Below are positions 1 to 64,000 of a stretch of 64,000 nt of DNA, piece after piece. A program made the translations under genes and the position numbers. The notes under the pieces were generated by a model that saw nothing but the letters and a program-made list of their open reading frames with translations, ran no database searches and was not told the origin of the DNA. Where the stretch lies: sequence record OR529409.1; one strand, 5' to 3'. Every line of letters starts with the position of its first letter. Positions within the stretch are counted from its first letter, which is position 1.

Positions 1-300
1 TATTAGCCAATACCTGTAACTGAGTTTTAAACGATAACGCATATTGTCTCGGAAGAGATTGTCACACTCTTTCCTTTGGTATAACCCCGAGCCATACATG
101 TAATCGTGCACAGCTGCAGCCGGGAAATATTTATAGTAAGCCGGGTATAAACCCTGGAGCCAACGAGGAACACTCGCCCCGTCCGTCACCAAACCTTTAG
201 GGACGGTGACCTCTGGGGTCGGGTAATCTTCTCTGAACCGAAATTTATCCTCGGCTATAACGTAGTCAAGCGGGATGTCAGTAAAACTAAATTCTTCCAT
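1..300 (-). CDS. DUF1353-family protein (3' end runs off the window; not in ORF track)
   Basis: Manual translation from ATG at 300: MEEFSFTDIPLDY...VTVPKGLVTDGASVPRW...AAAVHDYMY...CDNLFRDNM; TDxASxPR and AxxHDxxY motifs match DUF1353. Confidence 0.8.
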   Translation of the reverse strand, partial: MEEFSFTDIPLDYVIAEDKFRFREDYPTPEVTVPKGLVTDGASVPRWLQGLYPAYYKYFPAAAVHDYMYGSGLYQRKECDNLFRDNMRYRLKLSYRYWLI

Positions 301-374
301 TTCGCTATTCTCTGAATTAGTTAGTAATAAACGATCATAGCATTTTAGGCTTTCGACACATAGAAGTTTTCAGT

Positions 375-384
375 TCTATATTAC
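375..384 (+). promoter_or_regulatory. Putative early (virion RNAP) promoter TCTATATTAC
   Basis: Contains the phiKZ early consensus TATATTAC, has a TTTT element upstream and lies about 40 nt before the ATG at 423. Confidence 0.6.
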
Positions 385-422
385 TGTTATGTAAACACAA
401 CCTATCATTTAGGAAAGATACC

Positions 423-968
423 ATGAAGCTCGTTAATCAAAAAGTTTATATTGTTAAGCCAGGCGATACGCTGTCAGAGATAGCAAACCATTTTTGTGGG
501 AATCCTGCTATCGGATACGATATAGCTGAGGACAACGGCATTATCAACGCCGGACTCATCTATCAAGGGCAAAGAATCTGGATAAGGGAGGAATTCCTAA
601 AGGAAGAATTTCGTCACGGACTTAAGGATGAAATCCGCACGACCTCTGCTCGGTCAGGTGGATTAATAAAAATAACCGAAGACCTTGTTGTTAAAAGTTT
701 TGGTGGGGTCAACGTTACAGAATCCGATTTCTGTAGTGCGAAATCTCGGGAACTTGGTATCTTCGACGCTTTCTTTTACGTAGTGTCGTCGAAAGAGGAG
801 CTGAACGGTGTCGCGGGAATCATGGTAGTTAACAATAAGGGATCCTATTTCTTTCTAGTGTTGAATGACGTCGGGGGCGTAGTATCGTTTTATCCGGCTG
901 AACGATTTGACATGGGGTTTATGGTTAGTGTAAAAGGCGCTTTACAATTATCGAAGACTTTAGTCTAA
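423..968 (+). CDS. LysM-domain protein
   Basis: N-terminal YIVKPGDTLSEIA...IAEDNGIINAGLIYQGQRIWI is a canonical LysM motif; TTTAGGA RBS. Confidence 0.85.
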   Translation: MKLVNQKVYIVKPGDTLSEIANHFCGNPAIGYDIAEDNGIINAGLIYQGQRIWIREEFLKEEFRHGLKDEIRTTSARSGGLIKITEDLVVKSFGGVNVTESDFCSAKSRELGIFDAFFYVVSSKEELNGVAGIMVVNNKGSYFFLVLNDVGGVVSFYPAERFDMGFMVSVKGALQLSKTLV

Positions 969-989
969 TTAACAATAAGGAATAACATC

Positions 990-1367
990 ATGTATGACGT
1001 TACTGTTTACCATTTCTCACGTCAGGAATTGGAAGAGAAAGATCAGGATTTCTTCGAGGACCTGACTAAGAACGAAGGTTGGGTAGAAGACATCGAAGAT
1101 ATTGAAATGGCGCTGGGTTCGAGGGAGGATTGCATTGAAGGCCAAGAGTTCAGATTACCCGTCTCGGCTTTAGATATCCTGGAAACGAAATGGGAAGAGC
1201 GTTTTGACAAAGGCATTTGTCTGGCGCCAGCTATTTACTATTTCTCGCCCGAATGCATTGAATCTGTATGTCGTGATCTTTCCGATCATGGTGCTCGGCA
1301 GACTGTTCTCTTAGCGGAGTACCTGCGGGACATTCCCGATACTGAGATTGTCGTTATCGAAATCTAA
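990..1367 (+). CDS. Acidic hypothetical protein
   Basis: ORF with AAGGA RBS, followed by a terminator. Confidence 0.7.
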   Translation: MYDVTVYHFSRQELEEKDQDFFEDLTKNEGWVEDIEDIEMALGSREDCIEGQEFRLPVSALDILETKWEERFDKGICLAPAIYYFSPECIESVCRDLSDHGARQTVLLAEYLRDIPDTEIVVIEI

Positions 1368-1395
1368 TTGCTGTGTAGTCGTTGGTAGTTCTTTT

Positions 1396-1420
1396 GGGGG
1401 CCTTCGGGCCCTCCTTTTTT
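1396..1420 (+). terminator. Intrinsic terminator
   Basis: GGGGGCC-TTCG-GGCCCTC stem with UUCG loop and a T6 tract. Confidence 0.75.
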
Positions 1421-1432
1421 AAGGAAAGTAAA

Positions 1433-1873
1433 ATGCGGGAAGATAGAAATATTTATCGTAACACGGCTTATATCAACGATCGTTATGAGAGGATAGGCGA
1501 TGCAGTAGAGGTAACACTATTTTCTTTTTCGACGTTTGAAATAGAGCAGGAAATTGTGTTTGAGTGGGTTAAGAAAAATCCCGCTATCAAGCTCGAACTT
1601 TACCGAGGTCTGAGTGATAAAGATTCTCCAGTAAATATCTGCGGGTCCGTTACTAATATAAGGATCAACCCCCTAGATTTCAAAGTCACTGGTACGGTTC
1701 GACCCGAAGGAAGAATGCGCAAAATACTGGAAGATACCATCAATCGGCATCAGCCTGTCACCATTAACATGCGAGGGATATTTGATTTTAGACATTCCGT
1801 TTATCGTTGTACTGAAATCAAAGGTCTGGTGCTAATGTCTGACTTTAGTGCCTTTCGTAAAAGGAGCATTTAA
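1433..1873 (+). CDS. Probable catalytically inactive paralog of the prohead protease fold
   Basis: ATG 1433 with AAGGA RBS; NICGSVTNI..VTGTVRPEGRMRKILEDTI..VTINMRG aligns by eye with the protease at 42981..43844 but lacks its His and Ser. Confidence 0.5.
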   Translation: MREDRNIYRNTAYINDRYERIGDAVEVTLFSFSTFEIEQEIVFEWVKKNPAIKLELYRGLSDKDSPVNICGSVTNIRINPLDFKVTGTVRPEGRMRKILEDTINRHQPVTINMRGIFDFRHSVYRCTEIKGLVLMSDFSAFRKRSI

Positions 1874-1891
1874 CTTCCATAATTTTTTAAA

Positions 1892-1901
1892 TCGATATTA
1901 C
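1892..1901 (+). promoter_or_regulatory. Putative early promoter TCGATATTAC
   Basis: Variant of the TATATTAC motif with an upstream T-tract, located before the HTH gene. Confidence 0.45.
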
Positions 1902-1961
1902 CGCTGTGTCTCAAACAAAAACTTTTTAGGTTGTTTTAACATCACTTAGGAGTACGCCCGT

Positions 1962-2336
1962 ATGCGTTATCAACATTTTTCTATTGTCTCTTCCAAAGAA
2001 GCATTTTCTATTCGTCTTTCTTACATCCTGCAGCATCTGAACAAAACAGAAACTCAGCGTTCTATCGCGGAGTATTGCGGGGTGAGCACGAGTACCATCT
2101 CCGCCATCTGCAACGAGCACGTCCAGTATGTATCCCTCAATACGCTGATGAAAATCGCGGATAAACTGAAACTCAACTACGAGGTTGTCTTTAAAGGCAA
2201 TCGCGGTAAAGTGAGTAACTTTGTTACTGTTGAATCCGCCGTGGATTACATGAAGCTCGGCAAGCTGAACCCCGTTCGTAAAAATGTGATGAAGGGTAGC
2301 TCCCCTGCATTTAAAGGACGGGTGGCGACGCATTAA
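1962..2336 (+). CDS. XRE/Cro-type helix-turn-helix protein
   Basis: TQRSIAEYCGVSTSTISAICNEHVQYVSLNTLMKIADKL is an XRE HTH pattern; AGGAG RBS. Confidence 0.8.
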   Translation: MRYQHFSIVSSKEAFSIRLSYILQHLNKTETQRSIAEYCGVSTSTISAICNEHVQYVSLNTLMKIADKLKLNYEVVFKGNRGKVSNFVTVESAVDYMKLGKLNPVRKNVMKGSSPAFKGRVATH

Positions 2337-2341
2337 TCATG

Positions 2342-2365
2342 GTGGGGGTCCGCAAGGGCTCCCAC
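2342..2365 (+). terminator. Intrinsic terminator hairpin
   Basis: GTGGGGGTCC-GCAA-GGGCTCCCAC followed by a T-rich tract. Confidence 0.7.
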
Positions 2366-2397
2366 GCTATTTATTAATTTATTTTTTAGGATAAAAC

Positions 2398-2955
2398 ATG
2401 ACCATTATCGTAGGGGTTGTAAAAGAAAAATCGTTAAGTGCGGACCGTTATATACTGGATTACAAGCAGATCAACAAAACAGTATCTTCGGTTTCACGCT
2501 ACACCGAAAGTAAACTAAAAATATCTCCTGACAATCATTTTTGTTATGTCTTCTGTGGCGAACAAAAAGAAGAGATTGTTCCATTGGTTCTTAACTATTT
2601 ACTCAGATTCGAAAAAGGTCTGGTAAAGGAAGACGAGTTTATTCATTGCGGACTTAAATCCTGCGACTCCCTCATTGTGATGTCCGCGAGACATTTTTAT
2701 TCAATTCAGTTAAATGAAAAACAGGGGGTTTTAGAAGTTCAAATCCGTTTGGATGGCGCGGTTACTTATCCCTTTTTAAACAACCATATGGTGGCCGCCC
2801 TCGATCTCCCCGGGGAAGTAATTCGCCAAGCACTGATGGAAGCCAATCTCATTCTCCACACCGATGAAAATGAAGTTGATGTGGTCCATCAAAAAGACCT
2901 CACTCTTATTAAGAAAGCTACCAAAAAGGAAATTAAAAATGCTCTTTTATCTTAA
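2398..2955 (+). CDS. HslV/proteasome-beta-like (Ntn-hydrolase fold) protein
   Basis: N-terminus (M)TIIVGVV...SADR...SKLKI..DNHFCYVFCG follows the Thr1-x-x-V-G / AD / K / AG pattern of Ntn peptidases. Confidence 0.5.
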   Translation: MTIIVGVVKEKSLSADRYILDYKQINKTVSSVSRYTESKLKISPDNHFCYVFCGEQKEEIVPLVLNYLLRFEKGLVKEDEFIHCGLKSCDSLIVMSARHFYSIQLNEKQGVLEVQIRLDGAVTYPFLNNHMVAALDLPGEVIRQALMEANLILHTDENEVDVVHQKDLTLIKKATKKEIKNALLS

Positions 2956-3397
2956 CAAGCGGGTTATCGTCGACAGCGTAGCTAACATCTTTATGTTAGA
3001 GGACAATACTCCTCACGTCGAGTTCTTATTGGATGGTGACAAACGATGGGCTTTCATTCCCTTTCATGAAAATAACGACAGTACGTTATCTTCCGCTATC
3101 TCAGTGAATGAGCACGGTGTTTGTTACAGTGCGCTTTTCAACTATAAAACGTTAAGTCTCGATCGCCGTATTCCGTTACCCTCTAATTTGTTAAAAGCCT
3201 TTCAAACAGGGGGAGACTCCGACTACTGTAACAACATGCACGTCGCTAAGGCCGCTTTCTATTACCATAACTGCACCTTTGACGAATTCCAAGCATTGCT
3301 AAACAAATCAGGCCGGGAGTACAAAATGTTTGATTTATTAGCAGTCTCTAAAAGGCTTAAGGCGATGCAGCCGGAACAATTTAACTGGGTTATTTAA
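2939..3397 (+). CDS. Hypothetical protein, possibly a degenerate paralog of the preceding gene
   Basis: ATG 2939 with AAGGA RBS overlaps the previous gene; FQTGGDSDY..VAKAAF resembles the HslV GSGG-helix region. Confidence 0.6.
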   Translation: MLFYLNKRVIVDSVANIFMLEDNTPHVEFLLDGDKRWAFIPFHENNDSTLSSAISVNEHGVCYSALFNYKTLSLDRRIPLPSNLLKAFQTGGDSDYCNNMHVAKAAFYYHNCTFDEFQALLNKSGREYKMFDLLAVSKRLKAMQPEQFNWVI

Positions 3398-3433
3398 AAC
3401 CAAGATTCCTATTATACGTTAAAGAATTTTGGA

Positions 3434-3443
3434 TCTATATCAC
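3434..3443 (+). promoter_or_regulatory. Putative early promoter TCTATATCAC
   Basis: TATATTAC-like motif with upstream TTTT, about 45 nt before the groEL start. Confidence 0.5.
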
Positions 3444-3487
3444 CGTCTTGATGCACTAACCATAATCTTTTTAGGAGTATTAACATC

Positions 3488-5065
3488 GTGAACGTTCGTG
3501 GCGTAAAAGTAAAAGCAGAAACCCGTCAAATTATTGATAACACCGTAGAGCTCGTTGCAACCGCGGTAACCTCGACCATGGGCCCTAACGGCAAGCTGGT
3601 TGTTATTGACGAAACGGGTAATCCTAAAATGACCAAGGATGGGGTGACAGTAGCGCGCTCTATCCGTTTGGATGATCGGGCAATGGACATCATCGCCAAG
3701 ATGATCACCGAAGCCTCGATCAAAACGGATGCCGAATGTGGCGATGGGACCACCACCACTGTATTCTTAACAAGAGCGTTTTATAACGCCTTTAAAGATA
3801 AACTGGATTTCATGACCAAACGCCGGGTGGAAGAGTTAACCAAAGAAACGATCGAAATGCTCAAAGGAATGACGAAGGTTATTTCTCTTGATAGCCCAGT
3901 CCTTCACAATCTGGCGTTAACAACCAGTAATAACGATCTGGATATCGTGGATAAACTCTACGATATCTTTAAGACCATACCTGATCCCATGATTGATTAT
4001 CGTCGGGGTGTAACAGGTATTGACGAGATCGAATACAGTAAGGGTAAGGAATTCACAGGCGGGTACGCACATCCCACTTTCACTAAAGACGGAAGTGGTA
4101 GCCCGATTACGATTGAATCGGGTTATGCGTGCATCTTTGAAGGGAAGTTCAGTATTCCAGATGACGAGTCGGAATTCCTGAAGCTCTTCGATGAGATCAC
4201 TGAAAGGGGATATCGTCAGACTGTTGTTATCGCACGTGAATTCGACGAACACACCCTGATGGTGATGAACAAAATGAATCACGTTATGCTGACGCAGAAA
4301 CTGGTGGAGGAACCGGTTTTCATTCCCGTGCGGGTTCAGGCTATCGGAACAGCGGGAGTGGGGATCATTGGAGATATTGCAACGGTACTGGGATTAAACC
4401 AGGATGTGGACTATTCAGGTTGGAAGTCTCGCAACTATGAAGTACGCCCCATTGAAAACGTTGTAGTGAAAGGCGCGCTATTCTTTGTGGGTAGCGTGTC
4501 CGATGATGTCTCGGAACGTACAGTAAAGCGTATCGCGCAAATTAAAGATCAAATCGATAACTTGCCAGCTGCTCAGAAACACACGCCTTTGGCGAAGATC
4601 CTGAGACACCGTATCTCTACTCTGATGGGTAACCGAGTGACTGTAACCGTTGGAGGAGAAACCGCTTCCGACATCAAAGAACGACTGGATCGATTTGAAG
4701 ACGTCGGTCGGGCTATCGCATCAGCGTTAACTAACGGCGTCCTTCCGGGCATTGGTTATTCATTGGCTTATGTTGGTAGTGAGCTGGTGAAGAAATATCC
4801 TGACGATTCTATAGTGAAACTGTACGCCGATGTATTGGGCGAGCAGCTTCACATGTTGATGGGTCGGGAATTCAATGATCCTGAATTAGTCTATGTCAAT
4901 CTGGCTACTGGGGAAACCGGTAAGCATCCTCAAGACATCAACGTCTGGGATGCGCAGTTAGCCACAGTCACTGCGTTAAGGGCTGGTGTCAGCACTGCTA
5001 TCTCTTTGGCGAGCACCGATACGTTAATTATCGGTAGTCGTGCAGGTGGTGCGGATATTCCCTGA
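3488..5065 (+). CDS. groEL: Phage-encoded GroEL-like chaperonin
   Basis: TMGPNG, KDGVTVA, GDGTTT and GGET..KERLDRFED motifs; 525 aa; GTG start with AGGAG RBS; no GGM tail. Confidence 0.95.
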   Translation: MNVRGVKVKAETRQIIDNTVELVATAVTSTMGPNGKLVVIDETGNPKMTKDGVTVARSIRLDDRAMDIIAKMITEASIKTDAECGDGTTTTVFLTRAFYNAFKDKLDFMTKRRVEELTKETIEMLKGMTKVISLDSPVLHNLALTTSNNDLDIVDKLYDIFKTIPDPMIDYRRGVTGIDEIEYSKGKEFTGGYAHPTFTKDGSGSPITIESGYACIFEGKFSIPDDESEFLKLFDEITERGYRQTVVIAREFDEHTLMVMNKMNHVMLTQKLVEEPVFIPVRVQAIGTAGVGIIGDIATVLGLNQDVDYSGWKSRNYEVRPIENVVVKGALFFVGSVSDDVSERTVKRIAQIKDQIDNLPAAQKHTPLAKILRHRISTLMGNRVTVTVGGETASDIKERLDRFEDVGRAIASALTNGVLPGIGYSLAYVGSELVKKYPDDSIVKLYADVLGEQLHMLMGREFNDPELVYVNLATGETGKHPQDINVWDAQLATVTALRAGVSTAISLASTDTLIIGSRAGGADIP

Positions 5066-5074
5066 TGCGTTTTA

Positions 5075-5092
5075 GGGGAAGGAAACTTCCCC
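5075..5092 (+). terminator. GNRA stem-loop after groEL
   Basis: GGGGAAG-GAAA-CTTCCCC; no U-tract, so it may be a stabilising stem rather than a terminator. Confidence 0.45.
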
Positions 5093-5107
5093 ATTGGGAG
5101 AATTTTT

Positions 5108-5365
5108 ATGGGCGTTAACACTTCGTCAATTAAAAATTCTAATAATAGACAACATAATAATTACAGCGATTCATCCTCCGCTCCGATTCAGTTGGATCGT
5201 TCGGGGGAAATTGTCGACGCCAGAACTAAGCTAACAGTTACTGGTGAAATTCCTCTTCGAAAGTTACCCACTTTCTCAAACCCACCGCAAAGAACAATAA
5301 GAGACGATAAAAAACCTTCATCACTCTGGGGGATGGTTAGAGCTCTGTTCTTTGTATTCATGTGA
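5108..5365 (+). CDS. Small hypothetical protein with a hydrophobic C-terminus
   Basis: GGGAG RBS; polar low-complexity body ending LWGMVRALFFVFM. Confidence 0.6.
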   Translation: MGVNTSSIKNSNNRQHNNYSDSSSAPIQLDRSGEIVDARTKLTVTGEIPLRKLPTFSNPPQRTIRDDKKPSSLWGMVRALFFVFM

Positions 5366-5368
5366 TAC

Positions 5369-5398
5369 TATTCCTCTACCCACGTGGGTAGAGGAATA
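5369..5398. repeat. Perfect 30-bp palindrome / terminator hairpin
   Basis: TATTCCTCTACCCAC|GTGGGTAGAGGAATA with no spacer, followed by T-tracts. Confidence 0.9.
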
Positions 5399-5432
5399 AT
5401 AACGCTTTTTATTTTTTAAGGTTATCTCACTC

Positions 5433-5471
5433 ATGGCTAAAATTTATTTCTATTACTCCTCTATTGTATAG
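5433..5471 (+). pseudogene. tdk: Orphaned 5' stub of thymidine kinase (MAKIYFYYSSIV*)
   Basis: AAGGT RBS; translation matches the Tdk N-terminus (E. coli MAQLYFYYSAMNAGK) and is an imperfect repeat of 6465..6496. Confidence 0.8.
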
Positions 5472-5496
5472 TAGAAACTATTATGGGGAAATAGAA

Positions 5497-6465
5497 ATGT
5501 CGAAAATTAGTGGTTACAAAGAACATCCGGTAATAAAAAACCTTTTCATCCATCCTACGGAAGATAATCACGTCCTGTATGTTAGGAAGAAAAAAGTATC
5601 TCGGATAAAGACCCATGTCGGTAAACGCGGATACGTTATTTTTACTATGTGGTTAAATGGGAAATCCAAGGGTTTTCGCTTCCACAAATTGAAAGCCGAA
5701 ACGTATCTCAAGAAACCCAGTTCAGACCACACCCTAGTCGTAAATCATAAGGACCATGTTAAGATCAATAACGATCTCGATAACCTAGAATGGGGGACTC
5801 AAAAAGAGAATGTCGATCATTCATTAAATATCCGTCAAAAGCTTTGTCCCCTCTATCGGATAATGGATTTGACCACGGGGAGATGGTGTACAGCCGGTAG
5901 TCGTAAAGGGGTGATCGAAATGCTAGCTTGTACCCAACGACAACTCTCTAACCATATTAAAGACCCTCGCTATCCATTGCTATTCAAGTGGGAAGTAACA
6001 AGGGGTTTTACTTGGAATCTTTCAAAAGATGATGTAGGTAAATATAACCCACGAGAGCTTCTTCCTTATGTGGTAGAAAAGAATGGCGTCGTTTTTTACC
6101 TGGCGACATTAGCTGAAGTTGGTGAATTGACAAAGATCACTAAATACAATATTACAGTTGCTTTGAAAAATCAACCAATTCTGCACGCCAAGGGATTCAG
6201 CATTCGGTTTATTAATTCTTATGAAGAGTGGATGAAGACTGTTATTGGGAAGTCCTATATCGATACCATGTTAAATAAAAGTAATAGAAATAAAAAACAG
6301 ATCGAGGTAATAAACACTCTTACGGAGGAGAAAACCACGTTAAACGGAATTATGGAATTAATGGAACTGACTAATTATTCACGACCTACCATCGACAGGG
6401 CAATGAAAAATATGTGTGAAGATGGGTGGGTGACTTTCAAAAATCTAAAGATAAGGTTTATTTAA
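5497..6465 (+). mobile_element. Free-standing HNH homing endonuclease gene
   Basis: HKLKAETY...VVNHKDHVKINNDLDNLEWGTQKENVDH (HNH_3 type) plus C-terminal DNA-binding-like repeats; flanked by duplicated tdk 5' ends. Confidence 0.9.
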
Positions 6466-7052
6466 TGGCTAAGGTATTTTTCAATTACGCTGCGATGAAT
6501 TCTGGGAAGACTACTGGTTTGCTGCAATCAGCCTATAATTACGTTGAAAGAGGAATGTCAGTCTTACTTCTTAAACCTAAACTCGATAATAGAGAAGGAA
6601 CCGATCCACTAATTAAATCAAGAATAGGATTAGAAAGCGAGTGTGTTTTTATTCCTGATGATGGGGATGAATTAGTCGACCTCATTCATAATAACAAAGG
6701 TGTTTCGGCGATATTCATCGACGAGGTTCAGTTCGTTCCAGTGCGGGTGCTTAGTGCCATCATGGTGATGTGTGACACCATGGATATTCCTCTTCTTTGC
6801 TACGGTCTCCGTAACGCTTATGACGGTAAGGGATTCCCGGGATCTGATTTCTTATTACGTCACGCTGATAAACTGGTCGAATGCAAATCAATTTGTTGGT
6901 GCGGTAAAAAGGCCACTCACAACATGATGGTTGTCGATGGGAAAGTGGTAAGGGAAACCACATCAGGGGGAAATATGGTTGTCGGCGGTAATGAACTGTA
7001 TCACGCCGTATGTCGTCAGCATTTCTTCGAAGGTAAATACAAAGACGATTAA
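6465..7052 (+). CDS. tdk: Thymidine kinase
   Basis: AMNSGKT P-loop, IDEVQF, YGLR, Zn cysteines CWCG..AVCRQHF; start overlaps the HNH stop (TAATG). Confidence 0.97.
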   Translation: MAKVFFNYAAMNSGKTTGLLQSAYNYVERGMSVLLLKPKLDNREGTDPLIKSRIGLESECVFIPDDGDELVDLIHNNKGVSAIFIDEVQFVPVRVLSAIMVMCDTMDIPLLCYGLRNAYDGKGFPGSDFLLRHADKLVECKSICWCGKKATHNMMVVDGKVVRETTSGGNMVVGGNELYHAVCRQHFFEGKYKDD

Positions 7053-7069
7053 CTTATATTTATTTTGAG

Positions 7070-7090
7070 GTCTACATTATCATGGTGTAA
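7070..7090 (+). promoter_or_regulatory. Early-type promoter, exact 21-bp copy of 58997..59017
   Basis: GTCTACATTATCATGGTGTAA, followed by the TTTTAGGAGTTAACATCATG leader. Confidence 0.7.
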
Positions 7091-7130
7091 GCATAGTACG
7101 TTTTTATTTTCCTTTTTAGGAGTTAACATC

Positions 7131-7625
7131 ATGATGAGCCAACTTGTAAATATTCTGAGTGAACACAGATCGGCGTTTATTTGGCCTTCCAACATCCTTC
7201 AGTTAGAAGATGAATACTTCTATCTCTCGGTCAAGATTACGGAGAGTGGTGTGGTCAAATGTATCTTCCGGAACAAGCTCACCAAAGACGTCCGTAAGTT
7301 CGACTTCTCTGATAGCATTTTTGATAAGGAGGGGTTATGGGATTATTTCAATGCGATCGGCAAAGAAGTCTACGCTATTGGGATTGACTACGGTAAAGGG
7401 TTCCAGCTGAAAATGTTGTTTGAGCCGATTAAGGCGATGATCACCGATAAGGCACATAAGCCTTATAATGGACATCTTCCAAGAGACGTAAGAACACCGC
7501 TGTTTTCCCCGGTCAATGCTCACAGTATTTATCTCGATGAAAACGGCGAGGTTACTCTCGATGGTTTCGAATGGGCGTCTCGCGGATTGCAATTAAAAAT
7601 CATCGAAGAGCTCTTAATTAACTAA
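7131..7625 (+). CDS. Hypothetical protein
   Basis: ATG 7131 with AGGAG RBS (true start is downstream of the track start). Confidence 0.75.
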   Translation: MMSQLVNILSEHRSAFIWPSNILQLEDEYFYLSVKITESGVVKCIFRNKLTKDVRKFDFSDSIFDKEGLWDYFNAIGKEVYAIGIDYGKGFQLKMLFEPIKAMITDKAHKPYNGHLPRDVRTPLFSPVNAHSIYLDENGEVTLDGFEWASRGLQLKIIEELLIN

Positions 7626-7668
7626 TTAATGTTATGCTAATTAGCTCATCACTGTAAAGAGGATTAAG

Positions 7669-8145
7669 ATGAAAAACCTGCTCGATTTAGTGCTCAAATT
7701 TTTCATTGGGCTTAACCCAGGCCTGGCCGTACTGATGGAAGGTGGTTCGATCGTCAATGTGGTTGAAAAACCAGAAATCGATCGTTACGCCGGTGACATC
7801 ATGCGTCCGGACGGCACAACCAAGCTTCTGTCGGTAACCTGGAAACCGGGTACATTTAAAGGCGTGTTCGGCCTCGATCCAGCCTTTGCTCCCGTCACGC
7901 AGGATGAAGCAGGCACAACCGAAGGTATCTTCCTGAAGACCGACGGCACGCCTTACTTTGCGTTGACGGCTGAAAATGCTACCGAAGCCAAAATCGAAGA
8001 AATCCTCGGATATGCTTTCGAAGAAGGCACGGTCGCAGTAGACACCGAAACCAAAAAGGTCAGCTTCGCAACGTCTACTATCGTTGCTGAAGTCGATCTG
8101 GTCGTTATCGAAGCGGCTCCGGTGGCCGACGGCCAACTGCCGTAA
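7669..8145 (+). CDS. Hypothetical acidic protein
   Basis: GAGGA RBS, codon usage typical of high expression, ends at a hairpin. Confidence 0.75.
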   Translation: MKNLLDLVLKFFIGLNPGLAVLMEGGSIVNVVEKPEIDRYAGDIMRPDGTTKLLSVTWKPGTFKGVFGLDPAFAPVTQDEAGTTEGIFLKTDGTPYFALTAENATEAKIEEILGYAFEEGTVAVDTETKKVSFATSTIVAEVDLVVIEAAPVADGQLP

Positions 8146-8153
8146 TAAGTAAC

Positions 8154-8187
8154 CTACTCCTACGTCCTTAACGGGGCGTAGGAGTAG
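8154..8187. terminator. ACTCCTAC-family hairpin
   Basis: CTACTCCTACGTCC...GGGCGTAGGAGTAG. Confidence 0.75.
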
Positions 8188-8250
8188 TTCGTTAATTATA
8201 ACTGACTTTTTTAATATATAACCACCAACGTTCATTTAGGACATAACACC

Positions 8251-8457
8251 ATGTTGTATGACGCAATTGAAGTTTGTTTTATCGTAATCTCCATTCTTTC
8301 CTTTATCTGGGTAATGAAGAAGAAAGGAACCGGGGCGATGTTAATTATTGCGTTTTCTATTGTTGTCGTGGCAGGATGTCGTTATCAAGATAACGCCGAT
8401 ACCGAACAAGCTTTAGAGCATCCAAAATATACCAAATCTAACTGCGGCTGTTTATAA
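8251..8457 (+). CDS. Small membrane protein / possible lipoprotein
   Basis: Two hydrophobic segments; the second is MKKKG..IIAFSIVVVAGC with a lipobox-like VAGC. Confidence 0.65.
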   Translation: MLYDAIEVCFIVISILSFIWVMKKKGTGAMLIIAFSIVVVAGCRYQDNADTEQALEHPKYTKSNCGCL

Positions 8458-8469
8458 GAGGAACTGATT

Positions 8470-8763
8470 ATGTTTTATGATTTAGTCAAGGTTTGCAAGG
8501 AACTCGTATTCTCCCACACTTTCAACGAAAGCAATCCTGACAAGGGTTACTTCGATACCTGGAAGTGGCGTAAGTTACTCATTAACGTGGTAAGCGTAAC
8601 GTATCACACCCCTAAGCTTGCCGCACTCAGTCCGCTCTTAAAGGCTATTTCCAGTAAGCAAGACGGGCTGACAATTTCCCCACAAACTGACAGTCAAGGA
8701 CGGGTCACTCGGATTACAGTGACGCACAATAATAAATCGGTAGGTTTCAGATTCAAACGTTAA
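8470..8763 (+). CDS. Hypothetical protein
   Basis: GAGGA RBS, operonic. Confidence 0.7.
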   Translation: MFYDLVKVCKELVFSHTFNESNPDKGYFDTWKWRKLLINVVSVTYHTPKLAALSPLLKAISSKQDGLTISPQTDSQGRVTRITVTHNNKSVGFRFKR

Positions 8764-8776
8764 AGGAATAAAGACC

Positions 8777-9349
8777 ATGGGATACATCGAGCTTAAACAC
8801 GGAACTGATAAAGACTACGTTCCCTATCGCACCAACGACATCTACGAGTTAGATGAAGATATCACCGTCTTAACCGACGACACTCGGGTTATTGACGAAA
8901 ATAAAGAAACCTACTTTTTTGTGCCAGGGGTGGACGCAGAAAACATCAAGGTTAAGGTCGGTGACGTGAACCAGTTTTTACTATTCTGGTCTGTAAAGGA
9001 AGGTGTCGAGGTCAGACTCGTTTCGTTTGGAACTGGGAGAAAAACCACAAAGGTGGTTGGTTTCCTCATGACTGAATTCCATCACCATTCCATTTACGCC
9101 TGCGTGTTCTCGGCTCTGTTACATCGAGAATCGAAAATGAATCTCCGTAGCAATAAGTTAGCGACGGGGATCATGTGTAAATTACTTCATCGTTGTCTCA
9201 AAAGTTTTAAGCTCCAGCATCCTTCGCTTGGACGGATCTGTCTCGATATCGTATCTGATAATGGCGTTATCAAGTACGTTAACCAACACGGTAATTTCAG
9301 TGGATTGTATTATCGATTCAATCCAGGGTTTAAACCAGAATTACGCTAG
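8777..9349 (+). CDS. Hypothetical protein
   Basis: AAGGA RBS, operonic. Confidence 0.7.
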   Translation: MGYIELKHGTDKDYVPYRTNDIYELDEDITVLTDDTRVIDENKETYFFVPGVDAENIKVKVGDVNQFLLFWSVKEGVEVRLVSFGTGRKTTKVVGFLMTEFHHHSIYACVFSALLHRESKMNLRSNKLATGIMCKLLHRCLKSFKLQHPSLGRICLDIVSDNGVIKYVNQHGNFSGLYYRFNPGFKPELR

Positions 9350-9357
9350 GAAAAAAC

Positions 9358-9900
9358 ATGTCAGAAATCATCAGTTACAATAAAGCGCAGCTGGTTAATG
9401 GGTTCGAACTCGTTTGCCATCATCGCACCATTCACCTGTTCGAAGATGTTTTCGAAAAGGGCAGGTACAATAAAGAGTTCGTTGCTAAATTTGACGAACT
9501 GGAAGTATTTTTGGATGTTCGTTACGCGATCATCTTAGGGAGAAAAGATAAAGATCTCACACTGCATCTAATTCGCAGTAATGCAGCTCGTGAGATCGTC
9601 AGCTGGGATTATCATTACAAGTCCAATGATAACCGATCTGACAATTGGAAGATGGAGGCCATCGGGCAGTTTATCGTCAGTGACATGGAGCAGGGATATT
9701 TCTCCCTCTCCCCTGGTTATCGAAGTGATATCAACGACCTACTGACTTATATCGGTGGTCAAGAGAAAGAGGTCAATATTCGCAATACAGAAATCAGCGT
9801 CAGTGAGGGTAAATTTAACTTCGTAGGCCGTAACGGACAGATCGGCCCGGGTTTGTTGTCAGAGACCAAACCAGTTAACCTTATTAAGTTGTGGGCATAA
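9358..9900 (+). CDS. Hypothetical protein
   Basis: AGGA RBS, ends at a convergent hairpin. Confidence 0.7.
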   Translation: MSEIISYNKAQLVNGFELVCHHRTIHLFEDVFEKGRYNKEFVAKFDELEVFLDVRYAIILGRKDKDLTLHLIRSNAAREIVSWDYHYKSNDNRSDNWKMEAIGQFIVSDMEQGYFSLSPGYRSDINDLLTYIGGQEKEVNIRNTEISVSEGKFNFVGRNGQIGPGLLSETKPVNLIKLWA

Positions 9901-9939
9901 TAATAACTCCTACTCCCGATAAGGGAGTAGGAGTTATTA
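9901..9939. terminator. Bidirectional terminator hairpin (ACTCCTAC family)
   Basis: TAATAACTCCTACTCCC-GATAA-GGGAGTAGGAGTTATTA between convergent genes. Confidence 0.85.
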
Positions 9940-9951
9940 GCTTTTTTGTTT

Positions 9952-12000
9952 TTAGAACAAATCTAAAACTGAAGATGTGGATTTAGGAAGCGGCATAGTA
10001 GGTAATTCGAAATCCATTAACTCCAATGCCTCTTCTCCCCCGATAGCTCTCAATGAAGGATTATTCAGTGTACTCTGAGATAACAGCTCTTCAACGTTGT
10101 CCCTCGACCACTGTAGAATATCGATGGACCGGGTCATGATGTTAAGTTCTTTACCGGTATCCAGCTCGATCATCCAGAAGAAGCAAGGTTTATCCTGACC
10201 TTGTCTGAAGATACGCGCCTTGGTTTGTTTCAGCTCGTAATCCCTCCAAGGAGCATCCATGAGAATCTCCTGGTTAGCCACGACCATGTGCGCCGATTCC
10301 CTCAAAGATCTGAAGGTGGTAACTGCTGGGTTCAAGTCAGGTTCCGTATCAAACCGTTTGATCAGAATGTCCTTAGACTGGTCAGCATCGCCGTAAATCA
10401 ATAACGGTTTAAAGCCTTCCTTGTTAAGCACACTATAGACTTCATTCAGCACATCCACATAAGACGTAAAGATCAATGTTTTCTTCTCTACGTTGTTTAT
10501 CATGGATGGAAGTCCTGCGTGAGCAACAACGGCTCTTACCGCTTCTATGCGTGCTTTACCCAACACATTGCCTAACGCCTCCCCTCTTATCTTCAAGCCA
10601 ACGTACTTAACCGCTGATTTGATATTGCGGAACTGCTTTAACTGCTCCCCGCGTAAGCGAGCTTCAATGTCGATTTCTACGTTCTTAGCGTACTGGGAAT
10701 CAGCTGAGTCAGTAAAGTTGTTATAACCGTGAGTTCTGAACCGATTCACGATCTGTTTGTACTTAACCAGTTCGCCCAGCTTACCGTTGTCATCCTTAAC
10801 GTAGCTTTCGTAATCGTCTAGAACGTGATTAAAGAAAGCCAAAAACATCGGCATGTTTTGTTCGTAGAACTTGACTCGGTTCTGTATGTAAGAAAGCATT
10901 TCGAGTCTAATGGCTTTCAACGTGAATCGTTCGCCATTAGGAACGGTCACCGGAACCATTTCTACTGGTGGCTCCTCACCCATATCAAAGAGAGAATCAA
11001 TGACGTAACGTGTCCTGCCCAATCGATGGGCCAGAAGGCTGTTAAGTTTATCCCTGGATAGCCCGTAAGACTTCATGAAACGCTCTCTGGCGTTACCTTT
11101 AAAGAAAGGATCTATCAGTGCAAAGATCGAATATGCTTCCCTTGCCATGGCTTTTAGCGGTGTTCCTGACATAGGAAGAGCATCGTTAAACGGATAGTGA
11201 TCAGCAGCTTTAATGATATTCTGAGTTTGTTTAGAACTCAGCTCGTTAAAGTTGTGGGATTCGTCTACAACGAGAGAAACTCCGCCTTTACCAGCCGCTT
11301 CGAAAACTTGGTCAAGGATCTTAAAGAAATCAGGGTTTCTTGTATAATCAATGTGAATAAGGAAGTATTCGCAAGAAGGATCAAACGGTTTATTTTGACG
11401 GGTACTCCAATACTTAGGAGGATCAACAAAAACCTTCTCTTCCATATGCAGCTTCCAGACGGTATTGATGCCTGCGTCTGGGCAAATGATAATGTGTTTT
11501 TTATTTCCCGTCAGTCGGGTCCACATAAGGCTAGTGTAGGTTTTTCCACTACCTGCTTTGGCGTCCAGCAAAAGCCCTTTAAGGTGGTGAGATTTCTTAA
11601 CCATCTTGTAAGTGGATATAAAACCCCATTGAGTATCATAAGGTTTTATTTTAAACTGTTTTAAAAAAGAAGCTTTGTCTATCGGATAAGCTGTAGGGGT
11701 AACGGTATCCTTTATCCAGGTATCCGTTCTGAGTTTTATTTGGAGTTCGTTAAGGTTCTTGCGACTACTCCAAGTATTTCTTGACTGGAGGATCTTTGTT
11801 ATTAGATGATCCAACTCCAATAAGAAAAAGTTATCCGTAACGAACTTATTGGATCCAACCCGTCTGAACATATAACGACCTGGCGTGCTTGTGCCATACG
11901 CGGTCTGTATGTCGTCATTAAAGTTACGGAAGTTAACATGATTGATTTCCGTAATAGTCGGTCCTTGTTTAACATCAGGCCCAAAGATATAGTTTAACAT
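9952..12000 (-). CDS. SF2 (SNF2/DEAH-like) helicase
   Basis: LLDAKAGSGKT (motif I), VVDESHN (II), SGTP (III), QTKARIFRQGQ (VI); ATG 12000 preferred over TTG 12006. Confidence 0.9.
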   Translation of the reverse strand: MLNYIFGPDVKQGPTITEINHVNFRNFNDDIQTAYGTSTPGRYMFRRVGSNKFVTDNFFLLELDHLITKILQSRNTWSSRKNLNELQIKLRTDTWIKDTVTPTAYPIDKASFLKQFKIKPYDTQWGFISTYKMVKKSHHLKGLLLDAKAGSGKTYTSLMWTRLTGNKKHIIICPDAGINTVWKLHMEEKVFVDPPKYWSTRQNKPFDPSCEYFLIHIDYTRNPDFFKILDQVFEAAGKGGVSLVVDESHNFNELSSKQTQNIIKAADHYPFNDALPMSGTPLKAMAREAYSIFALIDPFFKGNARERFMKSYGLSRDKLNSLLAHRLGRTRYVIDSLFDMGEEPPVEMVPVTVPNGERFTLKAIRLEMLSYIQNRVKFYEQNMPMFLAFFNHVLDDYESYVKDDNGKLGELVKYKQIVNRFRTHGYNNFTDSADSQYAKNVEIDIEARLRGEQLKQFRNIKSAVKYVGLKIRGEALGNVLGKARIEAVRAVVAHAGLPSMINNVEKKTLIFTSYVDVLNEVYSVLNKEGFKPLLIYGDADQSKDILIKRFDTEPDLNPAVTTFRSLRESAHMVVANQEILMDAPWRDYELKQTKARIFRQGQDKPCFFWMIELDTGKELNIMTRSIDILQWSRDNVEELLSQSTLNNPSLRAIGGEEALELMDFELPTMPLPKSTSSVLDLF

Positions 12001-12030
12001 CACCAATCACCCGTTATTAGGAGTAGTAAA

Positions 12031-13308
12031 ATGAATTCTGTCGACATCAACACCTATAAGAAGTTCTTCTCTGCTGTTGCCGCTGAACTGTTCAGTAATC
12101 TGGAAGATCTCAAAATCGTTTCCCATCGTCACGCGCTGTTAAATATTCTGTTTATCGACGGGATCAAAATCAGTACGGGTGAACGTCGCCGCTATGCCTT
12201 CCACGAAAAGCATCTGAAGGCGGTCAAAGAACGCATTAACCTGGGCGACTTCTCTTTCCTCGATGAGCAGGTTCGGGATAAAGATTTCCAGCCGCGACAG
12301 TATAAAGGCGTCGAAATCGATCACGCTTACGGCTATGTGGTCAGCGCGGTCCCGGTCTTCACTTCCATGGAACAGCGCGGCACCGGCGATAAGGAATTCG
12401 ACAACATGACCACCGGCCAACTGGCACGTGTTGATCAGTGGTTCACCGACTACGCTAAGAAAGAAACCGACCAGCTGAAAACCATCGCCAATCTTACCGA
12501 AGCCTGGGGTAAATTCACCACGACGGTCAAGGATCACGATCTCTACTTCGGATTCGACATCGAAGATCATAAAATCAGTCTGACGCTGGATAAAGCACCT
12601 CCTATCGCTGATGAGATCAAGATCCTTCGTCAGCCGGTTACCCTGGAACAGCTCGCTGAGTTCTCTGAAGATGACCAGAAACACATTGCCGGTGTTCAGG
12701 CTGCCATCGACAAGATGAATGAACTCACTTCAGGGTTCTTCGGCATCGAGCTGGGTAACAAATACCTCACCCAATTCCGTGAGCGTATTTGGGAGCAGAA
12801 CTTCTCCATGCCGCTTCAGTACCAGACCAACATCGTCTATGAGTTCACCGATAACACGCCTGAAACTCGTGCCCTCGTAGAGGAACAAGTCGAAAAGGTT
12901 ATCAGTCTGCTGAAAGATAAAGAAGCCGAGCTGGGTAATCGCGTCTACCTCGACACTAACTCGCTGGCGACCTTCGTTATTAACGAAGAAGGCGCTAACG
13001 AATACTACGATTACCCAGTGGTCCGTGAGATGTGGTCGAAGTTCGTTCGTTCGTTCGGTAAAGCCATCCTCAACCTGATGAACCAGACCGAATCGGTTTA
13101 CTTCAAACCCTACATCTCTAAGGTAACCAAAGTGGAAACCGAAGAAACTGTAGCGGCGCCGGCTCGTGGCGAAACCCCACATCTGGTTGCAGTGGATGAA
13201 CCGGCTTTTGTAGATGGTGATGCAGAAGTGGCGGTTGAGGGCGATTCTGCCCAGGATGAAACCTATGCGCTCGAAGGCAACGCTCAGGCTCCTAGTCAAA
13301 CCGTTTAA
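12031..13308 (+). CDS. Hypothetical acidic protein, probably highly expressed
   Basis: AGGAG RBS, strong codon bias, acidic low-complexity C-tail. Confidence 0.8.
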   Translation: MNSVDINTYKKFFSAVAAELFSNLEDLKIVSHRHALLNILFIDGIKISTGERRRYAFHEKHLKAVKERINLGDFSFLDEQVRDKDFQPRQYKGVEIDHAYGYVVSAVPVFTSMEQRGTGDKEFDNMTTGQLARVDQWFTDYAKKETDQLKTIANLTEAWGKFTTTVKDHDLYFGFDIEDHKISLTLDKAPPIADEIKILRQPVTLEQLAEFSEDDQKHIAGVQAAIDKMNELTSGFFGIELGNKYLTQFRERIWEQNFSMPLQYQTNIVYEFTDNTPETRALVEEQVEKVISLLKDKEAELGNRVYLDTNSLATFVINEEGANEYYDYPVVREMWSKFVRSFGKAILNLMNQTESVYFKPYISKVTKVETEETVAAPARGETPHLVAVDEPAFVDGDAEVAVEGDSAQDETYALEGNAQAPSQTV

Positions 13309-13326
13309 TCGATAACGCAAAGAAAC

Positions 13327-13358
13327 TATTCCTCCTACCCGTAAGGGTAGGAGGAATA
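13327..13358. terminator. Bidirectional terminator hairpin
   Basis: TATTCCTCCTACCC-GTAA-GGGTAGGAGGAATA between convergent genes. Confidence 0.85.
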
Positions 13359-13375
13359 TATTTCTGTTATTTTTT

Positions 13376-14035
13376 TTACGGCGTTTGTTCATTCTTAGCG
13401 GCTATTAACGCAGCCTCTAATTCCTGAATGTACAATTGTTGTTTGGTTATAGTTTCGGCCTGCTTAGCAAGTTTGATTTGATCCGTCTCTGCATTAGCGA
13501 TAGCATTAAGCCGAGTAGATTCAAATATTTCCGCATCTTCTTTCGAGACATAAGCCCTGGTAGGAATACTACCAATGTAGCTCTTCGCGTTGACAAGTCC
13601 GAAGTTAGTTTTCGCGTAATCTTGGAAGTGATCGATCAACGTGTTAATTTTATCCGCCATCTGAGGAGGGCATGCCCCCAGGTCGGTGTAAACAACAAAT
13701 CTTTCAAAGATCACCCCGTCAATTAGGGGAAATGATTTGATATAGGTGCTGGGAATATAAACCGGAGATCCGTTTTTAGAGGTCAGGGTGATGATCGCCC
13801 CGTTATTCTCTTCTACCAGATCTAAGATACTTTCATAAGCATCTTCCGAAATCCCTACTGGTTCGAACATCAATCCCCAAACATCAATATTCCTGTTTCG
13901 GAACTGTGCCGCCGTACAGACGTCTTCCACTTTATAAAAGATGGACTCGTCGACCACTGTTGTAAAAGGTGTGATCGCGGTAAATTGTCCCGCGGCATAG
14001 AGTGAAGGAATGACGTTTTTATCAGTGTCTGCCAT
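13376..14035 (-). CDS. Putative virion-associated protein
   Basis: Co-oriented with the 445-aa gene; GAGGT RBS; C-terminal coiled coil. Confidence 0.6.
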   Translation of the reverse strand: MADTDKNVIPSLYAAGQFTAITPFTTVVDESIFYKVEDVCTAAQFRNRNIDVWGLMFEPVGISEDAYESILDLVEENNGAIITLTSKNGSPVYIPSTYIKSFPLIDGVIFERFVVYTDLGACPPQMADKINTLIDHFQDYAKTNFGLVNAKSYIGSIPTRAYVSKEDAEIFESTRLNAIANAETDQIKLAKQAETITKQQLYIQELEAALIAAKNEQTP

Positions 14036-14045
14036 GGACTAACCT

Positions 14046-15383
14046 CTATTCGGTAATAATCCCGTCTTTAATAAACTGGGCCTTGGTCACCATTTGGAAT
14101 CGGGTGGATCCCACTTGAATGGTTGCGAAGAGAATATTGTCCTTGACCAGACGTTTGATCCCTGCCGGCACCAGACCGTCTTCAGTTAACACTTCTGCTC
14201 CGCTGATCAGTGTTTGCATGGCGGTGATGAAGTCGGTTGTGGCTGTAGACATCCATGCGAACTGGGAATCGGTAGAAGGGATGAGCTGATAATCAGGGTA
14301 GAGTTCTTTGATTTTAGTCACGCCGTTAAAGTTCGTCGGTTTACCGGCGAAACAGACTTTAGCGGATTTATAAAGGAAAGGAACAACCTGCGCTGATTTT
14401 ATGATATTATCTGACGTAAAACCTATGAGGTATTTCGTCGGATTTGTTAAAAGTGTTTCGTAGCTGGCAATCGGAGAGTACAGTGAACTTCCATCTGTTT
14501 TATTCTCCAGGCCTAATTCATCCCAATAAGGGATCGCAACAAACTGCGTCGGGTTAAAAAGATCAGGGATGGCGTTCTCCCAATCCTCTTCACTTTCAGA
14601 CGTTAATGCCAAAATGGCATTCGCTATCTCGGTGTAGATCTGATCTTCCTGATCGTCAGCGTTACCGTAAACCAACACAGTGAAATAAACGGTGTTGTAA
14701 TTCGCGGTGTTTACCAGATCATAGACTTTGAACGGATAGACGAAACGAGAACTGTATCGGTATTCGCCATCATTGGTTGCTGCTAAGACGCGTTGCTCGA
14801 TCACGCTAGGGGTTTCTTGAGCGAGTCTGGTAGCAAGCTGCTGATAATTCAGTGTGACGAGTTTATCAATTTCGTCATCTGGAAGCACCAGGATGGGGAC
14901 GATTTCACAATAAGGATATTCCGCTTCAAAGTAAGCATTAGCGAACCAGATTTTAAAATAAACGGTATCCCCGTTAGTCAGCGTCTGGGTACCCTCAATA
15001 TGAGAAGGAAGATAAATGACACTATTCGTGACCATCGTTCCTACACCGCTAAATACCACGCCAGCGGTAAATTGCGCTTGCACTAACTGCAAACATGCTG
15101 TACTATCGTTAGTTAATACTCCGGCCACCGCCTGTTGATATAGCCACTGAGCGATGTCCAGCTGTTTGTTTTTTGTTTCGTCCGGCATGATTTCGGCAAC
15201 ATCATCCTTCACGCCATAAAAATTAATTAAGGTGGGGATGTGATCATCGCTGCGATAGAAACCAGGATCTTTCGAATACGCTCTCGTTTTGCTAGACAGC
15301 TCCCCTAACGGGGAAACCACTTTCTCGTGGTTATCACTTAGCGCCGCAATAGCACTAAATGAAAGGTATGAATATTTGCTCAT
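14046..15383 (-). CDS. Putative virion structural protein (phiKZ gp157-like position)
   Basis: 445 aa; composition and synteny next to the RNase H/UvsX block (recalled). Confidence 0.55.
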   Translation of the reverse strand: MSKYSYLSFSAIAALSDNHEKVVSPLGELSSKTRAYSKDPGFYRSDDHIPTLINFYGVKDDVAEIMPDETKNKQLDIAQWLYQQAVAGVLTNDSTACLQLVQAQFTAGVVFSGVGTMVTNSVIYLPSHIEGTQTLTNGDTVYFKIWFANAYFEAEYPYCEIVPILVLPDDEIDKLVTLNYQQLATRLAQETPSVIEQRVLAATNDGEYRYSSRFVYPFKVYDLVNTANYNTVYFTVLVYGNADDQEDQIYTEIANAILALTSESEEDWENAIPDLFNPTQFVAIPYWDELGLENKTDGSSLYSPIASYETLLTNPTKYLIGFTSDNIIKSAQVVPFLYKSAKVCFAGKPTNFNGVTKIKELYPDYQLIPSTDSQFAWMSTATTDFITAMQTLISGAEVLTEDGLVPAGIKRLVKDNILFATIQVGSTRFQMVTKAQFIKDGIITE

Positions 15384-15403
15384 AATGTCGTCCGTTAAGG
15401 AAA

Positions 15404-15817
15404 GTGAAAATGTTTCCCATAGCCAAAGAACTGGTAGATAGGTTCATAGAATGGCTCCTCAGGCGCGCGTCTGGAGAGACTTTAGAAGAAAAACAGAACT
15501 CGGCTATTCGGTATATTTCCTACGTTGCCGGGGGATTATTGTGGGCGGTTTTGACCCTCGTCGTCATTGATATTAATTTATCTTTACGTATACACGCAAC
15601 TGAAGGCGCTGCGGCAGCGGTTAACAAAATGTTCTCTACGGATAGGAACCCTATAGATGAACTGATTAAAATCAACCGCACGTTAAGCGACAGGGTAGAA
15701 TCGCTCAGGGAAGAAAATATTCTTTTAATCAAAGATAACTTGCGTCTATTGGATCAAACTAAAGTCATGGAAGATGTTGTAAAAACCTGCAAAAGACCGT
15801 CAACCAAAAAACAGTAA
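15404..15817 (+). CDS. Single-TM membrane protein with a C-terminal coiled coil
   Basis: YISYVAGGLLWAVLTLVVIDINL hydrophobic helix followed by a heptad-like region. Confidence 0.6.
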   Translation: MKMFPIAKELVDRFIEWLLRRASGETLEEKQNSAIRYISYVAGGLLWAVLTLVVIDINLSLRIHATEGAAAAVNKMFSTDRNPIDELIKINRTLSDRVESLREENILLIKDNLRLLDQTKVMEDVVKTCKRPSTKKQ

Positions 15818-15824
15818 TATTTTT

Positions 15825-15858
15825 ATACTAGGGATCCCAAATATGGGATCCCTAGTAT
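15825..15858. terminator. Hairpin
   Basis: ATACTAGGGATCCCA-AATA-TGGGATCCCTAGTAT. Confidence 0.75.
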
Positions 15859-15883
15859 TACACAATGACAAAGGCCTTGAACT

Positions 15884-17374
15884 ATGTCTGAGATTAATCT
15901 CGTTTATTATTTAGTGAGTCGAAAAGTAGAAGGTAAGAAAACAGAAAGGGCTTGCGCAGGCGCTTTCGGTTATTCTTACGACGTATCCGTGGTGGGTAAG
16001 AAAAAGTTACAGAAAGATGTCCCTACTACCGTAGGGTTTTATGTCGGAAATACGACGAGCAATGGAACTGTAGTAGAACCTATCGATTCCCTTTCTGTGG
16101 TTGTTTCTGATAGGGCTTTGGAAATTGAAGCTCAGCTGGACTTACTCAAAGTTATTTTGGAAGATGCTGTAGAACATGAGGATGTTAAGAACATCGGGTT
16201 AATTGGGAAGTACCCGTTACTCGAGAAACTTCTTACGGTCGACCCTTCCAAAATCGTAGAAAAGGAATATAGGTTAGGTAAAACGGAATTTAATAAAGAA
16301 GCGGTTAAATCTCTTACGGATATCCAGGCTCTTATGGATAAACTAAAGGGAAGAAGCAAACTCATCTTTAACTTCACACTAAGTGTTGAAGGTGGGATGG
16401 GTCCTAAGATGGCGTGGCAGTCGGCTGGTATCGCCGAGGTTGAAACGGTTTGGGGAATGGAACCCATTGCGGCTTTATACCGTCAGCCGATGAAAACTTT
16501 CCTTAATCCGGAGAGTGACTTTAACCGTATCATTTGCGGTAGTCGGTGGTATTTTAACACAGGCGAAGGCAACGACTTCTACGAGCTAAAAGAAGGATAC
16601 CGCCGCTACGGCTTCGGTAAAGTCGAGAAAGATAAGAAGTATTACGGTAAGCTCACCCCAGACGTGACTTATTCCTCTTTCTACACAAAGACACCTATAG
16701 CGCTGTTGGATAAGCTTTATGACTATACCGAGAAAAGGACACATAACCCTAAAGGTTTGATGCTCGCTGGGAACATGCAATTCGTCAAATCTAAGGAAAT
16801 AGCCAGGCTTATCGATAACTGCCCTGGGGTGGTGAGAGAAAAGGACTTAATCGTTCCGTTTAGAATGGGTTCTCAGGACGAACCTACTTTGGTGGAGTTG
16901 ATTGACCCACCTGGACTCACTTACCGCATCTCCGACGTCATGGAAGAACATGACATTATCTTACACAGCTTCTTAAACAAAGATGAGTTCAATAAATTCG
17001 GGCAATATCAAAAGTTCTACGATATAACGAATGTCATTTTTGAGAAGATCCCAAATAAAAAAGGGGAGATCAAGTTAAAGCTTCAACCGGACTTCACCCA
17101 AAATACCCAAACGTTTAAAGTCAACGTAGAACACCGCAAAGCGGTTAAAGCCGTACCTATAACGTTGAGCGTCGGATACGATTTACCAGAGCGAAATGCG
17201 TTTAACTCAGTAAAGGATCCCGATGTTCAAGTTTGGGTTAACATTGACGAAGCCAACGACGGATGTTTGATCTACCGGATTATTGTCAAAGCGGAAGATT
17301 GGATTTACATACATGCGTCTGGATGCGCTAATGTAAGGGTCTTGAATAAAGCCGAGCTAGGTAGAAAAGATTAA
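15884..17374 (+). CDS. RNase H-family protein (phiKZ gp155-like), active site apparently degenerate
   Basis: Size, synteny with UvsX, and FGYSY, PTTVG, RWYF, YGKL motifs recalled from the family; no TDG/TDS motifs. Confidence 0.55.
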   Translation: MSEINLVYYLVSRKVEGKKTERACAGAFGYSYDVSVVGKKKLQKDVPTTVGFYVGNTTSNGTVVEPIDSLSVVVSDRALEIEAQLDLLKVILEDAVEHEDVKNIGLIGKYPLLEKLLTVDPSKIVEKEYRLGKTEFNKEAVKSLTDIQALMDKLKGRSKLIFNFTLSVEGGMGPKMAWQSAGIAEVETVWGMEPIAALYRQPMKTFLNPESDFNRIICGSRWYFNTGEGNDFYELKEGYRRYGFGKVEKDKKYYGKLTPDVTYSSFYTKTPIALLDKLYDYTEKRTHNPKGLMLAGNMQFVKSKEIARLIDNCPGVVREKDLIVPFRMGSQDEPTLVELIDPPGLTYRISDVMEEHDIILHSFLNKDEFNKFGQYQKFYDITNVIFEKIPNKKGEIKLKLQPDFTQNTQTFKVNVEHRKAVKAVPITLSVGYDLPERNAFNSVKDPDVQVWVNIDEANDGCLIYRIIVKAEDWIYIHASGCANVRVLNKAELGRKD

Positions 17375-17384
17375 CTTGGTTGAA

Positions 17385-17420
17385 TATAACAGTTAGGGTC
17401 GTGAGACCCTAACTGTTATA
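17385..17420. terminator. Bidirectional terminator hairpin
   Basis: TATAACAGTTAGGGTC-GTGA-GACCCTAACTGTTATA between convergent genes. Confidence 0.85.
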
Positions 17421-17424
17421 CTGT

Positions 17425-18222
17425 TTACTTTAATTTACCCAGTTCCGCTGTTTGAGATTCAAAAACAGCAGTCAGCTCATTTAAGAGAACCAACCCAGCG
17501 CCAGTAACATTAATCAACGTGTTGTACGTATTAATGGTATCCTGGAGTGTTTTTAAACTATCCTTGTCGAAGACCAACTGGGACGTTTTGATCTTGTCGA
17601 CGATGATATTCCCCAGGTGATAAACTTCGTCAATACGATCAGCGAGGGAACGAATGTCCGAGGACTTAATACCCGATACCGCTCCATTGAAATGCTCGAC
17701 AGTATCGTAGAAGGATTTGAACGAATCGTAAAACTGATTAAGCCGATGGTGGGTATTTCGAGAAGACTGAATCCCTTCCATAAAGGACTGCAGATCGTTG
17801 GCCAGCGTATCCGTCTTGGTGACGCTGAACCAGAACGAAGAACCGACAGTCCCCGTTTTAGCAACATCTTTCAACCACTTGTAAATCCGACCGGATTCCG
17901 TTAACGCGGTAGAAAGCAGCAGCGCGGTGGAAGAAACCATTTTAACATAATAGCTCCATTCGGTTTTCTCCGGATCAAAATAAGCCGGACCGGTCAAAGG
18001 AACCATTGTATGTTTAAAGTAATTTACTGCGGCGAGGTGTTTGGCTGTCTTGCCGTAATCGATAGTGTGGGCCGATGATTTAAGTTGACGAAACGCCTCT
18101 TTAAATCCACGTGATATTTCGGTCATTTTAAGTGAAAGAGACTCACCGACAGAAAGTTTTTCAGAACCGTCTATACCGAAAATAACAGGTTGCTTAACCT
18201 GTTCGATAAAACTGTTATTCAT
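17425..18222 (-). CDS. Putative virion (head) protein, phiKZ gp153-like position
   Basis: Helical 265-aa ORF between the RNase H-like and UvsX genes (synteny). Confidence 0.55.
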   Translation of the reverse strand: MNNSFIEQVKQPVIFGIDGSEKLSVGESLSLKMTEISRGFKEAFRQLKSSAHTIDYGKTAKHLAAVNYFKHTMVPLTGPAYFDPEKTEWSYYVKMVSSTALLLSTALTESGRIYKWLKDVAKTGTVGSSFWFSVTKTDTLANDLQSFMEGIQSSRNTHHRLNQFYDSFKSFYDTVEHFNGAVSGIKSSDIRSLADRIDEVYHLGNIIVDKIKTSQLVFDKDSLKTLQDTINTYNTLINVTGAGLVLLNELTAVFESQTAELGKLK

Positions 18223-18281
18223 TACTGGCGCTCCGTATTATTAGGTCAATAGCGTTTTTCATAGAATCCAAGAGGTAAACG

Positions 18282-19736
18282 ATGAGTACCCCTTTTCAAT
18301 TTTTACAAAATGTAAAAAGCAGCCCGATGGTTCACATCGGTTTTAACTATAGTCCGCTTTTTGATATGATCAATGGCCGATTCTTTAAGGGATACGACGA
18401 ACAGTATTACCTGAACGGTGGGATCATGGACAACAACGCCACAGTAGGAGGAAGCAACACGCAGAAAACCGGACAGTTGGTATTCGCCTGCCGTCGTTTC
18501 CTGCAACGTTTCCCTATGGGGGTAATCATCTATGTTGACAGCGAGTCGACATTAGATATTGGACGATTGGCTGATGCTGTCGATGCTGATTTCGGTATCC
18601 CTGGGTACTTCTACGATGAGATCTTCGACAAACGGTTCATCTATAAAACGAGTAAAGATGAATTCGATGGTACCGCTTTCCACAATCTCATCAAAGACGC
18701 TTACAACAACTTCAAGGACAACAAAGATAACCCGGACATGTATGTCCAAACTCCGTTCTTGGATAAAGAAAATAAACGGATCAAATGTATTGCGCCGATC
18801 ATGGTTATCTGTGATTCTTTAAGCGACCTTCGTTTCACCGAGGCTTCTGCCAAATTCACAGAAGGTGACGTGGACGAGGGTGGTAAGAAACGTACTCGTG
18901 ATATGGAGTTCGGTAACCTCAAACGCGTTGTCTTTGAGGACTCCAGCAACCTGGGTGGCATCGCCGGCCTCAGACTGTGGTGGGTGGGTCAGATCGCTGA
19001 CATGATTAACATGGACGGCAAGCCGATGGAGAAACAGTCCACCTTCATCCGTCCAGGTAAGAAGATCGCCAAGTGCCCTAAAGCGATTCTCCAGCTCCCG
19101 AGCATCGGGTTCGAGATCATCAAAGGTAGCGGTCTGAAGTCGGATCAAGAATGGATGTATCCGAACCCATTCGGCCGTGACGTAGTCATTGATGCTGATG
19201 CACGAGAAAACCCGGACCTTTTACTTTACAACTTCACGATGTATCGTAATAAGGGCGGAAGTTCCGGTCTACAATGTTCTTTCATCGGTTCTCAGTCAGA
19301 CGGGATCCAGGAAGGACTGAGTATGTATCACACCATTAAAACTGACGGTTATTTCGGTTTAAGCGTGGGTAGCAAGGTCAGTCACGCTTGTGACCTCATG
19401 CCGGACCTTAAAGTTGGCCGAACCACCATTCGTAAGATCGTCAACGAGAACCACCAATTCTACAGGGCGATTACTATCTGTTACCAGATGTGGTTCATGC
19501 AGAACTATTGGATGCGTTTGGATCACAAATACCGCATGACGCCGGCCGAATTATATGCGAAGGTGGCTGAAGCCGGTTACGACTGGACAGAATTATTGGA
19601 AAACTCCGTCGATTACTGGCATCTCAACCCGGACATCAAGAAACATACTCTGACCACCATGCAGCTGTTGGCTGTTGCGTGTGGAGAAGGTTCTATTCCG
19701 TGGGCTTCTAATCGTTTATTAAAGCAAGCGGCATAA
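18282..19736 (+). CDS. uvsX: UvsX/RecA-like recombinase (phiKZ gp152-like)
   Basis: Divergent Walker A GGSNTQKT, YVDSESTL and Walker B VICDSLS; GAGGT RBS. Confidence 0.8.
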   Translation: MSTPFQFLQNVKSSPMVHIGFNYSPLFDMINGRFFKGYDEQYYLNGGIMDNNATVGGSNTQKTGQLVFACRRFLQRFPMGVIIYVDSESTLDIGRLADAVDADFGIPGYFYDEIFDKRFIYKTSKDEFDGTAFHNLIKDAYNNFKDNKDNPDMYVQTPFLDKENKRIKCIAPIMVICDSLSDLRFTEASAKFTEGDVDEGGKKRTRDMEFGNLKRVVFEDSSNLGGIAGLRLWWVGQIADMINMDGKPMEKQSTFIRPGKKIAKCPKAILQLPSIGFEIIKGSGLKSDQEWMYPNPFGRDVVIDADARENPDLLLYNFTMYRNKGGSSGLQCSFIGSQSDGIQEGLSMYHTIKTDGYFGLSVGSKVSHACDLMPDLKVGRTTIRKIVNENHQFYRAITICYQMWFMQNYWMRLDHKYRMTPAELYAKVAEAGYDWTELLENSVDYWHLNPDIKKHTLTTMQLLAVACGEGSIPWASNRLLKQAA

Positions 19737-19742
19737 TTTGAA

Positions 19743-19760
19743 GGGGAGGGAGACCTCCCC
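19743..19760 (+). terminator. GNRA terminator hairpin
   Basis: GGGGAGG-GAGA-CCTCCCC followed by a T-rich tract. Confidence 0.65.
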
Positions 19761-19790
19761 CTACTTTATTATTTAAGGATTATTAGGGTT

Positions 19791-20159
19791 ATGATTAAAC
19801 CAGAACTAACCATTTTGATTGTCTCGGATTCTAACTTTAAGAATCTTTGTGATGACCCGACGAGTTATGTCGAAAAGCTCTACGGGATCTTAAACAATCG
19901 GTATAAGGTTCCTATCAAGATCATTACGGTCAGTGGTCGTTACGGACTCAGCGCAATCGATAGTAACATTGAGACGCTCGATGTTGAGGATCGCAATAAG
20001 ACGCTGTTCACCCAAACTATCGAGAACCACGCTGCGGTATTTGACGAACTGCAGATCATTTCTTTAAGTAACATCGTGGATCCCTTTATCGAAGGTGTAG
20101 CGGATACCATGAGCGCGTTACAAAAGAACATTACTCGTTATTCGTACAAACGTAAGTAG
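19791..20159 (+). CDS. Hypothetical protein
   Basis: ORF in the operon with the vRNAP subunit. Confidence 0.7.
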   Translation: MIKPELTILIVSDSNFKNLCDDPTSYVEKLYGILNNRYKVPIKIITVSGRYGLSAIDSNIETLDVEDRNKTLFTQTIENHAAVFDELQIISLSNIVDPFIEGVADTMSALQKNITRYSYKRK

Positions 20160-20165
20160 GTTAAC

Positions 20166-20840
20166 ATGGGTAACAGAAAAGCTGCCGAAGACGTTATTTT
20201 GGATTTCGTGGGTAAACTCACTAAAGGTGGGTTTAACCTGAAGGTCTATACCGACCTTTTTAAAAACATGAACGACGCTCAGTTTGAACAGTTTATCGAT
20301 AAGATCGATAAACAAGGTGGTATGCCGCTATGGACATCCAACTGGGATAAGAACGAGCATATCGAATACGACACTGTCCTCGGACTAGCCAAAGAATACG
20401 GGGTGGAACTCGAGACCCAACTCATCATCACCGATGAAGACACTGGTGTAGAACTCATCACACCAGAAACTTATTTGGTTGGGATAGCTGAGATCCGTAA
20501 ACAGCGTCAGATGCTCGTTAAAAAGTTTGGTGCTGCTAAAGACGACACCAGCACCGACGACTTAACGGGTCAGGTTGTTGGGGATAGCCGAGGGACGGGT
20601 ATTTCCTCTCCGGAGATTAAGATCCTTATGGCACTCGGACTCAACACCGTGGCAAAAGAGATCTACGATGTCAAAGGCGGTGATGAAAAGGCATTGGAAG
20701 TTTATAGAACAGAGCTCATGGAGACTGGATCGACTAACGTCAACAATGCCTTGAAGCGGGGCAGTGGTGTCAAATCCCTTCAGACCACCCACTATCTGTT
20801 TAACGCCAGACACATCGAAAACAACATCGATAAGAGGTAA
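20166..20840 (+). CDS. rpoB: Virion RNA polymerase beta C-terminal subunit (phiKZ gp149-like)
   Basis: DDLTGQVVGDSRGTGISSPEIKILMALGLNTVAKEIYDVKGGD aligns to the RpoB C-terminus ([42 protein letters not shown]). Confidence 0.85.
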   Translation: MGNRKAAEDVILDFVGKLTKGGFNLKVYTDLFKNMNDAQFEQFIDKIDKQGGMPLWTSNWDKNEHIEYDTVLGLAKEYGVELETQLIITDEDTGVELITPETYLVGIAEIRKQRQMLVKKFGAAKDDTSTDDLTGQVVGDSRGTGISSPEIKILMALGLNTVAKEIYDVKGGDEKALEVYRTELMETGSTNVNNALKRGSGVKSLQTTHYLFNARHIENNIDKR

Positions 20841-21271
20841 TGATGGAACACATCAATCGAGCCGTAGAGGTCTGGGCTCAAGAATTTGCAACGCTGGCAG
20901 AAATCGACGAACTCAAAGTTCTGCAAGATGCGATCAGTAATGCGATCATTACGAAGAGCATCCTTTCTTTTGACGAAGGTGTTTCTGAGCTCGAGCAAAG
21001 CTTATCCGCCCAGCCTGAATACTACGATCAAATCCATGGTGTGATCTTCCGGCTATTGGCTGAGGTTCCTTTGGATAAGCTTAAAGCTGAACTTAACGAG
21101 ATCGTTACGGAAATGAATGAAACCGGGTATTTCAAACACTTACGCCCCACTCTGGATACTCCGATGGATGTTTTCTGTTTCGTTTTAAAGATCTACTACA
21201 AGCAGATCATTGCGGAGCTGGGCCGGCACATTCAAATCCCTACGAAGAAAACCCGCCCTACCAACGTGTAA
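20840..21271 (+). CDS. Hypothetical protein
   Basis: TAATG coupling to the vRNAP subunit gene. Confidence 0.7.
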   Translation: MMEHINRAVEVWAQEFATLAEIDELKVLQDAISNAIITKSILSFDEGVSELEQSLSAQPEYYDQIHGVIFRLLAEVPLDKLKAELNEIVTEMNETGYFKHLRPTLDTPMDVFCFVLKIYYKQIIAELGRHIQIPTKKTRPTNV

Positions 21272-21280
21272 AGGATTCTC

Positions 21281-21979
21281 ATGAACACGCTTAACGTTTA
21301 CACCGAACTCGATTCACTTTTTGATTCCCGGCGTGCGACTTTGGAATCACTCCTCCCTAGTAATGAAACCTGGGAAGGTGTTTACGCCAAGCAGTATAAA
21401 GAACGTAAGCTGGATCTATTCGAACGAAAAGAACTCGGGATAACCCAATCCATTTACGAACAGGCTTATGACAAAAGAGACCTGTCTTTGTTCACCAACA
21501 TCAAACCGACTCAAGTACTGAGCAAGCTCCTGCTGTTAGTACTGGATAGCGAACAACTGGTCGGTAAACCAATCGCTTTAAACGTCGTCAATATCACCAT
21601 TAATCTTTATCCCTACGATCTTGACGAAGATTTGGTTAACGAGTTAGAAAAGAATATCAAACAAGCTTTGGTTTTCAAAAACGAACTCACTTTTGTTTCC
21701 AAGCCTCCTACCGAACTGGACGCAAGGTATTTTAAAAACTTCGATAACGTTTTTAAATACGACATCCTGATCGGTAAAGATTCTAAAACGTTCATGGAAT
21801 CCTTAGCGAAAACTCCTATTAAAGACACGAAGTTCTTCGTACCGGATCTTTACGTTAAGCAGCCGGACAACGGGATCGTTTGTTCTCCTGAAGAACTCGT
21901 TGAAAGTTTTAGTGTGGTACTTGCGCCAGCGCTTACATTACTTTGCGTCCGGCATAGCGTTTATGATTACATGGAATAA
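21281..21979 (+). CDS. Hypothetical protein (LNVYTELDSLFDSR N-terminus)
   Basis: AAGGA RBS, 232 aa. Confidence 0.75.
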   Translation: MNTLNVYTELDSLFDSRRATLESLLPSNETWEGVYAKQYKERKLDLFERKELGITQSIYEQAYDKRDLSLFTNIKPTQVLSKLLLLVLDSEQLVGKPIALNVVNITINLYPYDLDEDLVNELEKNIKQALVFKNELTFVSKPPTELDARYFKNFDNVFKYDILIGKDSKTFMESLAKTPIKDTKFFVPDLYVKQPDNGIVCSPEELVESFSVVLAPALTLLCVRHSVYDYME

Positions 21980-21981
21980 CA

Positions 21982-22006
21982 GGAGAGAGGGCAATGCCCT
22001 CTCTCC
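21982..22006. terminator. Bidirectional terminator hairpin
   Basis: GGAGAGAGGGC-AAT-GCCCTCTCTCC between convergent genes. Confidence 0.8.
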
Positions 22007-22010
22007 CATT

Positions 22011-22505
22011 TTATACTGACGGCTTAACAATTTCACCTTCAAAGTCAACTGATATGGCACCCATATCAAGTTCTTTGTCTTTGATCCTGCCGATATCGGC
22101 GAGTTGTGAAAGTGGAACATTGGGATCCAGGAAGGTAGGTTGGCCTGGTGCGAAACTAGGAAGTTTTAATTCGCCAGTGCTTAATGACTGAAGTGCGTCG
22201 ACCATTTGTTTGAATGAAACTTTATTGTCTTCATTCTCTTTTTTCTTCGCGCGTTCTTTTCGATCATCCCTTACTGATTTTTCAAGCTGAGTCAGCAAGG
22301 AGGAGATCGCTTCCAGTAGTTTAGGATCACCTGGTTTATTGGAGTAAGCCATAGAGGCGATGTCCAGTATCATACTACGGTGCGACTGCACTGCCTGAAT
22401 GAGCTGAGTCTGTTCAATATCTTCGTCAGTCGGATGGAGAGCAGCATTGATTGCAGACATCACCTTTTCTATCCGTATCTGAAGGGGTGCTTTTTCGTCC
22501 ATCAT
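22011..22505 (-). CDS. Hypothetical helical protein
   Basis: 164-aa ORF ending at the hairpin. Confidence 0.7.
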   Translation of the reverse strand: MMDEKAPLQIRIEKVMSAINAALHPTDEDIEQTQLIQAVQSHRSMILDIASMAYSNKPGDPKLLEAISSLLTQLEKSVRDDRKERAKKKENEDNKVSFKQMVDALQSLSTGELKLPSFAPGQPTFLDPNVPLSQLADIGRIKDKELDMGAISVDFEGEIVKPSV

Positions 22506-22516
22506 AATTTTTTAAA

Positions 22517-22526
22517 CCTACATTAT
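22517..22526 (+). promoter_or_regulatory. Putative early promoter CCTACATTAT
   Basis: Shares CTACATTATCA with the 7070 and 58997 copies; upstream T-tract. Confidence 0.55.
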
Positions 22527-22575
22527 CAAGGTAGTGGAATAAATAAAATGTTTTTAGCCCTTAGGGAACGTTAAC

Positions 22576-23169
22576 ATGCTTAAGAAATTTTTCAACTGGC
22601 TGGGGTTTAAAAGCAAATCGATAGGTAAGGCAGATACCCCGTTAGACGTTATAGAACGCATCAGGGAAGGCTTTCTTCCTAAGAACATGCGAAGCTTAGA
22701 TAAACCTTTGTCTCTTCTATACGATTTAATTAAGACGCTTCCTGAGCTGGAATACAATGATTATAAAAAGTTACAGCGTAACACAGTTAAGGTTAGATCG
22801 CTGAGTTCGTTAGACATGTTCCATCTTTTAAAATCATCGGTTTTATCCAGCCAAGCGGAATATATGGATGCGGTGCAACGTTTAAATAGCGTCGCTACCG
22901 AAAGGCCCTTTCTTCATTGGTACTCTGGAGAGGAAAGCGCTGTCGCACTTAACGAACTGTTTTTAAAACTTCTACCTAAAATAATCCTTTTCCACCAACT
23001 TAACAACCAGAGTACATTTCAGCAGAATGAAGACATGGGTGGATTTACGAATATCGAAATCCGGTTCTTTAGTTCTGTTCAGCTAAGATATATGGTCGAA
23101 GACTATATTAGCATGTTGGAAGTGTTACTCTCACATCATTTTGGAGGCTCGGTTGAAGAAGCCCACTAA
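22576..23169 (+). CDS. Hypothetical protein
   Basis: AGGGA RBS, 197 aa. Confidence 0.7.
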   Translation: MLKKFFNWLGFKSKSIGKADTPLDVIERIREGFLPKNMRSLDKPLSLLYDLIKTLPELEYNDYKKLQRNTVKVRSLSSLDMFHLLKSSVLSSQAEYMDAVQRLNSVATERPFLHWYSGEESAVALNELFLKLLPKIILFHQLNNQSTFQQNEDMGGFTNIEIRFFSSVQLRYMVEDYISMLEVLLSHHFGGSVEEAH

Positions 23170-23569
23170 ACATCCCGTAGAACTTGAAATCTCTAAGTTG
23201 TCCAATAACTCATGTGCCGACAGTGATCTGGCCGACGAGCCCGCAAGGTTATTCCGTAAGCTTTTACGTAAACTTAACATGAATGTTGACAAGCTCTGTT
23301 TGCTTATGAACGAATATGTTAAGTGGACCGTGACGGGGGAGGACGAGGCTGAAATCAGAAAAAGACGTTCCTACACAATGGGGAATATTAAAGACACTTA
23401 TTTTAAGAACCCCACACTGACTTTCAGCAAACTTATCGAGGGATTAAGTATCCTGAGAATGAGTAAAGTGGAAGTTATCCTACGGGTCTATGATAAGAAA
23501 GGTAACGTGACCGAGGTCTCAGAAACTGTGAGAATCATCAGTAGTCCCGACGACAAAAAAGACGATTAA
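23141..23569 (+). CDS. Hypothetical protein
   Basis: Overlaps the previous gene and ends before a hairpin; start uncertain. Confidence 0.65.
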   Translation: MEARLKKPTKHPVELEISKLSNNSCADSDLADEPARLFRKLLRKLNMNVDKLCLLMNEYVKWTVTGEDEAEIRKRRSYTMGNIKDTYFKNPTLTFSKLIEGLSILRMSKVEVILRVYDKKGNVTEVSETVRIISSPDDKKDD

Positions 23570-23581
23570 TCTTATAGCCCG

Positions 23582-23609
23582 AATACTCCTACCTTAGGGT
23601 AGGAGTATT
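23582..23609. terminator. ACTCCTAC-family hairpin
   Basis: AATACTCCTACC-TTAG-GGTAGGAGTATT. Confidence 0.8.
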
Positions 23610-23644
23610 TAACCCTATTATTTATTTTTTTTTAGGATATCGTT

Positions 23645-24763
23645 ATGGATTTAAATCCCAATAGTATTTTTGACAGCATCGATTTTAAATCTCCCGTATC
23701 CGATATCAAAAAAGAAGCGGATACTAAACTCGCTGATTTAAAAGGTATCGTTCTTAACCCTATCAGCTCTAGCACCGCAAGGATTAAAGAAGGTATCGCC
23801 CTGTTAAACAACATGGACACTAAGTTTAAGCAAGCGGTGACGGAATTTAAATCTGACGTCATGGGTGTCGCCAACAGTATTATAGGCACCCTTCAAGATG
23901 GGTACTTCACCATTAATGAAATAGTAAGTATGGTCATAGGCGCTTATACCAGCCTGACTAATCTTGCTCACATTGGGGACGATCTCAAATCCATACTGGG
24001 GACTAACGTCAGTAATATCGACGGGTTCTTAGATCGGTTCAGCAACATCTTCGTCAACAGCATTAACTCGAAGGTAAGGGCGAGCGGGTACAAATCCAAC
24101 ACGGTTAGTAGTGGCGGTGAATTTCTCACTATTACTCAGAGTAATAACAATCCGTCTTCCCAGGCCATCATTGCTGCATTGGGTAAACTGTCAGTAGGCG
24201 ATCTTCAGGATTCTTACGATAGTTCAGTTTCTACTGCGGTATACGGCACCCTCTTATCACAAGCTGTTTCCAGTGGATTGACTTCTTCCTACGCCGATCT
24301 TTATAACAAGATCACGGATAAAACCGAGGCTGATAAAGCAGTTGTCTCGGCAATAGGTAACGCCCTTGCTAACGGCGATCTGACTTCAATTGAAAATCTC
24401 TTAGCGTTGATTACTAACAGCGGAGCGAAACTCACTATTGGTTCCACCTATCCCAATGCTGCCGAAACCCTGTTAAGTAAATATAAACCTCTGGATTCTC
24501 AAGATGTTTCAGATTACCCGGCTATCTCCGAACAGCTGAAAACTATCTTGGTTCTCTTTGGGGGAGTCAACTGGTGGAAAGTCTACACTTCATTAGGTTG
24601 GGTTCCTAATTTACTTATTGCTTCTAAGCTATCAAGCAGTGTCAGGGATATTTGGATGGAAGACTCTGAACTCTTTGCATTAGTGGCTTGCAAAGGTTTC
24701 TTTAAAGAGATGACCGCACGTAAAGCCTTCTTAACCAACTTTCCACAAACCCCGATAAGTTAA
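23645..24763 (+). CDS. Putative virion structural protein
   Basis: 372 aa, S/T/A-rich, next to the tail genes. Confidence 0.6.
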   Translation: MDLNPNSIFDSIDFKSPVSDIKKEADTKLADLKGIVLNPISSSTARIKEGIALLNNMDTKFKQAVTEFKSDVMGVANSIIGTLQDGYFTINEIVSMVIGAYTSLTNLAHIGDDLKSILGTNVSNIDGFLDRFSNIFVNSINSKVRASGYKSNTVSSGGEFLTITQSNNNPSSQAIIAALGKLSVGDLQDSYDSSVSTAVYGTLLSQAVSSGLTSSYADLYNKITDKTEADKAVVSAIGNALANGDLTSIENLLALITNSGAKLTIGSTYPNAAETLLSKYKPLDSQDVSDYPAISEQLKTILVLFGGVNWWKVYTSLGWVPNLLIASKLSSSVRDIWMEDSELFALVACKGFFKEMTARKAFLTNFPQTPIS

Positions 24764-24798
24764 ATAACTACCGTCTCCCTTTGGGAGACGGTAGTTAT
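24764..24798. terminator. Bidirectional terminator hairpin
   Basis: ATAACTACCGTCTCCC-TTT-GGGAGACGGTAGTTAT between convergent genes. Confidence 0.85.
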
Positions 24799-24813
24799 AA
24801 TTAGATCATTTTT

Positions 24814-26994
24814 TTATCTTGGAAATTGTTGGTGGAAAAGGCGTCCAACATCATTTAGGATCGAGTCGTTTACAATACCCGCGATATTACCTGCGGAAAC
24901 TGACTGACTTATCGAGTTCTTAGCCGTGGTTAATCTCCTTGAGAGTTTGTTCCATCTTAAAACGGTATCAAGGTAATCGGAACCGGACAATCTCGTAATG
25001 TAGTCGGTATATTTCCCGGTATCGATCAACATCCTGTTAACCGCTTCAGCAGGGTTCGTCATATCGAGTAAGGAGACTGCCCTGGAGATAGGAAGCGAGA
25101 CATGTTTTTCTAAATCGACAAAGGAGATATCAACAGTACAGTTCAACGGTTTACGGTCTTTCTTCCAACCACCAACGCCTTGACCAAAGGAGATCGTTGC
25201 GGAATCGACCATGCACGTTCTCATGATGGCACGACTCTTAGAAAAGATCTTACACAGGAAGGGTGATGTGTGAGCTGAAGGACCTGCGCTTAACGGCAGA
25301 ATGATCGGCATCAATAATGATAGCGGAACCCAGATATTCATCAGTTGCGAATAAGGGTGTGCGTAAGTCGCCTCAAAATAGAAACGATAAGTTTCTTTAT
25401 GTAGGTTTGCTGACGATTCGGCCCAGTGATCCGGAATGTTGATATAAGAGTTGTTCATTAACGCCATGGGAATGTTAGCGATCCCTATGGAGTTAATCCC
25501 GCCCATAGCAACTTCTTTCAAACCACTAATAACACCGTCAACAACACCTACCCCTGTCATGCCCCCGGCTAGATCAAAACGAAGATCATTAGCCGCTTTT
25601 GACATGCTGTTGAATTTATCCGCTACGGCTGACTGAGTGGCCGAGTTAGAGAAGTTATCCGTTACTTCGCCAAGATGTTCTACTCGCCAAGTAATAGCAT
25701 CTAGGCCGCCGTACCAAGACGTTTTAACGAGATCAGCAACTTGTCCCGCCCACGAAGAGTCAGTGACGTTATCCGTAGCCGCAGTTAATCTCGCTGTAAC
25801 GGATTCCAGACTCTCCGAAGCAGAGGAGAACTCACCTTGCCCAGAAGAGGCCGTGGTGGTCGTTCCGCTTCCGTCAGTATTCATTGACGAAGCATCAGAT
25901 GATGCGGCAGTCGCCGTCCCTGTCCCGGTCGTATCCGTGGTAATTGCTTGCGGGAGTATGCTCGTGTAAGCATCTTGATCGGTAAACGCCGAGGCTTTCT
26001 CCGGGTAATACCCTTCTTCTTTAGCACGATATTTACCGGTGGTGTTCAATTCCTTTTGCATCAACTCATTGACACCATACTGTTTCCCAGAGAGAGTTTC
26101 GGCATTGAACTGGATGTTTTTGGCAATATCTGCCATCGCATCGTATTTTTCCTGAGCGGAGTTAATGATGCGTTCGTTGAGCTTCTCAATTTCGGATAAG
26201 AACTTCCGATATTTCCTCGTCCCTAGTGAGACCAGTCGAATAACGTCTATTGTTCCGTCGTCGTTAATACAGTCCGGAAATAATGCGTTTAATCGCGCTA
26301 TTTCATTATAGTAATTCCCGGCTTCTTCTGGGTCAACACCATTGATAGGTGCTCCCGGCGGTTTCTTAATAGCAAGAACGGGTTTTATAAATCCTTGAGC
26401 TGTAGCAACGTCGTTTAAGAAGTTATTAGCTGCAGTCAGGTACATGCCCATGCTAGGCTTCACGTAATAATACTGATTACGCGGAGTATCCATGAGGAAG
26501 TCTAAGAACGTCATCCCGATACTGATCAGCTGGATGGGCCAGAATGCCAAAGTGCCTAACCCCTGACCGAAGTAGAAAGCCAGGCTAGGACTACGACCTT
26601 TGTTGGCCTGAATAGCGGCTACTGGGTCAAACATACGTTCCAAGAAAGTCAATATCCCTGTGAATTCCGGAACCCCAACAGTGATAGTAAGAAGAGACGC
26701 ATTATCGTCATAGATCTTCTTATACTGTGTTCCCATCCCGCCGTATGAGGAAGACAAAAATTGGGAATAACGGGGGTCTGTTGCCGGCCCAAATTGAGGG
26801 ACTGGGTTGATGTACCGGTTATCCCCAATCGCACTACTGAAAAAGTTGTAATAAAGGTCTTTGTTAAGGTGATCTCGGATAGTGACGTTATCTATCCCAG
26901 TGCACATTAATTTGAAAGACTTAGCGATGAGATTTCTATCTCGTAAAGATATGCTGTTAGCCACGCCGTGTCTCCTGATTGGTGGGGCTTTCAC
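24814..26994 (-). CDS. Tail/baseplate structural protein (phiKZ gp182-like position)
   Basis: 726 aa immediately downstream of the tape measure; T/S/G-rich linker. Confidence 0.65.
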   Translation of the reverse strand: MKAPPIRRHGVANSISLRDRNLIAKSFKLMCTGIDNVTIRDHLNKDLYYNFFSSAIGDNRYINPVPQFGPATDPRYSQFLSSSYGGMGTQYKKIYDDNASLLTITVGVPEFTGILTFLERMFDPVAAIQANKGRSPSLAFYFGQGLGTLAFWPIQLISIGMTFLDFLMDTPRNQYYYVKPSMGMYLTAANNFLNDVATAQGFIKPVLAIKKPPGAPINGVDPEEAGNYYNEIARLNALFPDCINDDGTIDVIRLVSLGTRKYRKFLSEIEKLNERIINSAQEKYDAMADIAKNIQFNAETLSGKQYGVNELMQKELNTTGKYRAKEEGYYPEKASAFTDQDAYTSILPQAITTDTTGTGTATAASSDASSMNTDGSGTTTTASSGQGEFSSASESLESVTARLTAATDNVTDSSWAGQVADLVKTSWYGGLDAITWRVEHLGEVTDNFSNSATQSAVADKFNSMSKAANDLRFDLAGGMTGVGVVDGVISGLKEVAMGGINSIGIANIPMALMNNSYINIPDHWAESSANLHKETYRFYFEATYAHPYSQLMNIWVPLSLLMPIILPLSAGPSAHTSPFLCKIFSKSRAIMRTCMVDSATISFGQGVGGWKKDRKPLNCTVDISFVDLEKHVSLPISRAVSLLDMTNPAEAVNRMLIDTGKYTDYITRLSGSDYLDTVLRWNKLSRRLTTAKNSISQSVSAGNIAGIVNDSILNDVGRLFHQQFPR

Positions 26995-27006
26995 CCCACC
27001 GTATGG

Positions 27007-30000
27007 TTATTTGCTCGTATACCCCATCCTAGGATCTGGAGCTTTCTGGTTCTGGATTTCTTTAAGCAATTGAGCGAGTAAATCGTTAGTTCTTCCTTGG
27101 GCCTGAACTTGAGCCGTTGCGACCGGATCGGGTTGCTGAACCGGTTTAGCCAACGGAGTTGGCGGCGCAGAAGTACTTTGCTCAGTGGGGACCTTAACAC
27201 GATTAAGTGGGTTGGCCGGATCGGATTTGTACGCGACCGATCCCTCACTCACCGGAGTAGAAGGCACAGCTCCGATAGGTTTAGGTCCTTGATTAACCGA
27301 CGGAGTAGTAATCGCTGAAACTGCCGCGACACTGTTAGCTGTTCCTACGTTTTCCGATTTCATCGTAGGCGGTTTGGCGTCAGGGCTGACAGAGGAAACC
27401 GAACTCGGAGGAGTTTCCCCAGAAGAGGAAGGCGTCGCTCCAGCATTAGGATCCACCGTCAACTCATTGGAAGTCAAACGTTTCATATACTGCTGATAAA
27501 GTCTTGTCCTCGCCGGCATATCAGGCAAGCCGTTGGGGTTAAGTCCTTGAGCCGCATATTCAAACGAGTTGTTCTTCACAATGGACTGAAGTCGTTTACC
27601 GTTACTGCCGTTAGAGAGATACCAGATCAAGGTTTTCGCCATGACTTCTGGATCAGTGGAAACCAACTCTGGATTCTTAACGAGGTCTTTCCCCGCATAC
27701 TGAGAGGCAGCTCTGAAGTTATCCTTACCCGTAAGCTGAATGAACCCACGACCTCTGTAGAGCCATCCATCGTTAGGGCCGCTGTTACCCATCCTACCGC
27801 CGTAAACCGCGTTAGCGATGGCCTGAGGACCCCCAGCTACGATCTGCTGAGCCTGCGCCATGGACTTCACTCTACCTGGGAAAATTTCCAACAACCGACC
27901 TGGCTTGTAGTTCATGCCTTCCGCAGTATTTTTAAATCCCCCGCTTTCATAGTTAGCCAGAGCCAACATTTCAGCAATAAGACGAGGATCCGTGAAGCCG
28001 GCCTTAATCATCTCCTTCATGATTAATTGCTCTGCGGCTTTCTGGGGAACGCTAACACCTTTGTCTCCACCTCCCGACCCGCCTACCGGAGTGACGCCAG
28101 AAAGATCAACTGTCGACGTATCGGTATTACCCGTAATAGGTTTATAGTTGATAACTGGCTGACCACCCGCGATGACGTTATCACTCGTTGCAGCAGTCGC
28201 AACAGCCTGATTTAATCCACCCTCACCCATTGAGTGAGCCGAAGTATACGGAACGACTTCTTTAGCTCCAGAAGCTTTAACTTCTTTGTCACCAAAATTC
28301 AATTTCGCGTTCTTCGCGGCGGTATCGAGGTTATTAACGATTGCTTTAACCTGAGGTGTGATCGACCCAGAAGTTGTATTAGGGAACGGCGACCATTTAA
28401 CCTCCCAAACGGAAGTTGGGGTTTTACCGATATTCACTTTGAGCCCTAAAAGCTCTTTTGCGAAATCAAAAGCGTTAGTGGCAGTCATGGACTTCCAACC
28501 CGCGCTTGGTTTCACCCCCCTCATGATCCTCACGTATTTCACCCACGCCATACAGACTGGGAGGAAACGATCCCTGAACCACGTACACCATTGGTTAGCT
28601 TGGTCATCGGTTATTCTGAATGAGTTCTTAAAGAGGTTATACACCGCACCTGTGGTAGAAGTAAATCTTGCATCGTTACCGATTACACTGATGTAATCCT
28701 CACAATACCGTTCTAACTTCAACACAGCTTCAACACGCCATGGGATGTGTTCCGTATCACCGTAGGCGGCTAATCTCAATGCGGTTATCCCGGCCAGAGG
28801 TTTATCGCCCCCTGGTAAAAGATCGGTGATGTTGATTTCCATGACCGATTTTGTTACCGGATAACGTTTATTGATCTCTTCAATATCAGAACGATCCTCG
28901 TACGTCCCACCCACTCTCATTTTAAGACTAGACCACCAACCTGCCTTCTCAGATTTTTCAACCTGTTCGGCGGAGGTCTTCATGGTCACGACGCCTTCTT
29001 TCTCTATCCCCTCAGCTGTTCTTCCGTGTCTTTCGTTAAAGCTTTTCAGTTCGTCCAAATACAGCCTAACCTGATTAATGGTTTGGTCTTTACCCATTAT
29101 AGGTGTGGCTTCATCGAACTGAGCGGCTATCTGATAAGGATAAGGATTGATTGTACCGATCCTGTCGTTGATGGTGGAAACAGTAGAGTACAATTTAGCG
29201 TCGGTCGATTTATCGAACGTCTCAAAATCCCTGTACCCCGCGGTATCGATCGCAGAAGCGTAAGTCAGGAAAATAGGTTTGAAACGAAGATTAAACCAAG
29301 TGAAGTAAGCCTGCTGCTGGCCCTTGTCATTGGCTTGAGGTATGAAGCTTTGGAATATCTGTTCGAGAGGGGCTGATTTAGCTATTGAAGCCACCCCAGC
29401 GGTTACGACGACATATTCACGTAATGCTTCTTCGGCAGATCTGATTTTAGCAGCTAAATCTGACTCGACGTCCTTGATACCATATTGAGCCATACGAAGT
29501 TTGAACTGCGACCCTTTGCCTTTGGCGTAATACTTATAGATCAAATACCCGGCGCCTGCAACTGCCCCAATCCCCAACGTCACTGGATTAAATAACAGAG
29601 GAGCGACGGCAGTAGCCAAAGCACCTGTACCCGATACAATAGCCGACCCGGCAGCACTCGCACCAGAAGCAATAGCTGATCCGATCCCGAGGTTAATCCC
29701 CATAGCCGACATGGCGCTAGAACCTAAAGATACTGCTGAGGCTGCAGTAAGCGTGTTGCTCGCTACATCCTTCCAGTTAGTGCCTTCGTGCTCTTCATTG
29801 GTAGAGTCGAGATACATTCCTAATCCAGCGGTAGCCAAACCTGCTAAGCCGAATTTAAATGCTCTTCCTCTACCTACCCTACCGCCTCTGGTTCTTCTTC
29901 CTCTACGTCGTCCTGAAGCCCCTCCTGCGGCATCAACGATATCGTCAACACCATCAGATGCCCGGCGACCTAATAGGCCGACAGTAAGGATCTTAGCTAA

Positions 30001-33000
30001 CGACGTCAATCCACCTACAATAGCAGGCAGAGTAGTAATACCGAGAGTTAAGAATTTGGAGAGCTTAGCGCCGAGTCCGACGACCCCGCCCAAAATTGTT
30101 CCCATGGGGTTCTTAACGAGACCCAGGAGCCCATTAAGGAATCCACCGCCTTTCTTCTCTCCATCTGGAGAACCAGAACCCCTCTCTCCCTCTCCACGAC
30201 CGGCAAGATCGATGATGGCGTCTTGATACCGTGATTCACGTTCAGCTTTAGCTTTACGCTCCTTATCTTCTAAGGAGTTTAAGCGAACATCATCCGTATT
30301 TCCCATTCGGCTTGTTTCATTAACAATATCAGCCTTGATATCCGGCATGTCGTTAATGTCATAACCAAACTTACGGCAAAGCAGAGCGTAAATACGATCG
30401 ACCGAATTGGTAATAGGTGTATAGTCCGCGGTTACAAGATCGTTGATCTTATCTCCAGCTCGCTTACCGTAACCTTTAGCTCGGTCTCCCAGTTTCCTGC
30501 CCAGGTCAAGAAGTTTACCACCCATTACTCCCGTCATACGTTTGAGGGATTCTATTTTCATCCCCCCAGATGTAATGAGTCCATCCTCGTATTCGGCTTG
30601 GGTAATAATAACGTCGCCGTTCTCGTCATATACCGGTCCATCGATATCTCTCCAACCCTTTACAGGAACGACACTACCGTTCAAACGTTTGAAGTATTTA
30701 CCATTCTCAAAACCCTTCCTTGTCAGAACAGGGGAATCCTCTCCGACTCGATAAACATCCATTTGGGTTATTCGATTGGTAATACCCTGACCTATACCTT
30801 TCAATCGGTTAAGAGGATCCAGCCAGTTAAAGAGTTTTAACCCGGCTGATTTCACCGCGTTTAAGCCACGAAGTACGACCGCTTTGCCTTCGGCACTGAA
30901 CAGTTTGCCCGAAAGACGTTTAGCGGAGATCACGACCTTGGTTCCGAGATCAACGATCGATCCCTTGATCTCTTTCCAACTGGTAATGATTTTCTTTAAC
31001 ACTTTGTCGTAATACTGACGGGCTCTGAGTTTACGCGCTTCGAGTATCGGATCTTCACTCTCCCCATCGTAAATGTCTTCATCGTCACTGACGTCTCTGG
31101 CGTCCGCCATACTACGAACTTTGGTATATAGCGCCCAGGCTGCAGCACCGCCACCGATCAACGCCGCTGTTTTAGGATCGTGAATCGCCAATCCCGCTAA
31201 CCCACCTAACATCCCACCCAGCATCAGTGGTTCGTGAGCCAGCAGTTTATCCATGCCAGCACTGAAAATATCCTTAATCCCACCAAGACTTTTAATGCGG
31301 TCGAGGATGGTTTTCTTCTGTGCGGTATCAGCGGCATCTTCAGCATCAGTTTTGGGCTTATTCACCTCGGCTGGGTGACGAGAAAGGATTTGTTTCAGGA
31401 CTTCCAATTGTTCCTGATTAATATCCCTTATTCCCATTACAGAATCCGTTAAAGATTTGACTTGCTCTGGGCTTAATCCATTTCCGTCTTGTCTGCCGGG
31501 AATCCCGAGTTTAAGCTGCTCGGTGAGTTCCGATAGGGCGGTAACCAGTTTGCCGGAATCCTTCCCGGACAACCCACGACGGTTATTGATAATGGTTTTC
31601 GAATTACCCCCGCCCATTCCACCGCGAGTAGGGAGTGGGGTCACGTCATCCTCTTCGATAAGGCCTTCGTTACCATTAAGCTCCGATTTTAATCGGTCCC
31701 ATATCGCATCGGTGTTAAAGAAATCTGACCCGTTTTCACTATTAATCAAATTCATTTCTCTTAATAGTGGATCGTAACCAGCGTTTCGTAACAGATCGAT
31801 TTGCTGAGAAATATTAGGGAGATAACCTTTGAGGTTCTTGGCTCGCAGACTAAGATCGGCCGCCAAACGTTTACTTTTAGCGGTCGGCATGTTCAACTGA
31901 GCTTTAATACCAGCCAGCCCAGATTTTTTAGCCGCTTCAATATGCTGGTCGGTTAACCTGAACGACCCCCGCATCACTTGTTCAATTTCTTTACGAATCG
32001 ATGGGGTTAGCCCGTCTTCGTCTTCCATCCCGAAATAGTTGAACGGGTTGAATCCCTTATCTTGGTCGACGTCTCTCGCCAAACGATAAGATAAGAAACG
32101 TTTAGCTTCTGGTGACAGCGTTCCATTTTTGTCAATGGCAGAAACCATATCGGCTGTACCTGAGGCCAGCCCACTAAATTCTCTACCGTTCAACAGATTA
32201 CGCTTAACGGCATTTTGGGTTTGTTTATGACTTAAGAACTTCCCGCTACGGTAATCGAAACGTTCTTCTTTCAGGTTATCGTTACCCGTACGAATTTTTT
32301 CCAGGCTCAGATGAAGCTTAGCGAACCACCCAGGAATGATTTCATTTAACGTACGATCGGATTGACTACTCCAGTAGCTGGGTTGAGTCAAATCCATCAA
32401 GTTACGTTTCTTGAGTTCGTACTGTTTACCACGGGAATCGTTGATATTAAAAGAAAGATCGTTTAATCTATTTCCCAGAAAATTTTTACCTGTTTGTTTT
32501 AAACGCCACGCACTTTCACTTAATGGTTTTTCACCGGGAGCAAGTGAGTCAAGGTAATCGTCGTAGGTAGAAAAGTCTTCTTCGTAGTTAGCGTTATTGC
32601 GGAGAATGGTTCCTGCTAAACCAGCCGCGTTAGTTCCAGCGTATGACAGAACGCTGCCCAACTGTTCCAACTTGCGGTATTGCCGGCGGATGTTTTTGGC
32701 TTCTTTTGGATAGAGGGTCGCAAGTTTATTAATAAGCTTAGCGCCCTGCCCAGATTTAAAGAAAGCTGGTCCTCTCTCAATGACCTCGTTAGCTAGCATC
32801 TGCCCGATAATGGTTCCCATATTGAGACCCATTCCTTCGGACATCTCCATCCCCATTCTACCCGCGCCAACCATTCCGCTTAAACCAGAAAGCATTCCTT
32901 CTCTGGCTTCTTTACCGAACGTCTCGGACAGATAACCCATCACCCCACCGGACCTACGTCCGATTGTGGAGAAGATGGAATCACGCAATCTACCTTTAGC

Positions 33001-33813
33001 TGCCATAGCCAGGGAAGTTTTCTCGTAATCACTCTTACCCGAATTAAGAGTGATCTTTTTAAGCTCGTCAATCTGACGATGCATCGAGGCTTCCATGAAC
33101 TTGTAGTATTTAGCGTTGGTTAAATGCATCCGAGCCAATAAGTTGATTTTAACCGCATCGTTCTTAGCCTGGATTTTATTCTGGTAACGCAAAATACCTT
33201 GAAGGGTGGTCGAGATCCCGCCTAACAGCGAATTGGTTGCTTGTTGCTGAGCTAATTGACGACCGCCAACTACCGCGGTCATGTTGTTGATAGCCCGCCC
33301 AATACCCACCATTGTTCCTGTCTGCTGGGCCGTAACTCCGCTTATAAAACCGGCTAAGCCATCTTCATCGACTTCTCCCATACTTGGATCAGAAGGCGTG
33401 TATCCTCCTTGATCCCAATGGCTAAAGTCCTTATTGCTGAAGGTCTCCAACCCCTGGGCAATTTTATTAGGAACCTTGTCGCCGTGGCGGTCTAAGGTCA
33501 TCTGAGCAATTGCCTGGAGATCTTCCACCATATCTTTTGATCCGGCTTTGACCTCACTTAGGATCTCCTGCTTCTTCCAATCAAACTCTCTTTTTAAATC
33601 AAAGACAGTCCCAAATGATTTTGGGAGGAGCATTTTAGCCGTTCTCAACCTACCTTCTGAACTTCCTATCGTACCGCTGTGGAGCTCACTGAGAAAACCA
33701 CTCCCCATGCTCGCAAAGAAACCTTTTTTAGGTGCGTTATCGAAGTCGAAGTCGAAATCTATATCGCCGGCGAACGGGTCGTCTCCCCAATCGTCGAAAT
33801 CATCTTTAGCCAT
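27007..33813 (-). CDS. Tail tape measure protein with a C-terminal GH19 (chitinase/lysozyme-like) domain
   Basis: 2268 aa, divergent from vRNAP beta'; YESGGF..EGMNY..YGGRMGN..GWLYRGRGFIQLTGKDNF GH19 motif at about 27480..28020; central hydrophobic G/A-rich segments. Confidence 0.9.
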   Translation of the reverse strand: MAKDDFDDWGDDPFAGDIDFDFDFDNAPKKGFFASMGSGFLSELHSGTIGSSEGRLRTAKMLLPKSFGTVFDLKREFDWKKQEILSEVKAGSKDMVEDLQAIAQMTLDRHGDKVPNKIAQGLETFSNKDFSHWDQGGYTPSDPSMGEVDEDGLAGFISGVTAQQTGTMVGIGRAINNMTAVVGGRQLAQQQATNSLLGGISTTLQGILRYQNKIQAKNDAVKINLLARMHLTNAKYYKFMEASMHRQIDELKKITLNSGKSDYEKTSLAMAAKGRLRDSIFSTIGRRSGGVMGYLSETFGKEAREGMLSGLSGMVGAGRMGMEMSEGMGLNMGTIIGQMLANEVIERGPAFFKSGQGAKLINKLATLYPKEAKNIRRQYRKLEQLGSVLSYAGTNAAGLAGTILRNNANYEEDFSTYDDYLDSLAPGEKPLSESAWRLKQTGKNFLGNRLNDLSFNINDSRGKQYELKKRNLMDLTQPSYWSSQSDRTLNEIIPGWFAKLHLSLEKIRTGNDNLKEERFDYRSGKFLSHKQTQNAVKRNLLNGREFSGLASGTADMVSAIDKNGTLSPEAKRFLSYRLARDVDQDKGFNPFNYFGMEDEDGLTPSIRKEIEQVMRGSFRLTDQHIEAAKKSGLAGIKAQLNMPTAKSKRLAADLSLRAKNLKGYLPNISQQIDLLRNAGYDPLLREMNLINSENGSDFFNTDAIWDRLKSELNGNEGLIEEDDVTPLPTRGGMGGGNSKTIINNRRGLSGKDSGKLVTALSELTEQLKLGIPGRQDGNGLSPEQVKSLTDSVMGIRDINQEQLEVLKQILSRHPAEVNKPKTDAEDAADTAQKKTILDRIKSLGGIKDIFSAGMDKLLAHEPLMLGGMLGGLAGLAIHDPKTAALIGGGAAAWALYTKVRSMADARDVSDDEDIYDGESEDPILEARKLRARQYYDKVLKKIITSWKEIKGSIVDLGTKVVISAKRLSGKLFSAEGKAVVLRGLNAVKSAGLKLFNWLDPLNRLKGIGQGITNRITQMDVYRVGEDSPVLTRKGFENGKYFKRLNGSVVPVKGWRDIDGPVYDENGDVIITQAEYEDGLITSGGMKIESLKRMTGVMGGKLLDLGRKLGDRAKGYGKRAGDKINDLVTADYTPITNSVDRIYALLCRKFGYDINDMPDIKADIVNETSRMGNTDDVRLNSLEDKERKAKAERESRYQDAIIDLAGRGEGERGSGSPDGEKKGGGFLNGLLGLVKNPMGTILGGVVGLGAKLSKFLTLGITTLPAIVGGLTSLAKILTVGLLGRRASDGVDDIVDAAGGASGRRRGRRTRGGRVGRGRAFKFGLAGLATAGLGMYLDSTNEEHEGTNWKDVASNTLTAASAVSLGSSAMSAMGINLGIGSAIASGASAAGSAIVSGTGALATAVAPLLFNPVTLGIGAVAGAGYLIYKYYAKGKGSQFKLRMAQYGIKDVESDLAAKIRSAEEALREYVVVTAGVASIAKSAPLEQIFQSFIPQANDKGQQQAYFTWFNLRFKPIFLTYASAIDTAGYRDFETFDKSTDAKLYSTVSTINDRIGTINPYPYQIAAQFDEATPIMGKDQTINQVRLYLDELKSFNERHGRTAEGIEKEGVVTMKTSAEQVEKSEKAGWWSSLKMRVGGTYEDRSDIEEINKRYPVTKSVMEINITDLLPGGDKPLAGITALRLAAYGDTEHIPWRVEAVLKLERYCEDYISVIGNDARFTSTTGAVYNLFKNSFRITDDQANQWCTWFRDRFLPVCMAWVKYVRIMRGVKPSAGWKSMTATNAFDFAKELLGLKVNIGKTPTSVWEVKWSPFPNTTSGSITPQVKAIVNNLDTAAKNAKLNFGDKEVKASGAKEVVPYTSAHSMGEGGLNQAVATAATSDNVIAGGQPVINYKPITGNTDTSTVDLSGVTPVGGSGGGDKGVSVPQKAAEQLIMKEMIKAGFTDPRLIAEMLALANYESGGFKNTAEGMNYKPGRLLEIFPGRVKSMAQAQQIVAGGPQAIANAVYGGRMGNSGPNDGWLYRGRGFIQLTGKDNFRAASQYAGKDLVKNPELVSTDPEVMAKTLIWYLSNGSNGKRLQSIVKNNSFEYAAQGLNPNGLPDMPARTRLYQQYMKRLTSNELTVDPNAGATPSSSGETPPSSVSSVSPDAKPPTMKSENVGTANSVAAVSAITTPSVNQGPKPIGAVPSTPVSEGSVAYKSDPANPLNRVKVPTEQSTSAPPTPLAKPVQQPDPVATAQVQAQGRTNDLLAQLLKEIQNQKAPDPRMGYTSK

Positions 33814-33833
33814 TTTAACCTCGTGGTGCGAAT

Positions 33834-35447
33834 ATGCAACCTACTAATATTACGTTATTGAACCCAAACAAAGTGGCTTGGGCTCTCATGAAAGCCGTGA
33901 CGTCAACAGACGTCCATGAGGGGATGACCAACAACCTTCATGAAGATGGTTTATACTCTCCAACAATCTTCGGTCGTGTCGGTACCGACCAACGAGATAA
34001 AACTCAATCTTACATCAATGTTAAGATTCCTGTCTTCAACCCGACTTATTTTAAGGCTTTGATTGGGTTAAAGGGTTTGTATCTCGGAATAATCAAAGGG
34101 ACGGAATACGCCCTTTGGGACGCATCAGAACGCGACTTCATAAAATCAAACCTCCTGGAAGGAGAAACCGGCTACGGTTTCTTTATGCGCCACTTTTACG
34201 ACTTAGAACCTAAGTTAAACGAAAGTTATAAACGCAAACAGCGCGTAGAACTCTTTAATAAATTTAAAGACATCGCGTTGACTAAAAACATCATTGTCCT
34301 GCCGGCCGGCATTCGCGATATCCAGGTTGAACCCAACGGCCAGATCGTGGAACCCGAAATAAATGATTTCTATCGTAAACTGATCTTCCGTAGTCGCAGC
34401 GTGGTTATCCAGGAAGGTGAAGAAGATAACCCGATTTACGATAACATCCGTTGGGCGATTCAAAGCGTGTTCAACGACATCGACGATTATATCTTCCGGC
34501 TGATGGAAGGTAAGCGTGGATTCTTACAGCGCCGAGTCTCAACTCGTGGTGTCGTCGGGGGTACTCGTAACGTTATTACCGCTCGTAAAGTTTCTGTTGC
34601 TGATGCGGATGATGATAATGGGGTTGACGTTAACACCACAGATATCGGGATGTATCAAGCGTTGCTGGGTTTCCAATACGTTGCGCGATATGCGTTACTT
34701 AAAGGTTTCTTAAGCCGCGTATTTACAGTAGGGTCAAGCACGGCTAAGCTTGTCGATCCCAGGACTCTTGAATACCAATACGTTGAAGTTGAGAGCAACA
34801 TTGTTGACAAATGGTTGTCGGCCGATGGACTCACCGCTTTGTTCAACGGATTCGGCACCAGGCACTTGCGTCATAAACCGATCAAAATTAATGGCTATTA
34901 CATGGGCCTGACTTATGATGACGGCAAATACGTCAAGTTACTCGGTGACGTAACCGAACTTCCTCCTGGGTTTGATAAGAAGTTCTGCAAACCATTGACT
35001 TACATGGAACTCTTCTATTTAAGTTGTGTCGAAGAAATAGAAAAGAGAATGCTTCAGGTTACCCGCTATCCGATCACCGGGATGGGTTCTATCTATCCTA
35101 GCCTCATCAAAATCAAAACGACAACTAACGCCGAAAAAAGAATCATCTTAGATGATTACTGGGAAGAAGGTTATCGTTGCACATACTACCCGGTCCGAGA
35201 AACCAAACCGGATTATTTCGACGCCATGAGTGTCGATGGCAGTCGGTTAGGTTTATTGGGTGGGGACTTCGATGGCGACCAACTTAACAGTAACTCCATC
35301 AACGGAGAGGATGCTATTGCTGAAGCTAAAGCTTTAATGGGCAGACGCGATTACTATATCACCGGCACGGGGCAGTTCCTTTACAGTCCAACGGTGGAAC
35401 CTCACGAATTCTTATTCCGAAATCTCAGTAACGGACTCAACCTATGA
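33834..35447 (+). CDS. rpoC: Virion RNA polymerase beta' catalytic subunit (phiKZ gp180-like)
   Basis: EDGLYSPTIFG, RNVIT, VTRYP and the catalytic GGDFDGD motif. Confidence 0.95.
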   Translation: MQPTNITLLNPNKVAWALMKAVTSTDVHEGMTNNLHEDGLYSPTIFGRVGTDQRDKTQSYINVKIPVFNPTYFKALIGLKGLYLGIIKGTEYALWDASERDFIKSNLLEGETGYGFFMRHFYDLEPKLNESYKRKQRVELFNKFKDIALTKNIIVLPAGIRDIQVEPNGQIVEPEINDFYRKLIFRSRSVVIQEGEEDNPIYDNIRWAIQSVFNDIDDYIFRLMEGKRGFLQRRVSTRGVVGGTRNVITARKVSVADADDDNGVDVNTTDIGMYQALLGFQYVARYALLKGFLSRVFTVGSSTAKLVDPRTLEYQYVEVESNIVDKWLSADGLTALFNGFGTRHLRHKPIKINGYYMGLTYDDGKYVKLLGDVTELPPGFDKKFCKPLTYMELFYLSCVEEIEKRMLQVTRYPITGMGSIYPSLIKIKTTTNAEKRIILDDYWEEGYRCTYYPVRETKPDYFDAMSVDGSRLGLLGGDFDGDQLNSNSINGEDAIAEAKALMGRRDYYITGTGQFLYSPTVEPHEFLFRNLSNGLNL

Positions 35448-38400
35448 GCGTATTATACCAACAGTTCTTCCGCAATTTTGTTCTTAGGAAAAAACAAGAA
35501 ATTACAAATCCTAAGTTTCACCATCTGACGGATATGGTGTTGCCGAGAGAATCGGTAATGATGTATCTACCGAAGACTCAAGAGGATATCGGCCCGAGTA
35601 CCGAGGAGCCCTTAATAGGGACTTACCCTGACGGGGTTAACATTTATTTCAACAGTCTTTATATAACCCCTATCGGAAGAACTCGACCCGTTCCCTTTAA
35701 CGAAAAGCAATCTATACAGCTTTATCGTAAAAGCCATTTCAAATACAACTGGGCGAGGACGTTGTCCAACTACCTGAGCCGTCGTCAGGAACTGTTGGTA
35801 AACAACATAGCGATGGGACCTCATCGTCACCGTTATGTCTTTACTCGCTTTGTTCAGTTCGAACGAGCTTACAACCAACTGGCTTCTGGGATTGAAGCGG
35901 TTAAACAAATGAGTAAGGAAACGACCCGCCATCAATACTGGCGAATAGAACTTCCTCCAGCCATCCCCGATTATCGTCAGCTACTGGTAGCTGTCGATCA
36001 TTATAAGAAGGCGTTCAAAGACGGTGTTTATACCACCACTGACAATCAGGCGGTACTCCCGTTTAAGGGTTACGGTTCTTATTGGATCATGGACTGGTAT
36101 CTCTTCTTGATAGGCGAAAAGAACTACAGTCTGTTTAATCGCTTAGATAAAGAAGAAATGGATAAACTCCACATCATCTTTAGTCATAATGGACTCAGCT
36201 GGGTAGTTAACCTTGGTATCGTCTCTCAATGGATGGAAGAACTTAACGACAAGCACGGCAATCCCACCAGTATGCGCGTTAACGCAGCTAAACGGTTCCT
36301 GCTTGGATTTAGGGCTCTGATAGCGGGCGGCACGCTAAGTGAAACCATAGAGGAGAAACCTCATGCCGCAGAGAATGTCGGATTGGGTACTGGAACGCCA
36401 GAAGAGGAAAGAAGAAGCCAGGAAGTTAATAAGGAATCAGAAGAAGAACCGCTGGATCTCGATGAGTCTGAAGAGATTACTGATCAGTCTGTTACTATGC
36501 TTGATCTTTTCATGGGCAGCAAAAAGGCTGATACAGAATCTAATGATGACCAAGGAGGAGAGGATTCAGGAGGAGCTGATGAGAATCACGGAGAAGAGTG
36601 GGCTGCAGCGGTCGACGATGAATTACTTTATAACGCCGAAACAGAAGGATTAGGGGAAACCAAGAAAGTTATTTTCAGTACCCCGGAATCTGGTATCCTG
36701 AGAGCCTTAGAGCAAAGAGCCAAGGCCGGGACATTAACTGTTGCGGAACAACGTTATTACACTAATCTCGCGCAATCATACAAAACAATCAAAATGCCTA
36801 ACGGTGAAAGTCTTGAAAGTTTTGTTAAGATCGATCAGGCCAAACTCCGCCACCTTCCTGCTAAAATTGCTCCTGAGATGAGAGGGATCATCGACCCTTC
36901 TCAGCTACAAAGTAGAGCGACCAATCTTAAAACGAAATACTCTGAAGAATTCCTTAATCGGGATATCGCCGGGATGATTCTTAACATTCAGAACGCCGGC
37001 ATCGTTTTAACCGACCTGAAACGTGAACGTATCGTCAATGCGGAATCGGCTTACGACGTTTATACCATGAACGTCCATCCTGTTGGCGGATCGCCTAAGA
37101 CTGCAATGTTCCGCATCCCCAAAATTGACAAAGACGGAACCTTCACTGTCGATGGGGTAAAACAGCATCTTCAACTTCAGCGTATGGAAATACCGATTCG
37201 TAAGATAAACTCGGAGCAGGTTGCTTTGACGAGTTATTATGACCGCAAGATCATGATGTCTCGTTCTACCAAGGTTGCCGACGATTACGGATTGTGGCTA
37301 AACAAACAGCTTATTCTGTTGGGCGAAGCCGGTAAAGTATCTGGGGTGTTGGGCGATGTCTATAATCGTAGTTACGCTGTTCCTCGTACTTATTCTGCGT
37401 TAGCCAAACGGTATCGGTCATTAAAGGCGGGCGGGATTGAATTCAACTTCGATCTTTCTAGTCTTGTTGGATCAGAGAAAGAAATCAATAAGCTGATTTC
37501 TCCTAACTGGGTTCCGGTGGCTAAAGAAGGTGACGACTTCATCTTTATGGATGATGGCGGTAACCTTTATAAAGATAAGACACACATTGGTTCTTTCGAA
37601 AGCCGCTGTGGAATTGACACGACGAAAGCCCCAGTCGATATCGTTACGGTGAATGTAAACGGATACGCTTTCCCTATCGGGGTAGTACTGGCTTACTACT
37701 TCGGATTCGACGAACTTCTTAAAGCACTCAATGCTGACTATCGGACCGTTCCGGCCGGTGAGAAAGTTCGGATGGGTCAGGACGAATACGCGATAACCTT
37801 TAACGATGAAACGCTCATTTTCAACAGACGGGATAGTTTAACCGCACTCATTATGGGTGGGTTCCGGAAGTTAGCGAATTTGAGTAACTTCTCTCGCTAT
37901 GACCTAAACACGAAAGGCGTGTGGGTGCCGGCTATCGGGGATAAGAAAGTCAAACCAGGTCATTTTGATGAAATGCGTTTGATGTTCGAAATGTTCATCG
38001 ATCCTATCACCAAATCTGAACTGGTTAAAAGGGGTTATCCGACCGAGCTTCATTATCTCATGATCGAAGGCGTCAAAATGCTGAACACCGATCGGACTGC
38101 TCACGAGATAGAATTAACTGAGCAACGTTTCGTTGGGTATGAACGTTTCGCCGGACGGGTCTATAACGAAATTGTTAAGTCGACTCGTCAATTTAGAAAT
38201 AAAGGTAATGACAAACGTTTCACCTTCGATATGAACCCTGAAGCGGTTATCATGAGTATCATCACCGATACAAGTGTAAACCTAGTCGAAGAGGTTAACC
38301 CCATCCACGAAATCAAAGAACAGGAAGTTGTTACCTTTGGTGGTACCGGTGGGCGAAGTGAAACGACAATGGTCAGACGTACACGTGGTCAGCAAGAGAA

Positions 38401-39700
38401 CTATGCTGGGGTTATCTCCGAGGCTGGTAAAGACTCCGGTAAAGTTGGGTTCGTGAGTTACTTAACGAGCAACCCTAAGATCGCCGATTTCCGTGGTAAC
38501 GTCGACCTAAGCATGCCTGACACTCTGAGCGGCAGACTGTCGGTAACATCCAACCTTTTAGCTCACTCGACCTCCGATGACCCCAAACGTGCTCTGTTCT
38601 CCGGGGTGCAGCAAAGCCAGGGGGTATCTGCGACTAACTATCAGACCAACTGGTTACGTACCGGGGATGAATTGGTTATCGCACACCGGACATCCGAGCT
38701 TTATTCTAAACCAGCTAAACTCGACGGTAAAGTAATAAAGCTTACCAAAGAAGGCTTGGTGGTCGAATACAAGGATGGAACGACGGACAGTTATCCGTTA
38801 GGCTTAACCATCGGCAGTGCGTCTGGTGAATTCCACAGACACACAAGGGTCACTGATTTAAAAGTCGGTGATAGTTTCAATGCCGGGGATATTATCGGTT
38901 GGGACGAAATGTACTTTGAAAGGGATTTGGCCAACCCTAATCAGGTAGCGTGGAAGTGCGGGGTAATGGTGAGGATTGCCTTTGTTGAGAATCAGTTCAC
39001 GTTTGAAGACTCCATTGAGGTTTCTAAAGACTTCGCTGAGCAGACGAAAACGCCTTATTTGAAGTTGAAAGAATTCTCTTTAGACTTCGAACAAACTCTC
39101 GTCCCTCACGTAGAAGTCGGGTCGGAAGTCGACATGGACGCGATTTTATGCTCGATAGAGGATCCCCACGTAAGTGGTCTGGACGATTCTGATGACACTT
39201 TCTCAGGATTAGAGCGTTTAGGGGTTAAACAAATTCGGTCTAACCATCATGGCCGTGTTGTTAAAATTGAGTGTGTTTATAACGGTTCAATTGAAGACAT
39301 GTCAGATAGCCTGAAAGGGTTTGTGACTAAGTTAGATAAAGAACGTCAACAGCTCAATAAGGTCACTCATACCGGGATCGTTAACGGTAACGTTGGGGGA
39401 AACACGTATGTTAAGAAAGCCAGTGTTGAACCTAATCGGGTTACGGTTAAAATCTTTATTGAGGATCTCAACAGCTCCGAAACCGCCGATAAATTTGTGG
39501 TCGGTAACCAGATGAAAGGTACCGTGGGGAATATCGTGAACTACACAATGCGCACACTGGATGGCCGTATTGTCAAGATTCGATTCTCATTTAAATCGAT
39601 GTTCAACCGTATGGTTCTGAGCTTACGAGATAAAATGGGTATCAATGAAGTTAACGCCAACCGCACTTCGGCAGCAGTTAAAGCTTTCAGAGGAAAATAA
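35444..39700 (+). CDS. rpoB: Virion RNA polymerase beta large subunit (phiKZ gp178-like)
   Basis: TFGGTGGR, DSGKVG, ENQFTFEDS and DKFVVGNQMKG RpoB-like motifs; 1418 aa. Confidence 0.92.
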   Translation: MSVLYQQFFRNFVLRKKQEITNPKFHHLTDMVLPRESVMMYLPKTQEDIGPSTEEPLIGTYPDGVNIYFNSLYITPIGRTRPVPFNEKQSIQLYRKSHFKYNWARTLSNYLSRRQELLVNNIAMGPHRHRYVFTRFVQFERAYNQLASGIEAVKQMSKETTRHQYWRIELPPAIPDYRQLLVAVDHYKKAFKDGVYTTTDNQAVLPFKGYGSYWIMDWYLFLIGEKNYSLFNRLDKEEMDKLHIIFSHNGLSWVVNLGIVSQWMEELNDKHGNPTSMRVNAAKRFLLGFRALIAGGTLSETIEEKPHAAENVGLGTGTPEEERRSQEVNKESEEEPLDLDESEEITDQSVTMLDLFMGSKKADTESNDDQGGEDSGGADENHGEEWAAAVDDELLYNAETEGLGETKKVIFSTPESGILRALEQRAKAGTLTVAEQRYYTNLAQSYKTIKMPNGESLESFVKIDQAKLRHLPAKIAPEMRGIIDPSQLQSRATNLKTKYSEEFLNRDIAGMILNIQNAGIVLTDLKRERIVNAESAYDVYTMNVHPVGGSPKTAMFRIPKIDKDGTFTVDGVKQHLQLQRMEIPIRKINSEQVALTSYYDRKIMMSRSTKVADDYGLWLNKQLILLGEAGKVSGVLGDVYNRSYAVPRTYSALAKRYRSLKAGGIEFNFDLSSLVGSEKEINKLISPNWVPVAKEGDDFIFMDDGGNLYKDKTHIGSFESRCGIDTTKAPVDIVTVNVNGYAFPIGVVLAYYFGFDELLKALNADYRTVPAGEKVRMGQDEYAITFNDETLIFNRRDSLTALIMGGFRKLANLSNFSRYDLNTKGVWVPAIGDKKVKPGHFDEMRLMFEMFIDPITKSELVKRGYPTELHYLMIEGVKMLNTDRTAHEIELTEQRFVGYERFAGRVYNEIVKSTRQFRNKGNDKRFTFDMNPEAVIMSIITDTSVNLVEEVNPIHEIKEQEVVTFGGTGGRSETTMVRRTRGQQENYAGVISEAGKDSGKVGFVSYLTSNPKIADFRGNVDLSMPDTLSGRLSVTSNLLAHSTSDDPKRALFSGVQQSQGVSATNYQTNWLRTGDELVIAHRTSELYSKPAKLDGKVIKLTKEGLVVEYKDGTTDSYPLGLTIGSASGEFHRHTRVTDLKVGDSFNAGDIIGWDEMYFERDLANPNQVAWKCGVMVRIAFVENQFTFEDSIEVSKDFAEQTKTPYLKLKEFSLDFEQTLVPHVEVGSEVDMDAILCSIEDPHVSGLDDSDDTFSGLERLGVKQIRSNHHGRVVKIECVYNGSIEDMSDSLKGFVTKLDKERQQLNKVTHTGIVNGNVGGNTYVKKASVEPNRVTVKIFIEDLNSSETADKFVVGNQMKGTVGNIVNYTMRTLDGRIVKIRFSFKSMFNRMVLSLRDKMGINEVNANRTSAAVKAFRGK

Positions 39701-39701
39701 A

Positions 39702-40562
39702 ATGTCTATCGCCCTAACCAAAGCGATTAAAGATATCCAGGTATCTTTAAAAGAGGTGGGGCTTTATCCTTCTAAGATCGATGGTGTATGGGGGGATGGA
39801 AGTTCAACCGGCTTCCTTACCCTCATCAACTATTATGCGTCTAAAGAAGGTAAAGCGTCTCAAGTTAAAATCGGCCCTAAAGTCGGCAACGAAGTAGCCT
39901 TTAAAACAGTTCAGCAACAACTCCAAAACATCGGGCTTTACACCGGCACGATCGACGGACTTTGGGGTAACGGAACCAAAACCGCTTTGGCAACTCTGAA
40001 CAGCGCCTTCCGTTTAGGTTATCAACTGCCTAAATACAGCGCATGCTGGAGTAAGAAGGTTGAACCGGCATTCGTTGCCCGTTGTAAGAAATGGGTGGAC
40101 GACGAAGCTCTGGTTCCTGAATGCCTTGATTACGTCATGGCGATTATGTGTTTCGAATCAGGTGGCACCTTCCGACCGGATATTCAGAATGGTGCTGGTG
40201 CCAACTATTGGGGTTTAATCCAATTCGGTACTGCGGCCGCAACCGATCTGGGTACTACTCTTGACAAACTCAAGAAGATGACTCAGATGGAGCAACTGGA
40301 GTATGTGTTTAAATACTTCAAGATGCGGATGAGATCGTATAAACTGAAAAGTCTGGAAGATTTCTATATGTCCGTATTTTACCCGGCCGCAATAGGTAAA
40401 TCTCCTGACACCATGATCTTCGCCAATGGTTCTGTTGGCTATCGTCAGAACATCGGTCTGGACGTTGACAAAGACGGCAAGATTACCGTTGGAGAAATCA
40501 GCGTTAAAATCTATCAAACTTACTACGACGGGATGCTACCCGTTAATCGGAGAATTGTCTAA
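39702..40562 (+). CDS. Modular endolysin: two PG-binding repeats plus a lytic transglycosylase (SLT-like) domain
   Basis: LKEVGLYPSKIDGVWG and LQNIGLYTGTIDGLWGNGT repeats; CFESGGTF..GLIQF catalytic motifs; ATG 39702. Confidence 0.9.
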   Translation: MSIALTKAIKDIQVSLKEVGLYPSKIDGVWGDGSSTGFLTLINYYASKEGKASQVKIGPKVGNEVAFKTVQQQLQNIGLYTGTIDGLWGNGTKTALATLNSAFRLGYQLPKYSACWSKKVEPAFVARCKKWVDDEALVPECLDYVMAIMCFESGGTFRPDIQNGAGANYWGLIQFGTAAATDLGTTLDKLKKMTQMEQLEYVFKYFKMRMRSYKLKSLEDFYMSVFYPAAIGKSPDTMIFANGSVGYRQNIGLDVDKDGKITVGEISVKIYQTYYDGMLPVNRRIV

Positions 40563-40723
40563 TGGACGATACCATTAAAGAAGCGGTCGCTATCGCCAAT
40601 TTGTTTGAATTGGTTAAAGCAACAACCGGGAAAGTCGGACTTGAATATATGGCCCCCATTGATGATTCTCGTGCCGACGAAATTATCAGCGGTGCTATCA
40701 ACGCGGCAGTAAAAGGACAATAA
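40562..40723 (+). CDS. 53-aa hypothetical protein (not in ORF track)
   Basis: MDDTIKEAVAIANLFELVK...AAVKGQ; TAATG overlap with the endolysin stop and 2 nt before the next ATG. Confidence 0.7.
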   Translation: MDDTIKEAVAIANLFELVKATTGKVGLEYMAPIDDSRADEIISGAINAAVKGQ

Positions 40724-40725
40724 CA

Positions 40726-42225
40726 ATGATCAAGCAATCTTCCGTTTTCATTGCGTTGCCTATCGCAGAAAGTTTGGTTGGTGTTAACAAAACCTTTGCT
40801 GATAAAAGTCATCCGCTCATCAAAGGCCTGAGCGATTGCAGCTATGGTCTGGTTCCTTATACCCTCGATAACCTTCCTTTGACTTTACCGGAAGTTACTC
40901 ACGAGGAAATGGAACACGGCTTGCTGCTGGATGAAGCCAGTACAACGCTCGCCGAATCTGTCCGTAAAAGTTTCCAGCAGATCAGCCATTACCTCAAGCC
41001 TTTCGCGAAAAATCTCATCGAAGAAATCTACAAGGCCACGGATATCGATGAAGACGCTACACGTCAGATTTTTGACCGTCTTCAGATTGAATACCGTAAG
41101 CTCGATTACGGTTTCTTCGACAGCCCGTTTTACCCGAAAGAGATCGACTCCACTATCGACTACAGCAAGATCCCTCTGAAAGATCTGATGTTGCCGGATA
41201 ACACAGTCGATAAAGACTTCACTGGGTTCGCTGAGTATATCCAGGCGCCTAACGCAGAGATCAAAGAGATCTTCGAAGCTTATCAGCCAGGCTGGGCGTT
41301 CGATAAATTTATTGGGAACAACAACTGGGCTGACGTCTTCAATATTTTCAACGGTTATGTTGATCTGACGACGGCTGGTTACAAAGACCCAGCTCCTCTG
41401 TTCAGCCTGTACGTGCTGTTTACGAAAATGAAAGCGGATGAAAATCCGGCTCCATTCGTAAAAAATATCGAACTCCATCAGTATCGTGGTTACGTCAACC
41501 GGATGCACAACTTCCTGACTGTAGCGCTTGTTTTTTGTTCTCGTTACTATCAGGGTTTGAAACTCACTCCAATGCCTGTTCTGTCTTTGGTGGGCAAAAT
41601 GGAAATGGATCGTGGGATTAACCTTCTGCGCGGTAAAATTGTTGTAGGTCTTACCAAAAAAGGTCTCGATATTTACGCAGCAGCGGCACCTGAAGGTTCT
41701 GTAAGTGAAGCACTGGTCGGTAAAGCTGTGGCTACGATCGCAACCAAGTCCGATAAAGCCGGCTTGAACATCGTTGCAGGCGCAGAGTACTTCCAGGAAG
41801 TATTCCGCAATTACCTGGCTGGCGTAACGGGATCTCTAAACGCTAAGATCACTGAATCCTGTCGGGATGCAGTTGAGAATGCGCTGATCAAGTTCCAGAA
41901 CGAACACGCGGAACTAAAAGATACCGTGATGGGTCTCAATGACAAAATTGAATTCCGTCGTCTGAGCCACGCTCTGCAGTCTGATGTGGATGCGTTCGTT
42001 GGTGGTTACAAATCGCAAGTTGTCGCTAACGGTGTTCCGTTGTCTAAATACGTCATGGGATCTGATCTCGTCGCCTCTCTGGGTAACCTGATGGGTATGA
42101 CGTTCGCGGCGGATGTACTGCGCACCAGTTCTCGCTTGATCGGTTCAGGTGAGATCACCGATGTTCAGAAACGCGAAGCGCTGACCGAAGCGGTTGTAAA
42201 ATCTTTAGTTAAACATCTTGTCTAA
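40726..42225 (+). CDS. Putative virion (head) protein
   Basis: 499 aa; synteny between endolysin and the fifth vRNAP subunit; biased codons. Confidence 0.65.
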   Translation: MIKQSSVFIALPIAESLVGVNKTFADKSHPLIKGLSDCSYGLVPYTLDNLPLTLPEVTHEEMEHGLLLDEASTTLAESVRKSFQQISHYLKPFAKNLIEEIYKATDIDEDATRQIFDRLQIEYRKLDYGFFDSPFYPKEIDSTIDYSKIPLKDLMLPDNTVDKDFTGFAEYIQAPNAEIKEIFEAYQPGWAFDKFIGNNNWADVFNIFNGYVDLTTAGYKDPAPLFSLYVLFTKMKADENPAPFVKNIELHQYRGYVNRMHNFLTVALVFCSRYYQGLKLTPMPVLSLVGKMEMDRGINLLRGKIVVGLTKKGLDIYAAAAPEGSVSEALVGKAVATIATKSDKAGLNIVAGAEYFQEVFRNYLAGVTGSLNAKITESCRDAVENALIKFQNEHAELKDTVMGLNDKIEFRRLSHALQSDVDAFVGGYKSQVVANGVPLSKYVMGSDLVASLGNLMGMTFAADVLRTSSRLIGSGEITDVQKREALTEAVVKSLVKHLV

Positions 42226-42240
42226 TCGGGAATTTAATCC

Positions 42241-42966
42241 ATGAACTATTCGGCTCTAACGAGAAATAAGGATCGGGTCTTTAAAGCATTAAAAGAGTTA
42301 GAGGACCATTCGGTTATCGCTCTGGAGCCGTTAGAGGTTCATATCCCCAAACGCTTTATCGAGCGATCACTAGCCGATATCGGTGATAAGGTTGAAACGA
42401 TCGGTGTTCTGGGGATCGTCATTCCCGATGTCGCTTATTGCTGCATGTATCGCGTTGCTACTGTAACACTGTCACCAAGTAACATCAGGGAAATCACAAT
42501 AGACGGCGTAAGATATGTCGTATTGGATTTCGAGAAGGGCGATACAGTCTTTAACAACATCGAGGTCGTTAAAGACGAACATCTCAACTATTCTTATTAC
42601 ATGGAGTTCGGGTATTTCGCAAGGGTTCCTTGGTACGTCGATGTAACGATGGCACCTAAGCTTTTCGATTACGCCGGGCTGATCACCGGTAAGAAAGTAG
42701 GGACCAGTCCTCAGGTATTCAGGGTGCTTTACGGATTATCATATCGAGATCCCGATAACTACGAGATCGCTTATCGTTACGGCCCAGGAATTAAGGCCGG
42801 GAAGAAACCTCACCTGGTGGGGCTCAATAACGGCAGCATGTTGATAGATGGAACATTCAACCGCCTCATGGGCGGATATCTGGCCGACAACACCATTGCG
42901 GCTATTCTTAATCCTGATACCAAAGTCACTGATTCAGAAAAAGTGATGAAGGGATCGCCAGAATAA
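42241..42966 (+). CDS. Probable fifth virion RNAP subunit (phiKZ gp176 / SPN3US gp244-like)
   Basis: 241 aa directly upstream of the prohead protease; assignment mainly by synteny. Confidence 0.6.
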   Translation: MNYSALTRNKDRVFKALKELEDHSVIALEPLEVHIPKRFIERSLADIGDKVETIGVLGIVIPDVAYCCMYRVATVTLSPSNIREITIDGVRYVVLDFEKGDTVFNNIEVVKDEHLNYSYYMEFGYFARVPWYVDVTMAPKLFDYAGLITGKKVGTSPQVFRVLYGLSYRDPDNYEIAYRYGPGIKAGKKPHLVGLNNGSMLIDGTFNRLMGGYLADNTIAAILNPDTKVTDSEKVMKGSPE

Positions 42967-42980
42967 AATAAGGGTAAACC

Positions 42981-43844
42981 GTGAGTCAGTTTTCTTTCGG
43001 CAACATTATTCTTGCCAGCAACGGTAAGAAAGGACTACTAAAGCCGATCGATGATTCTGGTTACTATCTGCTTAACGCGGGGGGATTTAACGTCCCTAAC
43101 CGTAACGGGATTAAATATACTGCCAATCAGTATATTCAAGAGTGTATGTCCGAGGACTCTGATCTCATGCGTCGTATTAAACGCGGTGAGGTTTATGGGG
43201 AATGCGGGCATCCTCCTATGTTCTTTTACGAACGCGTCAACGGTGTGATAGTAAGAACCAAGATCACCGATCTGTATCAATGGATCATGCGTCTTAAAAC
43301 TATCGACATGGACAGGGCGGCTTTCCACATTCGCAACATCCATTTTGATACCGACGCATGGACCCCTAACAATAACGGCCCGATCTATAACAGCATCGAA
43401 GTTAAACCTTACCTTTCAACGGTGTTTGGTAAGATGTTTGAAGAGAATCTGTTAACACCTGATATGAACACTTCCGTGTCTATCAGGACGGTCACCGCTC
43501 CTCAGCAATTCGGTCATAAGACTCGTGAGGTCGAATACTTCACTGGTTACGATTGGGTTTATGAAGCGGGCATGGATTGGGCTAACAAACACATGACTGC
43601 CGGATGCGAAGCCTTCCTGCAAGAAATGGTGTTTGACGAAAAACAATCCATGACGTTGGATACTGATACCGCCATTCAGCTGATCGAAGCAGGACTGGAG
43701 AAGGTTGACGATATTCGTAGCGTTGAAGGGGTAGAAGCCTTTGAATCCATCAAAGGGCTGCTCGGGTCTCTTAAACGTCACAACGAAGACCGTAAACAGA
43801 AACACACCATTTCCTACGCTTCTAACTGCCTGGATTTATTCTGA
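42981..43844 (+). CDS. Prohead protease (phiKZ gp175-like)
   Basis: YGECGHP (His77) and SVSIRT (Ser167) motifs; cluster of A/S/G-x-E sites near the C-terminus. Confidence 0.88.
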   Translation: MSQFSFGNIILASNGKKGLLKPIDDSGYYLLNAGGFNVPNRNGIKYTANQYIQECMSEDSDLMRRIKRGEVYGECGHPPMFFYERVNGVIVRTKITDLYQWIMRLKTIDMDRAAFHIRNIHFDTDAWTPNNNGPIYNSIEVKPYLSTVFGKMFEENLLTPDMNTSVSIRTVTAPQQFGHKTREVEYFTGYDWVYEAGMDWANKHMTAGCEAFLQEMVFDEKQSMTLDTDTAIQLIEAGLEKVDDIRSVEGVEAFESIKGLLGSLKRHNEDRKQKHTISYASNCLDLF

Positions 43845-43845
43845 T

Positions 43846-43877
43846 AATAACTGGAGGGGGAAACCCCTCCAGTTATT
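43846..43877 (+). terminator. Intrinsic terminator
   Basis: AATAACTGGAGGGG-GAAA-CCCCTCCAGTTATT followed by a T-tract. Confidence 0.85.
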
Positions 43878-43930
43878 TTTTACTCACATCCTATTTTTAT
43901 GTCGACATAACACAATAAGCGAGTTTAACC

Positions 43931-44581
43931 ATGTTTAAGAAAGATCTCTCACTCACTCAACTCAATGATCTGGCGGCGATCAATTTTCTGGTAACTGTTC
44001 CTCTGGAAGTTAAATTGATCAGCAATCTTTACGGCGAGATGGAACGTATTTGGGGTCAGATGCGCGATCAATATGGTGAGCATCTCATCGAACGTAATCT
44101 CGGTGGCGGTGTCAAATCCGACGGCGTAAGAGATTATGCCGAGAAACTCACCGTTCTTGTCTTTAACTCCATCGGGTCGTTCCAGCGCGGCTTGTCGAAG
44201 AAAACCATCAGTGATAAGAATGATGAGGCGACAACGCTCATTCGTCGCGTACCGGCGTACACCGATCTGACAAACGAAAAACTTTTCAAGATCTTCATGA
44301 TCAACCTCTTCGGTTACGACGAAGATCTTATCGCAATCTCTTTTGCGACTAACGATAAAGATCGTAGCAAACTGCTCTTCCGCTACATCCTCAATCGTTT
44401 TGACATCGTTCGTAACAACCCTGAGTCCGAAGAACTTATGGAAGGTTTCTATCCTGATAACTTCTTCGAGATCGTTGCCGAAAGACCAAGCGACGTTTAT
44501 CAGGAATGTTTCGCGTACATCGTGGAACAGGGTTATCCGGTCATGAAAGCGCTGCAGTACTACGCGTCCTCATTACGCTAA
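43931..44581 (+). CDS. Hypothetical protein (phiKZ gp174-like position)
   Basis: 216 aa downstream of the protease. Confidence 0.7.
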   Translation: MFKKDLSLTQLNDLAAINFLVTVPLEVKLISNLYGEMERIWGQMRDQYGEHLIERNLGGGVKSDGVRDYAEKLTVLVFNSIGSFQRGLSKKTISDKNDEATTLIRRVPAYTDLTNEKLFKIFMINLFGYDEDLIAISFATNDKDRSKLLFRYILNRFDIVRNNPESEELMEGFYPDNFFEIVAERPSDVYQECFAYIVEQGYPVMKALQYYASSLR

Positions 44582-44592
44582 AAGTTTTAAGA

Positions 44593-44602
44593 CCTATATA
44601 AC
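44593..44602 (+). promoter_or_regulatory. Putative early promoter CCTATATAAC
   Basis: Motif variant with upstream TTTT. Confidence 0.4.
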
Positions 44603-44711
44603 TAAGGTGAGGCAAACACAGACAAGACAGTCTGGGTGATGTTGTAACATCATCTTTTTGTTTCCTCATCTTTCTTATTTCAACATCCAATTTATTATCG
44701 AGGACCGAAGA

Positions 44712-45155
44712 GTGAGCAAACTTAACAAAACTTATGCTGAATCCCAAACTGCCGCTATTGCCAATCTGACCGAACACGCGAGCTACGACAAAGCAACGGC
44801 GCACACTACCTTTTCAGCAGAAAAGTTTTCTTTGCCTGAAGGGGTAACCCCTGAAAGTATTAAGACGCACAAAGATCTCTTCATTGACATCACCGGTGCA
44901 ATCGAAGAAGCTACCGCGCAACAAACGCTGGCTGCTCATAAAGCCGATGAAAAAATTCTCACCACCACAGGTTCTCTGGAACTGGGCGGGGTCGTCTTTA
45001 CCTCTCAGCACCACCTGAAACAAAAAGTAGGCGAACACGATCTGTTCGGCGGGAGCGTGACCAGCGTCGATTATATCTATTCTCCTGAAGCGACCGAATG
45101 GGCGGCAAGCATGCGCGCCAATAACGCGAGTATCGCCGAAGATCTTTTTAAATAA
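44712..45155 (+). CDS. Hypothetical protein, probably highly expressed
   Basis: GTG 44712 with GAGGA RBS; ends at a hairpin. Confidence 0.75.
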   Translation: MSKLNKTYAESQTAAIANLTEHASYDKATAHTTFSAEKFSLPEGVTPESIKTHKDLFIDITGAIEEATAQQTLAAHKADEKILTTTGSLELGGVVFTSQHHLKQKVGEHDLFGGSVTSVDYIYSPEATEWAASMRANNASIAEDLFK

Positions 45156-45162
45156 GGCATTC

Positions 45163-45189
45163 TTACTCCTGCCCTTAGGGCAGGAGTAA
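45163..45189. terminator. ACTCCT-family hairpin
   Basis: TTACTCCTGCCC-TTA-GGGCAGGAGTAA. Confidence 0.8.
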
Positions 45190-45225
45190 ATAAGGCGTTT
45201 TATTTTTTTAGGGGAAGAAAGTAGA

Positions 45226-45504
45226 ATGGCTTCTAAGTCAACCACAAGAATCTACGAACTTGCTGATGGTGGGATTCGGATTGGGTTTGTGAGAAATGAA
45301 GGATCGATCAAGGTTAAGGTAGAGCAGTTTGACCGAGAGCGCAAGCTCATGAATCTGTATGGTGCAACCATCCATATTTTAGAAAAAGCGGGTGCCATCA
45401 CTGAACTAAGAAAAGTATTAGGTAAACAATTTCCGCGTTGGGGATTCGACATGAATCCCGAAGCAAAGGAAGACATCGTGCTTACTTTTATCAAATTGTT
45501 CTAG
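45226..45504 (+). CDS. Hypothetical protein
   Basis: 92 aa, purine-rich RBS. Confidence 0.65.
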   Translation: MASKSTTRIYELADGGIRIGFVRNEGSIKVKVEQFDRERKLMNLYGATIHILEKAGAITELRKVLGKQFPRWGFDMNPEAKEDIVLTFIKLF

Positions 45505-45513
45505 TATTTTATG

Positions 45514-45538
45514 GTAGGGGTGCTTTGGGCACTCCTAC
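45514..45538. terminator. Hairpin with the ACTCCTAC arm in reversed order
   Basis: GTAGGGGTGC-TTTGG-GCACTCCTAC. Confidence 0.5.
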
Positions 45539-45623
45539 TGGACTCATCATGCATTTTAATTCAACACACAAAAAGAATGAGACCTGTACTATTAAAGTAA
45601 GAACAATGATAGGAGTTGCTTTC

Positions 45624-46307
45624 ATGGATTCAATAAGCTGGTACGGAAAATTTAAAGCAGTAACCGAGGATTTGATTCCGGTTGATCTTTTACGGTACTG
45701 CTTATGGTCGATCACCTTTAATGACAAAGCGCATGATTTGAATCACGTTTATCATGTTTGCAGACAAGGAAACGATCTTGCATTATTACAAGATTACGAC
45801 GACCAGTGGCGTAGCCTGGTATTGGCGGGTTGCCTGCTTCACGACATTGGGTGTCGTTACGATCGTAAAACCCATCATCTCATAGCGTATGGGTTGGTCT
45901 TCGATTTAACCCATCGTTATTGTACCGGGCACTATTCGCCAGAAGAGACATTGATCATTGCGAAAAGTTGTCTGGAGCACAGAGCAAGCTGGGAAGGTGA
46001 TTTCAGTCATCCTATTTCAGAAACGGTTGCTCTGGCCGACAGAGGTATTCCTGATTTCGAGTTATACTGCAAACGAGCCGTTCAGTTCAGGTTAGATCAA
46101 AACCTGACTGAAGATGTTTTGGTAGAAGAAGTTCGCGTTCACATGTTAGACAAGTTCCTACCTAAGACGGGATACGTTTGGAAAAACTATCCTGAATTAG
46201 GATTGTCTTTATATGAACAAGAATGGAAAGTGTTCCACGATAAACTTAAAGACGAAGTTGTCTTTAGAGAGGCTGTACTAGAAGCGTACCGTAAATTAAA
46301 ATCTTAA
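45624..46307 (+). CDS. HD-domain phosphohydrolase
   Basis: HDLNHVYHV, LLHDIG, EHRAS and LADRG metal-binding motifs; AGGAG RBS before ATG 45624. Confidence 0.85.
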   Translation: MDSISWYGKFKAVTEDLIPVDLLRYCLWSITFNDKAHDLNHVYHVCRQGNDLALLQDYDDQWRSLVLAGCLLHDIGCRYDRKTHHLIAYGLVFDLTHRYCTGHYSPEETLIIAKSCLEHRASWEGDFSHPISETVALADRGIPDFELYCKRAVQFRLDQNLTEDVLVEEVRVHMLDKFLPKTGYVWKNYPELGLSLYEQEWKVFHDKLKDEVVFREAVLEAYRKLKS

Positions 46308-46311
46308 TCTA

Positions 46312-46346
46312 TATTGTTAACGTCCTCATAAGGGACGTTAACAATA
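46312..46346. terminator. AT-rich hairpin overlapping a promoter-like TCTATATTGT
   Basis: TATTGTTAACGTCC-N7-GGACGTTAACAATA. Confidence 0.7.
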
Positions 46347-46364
46347 ACCTACGAGGAAATCATC

Positions 46365-46859
46365 ATGATTATTTTACTTGCTGTTTTTGCTATTATCCTT
46401 TGTATTGGTTTTTGTTATAAAAAGATCAATATCAAAAACGACATCGGAATCAAGGTTAACAACGCCACAAAGATGGTCATCGATATTAACCTTGGTAAAA
46501 TTAAAGGCGAATTCAAGATCGTTAAACACAGTCGGTGTTTCAAACCCAGAGTCTCTCCTGGGTTAAACGGATTGGTTTATACTGTCCCTGTATTTTGCAC
46601 GTTATCCGAATTCATCACCGGCTTATATTCTGAAGAAATAAGACCTTACGACAAACAAAAAGATAAACACCTCTTAGACGTCGTCAGAGCCATCGTAGGG
46701 GCCGAATTAAAGGACGATGGTATGATTGCCTTATTCGACGACACGACCCTTTGTGAGACCGTAGAGAGAGCCAGAGAGTCATTTGTGATGAATAAGGATT
46801 ATTTCTTCTCCGAGAAGGGATGGAACCGAGGTAATGTTATTGCACCTATCAACCTTTAA
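46365..46859 (+). CDS. N-terminally anchored membrane protein
   Basis: MIILLAVFAIILCIGFCYKK signal-anchor; GAGGA RBS. Confidence 0.7.
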   Translation: MIILLAVFAIILCIGFCYKKINIKNDIGIKVNNATKMVIDINLGKIKGEFKIVKHSRCFKPRVSPGLNGLVYTVPVFCTLSEFITGLYSEEIRPYDKQKDKHLLDVVRAIVGAELKDDGMIALFDDTTLCETVERARESFVMNKDYFFSEKGWNRGNVIAPINL

Positions 46860-46873
46860 TTAAGGATTTTAAA

Positions 46874-47014
46874 ATGTCTGACATGTTTGACGTGGATCAA
46901 CTTAACAACCTGAACCTGGAAGCCGCTGAAGAGAAAGTCGAATCTCTTCGTGATGGTGGCGGTGAAGTTGTCGAGGCTTCCGATGAATGTGAAGGCGGCG
47001 CCTGCAAAATTTAA
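46874..47014 (+). CDS. 46-aa peptide mimicking the ribonucleotide reductase NrdB and NrdA C-terminal tails (not in ORF track)
   Basis: MSDMFDVDQLNNLNLEAAEEKVESLRDGGGEVVEASDECEGGACKI; AAGGA RBS, biased codons, terminator immediately after. Confidence 0.8.
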   Translation: MSDMFDVDQLNNLNLEAAEEKVESLRDGGGEVVEASDECEGGACKI

Positions 47015-47023
47015 AACGTGTAA

Positions 47024-47057
47024 TAACTCCTACTCCCCATGCGGGGAGTAGGAGTTA
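47024..47057. terminator. Bidirectional terminator hairpin (ACTCCTAC family)
   Basis: TAACTCCTACTCCCC-ATGC-GGGGAGTAGGAGTTA between convergent genes. Confidence 0.85.
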
Positions 47058-47078
47058 GCAGTACTTATTTTTTTTTTC

Positions 47079-47975
47079 TTACAGCATGTATTCAGGAGCG
47101 GTAACTTTAGCCGCTTCACGAGTCATCGCAGCAAGAGTACCAGAATCGGTAAGACTCTGGAGAATCGCCGTAGGCTGTAGGAATCCGGATTCGGCACCGC
47201 GACCAGCTGGGTTATACATCGGGAGTTTGCTCAGGAAAGAACGAGCAATCTCTTTAGCGGCCTGGGTATCGAAATCGATCAGACCGGTGTATTCCATGTT
47301 GATGTCACGCATCTGACCGGCTTCGTCTTTGTTACGACGCATCTGGATTTCAACGGTGTTACGCGGCATGATACCTACTGCAAGAGCAGCATGGGCGACA
47401 TCACGCATATTACGCGTCGGTTCCAGATAAATGTTCGCACAAGAGATTTGGTCGATCAGGAGATCGCCTGGATCATCGAGGATAACTGCACGAGGATGGC
47501 CCAGATCCGGATCGTTCAAACCATACAGAGACCAGGAACGATGGAGGTTAGTATAAACCTCACCTTCGATATCCACGCCAGCATGGTTGATAACACCGAG
47601 GGTACGAGTACCGCCCGACGGCACGGAGAATACACGGCCAGAGAAACGCTGTTCTGCGAATTCGGTCTCAATACGTTCAGAGAGACCGGTGATTTCACGA
47701 CTGCGCGTTTCAAACCAGGATTTCGCCAGTGAGTGGAGGATGTTACCTGCCGGCATACGGCTAAACAACGCAGGGGTACTGATACAGAAGCACCAGGTCT
47801 GCTGTTGGATATGCGGATGCTCGGAGACCATGTTGGCGATATTGGGAGCCCAGCCATACTGGCCCCCTTGAGGGCCATTCAGAACAGGACGGTCGCCCAC
47901 GCCGAACGCAGAGTACCATTCAGAACTCCCAGGTACCAGCGTGCTTGTGTTCCTAAACGGAGTGTTGCTTGACAT
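47079..47975 (-). CDS. Tail tube protein (phiKZ gp30-like)
   Basis: 298 aa directly downstream of the sheath; GPQGGQYGW motif; biased codons. Confidence 0.8.
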   Translation of the reverse strand: MSSNTPFRNTSTLVPGSSEWYSAFGVGDRPVLNGPQGGQYGWAPNIANMVSEHPHIQQQTWCFCISTPALFSRMPAGNILHSLAKSWFETRSREITGLSERIETEFAEQRFSGRVFSVPSGGTRTLGVINHAGVDIEGEVYTNLHRSWSLYGLNDPDLGHPRAVILDDPGDLLIDQISCANIYLEPTRNMRDVAHAALAVGIMPRNTVEIQMRRNKDEAGQMRDINMEYTGLIDFDTQAAKEIARSFLSKLPMYNPAGRGAESGFLQPTAILQSLTDSGTLAAMTREAAKVTAPEYML

Positions 47976-47990
47976 TTAGAGTCACCTTAC

Positions 47991-50150
47991 TTAGGAGTTA
48001 GTGGTATCGAGATCTTCTTCGTTATACGCAGCAAGACTCATGTTCATCATGTACTTACCTTTACGGAACCAGACGTTACCAACGCTGTTCAGAACAGCTC
48101 GGCTACCAGCACCGGTTTCGTTGTAAGTGCAATCAACCCGGAGGTCTTTGAACATGGTACCCATACGACGACGGATAGCTGCTTCAGAAGTATCTTTGAC
48201 GGTTGATGCATAGGTCGCGGCATCAATAGTCGTATCACCGGATACCAGCGTCCACGCGTCAGCGATAACCTTCTCAATACAAACCGCAGTGAAGTTAGTG
48301 ATCAGGTCCTTCAACACGGCGTCGTTATCGTCATACACGGTTGGAAGCGCAGGACGGTAATACTGAGATGTGTTGTAAGGACGAAGACTGATACCACCTT
48401 CATCGAAGTTATTCGCAGCGGCGTCATCACCTTCGAAGTCCATGGTCGGAGAATGCATCTGGGTCAGAATGCGGTTATCGCCATGATCCGGAGAATTCAC
48501 CGAGCTCAGGTTACCGGAGCTGTTACCGCCAAGACGAGCGAAGAAGTAAGCCAGGTCCAGCGTTTGCGGGAATTCAAGGCCGGTGCTTTCGTCGATGATC
48601 TTAGCATCCCACAGGGAGATAGCTGCACGGGACGCCGGAGTGCCGTAAAGCGAAGATTCCGGATACAGACGAATCTTAGTCGCCAGAGACTGCATCATGG
48701 AATAACGCTGGGCGATGGTATTGTCTTCCAGCCATTCGGAAGCCTGCAGGATCAGAATCTGATCTTTGCGGGTGTTCCAGAGTTCGATCAGCGCGTTCTT
48801 AATATCCAGGTTATAACCCACGTCCCAGATAACGGATTGACGGTTGCGCGTCCAATCGTTAACAGTGGATGATTGGGCATAAGCCTGAATATCGGCCAGA
48901 TACAGAGACTGGGCTACAGTCCAAGCGTCTTTGATGTTCAGCTGGTCGATATGGCCGTTGTTGGTCGCCGGGTCGAAGTTGTAAGTTCCTTCAACCGGAA
49001 CTGGCGTAGTCCGATCTGCTTTCAGGAACGGAGAGATGCCGCCAGCCGCGTCAATGTAACCGGAGTTAGCGAACGGGTTAGCGTCATCCACCAACATACA
49101 CGCATAATACGGAACGTTGGTATGGTTGGTCAGCGTGAACGGGTTCATCTGACGAATTGGGTTGACACCCGTTACGTTAACAAGCGCTGATTTACCAGCA
49201 GCCAATTCCGCCGCATACAACGCCGCACAAACTTCCTGGATGTTCTGATCGTAAACCTTGACTTCGTAGAACGGAGCAGGGCGCAGAGTCACCTGACGGT
49301 TGACGTTAGCGTTGGTGAAGTCACCCACTGCAGTCGCCAGGCTGTAACGAACATCGTACTTGTCTTTGGTGTTGAACAGCGTGTACGTTGCCGATTCACC
49401 GCCATTAACGTTGGAGAAGAAAGTCGGGACGCCCGTAGAAGATTTTACGTACATTCTCATTGAGAACGGGAACACGCCGTATTCTTCAACGAAATCTGAC
49501 ACCGAATCCCAATCCGTGGAAGCATTGAGGCCCATGGTCAAACCGTGCAGGTTATATGCGTCACCAACACCAGCCGGAAGTTCGAAGAACGGATACTGAG
49601 TAAACGTAACTTCTTCCCCGTTCACCGTTTCGGTGAACGTCGATTTTACGAGCTTGCCGTATTCTGGCGTAGTCGGCGCGGTAACGTCGAGCTTAACCAG
49701 TTTAACGTAAACGCCCGGCACCGCGGTACCACCGGTAACAGGGATCAGTTCACCATCGTCGTCGAAAAGATAGCTGCCGTCAGTCGCACGCTGATACTGA
49801 GGAATAGATGTACCGTTCCCGATAGCGATAGCGTAAGCAACACGAGCTACTACGGTGTTGGCGGAAACACGGCGTACACCAAAACCACCCTGACCGCCGG
49901 AGGTGATCATCGAGATCAGCTGAGATACCGCGGAGTAATAAGGGGTATCAGGATCCAGGATATCGCCGTAAAGATTGGTAAAGTCACTTGAGTTTATGAA
50001 ACTCTGTCCGAGTTCACCCTTAGGGGTGACTACGGGAATAACCGGGTAATGACAAGGATACGTAGGCAGAGACGTTACCGGGTTTAAGCGGCTCTTATCG
50101 TCCATACCGTTATTGATGACTTGTCCCGGAATGATTTTTGTAAAGCTCAT
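47991..50150 (-). CDS. Tail sheath protein (phiKZ gp29-like)
   Basis: 719 aa; IPGQVINNGMDDKS N-terminus, WDVGY and PTVY motifs; synteny with terminase. Confidence 0.85.
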   Translation of the reverse strand: MSFTKIIPGQVINNGMDDKSRLNPVTSLPTYPCHYPVIPVVTPKGELGQSFINSSDFTNLYGDILDPDTPYYSAVSQLISMITSGGQGGFGVRRVSANTVVARVAYAIAIGNGTSIPQYQRATDGSYLFDDDGELIPVTGGTAVPGVYVKLVKLDVTAPTTPEYGKLVKSTFTETVNGEEVTFTQYPFFELPAGVGDAYNLHGLTMGLNASTDWDSVSDFVEEYGVFPFSMRMYVKSSTGVPTFFSNVNGGESATYTLFNTKDKYDVRYSLATAVGDFTNANVNRQVTLRPAPFYEVKVYDQNIQEVCAALYAAELAAGKSALVNVTGVNPIRQMNPFTLTNHTNVPYYACMLVDDANPFANSGYIDAAGGISPFLKADRTTPVPVEGTYNFDPATNNGHIDQLNIKDAWTVAQSLYLADIQAYAQSSTVNDWTRNRQSVIWDVGYNLDIKNALIELWNTRKDQILILQASEWLEDNTIAQRYSMMQSLATKIRLYPESSLYGTPASRAAISLWDAKIIDESTGLEFPQTLDLAYFFARLGGNSSGNLSSVNSPDHGDNRILTQMHSPTMDFEGDDAAANNFDEGGISLRPYNTSQYYRPALPTVYDDNDAVLKDLITNFTAVCIEKVIADAWTLVSGDTTIDAATYASTVKDTSEAAIRRRMGTMFKDLRVDCTYNETGAGSRAVLNSVGNVWFRKGKYMMNMSLAAYNEEDLDTTNS

Positions 50151-50186
50151 GCTCTAAGCCTCATATTCGGAAAACGTTTTATTAAG

Positions 50187-50210
50187 ATATTTTTTTGATC
50201 AAAAAAATAT
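50187..50210. repeat. Perfect 24-bp palindrome in the divergent late control region
   Basis: ATATTTTTTTGATCAAAAAAATAT; a second palindrome AAAACGTTTT lies at 50171..50180. Confidence 0.9.
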
Positions 50211-50308
50211 AGATGGCCGGCAATCGTATGTCTAGAGTCACCATAAGTTACTCTCGTTTAATTTAACCGAACCCGGCACATAACATTCAACATAAGGAGC
50301 GGGGAGTC

Positions 50309-51187
50309 ATGCTTCTCAACGCATACGAAACCACAGTTGGCAAACCCTTTGCGATCATGGATAAAGTCCAGGGCGTCCTAAAATCGTTAGCGACGATGGA
50401 TGACTTAGACCATTCCAGTAAAGAAGGGGTTTATTTCATTACTTATGAAAACGGCAGCCAGCTTCCTCTTTTTATTTTCCCTTTAAGTTTATTGGATCAT
50501 CAGCGTCGTAAAATCACCGTTGTTGACAAGCGCCCCTTCTCCAATAAAAAAGACATCATCATTAGCCCTGTGGAATTTATCGGGCAGTTCACCGCGGCGT
50601 GCATTCAGCAAGATGCGTTTGAAGGTAACTTAAACACCATCAAAAATTCTCGTTATCTGACGACTCGCGGATACGCCAAATCCCTCAGCAATCGCATTGG
50701 GCGTCAGAGCGGTTTAGACCCAAGAGAAATGATTGAGCTCGCCATCATTCTAGGTCACTTCTTTGTGTGTCTCACAGAGAAGCAAAACGACGATTACCAG
50801 TTCGTTAGCGCCAACGTACTGAAAAATGCGTTGCAATTAGATCAGAGTATGACTCAGCCTATTATTGAAGAGATGGGGTTCATTTCAACCATCCCTGAGC
50901 TGACCAAATATATCGCTGATCGTCCTGGCTTTTTCAAACTGAAGAATTTCACTCAAAAAGATTTTATCGGTTTGGGAAGCAACATTATCTTCAGTAACCT
51001 CGGCAAACAGGTTGTTGGTGCAGCTCTGGAACACCCTCCATTATTTACCGGATTGTGTTTTATGGCGCTGAAGAACAGAATGTACCTTCAGACTGTTTTG
51101 GGTCAGCAAATTGATCCTAAGTACAACGAAAGATTAACCGATAGCTTTGTTAAAATGATCAACGGGAATTATCCCGTCCAACTTTAA
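50309..51187 (+). CDS. Putative virion structural protein (phiKZ gp28-like)
   Basis: 292 aa, first gene of the operon divergent from the sheath; synteny. Confidence 0.7.
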   Translation: MLLNAYETTVGKPFAIMDKVQGVLKSLATMDDLDHSSKEGVYFITYENGSQLPLFIFPLSLLDHQRRKITVVDKRPFSNKKDIIISPVEFIGQFTAACIQQDAFEGNLNTIKNSRYLTTRGYAKSLSNRIGRQSGLDPREMIELAIILGHFFVCLTEKQNDDYQFVSANVLKNALQLDQSMTQPIIEEMGFISTIPELTKYIADRPGFFKLKNFTQKDFIGLGSNIIFSNLGKQVVGAALEHPPLFTGLCFMALKNRMYLQTVLGQQIDPKYNERLTDSFVKMINGNYPVQL

Positions 51188-51192
51188 AAGGA

Positions 51193-53796
51193 ATGGACAT
51201 GAGTGTGTCGTTGGTTCAACCAAGAACTGACTTGATACGTTACGCCGAGTCCAATATGTGGTCGTCTCCCTATAACGATCAACAATTCAGGCTGGAGCTA
51301 CAACGTATCAGTCCCCCAGTAGGGTTGGTCAATACCTTTACGTATATGGGTAAAGGGAGAGGATTACCTGATTCTACTACCCCTCATCACGTCTATACTC
51401 TTAGTGGTACCTCGCTAGGGTACTGGAACTTCATCAACAAAAATATAAAAACTAATCCAGTTGATACCTGGGTGAGAGTTGATTGGCTCAGCCATCAGCG
51501 TGGTGTTTATATTGAACTTTATCGCCCGGACGGCAGAATCTATCCAAGAGATTGCGCGTGGATCATGCGGACTTATGACGGGACACACCTTCTTTGTGTG
51601 GAACGTTTAACCAACTACCCGCTGCCATTAAACGATAACTTCTATCTACGGTGTTATACCCCTGATTGGGATATTTATCGTGGGGTGGAAGGAACCGACG
51701 AAAATAACGGGTTTCAGTATACCAGTTTCGTTGGTCCAACTCAGGCTAATCTCACGGCGCTCCAAACCCAACTCAATACGTGGAGTGGTTTAGGTGGATT
51801 ATCGTCCATTTATGTCGATGGAATAAAATGTCCGTCACTTCCTACAGTGTCGGCTGTTACGTCGAATACCATCGTAGAGATTTTCTACGATCCGACCGTT
51901 TATAGAGTCGATAACTACGACTTGAAAACTCTGCCGGACTTCTATTCTGATTTGGATAGCAAACGCAAATACATCGTTCACCCTCCTAAGGTTGAAGGTG
52001 ACTGGGCGTTCCGGTACTTCGACGATTGCGACATCTACATCACGACACCAGCCGGGAAAGGGTTATATTTAAATATCAATAGCCCTGATGCATTGCGTCA
52101 ACTCACTCACGCTGACTACAGTGTGAGCGCTGATTACGTCGCGACCCTTATTGATACCCTGACCGATCTTAAGAATCGAGACGATCTGAAACTGCAGGTG
52201 ATTTATCGCAGCACGAACTGGAGTCACGATCTCGTATGGGAAGCCAATCGAATCAGGTACCTTTACCGTCTTGATGATAATGGAATAATCAACGCAATGA
52301 CTGCGGTTCACTCCACGTTGCCTGAATGGACAGCCAGTGGTTTGGAAAATTCTTATTCCATGCTGATCAACAGACAGAAATGGGGTGAACTGACCGATGA
52401 GAATATCGTTAAAGCGTTAGGGTTTAATGCCCTGACACAAGCTTTAGCGTCATCACCAGTATCAATGCCCTACGTGGAAGGATACGCCGGTTACGACGTT
52501 CCTGTTAGCTTCCAGGAAGCTTGCGTGGCTTTTGAGTACGATGCCGATGGATTGCTCATCAACAATTATCCGTTGACTAACGCACTGAAATACGCTCCTA
52601 ACAATCCAACCTGCGCCATGGTGGAGTTCATCGCTGGTAGTCCGGCTATCACCAGACATCAAGTGATTGGGAGTGATCCGGTTACACTGTTGAGTAACTG
52701 GTCTTATTTAGCATTGCAATCCGGCCGGTTAGTTTCCACTGGGGAATCTGACGGGAAATGGGTACCTGCGGTATTGGGGACTGACTATACCGTTACCAAT
52801 GGTGTTCTTACCTGGATCCATGATTCAACAAACCGGATAGGTAGAGTTATCTTTAACGATGTTTTCCTTTACAAGGATTTCACGCTATCACATCTCGACA
52901 ACTCTATTTATTTCGCCATTACCGAAATATGGGAAGGCGGCGGAATAGCTGCGGACATCGCACCGGCTAACATCTATATTTGGATGAACGGTCATCCCCT
53001 CATTCTTAACGTCGATTACGTGATGGATTACCCTAGAGTGTTCATCAATAACAAGATGTATTTGAATGAGAGTGGGGAAAACGATTTTGTCGTGGCTGCG
53101 TTCGGGATCAGCACGAGTTTAACTCAGCCGGTAGAAGAATCTGAATTAGGTTATATCGTCGGCGGAACCATCGGGGTTAACGGGCGTTACAATATCCGGG
53201 ACGGAAGGGATACGAGGCTTATCGCTGCGGGTCGCTTATTCCCATCTGGCGGTATCGATGATTCAGAGCAACACGCTCCTCAGAACGCCGGTTATTCTCT
53301 CAACGGTTACCCGTATCAGGTTAAGCACGTTTATCAGACCGTTCAAAAAGCGGTGGATTTTAATAACTATCCTCGGTACGCCGAAGACAGGGATTTGGAT
53401 AATCGCATCTGTACTTACCTGACGACGTATTGTGAGAAACCAGGACCTATTGTTTGGCCTAACATCTCCGACAAATACAGATTGTTTAGTCCTTTCCTGA
53501 ATCAGATCGTAAATGCAATATTGCTGAAAATCATTACCATCCCTGCACCAACCACAGGTGGGGTATTCAGCAAACAGGTAATCAATGAGCTAACCAAAGA
53601 TTATCAATGGTTGCTTGATTACGATCCGGCTTTCTTGAAATACGACTTGCGGTATTACACAATCAATCCGTTTTCCATGGCGGGTATGCAAACTGTAACA
53701 ACCGCCCAGTTACTCTTCATCACTCAGGTTAACGAAATCTATCTCAATAGCGCGTGCGGCATAGAGGGATATTTTGAGGTAAATAATAATGTTTGA
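51193..53796 (+). CDS. Putative baseplate/virion structural protein (phiKZ gp27-like)
   Basis: 867 aa, aromatic/beta-rich; synteny. Confidence 0.7.
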   Translation: MDMSVSLVQPRTDLIRYAESNMWSSPYNDQQFRLELQRISPPVGLVNTFTYMGKGRGLPDSTTPHHVYTLSGTSLGYWNFINKNIKTNPVDTWVRVDWLSHQRGVYIELYRPDGRIYPRDCAWIMRTYDGTHLLCVERLTNYPLPLNDNFYLRCYTPDWDIYRGVEGTDENNGFQYTSFVGPTQANLTALQTQLNTWSGLGGLSSIYVDGIKCPSLPTVSAVTSNTIVEIFYDPTVYRVDNYDLKTLPDFYSDLDSKRKYIVHPPKVEGDWAFRYFDDCDIYITTPAGKGLYLNINSPDALRQLTHADYSVSADYVATLIDTLTDLKNRDDLKLQVIYRSTNWSHDLVWEANRIRYLYRLDDNGIINAMTAVHSTLPEWTASGLENSYSMLINRQKWGELTDENIVKALGFNALTQALASSPVSMPYVEGYAGYDVPVSFQEACVAFEYDADGLLINNYPLTNALKYAPNNPTCAMVEFIAGSPAITRHQVIGSDPVTLLSNWSYLALQSGRLVSTGESDGKWVPAVLGTDYTVTNGVLTWIHDSTNRIGRVIFNDVFLYKDFTLSHLDNSIYFAITEIWEGGGIAADIAPANIYIWMNGHPLILNVDYVMDYPRVFINNKMYLNESGENDFVVAAFGISTSLTQPVEESELGYIVGGTIGVNGRYNIRDGRDTRLIAAGRLFPSGGIDDSEQHAPQNAGYSLNGYPYQVKHVYQTVQKAVDFNNYPRYAEDRDLDNRICTYLTTYCEKPGPIVWPNISDKYRLFSPFLNQIVNAILLKIITIPAPTTGGVFSKQVINELTKDYQWLLDYDPAFLKYDLRYYTINPFSMAGMQTVTTAQLLFITQVNEIYLNSACGIEGYFEVNNNV

Positions 53797-55504
53797 TACC
53801 AGCACCACATCGACCACATCAAGTACGAGTGTTGCGGCGACGGGTCCTCAGTTACCTAACTCGAATGATCTACTCACCCCACTCGATATTTCCAACCTTT
53901 ACGATCCGGATACGGTAGCTGATTCTGATGCGTCCAAATACATCGTTGGTCGTGAAGGTCAAACAGTCATAGACGGATTGAACCAACGAGCTTACGTCAT
54001 TACTCACGTTGGGACCGAAGATGCGAAATACAAATCGACGTTAAAACGGATAGGATTCGTTACGGATAGCGACGACAACTCCAGTGATATCATCGGTTTA
54101 CCGGGTCGGTATGCCGGTGATGACGTACTGGGTATCGACTACAGTGTCAGACCCCCTCGTGCGGTTGTCAGCGGCCGGGTATGGGCTCCTGATGCAGCTT
54201 ATGGCTTGCTTTATAAAGGCGTGGTTATCGGTGATACCGGTCAGGTTATTTCTGTTCAATACGCGACTAACGGTGATTTGATTTCTAATCAGGTCCCGAC
54301 TAAATTAGCCGCGGTTAACAACATGACCAACCACAGCATCTTCACCACTACTGCGTTTTCGGTGACTCAGACTGCCGACGAACTCCCGGACGGAAGTTTG
54401 TGTACGCTGGTGTTCTTCGATGCGGCCGGTAACATGATTCCTGAACCTTATGAACTTGGCGTGATGCACACTGCGTTGCTGAGAGATCATCAGATCGGGA
54501 TCAAGTATGTTTCGGCTATTGAACTGATCTCTCCTTGGTTCACCGATACGACCGATCCTACTACGCTGAACATTCCTATCAACGTTGCGATGAGCTCGGT
54601 TCAATTCTCTGCGCGCATCCATTATAACGATGGATCAACCAAAGAGCAATTAATTGACGGGACCAAATGTGCGATCATCGGGCTCAACGAATACAAACCT
54701 ACTACGGTGGGTCAGCGTGCTTCGATCGTACTTCGCTATTCGTTCGATGAGGATGAACAGGCTTTAATTGCTACGCCTAATTATCCCGACATGATCACCC
54801 AGGCTTATCAGATCGTTTGTACTCAGGTTAACGGCGCTTACTCTCCAAAACTCTACACTTATCCGGTGTGGAACGGAACAGGGTATTCGCTCAAACATTA
54901 CCTGTACGATCTTACCCGCGGATATGCAACTGACGTTACTCAGCATGTTACACTCAACGACACGTCGCCAGCCTTCCAGCCGGCTAACTATGGCGTTCAG
55001 CAAGACATGGTGTTTAACCTGACGCTGTCAGACGTATCTTCGACGTTTAAAGCGTGGACGCTGGTACAACATACTTCTATTACGTTGTATAAAGCGAATA
55101 CCGGGACGGGTCGTCGTTGGGGTATTCAGTACTCTTCTGCGAATAATCCTTACGTCGCTTATAACGTCGGGTATACCGAAGCCAATGGTGTTCAGTCCAT
55201 TAACCTGGCTGGTTCCATCCTCACGATTTCTGATTGGTTGAATCGACTCTACTATCCGGTAGAACCATTGATCGATACCACGAAAGAATCGGCGGCTCTG
55301 GTTCCTAACTATATCCGGTTGGTAGACACTAACGGGGTTACTCACGACCTTGAAATCAACGATTGGAATAAACCTCAAGCTCTCACTTCTCCTGTTGCAA
55401 GTGGCCAAACCCTCTTCCTGCAATGGATTCAGAAATCAGAGAACGGGGCCGAACTCCAATTGGCGACCACAGGTGTTGTTGTAGACGTCGCTCCGAGCAA
55501 TTAA
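53789..55504 (+). CDS. Putative baseplate/virion structural protein (phiKZ gp26-like)
   Basis: 571 aa, T/S-rich; overlaps the previous gene; synteny. Confidence 0.7.
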   Translation: MFDTSTTSTTSSTSVAATGPQLPNSNDLLTPLDISNLYDPDTVADSDASKYIVGREGQTVIDGLNQRAYVITHVGTEDAKYKSTLKRIGFVTDSDDNSSDIIGLPGRYAGDDVLGIDYSVRPPRAVVSGRVWAPDAAYGLLYKGVVIGDTGQVISVQYATNGDLISNQVPTKLAAVNNMTNHSIFTTTAFSVTQTADELPDGSLCTLVFFDAAGNMIPEPYELGVMHTALLRDHQIGIKYVSAIELISPWFTDTTDPTTLNIPINVAMSSVQFSARIHYNDGSTKEQLIDGTKCAIIGLNEYKPTTVGQRASIVLRYSFDEDEQALIATPNYPDMITQAYQIVCTQVNGAYSPKLYTYPVWNGTGYSLKHYLYDLTRGYATDVTQHVTLNDTSPAFQPANYGVQQDMVFNLTLSDVSSTFKAWTLVQHTSITLYKANTGTGRRWGIQYSSANNPYVAYNVGYTEANGVQSINLAGSILTISDWLNRLYYPVEPLIDTTKESAALVPNYIRLVDTNGVTHDLEINDWNKPQALTSPVASGQTLFLQWIQKSENGAELQLATTGVVVDVAPSN

Positions 55505-55516
55505 GATTCGTTATCC

Positions 55517-55546
55517 TAACTACCGGTCTGAAAAGACCGGTAGTTA
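55517..55546. terminator. Hairpin before terminase
   Basis: TAACTACCGGTCT-GAAA-AGACCGGTAGTTA followed by a T-tract. Confidence 0.8.
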
Positions 55547-55587
55547 TATTTTATATCGAGACCGAGACAAACCGACAGGATAAAAAC

Positions 55588-58500
55588 ATGTTTGCAAGTA
55601 AAGACGAATTAGAACTACATCTTGCAAGAGAAAAACTTGCTATGATAGGAGCGACAGAAAGTCAGCTCCCCGAATACCTGCTCGATGACGACACAGAAGC
55701 GCTTCCCATCAGGACCCCAGAAGAGTTGCTTCTAGCCCATTATCGAGAAGACACATTAAGTGCGATCAAAACGGTCAGGTTCTTAAAGGACTTCGAACGG
55801 TACAACGCCAAACCAGATATTACCACGAAGAATAAATCATTCTTAAAAGTAGCCGAGATCTTTCGGTTAATGGGGATAAAGAACTACTATTTCTGTTTGC
55901 AGTTGAATAACCCGTTATTAATCGGGGTTGATCCGTACGACCCTAATCTGACCGATGAACAAAAATTCATGATTCTCCAGGAGTGTCGAGAAAACTTCTG
56001 GTACTTTATTCGAGAAGTTCTTCATTTGAGTGGGGGTATTCAGTTCCAGGCAAACAGAGCAAACATCTGTTTCTTATGGTGTTATTTGTGCCACGTCAAC
56101 ACCATGCTTATCATTCCCCGCCAATTCGGAAAGCTCAGCAAGCTAGATTCCTTAGTGAAGATCCCAAACGGATGGCGTAGAATGGGCGACATCAAGATTA
56201 ATGATGTGGTTAGTACTCCAGATGGGGGTACAGCTAGAGTCTCTGGTGTTTATCCTCAGGGCGTTAAATCGTTATATCGGGTTACCTTTTATGACGGTCG
56301 TACGGCGGATGTTGGCGCCGAGCATTACTGGACTGTTTGGGACCCAGGTAAAGGCGACGGTGGCATCTGGCGCACACTCACTACGTTAGAATGCCAACAA
56401 CGCATGACTGAGATGAAGAAGTCGCATAACTATCTCTCCGTTCCTTTGGTTCAGCCTGATAATGACCCGGACAAGAAACTCGCCATTCATCCTTATGTCT
56501 TAGGTGTATTGCTGGGTGACGGCGGTATTTCTGGCAGTTCTGTTTTAATAACCAAACCCGACAAAGAACTTTACGATAAAGTCTGTAGTCTCATTCCTGA
56601 TACTCTAGTCGCCGAATGGTGTAATGAAAAAACATTTGTCATTAAGCGCAGACCTGATGTTGAAGAAAAGACTAACGTAATGAAAGATAGTCTTAAAAGT
56701 GTTGATCTGATGGGCCTTCGGTCCTGGGAGAAATTTGTTCCTACAGATTATTTAAACGGCTCTTATCGTCAGCGTTTAGAGTTGTTGCAGGGTTTACTCG
56801 ATACTGATGGACACGCAGGTACCGGTGGTAACATTGAGTACTGTACGACGTCCCCCAAACTCGCTAAAGACTTCGTTTACCTTGCTCGTAGCATCGGTGC
56901 TATCTGTACTTGTAAAGAACGCCAGACGTATTATACCGACAAAGGAGAACGTAAACCTGGTCGGGTTTCTTATCGCATTAGCGTTCGTTATACGAAACCC
57001 TGGGAACTCTTCACGTTAAGTCGTAAACGGGATCGTTTAGTTGACAAAACACGAGGGTTAAAATTTAACAGCCGTTTAACCATGCGTTCCATCGAGTATG
57101 TAGGGGAAGAAGAGACTCAGTGCATTGAAGTGGACCATCCTGATCATCTTTACATCATGGATGATTTCGTCGTCACTCATAATACTGTTTCTGCTCAGAG
57201 CATTATGTTCTGGCTAACTTACTTAACCGGGAAGTCTTACGAGTCCCACTTAATCACCCTGAAAGACGATAACCGTAGTCAGTTCGTAGAGGCGTTAAAG
57301 GGTATCCGTAACAACATCCCGAGTTACTTAACCAACGTAGGGTGGCGAGATAAGGATAGCGGTAACTCGTTAACCTATAGTGCGTTTGGGGATGATAAGA
57401 AGAACATCTTCCGTATTAGTGTACCGCAAATCGGTAGAGAAGCCGCTCGTAACGTTGGTCGTGGTTTGACTATCAAAACACGTATGATTGACGAACCGGC
57501 ATATATCAACTTCATGGAAGAGATACTTAACGGTGCAGGCCCTAGTACGCTAACGGCTCGTGCTAACGCCAGAAGAATAGGCGAACCTTATGGGACGGGA
57601 TTCATTACCACGCCTGCGAGTAAAACGACAGCCAGCGGCGAATACATGTACAATATGTTGATGGATGCGACCGAGTGGCGAGAAACGTTCTTCGACAGTT
57701 TTAACGAGAGTCATCTCTACCAGCGTTTGATTAAAGCGAGTCCTGTGGAGGGAATCACCAGCCCTACAGTAGGAATGGTTTTCAACTACTTGCAGCTGGG
57801 TAGGAATAAAGACTGGGTTAAGAAAACCATAGACGAGTTAAAACTCAGTTTAGCCGAAGCGAAGATCGACTTACTGTTAATGTGGGACGACGCCAGTAAA
57901 GGTAAGCTCTTCGACGACTTAACTCGAGAAGCGTTAAACGAGGGTAAACGAGGAATACTCTGGAGTCAGGAAGTAGGGAGCACGGGTTTGTTTATCGACT
58001 GGTTTATTACGCCAGAAGAACACACTCAAATCATTACTGGAAATAGTCAAACCTTTTACGTAGTCGGTTGTGATACTTCCGCTGCGCAAAACCGAGACGC
58101 CTGTACGGTAGTGATAAGAGATGTCATGGATGGTAAAGTCGTTGGGGTGGGTCGTTATCCAATAGCTTACTTAATGGACGTGGGCGAGGTATTACAGACG
58201 ATCCTGTTAGAAATTAAGAACAGTTTACTGATCATCGAGCGTAACTTCGCGCATCACATGATCGACCAACTGCTCGTTAGTCTTCCTGCATTGGGAATCG
58301 ATCCTTTTAAACGTATCTTTAATCAGATCATACAAGATCCGGTTAAGTACGAAAAAGAAATGATCGAGTTCAAACAACGTAATTTTGCTAATAGAGACAG
58401 TCACTTCTATCTGAGGTTCAAACATTTGTTTGGGTTCGTTACCAATGCCAAAACGCGTGACGAAGTATATAGTTTTATCCAAGAAGCGGTAGGAACCACT

Positions 58501-58986
58501 GGAGATAAAATTTATTATACTAAACTCATCGACGAACTGGTTAACCTCAAAGAGAAAGGGGGGAGGATCGACCACGAAAACAATAAACACGATGACCTGG
58601 TTATCGCTTGGTTGTTAGGATTCTGGTTCTTGAAACTGGGTAACAATAAAAGTGAATACGGAATTCCTCCAGGCATTAGTTTGAGTAAGATCACGCTTAT
58701 GCGGGTTGGGGATAGCAGAAACGAAGAAACCAACAGCGCGCACAATGAAGCGATGGTTGCACTCTATCGTCGTAAAGTTGAAGAGCTGAGCGACAGGCTC
58801 ATTAAAACCACCGACAATACCGTAGCTCAAAGGATCGAGTACATGATTGACAAACTCAGCAGCATGATCCCTCAAGATAAGCGTAAGAGTTTGACTATCG
58901 ATGAAATCGTTAGAAAGGCCAAGGAGGAAAGAAGTCGTCGAGTATTGGAAGCACGTAAGTTACGCAGTCGTTACGCGTACATGTAA
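55588..58986 (+). CDS. terL: Terminase large subunit (phiKZ gp25-like), intein-containing
   Basis: FQANRAN, Walker A PRQFGK|T split by the intein, MIDEPAY Walker B, GCDTS, IIERN and HDDLVIAW nuclease motifs; AGGA RBS before ATG 55588. Confidence 0.93.
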   Translation: MFASKDELELHLAREKLAMIGATESQLPEYLLDDDTEALPIRTPEELLLAHYREDTLSAIKTVRFLKDFERYNAKPDITTKNKSFLKVAEIFRLMGIKNYYFCLQLNNPLLIGVDPYDPNLTDEQKFMILQECRENFWYFIREVLHLSGGIQFQANRANICFLWCYLCHVNTMLIIPRQFGKLSKLDSLVKIPNGWRRMGDIKINDVVSTPDGGTARVSGVYPQGVKSLYRVTFYDGRTADVGAEHYWTVWDPGKGDGGIWRTLTTLECQQRMTEMKKSHNYLSVPLVQPDNDPDKKLAIHPYVLGVLLGDGGISGSSVLITKPDKELYDKVCSLIPDTLVAEWCNEKTFVIKRRPDVEEKTNVMKDSLKSVDLMGLRSWEKFVPTDYLNGSYRQRLELLQGLLDTDGHAGTGGNIEYCTTSPKLAKDFVYLARSIGAICTCKERQTYYTDKGERKPGRVSYRISVRYTKPWELFTLSRKRDRLVDKTRGLKFNSRLTMRSIEYVGEEETQCIEVDHPDHLYIMDDFVVTHNTVSAQSIMFWLTYLTGKSYESHLITLKDDNRSQFVEALKGIRNNIPSYLTNVGWRDKDSGNSLTYSAFGDDKKNIFRISVPQIGREAARNVGRGLTIKTRMIDEPAYINFMEEILNGAGPSTLTARANARRIGEPYGTGFITTPASKTTASGEYMYNMLMDATEWRETFFDSFNESHLYQRLIKASPVEGITSPTVGMVFNYLQLGRNKDWVKKTIDELKLSLAEAKIDLLLMWDDASKGKLFDDLTREALNEGKRGILWSQEVGSTGLFIDWFITPEEHTQIITGNSQTFYVVGCDTSAAQNRDACTVVIRDVMDGKVVGVGRYPIAYLMDVGEVLQTILLEIKNSLLIIERNFAHHMIDQLLVSLPALGIDPFKRIFNQIIQDPVKYEKEMIEFKQRNFANRDSHFYLRFKHLFGFVTNAKTRDEVYSFIQEAVGTTGDKIYYTKLIDELVNLKEKGGRIDHENNKHDDLVIAWLLGFWFLKLGNNKSEYGIPPGISLSKITLMRVGDSRNEETNSAHNEAMVALYRRKVEELSDRLIKTTDNTVAQRIEYMIDKLSSMIPQDKRKSLTIDEIVRKAKEERSRRVLEARKLRSRYAYM
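56134..57183 (+). mobile_element. 350-aa class-3-type intein with a LAGLIDADG homing endonuclease
   Basis: Block A LSKLDSLVKIPNGWRRMGDI; block B AEHYW; LGVLLGDG and LQGLLDTDG; block F TQCIEV; block G VVTHN|T. Confidence 0.93.
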
Positions 58987-58996
58987 ATTTTTATAA

Positions 58997-59017
58997 GTCT
59001 ACATTATCATGGTGTAA
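58997..59017 (+). promoter_or_regulatory. Early-type promoter, exact 21-bp copy of 7070..7090
   Basis: GTCTACATTATCATGGTGTAA, followed by TTTTAGGAGTTAACACCATG. Confidence 0.7.
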
Positions 59018-59047
59018 ACCTCAAATAAACTTTTAGGAGTTAACACC

Positions 59048-59263
59048 ATGAATAAATACAACGTTACCTTTATCCGTCACGACGATACTCTGGTCGCTAA
59101 CGTTCCTTGTGTCAACGAGGAAAAGGATGTGTTACTCGGAGGTGGGTTGGTCGATTCTCGTTTAGGTCAACTCGAAGTTGATATCAAAACGGGAACTCTG
59201 GTTCTCAGATCCAATTGCGCCAACGATTCACTCACGACGGAATGTCGGCTGCATTACATTTAA
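59048..59263 (+). CDS. 71-aa hypothetical protein in its own transcription unit
   Basis: Promoter, AGGAG RBS and a terminator hairpin bracket the ORF. Confidence 0.75.
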   Translation: MNKYNVTFIRHDDTLVANVPCVNEEKDVLLGGGLVDSRLGQLEVDIKTGTLVLRSNCANDSLTTECRLHYI

Positions 59264-59267
59264 CATT

Positions 59268-59299
59268 ATACCCCTACGGCGTAATCGCCGTAGGGGTAT
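59268..59299. terminator. Bidirectional terminator hairpin
   Basis: ATACCCCTACGGCG-TAAT-CGCCGTAGGGGTAT between convergent genes. Confidence 0.85.
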
Positions 59300-59308
59300 G
59301 GTTTTTAT

Positions 59309-59914
59309 TTAGTTTTTAATGTAATCTACTAAAGATTCAAAATCACCGTCGTAGAAATACGGTTTAATTTTGATTAAAGAACAAGCCGCAGACAGAGCAT
59401 TTTCGTAACGATGAACGAATCGTTCAAAATACTCTCGATTGAGAAGACGGGTTTCTTGATCATCTAAAACTGATCTGGATCCCGCTCTTTGTAAAAACGT
59501 ATCGTGATCGATTTTTACAAAGATAAGTTTATCAGGATACATTTGGGTGTTGAATATTTTTAAAGCCTTTACGTTGCGTTCTATAACACTGTAAAGACCT
59601 ATTCGACCGTTACCCTGATAAACCGCAGTAGAAATGAAGCAGCGATCGGAAATAACTGTCTTCCCTTGGTTTAAAGCAGGAACAACAACTTTATCCCCTA
59701 ACTCTATTCGCTGAGCAATAGCGAGATAAAGCTTTGCTTCTTCACAAATCCCATTATCGATAATGAGATTACGAATGGTTAACAAAGAGTCTGGAGTCTT
59801 AGCCGGTTCCTCCACTTGAAGAACGTCGTAATTATCGGTCTTCAATCTCTCTGTTAGTTGTTTGGTTAAAGTTGACTTACCCGCTAAGTCCATGCCTTCG
59901 AGAACAATGTACAT
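59309..59914 (-). CDS. tmk: Thymidylate kinase
   Basis: IVLEGMDLAGKST P-loop, EEP, ISDRCFISTAVYQG; AGGAG RBS. Confidence 0.95.
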   Translation of the reverse strand: MYIVLEGMDLAGKSTLTKQLTERLKTDNYDVLQVEEPAKTPDSLLTIRNLIIDNGICEEAKLYLAIAQRIELGDKVVVPALNQGKTVISDRCFISTAVYQGNGRIGLYSVIERNVKALKIFNTQMYPDKLIFVKIDHDTFLQRAGSRSVLDDQETRLLNREYFERFVHRYENALSAACSLIKIKPYFYDGDFESLVDYIKN

Positions 59915-59984
59915 AGTGAATTTCTCCTGTAGATTTTTATCACTATAACTTATTTATAACCGTTTTAATTTAGGAGTTAGTATC

Positions 59985-60395
59985 ATGACCGAAGAAGAAT
60001 TTAAAGAGAAAGTAAAATACATTATGGATCACTATGGATATAGTGAACAAACCGCAATTGACGCACTGAATATGGTCAATACCATCAACGAAGGAATGAG
60101 GCGAGGGGAGTTTTATTATTTATCGGCGTCAACCCCTCCTGAAAAATCGGTCTTTCATAACGCCGACAGTAATTCCGCTACACCTGAAAACAAAGTAGCG
60201 AGTATGAAACTTTTTATCTTCGATTATTACAACAATCTTAAACCGGGTATGGTTTTCGCTTATAATCAAGAAGAAGCGATCGCCATGATCAAAGAAGCGG
60301 GGATTACGGGTCAGCCAGATAAGTTTTATTCTTCCGCTAAAGAAATTGAAATTCCTGTCGATCCCACTTACGTTCGTTACAATTCCGGAGAATAA
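59985..60395 (+). CDS. Hypothetical protein
   Basis: AGGAG RBS; N-terminal UBA-like helical motif. Confidence 0.7.
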   Translation: MTEEEFKEKVKYIMDHYGYSEQTAIDALNMVNTINEGMRRGEFYYLSASTPPEKSVFHNADSNSATPENKVASMKLFIFDYYNNLKPGMVFAYNQEEAIAMIKEAGITGQPDKFYSSAKEIEIPVDPTYVRYNSGE

Positions 60396-60397
60396 AA

Positions 60398-61324
60398 ATG
60401 GAAAATAAAGATGATTCTTTTTTATCTAAATCAGATTACCCTCAAAATGGATTAAGAACTCCGTTTGATCTTGTCGACGATTATCAAGAAAATAAAAAGG
60501 GCGTGGTTAGACTCACCTTACCTAACGATCAACTCCCTAAAGATGCTCAGGGCCGGACCCCTGACTTACGGTCGGACGGTTCTCCTGCCTTTAGAAGAGA
60601 AGATCTTTTTAAAGGCTTGCGGGCCGTCGAAATCACGCCTGTACCAGAAGAATCATCGGACTCCGGTAATGCGCAACAACAAAGAATCGAACTTCTGATC
60701 AAAAAGATAGCAGAGATGTTTGATTGTTCTGAAGAACGGGCAGCGGGCATCGTAAAGGAAGCCCTGGCCCAAAGGAACATAGACCAAACGCTAGACAGTA
60801 TGTTTGATAACATTAGCGAATTTCAGGAAATCGGGATTGTAAATGGAATGCCTCCAAAACTCATCCCTCCCGCCTCTGGTGTCACGTGGATCAATTTAGT
60901 AGATCCAGAAACCGGAGAACCCATTAAGAAAGAAGATTTGCTTAAATATATTCCTGATGTTGATTTGGAAGAGGCATATCCGGGTACTCGTAAAACAAAC
61001 CCTGAGCTATACCGGACTTCACCTTATCCGACTCCCGAAGAGATGATTACTTCTCAGAACATCGGGATGGGTAAGTTGGTACACGTTACCGACAAATGGT
61101 TCTTCTATCGTCATCACCAATTCCACAACATTCATCACAAACGTCGTAGAGCACACTTCGATGAAATCAGTCTTATGCTGATGCGTTTTAACTGGGCTCG
61201 GTACAAAGAAGAGCTGCATAAGAAGAAATATCATATCTTCGATAAGACCCCTCGGGCTAAGGCTGAACGTTTAGCACTTAAACGTTCGAGAGAAAAGATT
61301 AAACCAACTTTGATGATTAGTTGA
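60398..61324 (+). CDS. Hypothetical protein
   Basis: 308 aa, GGAG RBS, basic His-rich C-terminus. Confidence 0.7.
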   Translation: MENKDDSFLSKSDYPQNGLRTPFDLVDDYQENKKGVVRLTLPNDQLPKDAQGRTPDLRSDGSPAFRREDLFKGLRAVEITPVPEESSDSGNAQQQRIELLIKKIAEMFDCSEERAAGIVKEALAQRNIDQTLDSMFDNISEFQEIGIVNGMPPKLIPPASGVTWINLVDPETGEPIKKEDLLKYIPDVDLEEAYPGTRKTNPELYRTSPYPTPEEMITSQNIGMGKLVHVTDKWFFYRHHQFHNIHHKRRRAHFDEISLMLMRFNWARYKEELHKKKYHIFDKTPRAKAERLALKRSREKIKPTLMIS

Positions 61325-61632
61325 GGTTAGGCGTGGAGATTCCATTAGTAAGTTCAGGGGTTGGGATACACGATAGGTATTACGAGGTAATCAGATGTGG
61401 TTTTAACGAGTGTTTAAATCGCTTGGACGATGAAAACAATCAGGCTAGTCACAAAGATTATCACGGCAATGTTTTTACGGTATGTCGACTAAAACCTAAT
61501 GACGGGTCTATTCCTATTTATTCTTTCCGGGTAGGAGAGCGGACCCTGTTAACAGGGGTAACTGATCCGAGTACGGTTGACCTGACGGAATACCGTAATC
61601 TTTTTAGGTTTATTAAAATCAAAGGTTATTGA
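61321..61632 (+). CDS. Hypothetical protein
   Basis: 4-nt overlap with the previous gene; TTG start. Confidence 0.55.
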   Translation: MRLGVEIPLVSSGVGIHDRYYEVIRCGFNECLNRLDDENNQASHKDYHGNVFTVCRLKPNDGSIPIYSFRVGERTLLTGVTDPSTVDLTEYRNLFRFIKIKGY

Positions 61633-61634
61633 CG

Positions 61635-62066
61635 ATGAATGAACAAGCCACTTATAAATCAGGTTATCTCCCCATCCAACTCGAAGGGTGTTCTAAAGAA
61701 CAACTCATTGACATCAACGACCAGTTATTCAGCAGACTTAAAGAACTTCGTAAAACCTATCTTCCGGGAGATTACGAAATCACCCTCATCACCGATATTC
61801 TGAAAGGCAAGGAGCCCGAAAAGAATAGTTTCTTTTACAGTCTGACCTGTGTCAGGAATAACTGCTTAATGGAAAACCCTGTTTCAGAACTTAAAATCAA
61901 ATTAAATTCTGTGGCAATTTTCCCTTACTCTTGGGTTATCAGGGGTCATAAAGCCAGAAACGATAAAGATCCCGAAATTAAAAGATTGAAGAAACACCTC
62001 TTTCGGATTTATAAACACAATCTTCATAAGCGGTCTAAATTCCATAAATTAAGGAAAGGTCAATGA
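61635..62066 (+). CDS. Hypothetical protein
   Basis: AAGGT RBS before ATG 61635; basic C-terminus. Confidence 0.65.
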   Translation: MNEQATYKSGYLPIQLEGCSKEQLIDINDQLFSRLKELRKTYLPGDYEITLITDILKGKEPEKNSFFYSLTCVRNNCLMENPVSELKIKLNSVAIFPYSWVIRGHKARNDKDPEIKRLKKHLFRIYKHNLHKRSKFHKLRKGQ

Positions 62067-62383
62067 GATCTTTTACGCAACCCTTTATGATACATCGATA
62101 CCCTAGTGTCGATAAGTTCATAAAGGAACCCGGGAACAAATCTCTGTTGTTATTGAGCTTCTTCAACTTAGAGATCAAAATCAAAAACGCAGAGCTTAGG
62201 GCTGTTAACAATCCATTTCCAGGAGATGTGTTCTTTACTGAGGAAGTCGGTAACGATAAAATTCTCTTAGTTGTCCGGGTTAACCTCGGTACCGGGGAAC
62301 GTTACTACCAACTCAATAATCTGGAATGGGTTGTTTGCACTAACTCTCTCACGGTGAGAGAACTCACCTTACTTTTAAATTAA
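62063..62383 (+). CDS. Hypothetical protein
   Basis: ATGA overlap, AAGGA RBS. Confidence 0.65.
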   Translation: MRSFTQPFMIHRYPSVDKFIKEPGNKSLLLLSFFNLEIKIKNAELRAVNNPFPGDVFFTEEVGNDKILLVVRVNLGTGERYYQLNNLEWVVCTNSLTVRELTLLLN

Positions 62384-62404
62384 CTTATCTTTAGGAAAAC
62401 CGCC

Positions 62405-62926
62405 ATGTATAAACTTTATTGCGCGTTCCCTGGTTGTGGAAAATCAACCATTTACAATGACGCTGAATCATTTGGGTTCTTCCCTATGATAACCATACCT
62501 GGATTCATAACTAGTATGTCAATGAAGGCGTTCAAGGATAATCTAAAGCCTCTTTTCGATTCAGATAGTTCTCAGTTTGACAAGGTTGAATTCCCGCAAA
62601 ATTACATTCAACATATTAAGTCGCACATCGACTTCTGTTCAGGTGTCATGCCCGGCCTGACAATGTTCGTCAGCTCCCATGATGTGGTAAGAAAGGCATT
62701 AAAAGAAAATGCTTTGGATTACACGCTGGTTTATCCGGACAGGTCCTTAAAAGAGGAATGGATAGAACGCTACAATAAACGAGGTTCCCCGCAATCGTTT
62801 ATTGATCTTCTTACCAATAAGTGGGACGATTTCATTGACTCATGTGAAAGCGACGACGGATGTAAAGAGCGGTTCGTACTTCAATCTGGTCAAGGCCTAT
62901 CGGATATCATTAAATCCTCCCTCTAA
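62405..62926 (+). CDS. P-loop NTPase/kinase-like protein
   Basis: CAFPGCGKST Walker A; DSDSS and VYP..SLKEEWIERY..RG motifs of a phage kinase-like family. Confidence 0.75.
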   Translation: MYKLYCAFPGCGKSTIYNDAESFGFFPMITIPGFITSMSMKAFKDNLKPLFDSDSSQFDKVEFPQNYIQHIKSHIDFCSGVMPGLTMFVSSHDVVRKALKENALDYTLVYPDRSLKEEWIERYNKRGSPQSFIDLLTNKWDDFIDSCESDDGCKERFVLQSGQGLSDIIKSSL

Positions 62927-62941
62927 TTTAGGGTAATCATC

Positions 62942-63448
62942 ATGAAAGACGTTAAAGTTATCGGTCAAACAGAACAACGCGTCATCGACAAAGCACGCGC
63001 CTACAATAACCTCGTCAATGAAACCGATTTCGGAGACGGTAAAATCAAAACGGTTAACGAAGCTATCGTCCAACGCCTGCTCTGTGAAGCAGAGGAGCTC
63101 GGTTTAGATATCGATCAAGAACCGTTTGCTTCTCTGGGGAATCGCCAATTCACATTCTACCGCGTCCCGGAAGAAACCCATCGGTATCCTTGGTACCATC
63201 ATGTCAACAGTTTCTGTCAAGTTGAGCAGGCGTTACAAAACGGCGAATCTTCCGAATGGCAGCTCGACATTAAAGGCATGCTTTATAAAGTATCTGTTGA
63301 CCGTTCGACAGGAACCAGAGCTTACCATATCAATGACCAACGTATCTGCGATTGCACCGGTACTCCGACGTTACAAGATTTCAAAGATCTCTTCTCCGAA
63401 GAACGTCGTCGTTATTTCCAGCGATTAGAGCAGACCCTTCGGGGTTAG
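62942..63448 (+). CDS. Hypothetical protein
   Basis: AGGG RBS, 168 aa. Confidence 0.7.
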   Translation: MKDVKVIGQTEQRVIDKARAYNNLVNETDFGDGKIKTVNEAIVQRLLCEAEELGLDIDQEPFASLGNRQFTFYRVPEETHRYPWYHHVNSFCQVEQALQNGESSEWQLDIKGMLYKVSVDRSTGTRAYHINDQRICDCTGTPTLQDFKDLFSEERRRYFQRLEQTLRG

Positions 63449-63456
63449 GAGTTGAG

Positions 63457-63948
63457 ATGGATAAGAAAGGTCAAGGTTCTCTTTACGGTAAACTCTCCTT
63501 TTTGGGTTTTCGCACCGGTGAAAACCCAAAGGAAGGTTTCGATCTTCTAGATTTCGTATGGGGGGTGACACCCGGTGAACTTTCCAATTCCGAAGTAATG
63601 GGGGTGTATTTAGATCCGTTCTCGCTTAAAGTAGAGAAAGTGGTGCTGAAGACGGGCGAAGAGATAATGACGGCCGGATGTACTCTAAACTACTCGGGTA
63701 TAGCTGCTAATCACACAAGTCATATCTACCATGTCCGGGCGGAGGTCTATGGAAGGGGTAATTGCGACTTCGGATTAATTTATGATCACGAAACTGAGAA
63801 ACTCCATTTCATTGAACGCAGCGATATTAACATCAAAGAAAGTGAGGAGCTTCAACACGCAACTATTGAAAAACTCATACTTTCTTACGACGTGGTAAAA
63901 TTCGAAGGTAGTCCGCAAGAATATATCGAATTTATGAAAACTCGTTAA
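63457..63948 (+). CDS. Hypothetical protein
   Basis: AGGAG RBS before ATG 63457; ends at a hairpin. Confidence 0.7.
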   Translation: MDKKGQGSLYGKLSFLGFRTGENPKEGFDLLDFVWGVTPGELSNSEVMGVYLDPFSLKVEKVVLKTGEEIMTAGCTLNYSGIAANHTSHIYHVRAEVYGRGNCDFGLIYDHETEKLHFIERSDINIKESEELQHATIEKLILSYDVVKFEGSPQEYIEFMKTR

Positions 63949-63955
63949 AACCAAC

Positions 63956-63990
63956 TATACCCTCCTCCCCTTATCGGGGAGGAGGGTATA
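63956..63990. terminator. Hairpin (C-rich/G-rich family)
   Basis: TATACCCTCCTCCCC-TTATC-GGGGAGGAGGGTATA followed by a T-tract. Confidence 0.8.
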
Positions 63991-64000
63991 ACTTATTTTT

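Follow-up and report, generated by a model that had tools for sequence, protein, structure and literature searches.

The window analysed here is the whole 64,000-nt stretch of sequence record OR529409.1. In it, the coding region of the thymidine kinase gene tdk is entered near its 5' end by a cassette that carries a putative HNH endonuclease gene. The features of the locus are the following:

5373..5417, + strand: intrinsic terminator of the upstream operon (stem 5373-5394, T-run 5405-5417; annotated as a terminator in Miami)
5418..5421, + strand: native tdk ribosome-binding site AAGG, now serving the stub (from sequence comparison with relatives)
5433..5471, + strand: stub ORF of 12 codons, MAKIYFYYSSIV*, with native tdk codons 1-10 and then cassette ATT GTA TAG
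5463..6494, + strand: cassette (from alignment to Miami and YC1, the pairs KPN8/L021 and VB_ZK_P1/L036/L037, and the repeat spacing of 1032)
5469..5474, + strand: tandem in-frame stops TAG TAG, ending stub translation (identical in 8/8 HNH+ loci with a left flank)
5485..5489, + strand: Shine-Dalgarno-like GGGGA, 7 nt before the HNH start codon (conserved in all HNH+ loci)
5497..6465, + strand: putative I-HmuI-like HNH homing-endonuclease gene, 322 aa (Pfam HNH_3; I-HmuI sequence and fold matches)
6280..6294, - strand: perfect 15-nt inverted copy of stub codons 4-9, inside the HNH ORF (empirical p about 6e-4)
6453..6456, + strand: AAGG in the HNH 3' end, 8 nt before the used tdk start codon (read from the sequence)
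6465..6494, + strand: cassette-borne substitute tdk codons 1-10 (MAKVFFNYAA), the ATG overlapping the HNH stop (TAATG)
6465..7052, + strand: thymidine kinase gene tdk, 195 aa (Pfam TK, E 4.9e-35, residues 3-187)

The cassette of 1,032 nt (344 codons, in phase) lies between tdk codons 10 and 11, and its ends can be moved by 1-2 nt because of bases shared at the junctions. Upstream of it the locus is native: the terminator is kept in the same form in relatives that lack the HNH gene (HNH-less), and the AAGG at 5418-5421, annotated for tdk in Miami, matches the uninterrupted tdk of Miami, YC1 and metagenome contigs in both sequence and spacing. The stub ORF runs from the ATG at 5433 to the TAG at 5469-5471, with a second in-frame TAG at 5472-5474; a leader of 25 nt, with its own Shine-Dalgarno sequence, then leads to the HNH ORF (ATG 5497, stop TAA 6463-6465). 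At its far end, the AAGG before the used tdk start is part of a heptamer, TAAGGTT, that is also present in the native tdk leader. Since the cassette supplies substitute first ten codons, the kinase is still complete, and of the original start a 12-codon stub remains. What an earlier note on this DNA had read from the sequence concerning the stub, the ribosome-binding site, the HNH ORF, the TAATG overlap and a TATG at 5482-5485 all holds on re-reading. The note had also taken this TATG as a possible promoter of the element; with 178 copies on this strand of the 64 kb, or one per 360 nt, TATG is so frequent that the one at 5482-5485 is uninformative on the matter.

The HNH gene product is, to judge from sequence and modelled fold, an I-HmuI-like HNH homing endonuclease and thus a putative nuclease. 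I-HmuI itself (PDB 1u3e) is a nicking endonuclease of the HNH type, encoded within an intron of Bacillus phage SPO1. Pfam HNH_3 is matched at 27.7 bits against a cut-off of 24.8, and I-HmuI is matched by sequence (E 1e-7), with the motif aligning to the I-HmuI motif, as well as by fold (E 2.2e-7, probability 1.0, 149 aligned columns; Foldseek search of an AlphaFold2 model against the PDB); 1u3e is the only PDB match at E<=0.001 in the fold search, and also the only significant match to a solved structure by sequence. The catalytic His and Asn of I-HmuI are conserved in the cassette protein; across 42 homologues, the positions of His84 and Asn96 show no variation, and those of Asn92, Asn105 and His108 hardly any. 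Unlike I-HmuI, which is intron-borne and has 174 aa, the 322-aa cassette protein is intronless and has an extra, poorly modelled middle part (pLDDT below 50 at residues 171-280, as against 83-94 at residues 35-170), beside which the C-terminal residues 266-314 give weak winged-helix matches, all of them sub-threshold.

We compared nine loci with the HNH gene (HNH+) with 14 HNH-less loci, the latter from the phages Miami and YC1 and from twelve further contigs of metagenomic origin. In all 14 HNH-less loci, tdk is uninterrupted and follows the same terminator and ribosome-binding site, with an N-terminus reading MAKIYF[Y/T][Y/F]SSMN. Neither the stub nor a MAKVFF start occurs in any of the 14; the earlier note had named HNH-less relatives with both a MAKVFFNYAA start and the stub as evidence that would speak against its view. 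It had also predicted that the uninterrupted allele would read MAKIYFYYSSMNSGKT, and some HNH-less alleles do, with P0130 matching the prediction exactly; residues 11-195 of P0130 are identical to the window's Tdk. On this comparison, the window's tdk is the recipient's own allele from codon 11 on. The cassette junctions are identical in the eight HNH+ loci that cover both ends, and the cassette is thus a presence/absence polymorphism at one precise site. Two sets of loci come close to a before-and-after comparison. HNH+ KPN8 differs from HNH-less L021 on the left by two changes in stub codons 9-10 and then not until 770 nt, while on the right there are no differences over 466 nt; VB_ZK_P1 (HNH+) differs from L036/L037 (HNH-less) on the left by the junction base only and then not until 282 nt, and on the right first at +38, with 11 differences in 558 nt. 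Near the site, the members of these pairs differ essentially by the cassette alone. Empty sites and pairs support the earlier proposal that the insertion lies immediately before the P-loop Met codon and brought a replacement 5' end.

The two tdk 5' ends share 23 of 32 nt, a figure in the earlier note on which our recount agrees, and in a repeat search they come up as direct repeats exactly 1032 nt apart. Among ungapped 30-mers, the best match within the window is 21/30, equalled in 12 of 1000 shuffles, and that in the sister phage phiKp_32 is 24/30, equalled in none of 200; given the comparative data on relatives, a chance origin of the repeat is no longer relevant. The stub scores 31.7 bits against 23.2 bits for the used copy in a profile of 75 Tdk N-termini, in line with the view that the stub is nearer to canonical Tdk. 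Its first 29-30 nt correspond to the start of tdk in HNH-less alleles such as that of L021, from which it differs at two positions in codons 9-10, and the match to HNH-less alleles is 28-29/30 nt for the stub vs 20-25/30 nt for the substitute end. Every HNH+ locus has the same codons 3-5 in the substitute end (AAG GTA TTT), and none of the 14 HNH-less loci has them; in one of the two cassette lineages, lineage B, and in locus L026, the substitute end is native-like from codon 6 onward.

A direct repeat that flanks an insert exactly would also be left by a target-site duplication of about 30 bp made at insertion, with the copies diverging later, but we consider this very improbable. The copies differ by 17-31%, yet the before/after flanks are identical for hundreds of nt; four of the changes are clustered in codons 3-5 and common to all lineages; and HNH endonucleases are not known to leave target-site duplications of ~30 bp. 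Similar N-termini are found in other Tdk lineages (MAKLYFNYAA, MAKVYFRYAA, MAQLFFNYAS), and the substitute end looks like the natural N-terminus of a foreign tdk and not like a deliberate recoding. Of the "recoded" replacement 5' end that had been proposed, we thus retain the replacement and drop the recoding, and we infer a foreign origin for this end. Outside the phage group, neither a donor tdk with the substitute 5' end nor a close relative of the HNH gene was found in the phage collection, in IMG/VR searched by protein and DNA pattern, in a 5.8-billion-protein index or by exhaustive HMMER search, and scanning JGI metagenomes for an 18-mer produced 39 matches, all by chance. No comparable gene-end duplication was found around six other ORFs (five HNH-like) of phiKp_32. 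The surroundings of these ORFs did yield a duplicated 30-mer of terminator-like sequence and a single marginal case.

The length of exactly 344 codons invites another explanation, that of a self-splicing intron with an HNH ORF: a splice junction at 5462/6495 would place codon 11 in frame behind the stub, the last base is T in the putative upstream exon and G in the insert, and group I introns with HNH ORFs do occur in the same phage group. In phiKp_32, two group I introns lie in RNA polymerase genes (beta), one of them with an HNH ORF; the tdk insert likewise interrupts a conserved gene in a phage of the same genus, and its HNH gene belongs to the same superfamily as that of the ORF-bearing intron (33% identity over the HNH domain), while the phiKp_32 introns are absent from the window. 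The ribozyme core is detectable in these introns, in contrast to the tdk insert: an Rfam search of 5000-7400 with permissive filters gave no match to Intron_gpI or any other ribozyme at E<=10, and the same search, as a positive control, found Intron_gpI at 51.9 and 37.5 bits in phiKp_32. The HNH ORF and the 30 tdk-like nt leave only 34 nt of the insert, and in three variants these 30 nt still have an ATG, the AAGG and a frame that reads like Tdk. We therefore reject a group I intron, in agreement with the intron-less reading of the earlier note, and regard any self-splicing intron here as extremely improbable. Three other kinds of insert were considered and rejected: an intein is excluded by the in-frame TAG TAG codons, ribosomal bypass by the in-frame stops and the 1 kb gap, and a transposon by the lack of terminal inverted repeats at the cassette ends in the repeat search.

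Both genes are unbroken in each locus that has them and are maintained under purifying selection. The HNH gene has a pN/pS of 0.13 with the ORF intact in eight loci, and tdk, intact in 11 loci, has a pN/pS of 0.06-0.13 among HNH+ genomes, which bears out the claim that a working tdk is retained downstream of the HNH gene. The cassette has also moved between genetic backgrounds: lineage-B cassettes differ by 1.3-2.1% and their flanks by 5.6-8.9%, so that near-identical cassettes sit on flanks 3-6x more diverged, and beyond the cassette the sequences remain identical for no more than 26-104 nt on its right side and 60-194 nt on its left. The cassette is found on at least three tdk haplotypes, each with a close HNH-less counterpart (0-4 amino-acid differences). 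Window and Miami are ~100% identical over the 2 kb upstream and 63-90% identical across tdk. A long co-conversion tract brought in with the HNH gene was considered and rejected, because the same tdk haplotype occurs HNH-less (P0130 on L020-L022) and because KPN8 differs from L021 by the cassette only. Each of the two cassette lineages has its own stub, a pattern compatible with a single insertion event or with more than one.

Ordinary recombination in these mosaic genomes could have shuffled a passive insert, and one might hold that the locus is a scar: a once-intergenic HNH gene and a neighbouring tdk start, pasted in once by illegitimate recombination, with an enzyme that has ceased to target the site or acts elsewhere and a distribution that reflects phage recombination and vertical descent. 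An origin beside another tdk would fit both the TAAGGTT heptamer and the natural-looking N-terminus, mosaic patches are many across 50 kb, and each cassette lineage has kept its own stub. We nonetheless think such a scar unlikely, in view of the purifying selection on the HNH gene, the low divergence of the cassettes relative to their flanks with breakpoints within 26-194 nt of the ends, and the fact that tdk is the most diverged patch in the 50 kb. The reading we favor, with a probability of roughly 0.7, is that a free-standing I-HmuI-like HNH cassette invaded the tdk coding region in Miamivirus-type jumbo phages and has been spreading by homing.

Under homing, HNH-less tdk alleles of related phages would acquire the cassette by recombination, most likely through the repair of a nick or break made by the enzyme in the native tdk 5' region, and the flanking tracts co-converted with it would be short. 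A carrier has this native region in two halves 1 kb apart, and the enzyme's site would be gone. Because the lineage-B and L026 ends are native-like from codon 6, such immunity cannot rest on recoded codons 7-10; any self-immunity would have to come from codons 3-5 or from the replaced context upstream. As for expression, translation begun at the native tdk start would yield the 12-residue stub peptide only, and full-length Tdk would be made from the cassette ATG, probably via translational coupling to the HNH gene. A Tdk started at the cassette ATG is a single polypeptide, so that neither RNA nor protein splicing is needed.

It is tempting to speculate, though we find it doubtful, that the stub is not inert. 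Its translation would unmask an HNH start able to pair with stub codons 4-9, the 15-nt inverted copy would act as a second pairing or operator site, and the whole would be the first phage case of a self-complementing cassette. The predicted RNA hairpin masking the HNH start is not significant in either lineage (z -1.6 and -1.1 in lineage A, and weaker, z 0.3, in lineage B). If true, endonuclease expression would be tied to that of the invaded gene, and homing endonucleases would have a distinct way into coding regions, carrying the target's ribosome-binding site, ATG and first codons with them.

Several known systems resemble the tdk cassette in part. In T4-type intronless homing, SegA-G and MobA-E are likewise free-standing HNH or GIY-YIG genes, polymorphic among relatives and spread by break repair with co-conversion of flanks, as we propose here, and many are promoter-less cassettes that use host transcripts (PMC2988022). 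These lie between genes, whereas the tdk cassette lies within a coding region and supplies the missing gene part. Endonuclease genes do split functionally important coding parts elsewhere, also in the absence of an intron or intein, as with mobE in Aeh1 nrdA, mobA in T4 gene 39/60 and seg in phage 25 gene 43 (PMC2988022). There, two needed pieces reassemble as two polypeptides; tdk is not such a gene in pieces, as the stub holds 10 native codons that are redundant and Pfam TK spans residues 3-187 of a single product. In terms of arrangement, the closest analogue is the fungal mitochondrial mobile-ORF gene hybrid, of which the tdk cassette can be called a mirror image. The nuclease family of these hybrids is a different one. 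In atp6 of Allomyces macrogynus and in atp6, atp9, cox2 and nad3 of Glomus, an endonuclease ORF and a foreign copy of the gene terminus are also inserted in phase, the displaced native terminus remains, unused, and the inserted terminus diverges more from relatives than the native one (PMC3630166). In contrast to the fungal case, which concerns the C-terminus and an organelle, the tdk cassette replaces an N-terminus together with start codon and ribosome-binding site, and does so in a phage.

The cassette accounts for the inconsistency with which the starts of tdk and the HNH gene are annotated in these genomes, and it marks tdk as a hot spot of recombination and diversity in one group of Klebsiella jumbo phages, a group under consideration for therapy. 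There are cultured carriers (KPN8, BUCTxx100, phiKp_32 and VB_ZK_P1) and cultured cassette-free phages (Miami and YC1), and the flanks of two carriers are matched almost base-for-base by HNH-less metagenome contigs, so that cleavage specificity, self-immunity and over-transmission are directly testable. On the usual view, homing endonucleases can spare the host gene only by residing in an intron or intein or between genes. The tdk cassette would represent a fourth route, in a phage, by which an endonuclease brings its own copy of the gene's end, a route previously documented for C-termini in fungal mitochondria.

The region reads as the earlier note described it, with a stub minigene, an HNH gene and a coupled tdk start:

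5373-5394: stem of an intrinsic terminator, upstream of the stub ORF
5418-5421: AAGG, between the terminator and the stub ORF
5433-5471: 12-codon stub ORF, reading MAKIYFYYSSIV, with TAG as its stop
upstream of the HNH ORF: 25-nt leader with GGGGA
5497-6465: HNH ORF, 322 aa, Pfam HNH_3
6465-7052: tdk, 195 aa, Pfam TK (E 4.9e-35, residues 3-187)

The stub stop is followed directly by a second TAG in frame, and the HNH stop overlaps the tdk ATG (TAATG). Of 32 nt, 23 are common to the stub and the start of tdk, the same count as claimed before, and the two form a direct repeat with a spacing of exactly 1032 nt. Over the 2.6 kb around the site, identity is 100% to Stenotrophomonas phage BUCTxx100 and 99.2% to Klebsiella phage KPN8, both Miamivirus-type jumbo phages with phage EL, RisingSun and Goslar as relatives. 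Across the window, the phage recorded as a Stenotrophomonas phage shows 99% identity to Klebsiella phages (records OR529409.1 and OP079919.1). Public records annotate the tdk and HNH starts inconsistently (fetched stretches L003, 1085-2167 and 2128-2754, and L004, 2128-2754): KPN8 and phiKp_32 have tdk starting at a GTG that lies 39 nt further upstream (208 aa), KPN8 also gives the HNH gene an upstream extension, and no annotation of the stub appears in the six phage records examined.

The HNH cassette interrupts tdk between codons 10 and 11 and supplies tdk with a new start. In the cultured phages Miami and YC1 the 1,032 nt are missing: the same terminator and ribosome-binding site lead straight into tdk, which reads MAKIYFYFSSMNSGKT. 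The uninterrupted allele predicted for HNH-less relatives does exist: within a 39-member Tdk cluster (90% identity) from a large protein collection, P0130, encoded on three HNH-less contigs (L020-L022), reads MAKIYFYYSSMNSGKT and is identical to the window's Tdk at residues 11-195. The native tdk 5' end is found in 14 HNH-less loci, and the combination that the earlier note had set against its own reading, a stub with an MAKVFF start, is absent from all of them (stub 0/14, MAKVFF start 0/14). The HNH gene is present in nine loci, and the stub junction with TAG TAG is the same in all eight that include the left flank. The HNH-less Tdk is present in a Klebsiella quasipneumoniae assembly, on a 251,651-bp contig that is apparently a whole phage genome.

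Two before/after pairs define the extent of the insert. Between KPN8 and contig L021 there are two differences on the left (stub codons 9-10), with the next one 770 nt away, and none over 466 nt on the right; between VB_ZK_P1 and the HNH-less stretches L036/L037 the junction base alone differs on the left, with the next difference at 282 nt, while on the right the first lies at +38 and there are 11 over 558 nt. This limits the element to the 1,032-nt cassette, made up of the stops, the leader, the HNH gene and the ten substitute codons.

Other types of insertion were considered. A permissive Rfam scan of 5000-7400 gave no intron or ribozyme match at E<=10, while the same search, as a positive control, detected both inserts in the RNA polymerase beta genes of the sister phage phiKp_32 (L032 18606-18985 and 22302-23736, the second carrying an HNH ORF) as group I introns (37.5 and 51.9 bits); we thus reject a group I intron in tdk, and the earlier claim of an intron-less insertion holds. 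The window lacks both phiKp_32 introns, with empty sites at 35273/35274 and 38589/38591. The HNH ORF and the tdk-like 30 nt take up all but 34 nt of the tdk insert. An intein is ruled out because of the in-frame stops, and a transposon was rejected, the insert ends being without terminal inverted repeats.

Judged by their sequences, both genes are maintained in working order: eight loci have an unbroken HNH ORF, with a pN/pS of 0.13 between lineages (66-75 nt differences), and tdk is intact in eleven, with a pN/pS of 0.06-0.13 among carriers. The substitute N-terminus still fits a profile of 75 Tdk N-termini, at 23.2 bits, and the stub scores higher, at 31.7 bits, which bears out the view that the stub is closer to canonical Tdk than the copy in use. 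The substitute codons 1-10 do head tdk, as the proposed replacement of the 5' end had it. Since similar natural N-termini occur in other Tdk lineages (MAKLYFNYAA, MAKVYFRYAA, MAQLFFNYAS), the ten codons seem to be the natural beginning of a tdk of foreign origin, not an engineered recoding. The heptamer TAAGGTT precedes both starts, which hints that a foreign ribosome-binding site was brought along.

The cassette occurs in two lineages. Lineage A (BUCTxx100, KPN8, L023-L025) has the stub end TAT TAC TCC TCT and the substitute end MAKVFFNYAA; lineage B (phiKp_32, VB_ZK_P1, L027) has ACT TAC TCT TCT and MAKVFFTFSS, and contig L026 carries MAKVFFTYSS. Substitute codons 3-5 (AAG GTA TTT) are unchanged in every carrier and found in no empty site; codons 7-10 are a mosaic with native alleles, which places recombination breakpoints within the 30-nt repeat.

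Lineage-B HNH genes diverge by 1.3-2.1%, their flanks by 7.4-8.9% (right) and 5.6-6.8% (left), and sequence identity breaks off 26-104 nt beyond the cassette on the right and 60-194 nt beyond it on the left. The cassette is found on at least three tdk haplotypes, each with a close HNH-less counterpart (0-4 amino-acid differences). Over 50 kb compared with Miami, divergence peaks in window 6495-7600 (tdk and the gene after it), with a minimum of 63% identity per 100 nt, and the 2 kb upstream are ~100% identical; synonymous divergence of tdk alleles is 0.2-0.5. We first read this divergence as a long co-conversion tract across tdk, a reading rejected because the same tdk haplotype occurs without the HNH gene. 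The cassette pattern agrees with intronless homing in T4 (PMC2988022) and with nuclease genes described at genetic-exchange boundaries (PMC10448857). Elsewhere, blastn does not align window 611-983 with its Miami counterpart (L007 263-984, covering the 3' end of the LysM-domain gene and the ORF after it), and the window is ~349 nt shorter there.

The sole solved relative of the HNH protein is I-HmuI, the HNH nicking endonuclease encoded in a Bacillus phage intron, to which it is related by sequence (E 1e-7) and by fold (AlphaFold2 model, confident at residues 35-170; E 2.2e-7, probability 1.0, 149 aligned columns). Catalytic His84 and Asn96 are unchanged across 42 homologues. Wide homology is restricted to the HNH domain, and full-length relatives outside this phage group reach at most 29% identity. 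At least seven ORFs of phiKp_32 (LC768500.1; L028-L032) show HNH similarity to the enzyme of the tdk cassette (near 14.6, 29.1, 68.3, 179.6, 186.3, 191.1 and 222.4 kb), and two genes are annotated TnpB (119897-121033, 147036-148172). A free-standing HNH gene at 68254-69264 (L029 18254-19264) lies between two copies of a terminator-like 30-mer (22/30 match, reached in 0/200 shuffles); this insertion may have duplicated an intergenic signal.

No sigma-70-like promoter was found in the element, and TATG, offered earlier as a possible element-borne promoter, was counted 178 times on this strand, which makes it uninformative. Like several T4 endonuclease genes (PMC2988022), the cassette may have no promoter of its own. 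Pairing is possible between stub codons 4-9 and the HNH Shine-Dalgarno and start codon (5446-5459 vs 5485-5498, 12/14); the fold is not significant and is weaker in lineage B (z -1.6 and -1.1 in lineage A, 0.3 in lineage B). A perfect 15-nt inverted copy of these codons (5443-5457) lies within the HNH ORF at 6280-6294 (empirical chance ~6e-4); lineage B keeps 13/15, both changed columns being those that differ in its stub, with no compensatory change.

We suggest that in a mixed infection the HNH enzyme would nick or cut the native tdk 5' region of an HNH-less phage, and that repair from the carrier would copy the cassette into the cut gene. In carriers the native sequence would be split, its upstream half in the stub and its downstream half with the new 5' end, behind a changed upstream context, whereby the enzyme's site would be lost. 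As lineage B and L026 substitute ends are native-like from codon 6 on, putative recognition would have to take in 16 nt or more on the upstream side of the insertion point, which is plausible for an elongated protein of the I-HmuI type. In the original event a foreign HNH-tdk neighbourhood was probably fused to the recipient, on the right at the conserved P-loop codons and on the left by illegitimate joining; phage and metagenome collections yielded no donor beyond this phage group. The arrangement is well supported as a structure, and its role as an active homing element is probable.

Among described arrangements, the mobile-ORF gene hybrid of fungal mitochondria comes closest: there an endonuclease ORF supplies a foreign C-terminus, and the native one is left unused (PMC3630166). 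The tdk cassette, found in a phage, mirrors this at the N-terminus. No phage report of a cassette that replaces a gene terminus came up in full-text searches of an incomplete literature collection. In-gene insertions known from phages leave the gene as two working polypeptides (PMC2988022), whereas the tdk cassette re-heads its target.

What the first reader, a model, noticed from the sequence alone, without database searches (positions are those of the whole stretch)
46874..47014. 46-aa peptide fusing a ribonucleotide reductase beta-tail mimic to an alpha-tail redox dithiol: candidate RNR hijacker or inhibitor
Seen: an ORF below the track cutoff, with an AAGGA RBS and its own terminator, encoding MSDMFDVDQLNNLNLEAAEEKVESLRDGGGEVVEASDECEGGACKI. 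No nrdA body lies upstream or elsewhere in the window. Established (recalled E. coli sequences): NrdA ends ...TRDGAEDAQDDLVPSIQDDGCESGACKI, and its C754/C759 pair re-reduces the active site. NrdB ends ...EVDTDDLSNFQL, the segment that docks beta onto alpha and inhibits RNR as a free peptide. The ORF's C-half (RDG, acidic linker, CEGGACKI) matches the NrdA tail. Its N-part FDVDQLNNLNL aligns ungapped with VDTDDLSNFQL (5 of 11 identical, the rest mostly conservative). Inference: the peptide docks on a class Ia RNR alpha subunit through the beta-tail site and either delivers a trans-acting dithiol to boost dNTP output or blocks host alpha-beta assembly. tdk, tmk and an HD hydrolase in the same window fit nucleotide-pool control. 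Caveat: the beta-like motif lacks a free C-terminus.
Basis: partly seen in the sequence, partly recalled or inferred. Interest (0 to 1): 0.92.

Follow-up and report, generated by a model that had tools for sequence, protein, structure and literature searches.

The report
Free-standing ribonucleotide reductase redox tail peptide
A jumbo phage with no ribonucleotide reductase of its own encodes a conserved 46-residue peptide whose end copies the electron-shuttling tail of the bacterial enzyme that makes DNA building blocks, and this portable tail belongs to an undescribed family found in many phages and in Neisseria.

Summary
The ORF at 46874-47014 is real. It has an AAGGA ribosome site, a strong terminator hairpin and strong purifying selection (dN/dS about 0.03 in its C-half). 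It is annotated only as 'hypothetical' in about 150 jumbo-phage records.

Its last 15 residues are a class Ia RNR alpha (NrdA) C-terminal redox tail: hhalign gives 97% probability, and the only PDB hits of the family profile are NrdA C-termini. The family has at least 74 clusters, in phiKZ-like phages and in Neisseriaceae/Moraxellaceae, where it lies between iscS and iscU.

The same module is also fused to a deoxyribonucleotidase-like domain and to a MazG-like domain. In one phage-like contig the nucleotidase fusion sits directly upstream of an NrdA that lacks the cysteine tail. Such tail-less NrdAs are rare (0 of 115 sampled phage NrdAs).

The window's phage has no nrdA, nrdB or redoxin gene, so the peptide must act on the host RNR or on the host thioredoxin/glutaredoxin relay.

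The beta-tail likeness of the N-part is real for the E. coli-type NrdB tail (5 of 11 identities, shuffle p 0.003). It is absent at family level and in the best-linked relative.

Whether the peptide boosts or blocks RNR is unresolved. I favour a trans-acting reductant shuttle.

The parts
46862..46866 (+). Ribosome-binding site AAGGA, 7 nt upstream of the ATG
   Evidence: Read directly. An RBS is annotated at the same place in phage Miami.
46874..47014 (+). 46-codon gene (stop included) for the free-standing RNR alpha-tail peptide
   Evidence: ORF list. Standalone homologues in 101 + 61 phage records. PHROG 10239, E 4.7e-5. 74 clusters found in 1.84 billion representatives.
46874..46948 (+). N-segment, codons 1-25: acidic, with conserved hydrophobic positions; predicted short helices; presumed docking element
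   Evidence: Family columns: hydrophobic at positions 10 (94%), 15 (90%) and 22 (94%); acidic at 16 (89%). AF2 helices 7-11 and 15-27 at low confidence, pLDDT 59. Fast-evolving: dN 0.57 against L143.
46949..47011 (+). C-segment, codons 26-46: Gly-Gly hinge, acidic linker and redox tail
   Evidence: dN/dS about 0.03 (10 of 14.3 synonymous against 3 of 48.7 non-synonymous changes, window vs L143). G29 and G30 present in 97% of members.
46988..47011 (+). Terminal octapeptide CEGGACKI carrying the CX4C dithiol
   Evidence: Identical to the end of the ~760-residue NrdA ORFs of many Gammaproteobacteria. Cys39 in 98% and Cys44 in 100% of members. hhalign to NrdA tails 97%. PDB hits are NrdA C-termini only.
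47024..47077 (.). Terminator-like hairpin (47024-47057) and T10 run (47068-47077) between convergent genes
   Evidence: dG -29.9 kcal/mol, z -7.2. A terminator is annotated in Miami.
45624..46307 (+). Upstream gene of the same operon: HD-like phosphohydrolase (weak call)
   Evidence: Pfam HD E 0.0027, below the cut-off. Miami's note cites the OBP metal-dependent phosphohydrolase. An HD gene lies in the same gene run in FBKp24.
46365..46859 (+). Immediately upstream gene, 164 aa, hydrophobic N-terminus, no family
   Evidence: ORF list. No Pfam hit. A homologue is noted in Erwinia phage RisingSun.
47079..47975 (-). Convergent neighbour: tail tube protein (not part of the system; it bounds the operon)
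   Evidence: Pfam Phage_TTP_14, E 9e-103.

Best explanation
The gene encodes a free, diffusible copy of the C-terminal redox tail of the class Ia ribonucleotide reductase alpha subunit.

Shown: it is a translated gene under selection. Its last 15 residues are an NrdA tail. The same module occurs as a separate polypeptide beside an NrdA that lacks its own tail. The module travels with nucleotide-metabolism genes. This phage has neither an RNR nor a redoxin.

Inferred: the disordered CX4C end is reduced by host glutaredoxin 1 or thioredoxin, as the native NrdA tail is. It then exchanges with the active-site disulfide of host NrdA in trans. The conserved acidic-hydrophobic N-segment provides docking; the target is unproven, and NrdA is the most likely.

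The phage depends wholly on the host for deoxyribose synthesis. I therefore commit to the reading that the peptide acts as an extra reductant shuttle that keeps host RNR turning over during infection, in the cytoplasm outside the phage nucleus.
For: Tail identity:
- hhalign of the family against 28 NrdA C-termini gives 97%, E 1e-10.
- The family profile and a Neisseria member hit only class Ia alpha C-termini in the PDB, including the free 25-residue R1 peptide 1qfn_B.
- The family's end variants (CX4C, CX3C, CX2C, then K and I/L/V) parallel those of real NrdA tails.

Trans use:
- In L134 a nucleotidase-module fusion lies directly upstream of nrdA-nrdB, and that NrdA stops just after the conserved TRDG motif, with no cysteines. 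The same gene order is seen in three sequencing runs.
- Tail-less NrdA is rare: 0 of 115 sampled phage NrdAs. Among the 120 nearest relatives only one lineage lacks the tail.

Context:
- Fusions to a MazG-like and a deoxyribonucleotidase-like domain.
- mazG is the next gene and thymidylate synthase lies upstream in SPN3US. dCMP deaminase is nearby in Alexandra. tdk, HD and DHH genes share the gene run in FBKp24.

This phage: no nrdA or nrdB and no CxxC redoxin ORF.

Selection: dN/dS 0.03.

Circumstantial: host trxB is a host factor for PCH45, a phage that carries a homologue.

Precedent: in the split class II RNR of P. aeruginosa, a separate NrdJb polypeptide carries out the dithiol exchange (PMC4520616).
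Against: - Host NrdA already has its own tethered tail, so the gain from a free copy is not obvious. A free peptide is normally a poorer partner than a tethered one.
- No data on expression, binding or activity exist.
- The sign of the effect is not determined by any result here.
- In Neisseria the gene sits in the isc operon and NrdA keeps a tail, which the shuttle idea does not explain.
- The L134 evidence comes from metagenomic contigs and from the other subtype of the module.
- Whether other peptide-bearing phages lack RNR was not tested.
Confidence: 0.45

Rival explanations
1. Tail decoy or inhibitor. The peptide competes with NrdA's own tail for the active site, or soaks up reduced glutaredoxin/thioredoxin, and so lowers host RNR output. 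This would be a bacterial/phage counterpart of the small disordered RNR regulators of yeast (Sml1 and Spd1, cited from my own knowledge). The phage would then live on salvage through its tdk, thymidylate synthase and DHFR.
For: Same tail identity as above. The partners fused to or next to the module (MazG-like, deoxyribonucleotidase, HD) are enzymes that destroy nucleotides, which fits pool reduction or remodelling. The phage carries salvage and dTMP genes but no RNR.
Against: A phage without RNR would be cutting its only de novo source of deoxyribose. In L134 the module is the only visible source of a tail for an otherwise intact NrdA/NrdB pair, which argues for a productive role. A conserved chromosomal copy in the Neisseria isc operon is hard to read as a constitutive inhibitor.
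Confidence: 0.25
2. The N-segment docks in the groove of NrdA that normally holds the NrdB C-terminus, and the C-segment then reaches the active site. The outcome could be help or blockade.
For: 5 of 11 identities with the E. coli NrdB end, shuffle p 0.003. NrdB ends beat 99.2% of 627 other C-termini on the window's N-part, and similarly for the P0004 and FBKp24 types. The hydrophobic triad at positions 10, 13 and 15 has the spacing of the NrdB end.
Against: PSSM of 54 NrdB tails: p 0.16-0.8 for the window. hhalign 0.3%. No NrdB hit in the PDB. The P0005 and SPN3US types show no likeness. The L134 module does not resemble its cognate NrdB tail. The motif is internal and in the opposite order relative to the inserted part. 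Several window lengths were tried, so the best p-value is optimistic.
Confidence: 0.15
3. Docking tag of a nucleotide-metabolism assembly. The module is mainly an address label that brings cargo (nucleotidase, MazG, unknown domains X and Y) to NrdA or to a redoxin. The free peptide regulates or competes for that site.
For: The module is attached to at least four unrelated N-terminal domains. It neighbours mazG in SPN3US.
Against: Most members, including this one, carry no cargo. No homologue of domains X or Y exists in this phage.
Confidence: 0.1
4. A thiol relay unrelated to RNR, for example serving Fe-S cluster assembly (IscS/IscU), that shares only the redoxin-recognition end with NrdA.
For: Conserved position between iscS and iscU in Neisseria and Eikenella. 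Redox-enzyme neighbours in Moraxella and Thalassolituus.
Against: No isc genes are seen near the phage copies. Direct adjacency to tail-less nrdA in L134. The nucleotide-metabolism context in phages.
Confidence: 0.05

Closest known systems
C-terminal redox tail of class Ia RNR alpha (NrdA; the E. coli pair of cysteines near residue 754-759)
   Same: Same terminal octapeptide type (CX4C, then K and I/L), the same acidic run before it, and a disordered state. The profile match covers the last 15 columns.
   Different: It is not attached to the catalytic body. It carries a conserved N-segment that NrdA lacks. Here it is encoded by a phage with no RNR.
Split class II RNR NrdJa/NrdJb of Pseudomonas aeruginosa (PMC4520616)
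   Same: A separate polypeptide mediates the reductive dithiol exchange for a catalytic subunit that lacks it. The L134 relative looks like the class Ia counterpart.
   Different: NrdJb is a sizeable protein encoded next to NrdJa and belongs to class II. The window's peptide is 46 residues with no cognate catalytic subunit in its genome.
Sml1 / Spd1 / Hug1-type small disordered RNR regulators of fungi (own knowledge)
   Same: Small, disordered, and act on the large subunit. Sml1 is reported to compete with the large subunit's own C-terminal tail.
   Different: No sequence relation (no Pfam hit at E up to 10). Those proteins carry no tail-like dithiol. They are inhibitors, whereas the sign here is unknown.
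NrdB C-terminal peptide (the classical peptide inhibitor principle for RNR)
   Same: Acidic-hydrophobic short motif. The window's N-part matches the E. coli NrdB end at 5 of 11 residues.
   Different: Internal rather than C-terminal. No profile-level similarity. Not shared by all members.
R1 tail peptide bound to glutaredoxin 1 (PDB 1QFN, chain B)
   Same: A free 25-residue NrdA tail peptide is a recognised partner of a redoxin. It is among the best PDB hits of the family.
   Different: It is a laboratory fragment of NrdA, not a natural gene product. That the partner chain is glutaredoxin 1 rests on my own knowledge and on the citation context in PMC10897161.

Membership tests
Class Ia RNR alpha C-terminal redox tail (sequence module) | Two cysteines spaced by 2-4 residues within the last 8 residues, ending in K and I/L/V | tested here: met
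   The window ends in CEGGACKI. 63 of 73 family representatives end this way. The same end types occur in real NrdAs.
Class Ia RNR alpha C-terminal redox tail (sequence module) | Profile-level similarity to NrdA C-termini; named hits in structure databases | tested here: met
   hhalign 97%, E 1e-10 over 15 columns. The PDB hits of the profile are all NrdA C-termini, E 0.037-0.3. The window peptide alone gave no NrdA hit at E up to 10.
Class Ia RNR alpha C-terminal redox tail (sequence module) | Covalently attached to the RNR catalytic barrel | tested here: not met
   A free 46-residue product. No nrdA anywhere in the phage. No full-length NrdA among the 74 profile hits.
Class Ia RNR alpha C-terminal redox tail (sequence module) | Is reduced by thioredoxin/glutaredoxin and reduces the active-site disulfide | not testable with these tools
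   No complex prediction or assay is available here.
Split RNR (tail on a separate polypeptide, as NrdJa/NrdJb) | A tail-less catalytic subunit encoded in the same genome, next to the tail-bearing gene | tested here: not met
   Not met for the window (no RNR). Met for the relative L134.
NrdB C-terminal alpha-binding tail | Motif at the extreme C-terminus with a free carboxylate | tested here: not met
   The motif lies at residues 5-15 of 46.
NrdB C-terminal alpha-binding tail | Sequence similarity to NrdB ends beyond composition | tested here: inconclusive
   E. coli-type end: p 0.003-0.016. Empirical rank in the top 0.8%. PSSM p 0.16-0.8. hhalign 0.3%. L134 against its own NrdB: p 0.25-0.84.
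PHROG 10239 (phage protein family of unknown function) | HMM match over the full length | tested here: met
   E 4.7e-5, residues 4-46 on profile positions 6-47 of 47.
Sml1/Spd1-type RNR inhibitors | Sequence family membership | tested here: not met
   No Pfam family at E up to 10.
RiPP precursor peptide | Adjacent modifying enzyme genes (radical SAM, lanthipeptide synthetase, cyclodehydratase) | tested here: not met
   Neighbours are an HD-like gene, hypotheticals and the tail tube. In Neisseria they are iscS and iscU.

The most novel reading that the evidence does not exclude
Class Ia RNR has a hitherto unseen layer: its electron-shuttling tail exists as a mobile, free-standing module.
- Nucleus-forming jumbo phages that lack RNR deploy it to take control of host dNTP synthesis.
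- Some phages and at least one bacterial lineage have moved the tail off NrdA altogether and supply it in trans, sometimes on a nucleotidase.
- Neisseriaceae co-express a copy with the Fe-S assembly operon, linking iron-sulfur status to DNA precursor supply.
Probability: 0.3. Interest if true: 0.9.

Novelty: new variant of a known kind. Interest (0 to 1): 0.8.

Why it matters
RNR is the only de novo source of DNA precursors and is a drug target, including in Neisseria gonorrhoeae. How its active site is re-reduced is among the least explored parts of its cycle; the RNR literature itself says C-termini are poorly understood (PMC9669993).

A natural free tail would give three things:
- a phage tool aimed at a new point of host metabolism;
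- a class Ia counterpart of the split class II enzyme;
- a ready-made peptide ligand for the NrdA active-site channel and for glutaredoxin/thioredoxin.

It also gives a name to a 'hypothetical' gene present in about 150 sequenced jumbo phages and in most Neisseria genomes.

Tried and rejected
- Decayed nrdA fragment: rejected. dN/dS is 0.03, synonymous sites are saturated, and standalone ORFs are conserved across distant phages.
- N-segment as a relic of NrdA's last helix: rejected. hhalign aligns only the last 15 columns.
- Hidden RNR in the phage: none found by tblastn over the whole genome. Class II and III enzymes were not searched with their own queries, but no such gene is annotated in the parts of the two records I read.
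- Phage redoxin partner: a regex for CxxC redoxin motifs in ORFs of 60-200 aa found only one ORF, which I judged spurious.
- Fusion domains X (P0089/P0090/P0123) and Y (P0122/P0125/P0135/P0137): no Pfam or PHROG function and no homologue in this phage.
- The search for related loci gave few extra loci in viral and metagenome collections.
One Pfam call failed on a bad frame.
- Literature: no paper contains the octapeptide string. Nothing on free RNR tails in phages.
- Residue-by-residue view of the N. gonorrhoeae NrdA tail: only the bounds of the match could be seen.
- Whether other peptide-bearing phages (SPN3US, PCH45, FBKp24, Alexandra) carry an RNR elsewhere: not determined.
- RiPP precursor, metal-binding and DNA-mimic readings: no supporting neighbours or motifs.

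Full report
**1. What is there**

The window is 100% identical to Stenotrophomonas phage BUCTxx100 and 96-98% identical to Klebsiella phage Miami and its relatives. These are phiKZ-like phages; Miami is listed among chimallin-encoding, nucleus-forming phages.

The ORF 46874-47014 (+) encodes the 46 residues quoted. AAGGA lies 7 nt upstream of the ATG. A 15-bp hairpin (dG -29.9 kcal/mol, z -7.2) and a T10 run follow the stop. Miami's record annotates the same RBS, a 'hypothetical protein' and a terminator.

The gene ends a co-oriented run that includes a weak HD-like phosphohydrolase (Pfam E 0.0027). It converges on the tail tube (E 9e-103) and tail sheath genes.

**2. It is a real, selected gene**

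- tblastn finds standalone homologues in 101 phage records (Erwinia, Dickeya, Serratia PCH45, Yersinia phiR1-37, Klebsiella FBKp24 and others).
- A second subtype is found in 61 more records (SPN3US-like, CR5-like, Asesino-like).
- It matches PHROG 10239, function unknown. It has no Pfam family.
- Between the window and a metagenomic homologue (L143), the last 21 codons carry 10 of 14.3 possible synonymous changes against 3 of 48.7 non-synonymous ones, so dN/dS is about 0.03. Against the Erwinia phage copies the counts are 5-7 synonymous and 0-1 non-synonymous.
- The N-part changes fast (dN 0.57) but keeps a pattern. Across 64 family sequences, positions 10, 15 and 22 are hydrophobic in 90-94%, position 16 is acidic in 89%, G29 and G30 are kept in 97%, and Cys39 and Cys44 in 98-100%.
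- AlphaFold2 gives a low-confidence model (pLDDT 59) with helices at 7-11 and 15-27 and a disordered end.

**3. The C-half is an NrdA tail**

I back-translated the window's own last eight residues into a degenerate DNA pattern and scanned one genome per species.

- About 100 loci are the ends of roughly 760-residue ORFs that continue from the conserved YY-x-NTRDG motif. These ORFs sit upstream of nrdB. The Yersinia example matches E. coli R1 in the PDB at E 3e-62.
- hhalign of the peptide family against 28 such NrdA C-termini gives 97% probability and E 1e-10, limited to the last 15 columns. The N-segment is therefore not a relic of the NrdA body.
- Against the PDB, the family profile hits only class Ia alpha C-termini: E. 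coli R1 748-761, N. gonorrhoeae 7MDI 762-773, and the free 25-residue R1 peptide 1qfn_B (E 0.037-0.3).
- E. coli NrdA itself (fetched as L152) differs from the peptide's octapeptide at one residue.
- The family's end variants and their counts parallel those of true NrdAs. In the family: 19 CEGGACKI, 15 CAGGACKI, 8 CEGGACKL, and rare CX3C and CX2C forms. In true NrdAs.

**4. A wider family, and the key relative**

About 14 of the 120 genome hits were small free ORFs rather than NrdAs. They came from Neisseria, Moraxella and Thalassolituus.

- In Neisseria and Eikenella the 42-residue gene lies between iscS and iscU on the same strand.
- Elsewhere the context varies.
- 73 small 'hypothetical' proteins of Neisseriaceae/Moraxellaceae belong to this group.

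A full HMMER scan of 1.84 billion representative proteins with a 14-member profile found 74 proteins at E up to 1e-3. None is a full-length NrdA.

Some members carry the module as a C-terminal tail on larger proteins:
- a MazG-like pyrophosphohydrolase (P0111, PHROG 671, E 2e-30);
- a 5'-3' deoxyribonucleotidase-like domain (P0126, PHROG 2643, E 3e-15; phage relatives of this domain are annotated as nucleotidases);
- two unknown domains, X and Y.

P0126 is encoded in a 13-kb phage-like contig in this order: dNMP-kinase-like gene, DHFR, P0126, nrdA (1008 residues, with an intein), nrdB. That NrdA ends five residues after the conserved TRDG motif, with no cysteine tail. The same gene order is seen in three sequencing runs.

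Tail-less NrdA is rare.
- Of 115 complete phage NrdAs sampled from IMG/VR through the YYHNTRDG motif, all end in a cysteine pair.
- Of the 120 NrdAs closest to the L134 enzyme, only that enzyme and one bacterial chromosomal lineage lack the pair. The bacterial lineage has the order nrdA-nrdB-yfaE and comes from the same sample series.

A rare tail-less NrdA lying next to a rare free tail module is very unlikely by chance. It is the best evidence that the module can serve NrdA in trans. The known parallel is the split class II enzyme of P. aeruginosa, in which NrdJb mediates dithiol exchange.

**5. Context in phages**

The module keeps company with deoxynucleotide genes:
- mazG is the next gene and thymidylate synthase lies upstream in SPN3US;
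- dCMP deaminase lies three genes upstream in Alexandra;
- tdk, HD and DHH genes share the gene run in FBKp24, which also ends at convergent structural genes (baseplate wedge, tail sheath), as here.

The window's phage has thymidylate synthase, DHFR, tdk and a MazG homologue. It has no nrdA or nrdB and no CxxC redoxin ORF.

**6. The beta-tail claim**

Evidence for, using E. coli NrdB fetched by tools:
- It beats composition-preserving shuffles: p 0.003 for 11 residues, 0.016 for 8 and 0.009 for 15.
- Only 0.8% of the C-termini of 627 other ORFs from the same bacterial loci match the window's N-part as well as the median NrdB end. The P0004 and FBKp24 types behave alike.

Evidence against:
- A PSSM of 54 NrdB ends gives p 0.16-0.8 for the window.
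- hhalign gives 0.3%.
- The P0005 and SPN3US types show nothing.
- The L134 module does not resemble its own NrdB end (p 0.25-0.84).

I read this as a shared acidic-hydrophobic style, with a possibly lineage-specific likeness. It is not a defining feature of the family.

**7. Mechanism**

Shown:
- tail identity;
- selection on the protein sequence;
- one case of a module encoded as a separate protein beside a tail-less NrdA, which is genomic rather than functional evidence for trans use;
- a nucleotide-metabolism context;
- absence of RNR and redoxin genes in this phage.

Inferred:
- reduction by host Grx1 or Trx, and exchange with the NrdA active-site disulfide;
- docking through the N-segment;
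- a net positive effect on host dNDP synthesis.

The inhibitor reading (tail decoy) is the main rival. The evidence here does not decide between the two. The Neisseria isc location is unexplained. The report that host trxB is a host factor for PCH45 is compatible with the shuttle idea but not specific to it.

Noticed in passing
L032 5063-5191 (also L004, L007, L033, L042, L069, L074, L095): Neisseria and Eikenella carry a conserved 42-residue gene for the same tail module between iscS and iscU, on the same strand. Meanwhile N. gonorrhoeae NrdA (7MDI) keeps a tail of its own. Why an RNR-tail peptide sits in the Fe-S assembly operon is unexplained.
   Followed up: partly
L149 932-3208 and L150 934-3210: A bacterial chromosomal class Ia NrdA (nrdA-nrdB-yfaE operon, unknown gammaproteobacterium) ends without any cysteine pair. 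Its reductant route is unknown. It comes from the same sample series as the phage-like contig L134.
   Followed up: partly
L134 1215-6180: A phage-like contig with a deoxyribonucleotidase-tail fusion, an intein-containing tail-less nrdA and nrdB in a row, flanked by DHFR and a weak dNMP-kinase-like gene.
   Followed up: yes
P0089/P0090/P0123 and P0122/P0125/P0135/P0137 (e.g. L139 10001-10891, L130 2638-3141): Two unrelated domains of unknown function (about 180 and 115 residues) carry the phage-type module as a C-terminal tail in other jumbo-phage contigs. No Pfam or PHROG function, and no homologue in this phage.
   Followed up: partly
L151 4878-6071 (Salmonella phage SPN3US): In SPN3US the peptide gene is followed directly by a mazG pyrophosphohydrolase gene. 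In the metagenomic protein P0111 a MazG-like domain and the module are fused.
   Followed up: partly
whole window: The window is 100% identical to a record named Stenotrophomonas phage BUCTxx100, yet 96-98% identical to several Klebsiella and Raoultella phages. The stated host of that record may deserve a check.
   Followed up: no
window about 4500-6100 and about 6460-7050 (by offset from Miami's annotation, not re-measured): The phage encodes a GroEL-like chaperonin and a thymidine kinase. A 2268-residue 'chitinase/endolysin-like' gene lies at about 27000-33800 on the minus strand.
   Followed up: no
P0079, P0006: One database protein joins an IscU N-terminus to the peptide, and another repeats the tail motif twice. 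These are probably assembly or gene-calling artefacts around the Neisseria iscS-iscU spacer.
   Followed up: no
window 46365-46859: The gene just upstream of the peptide (164 aa, hydrophobic N-terminus) has no family. It ends 15 nt before the peptide's start and may be translationally linked.
   Followed up: no
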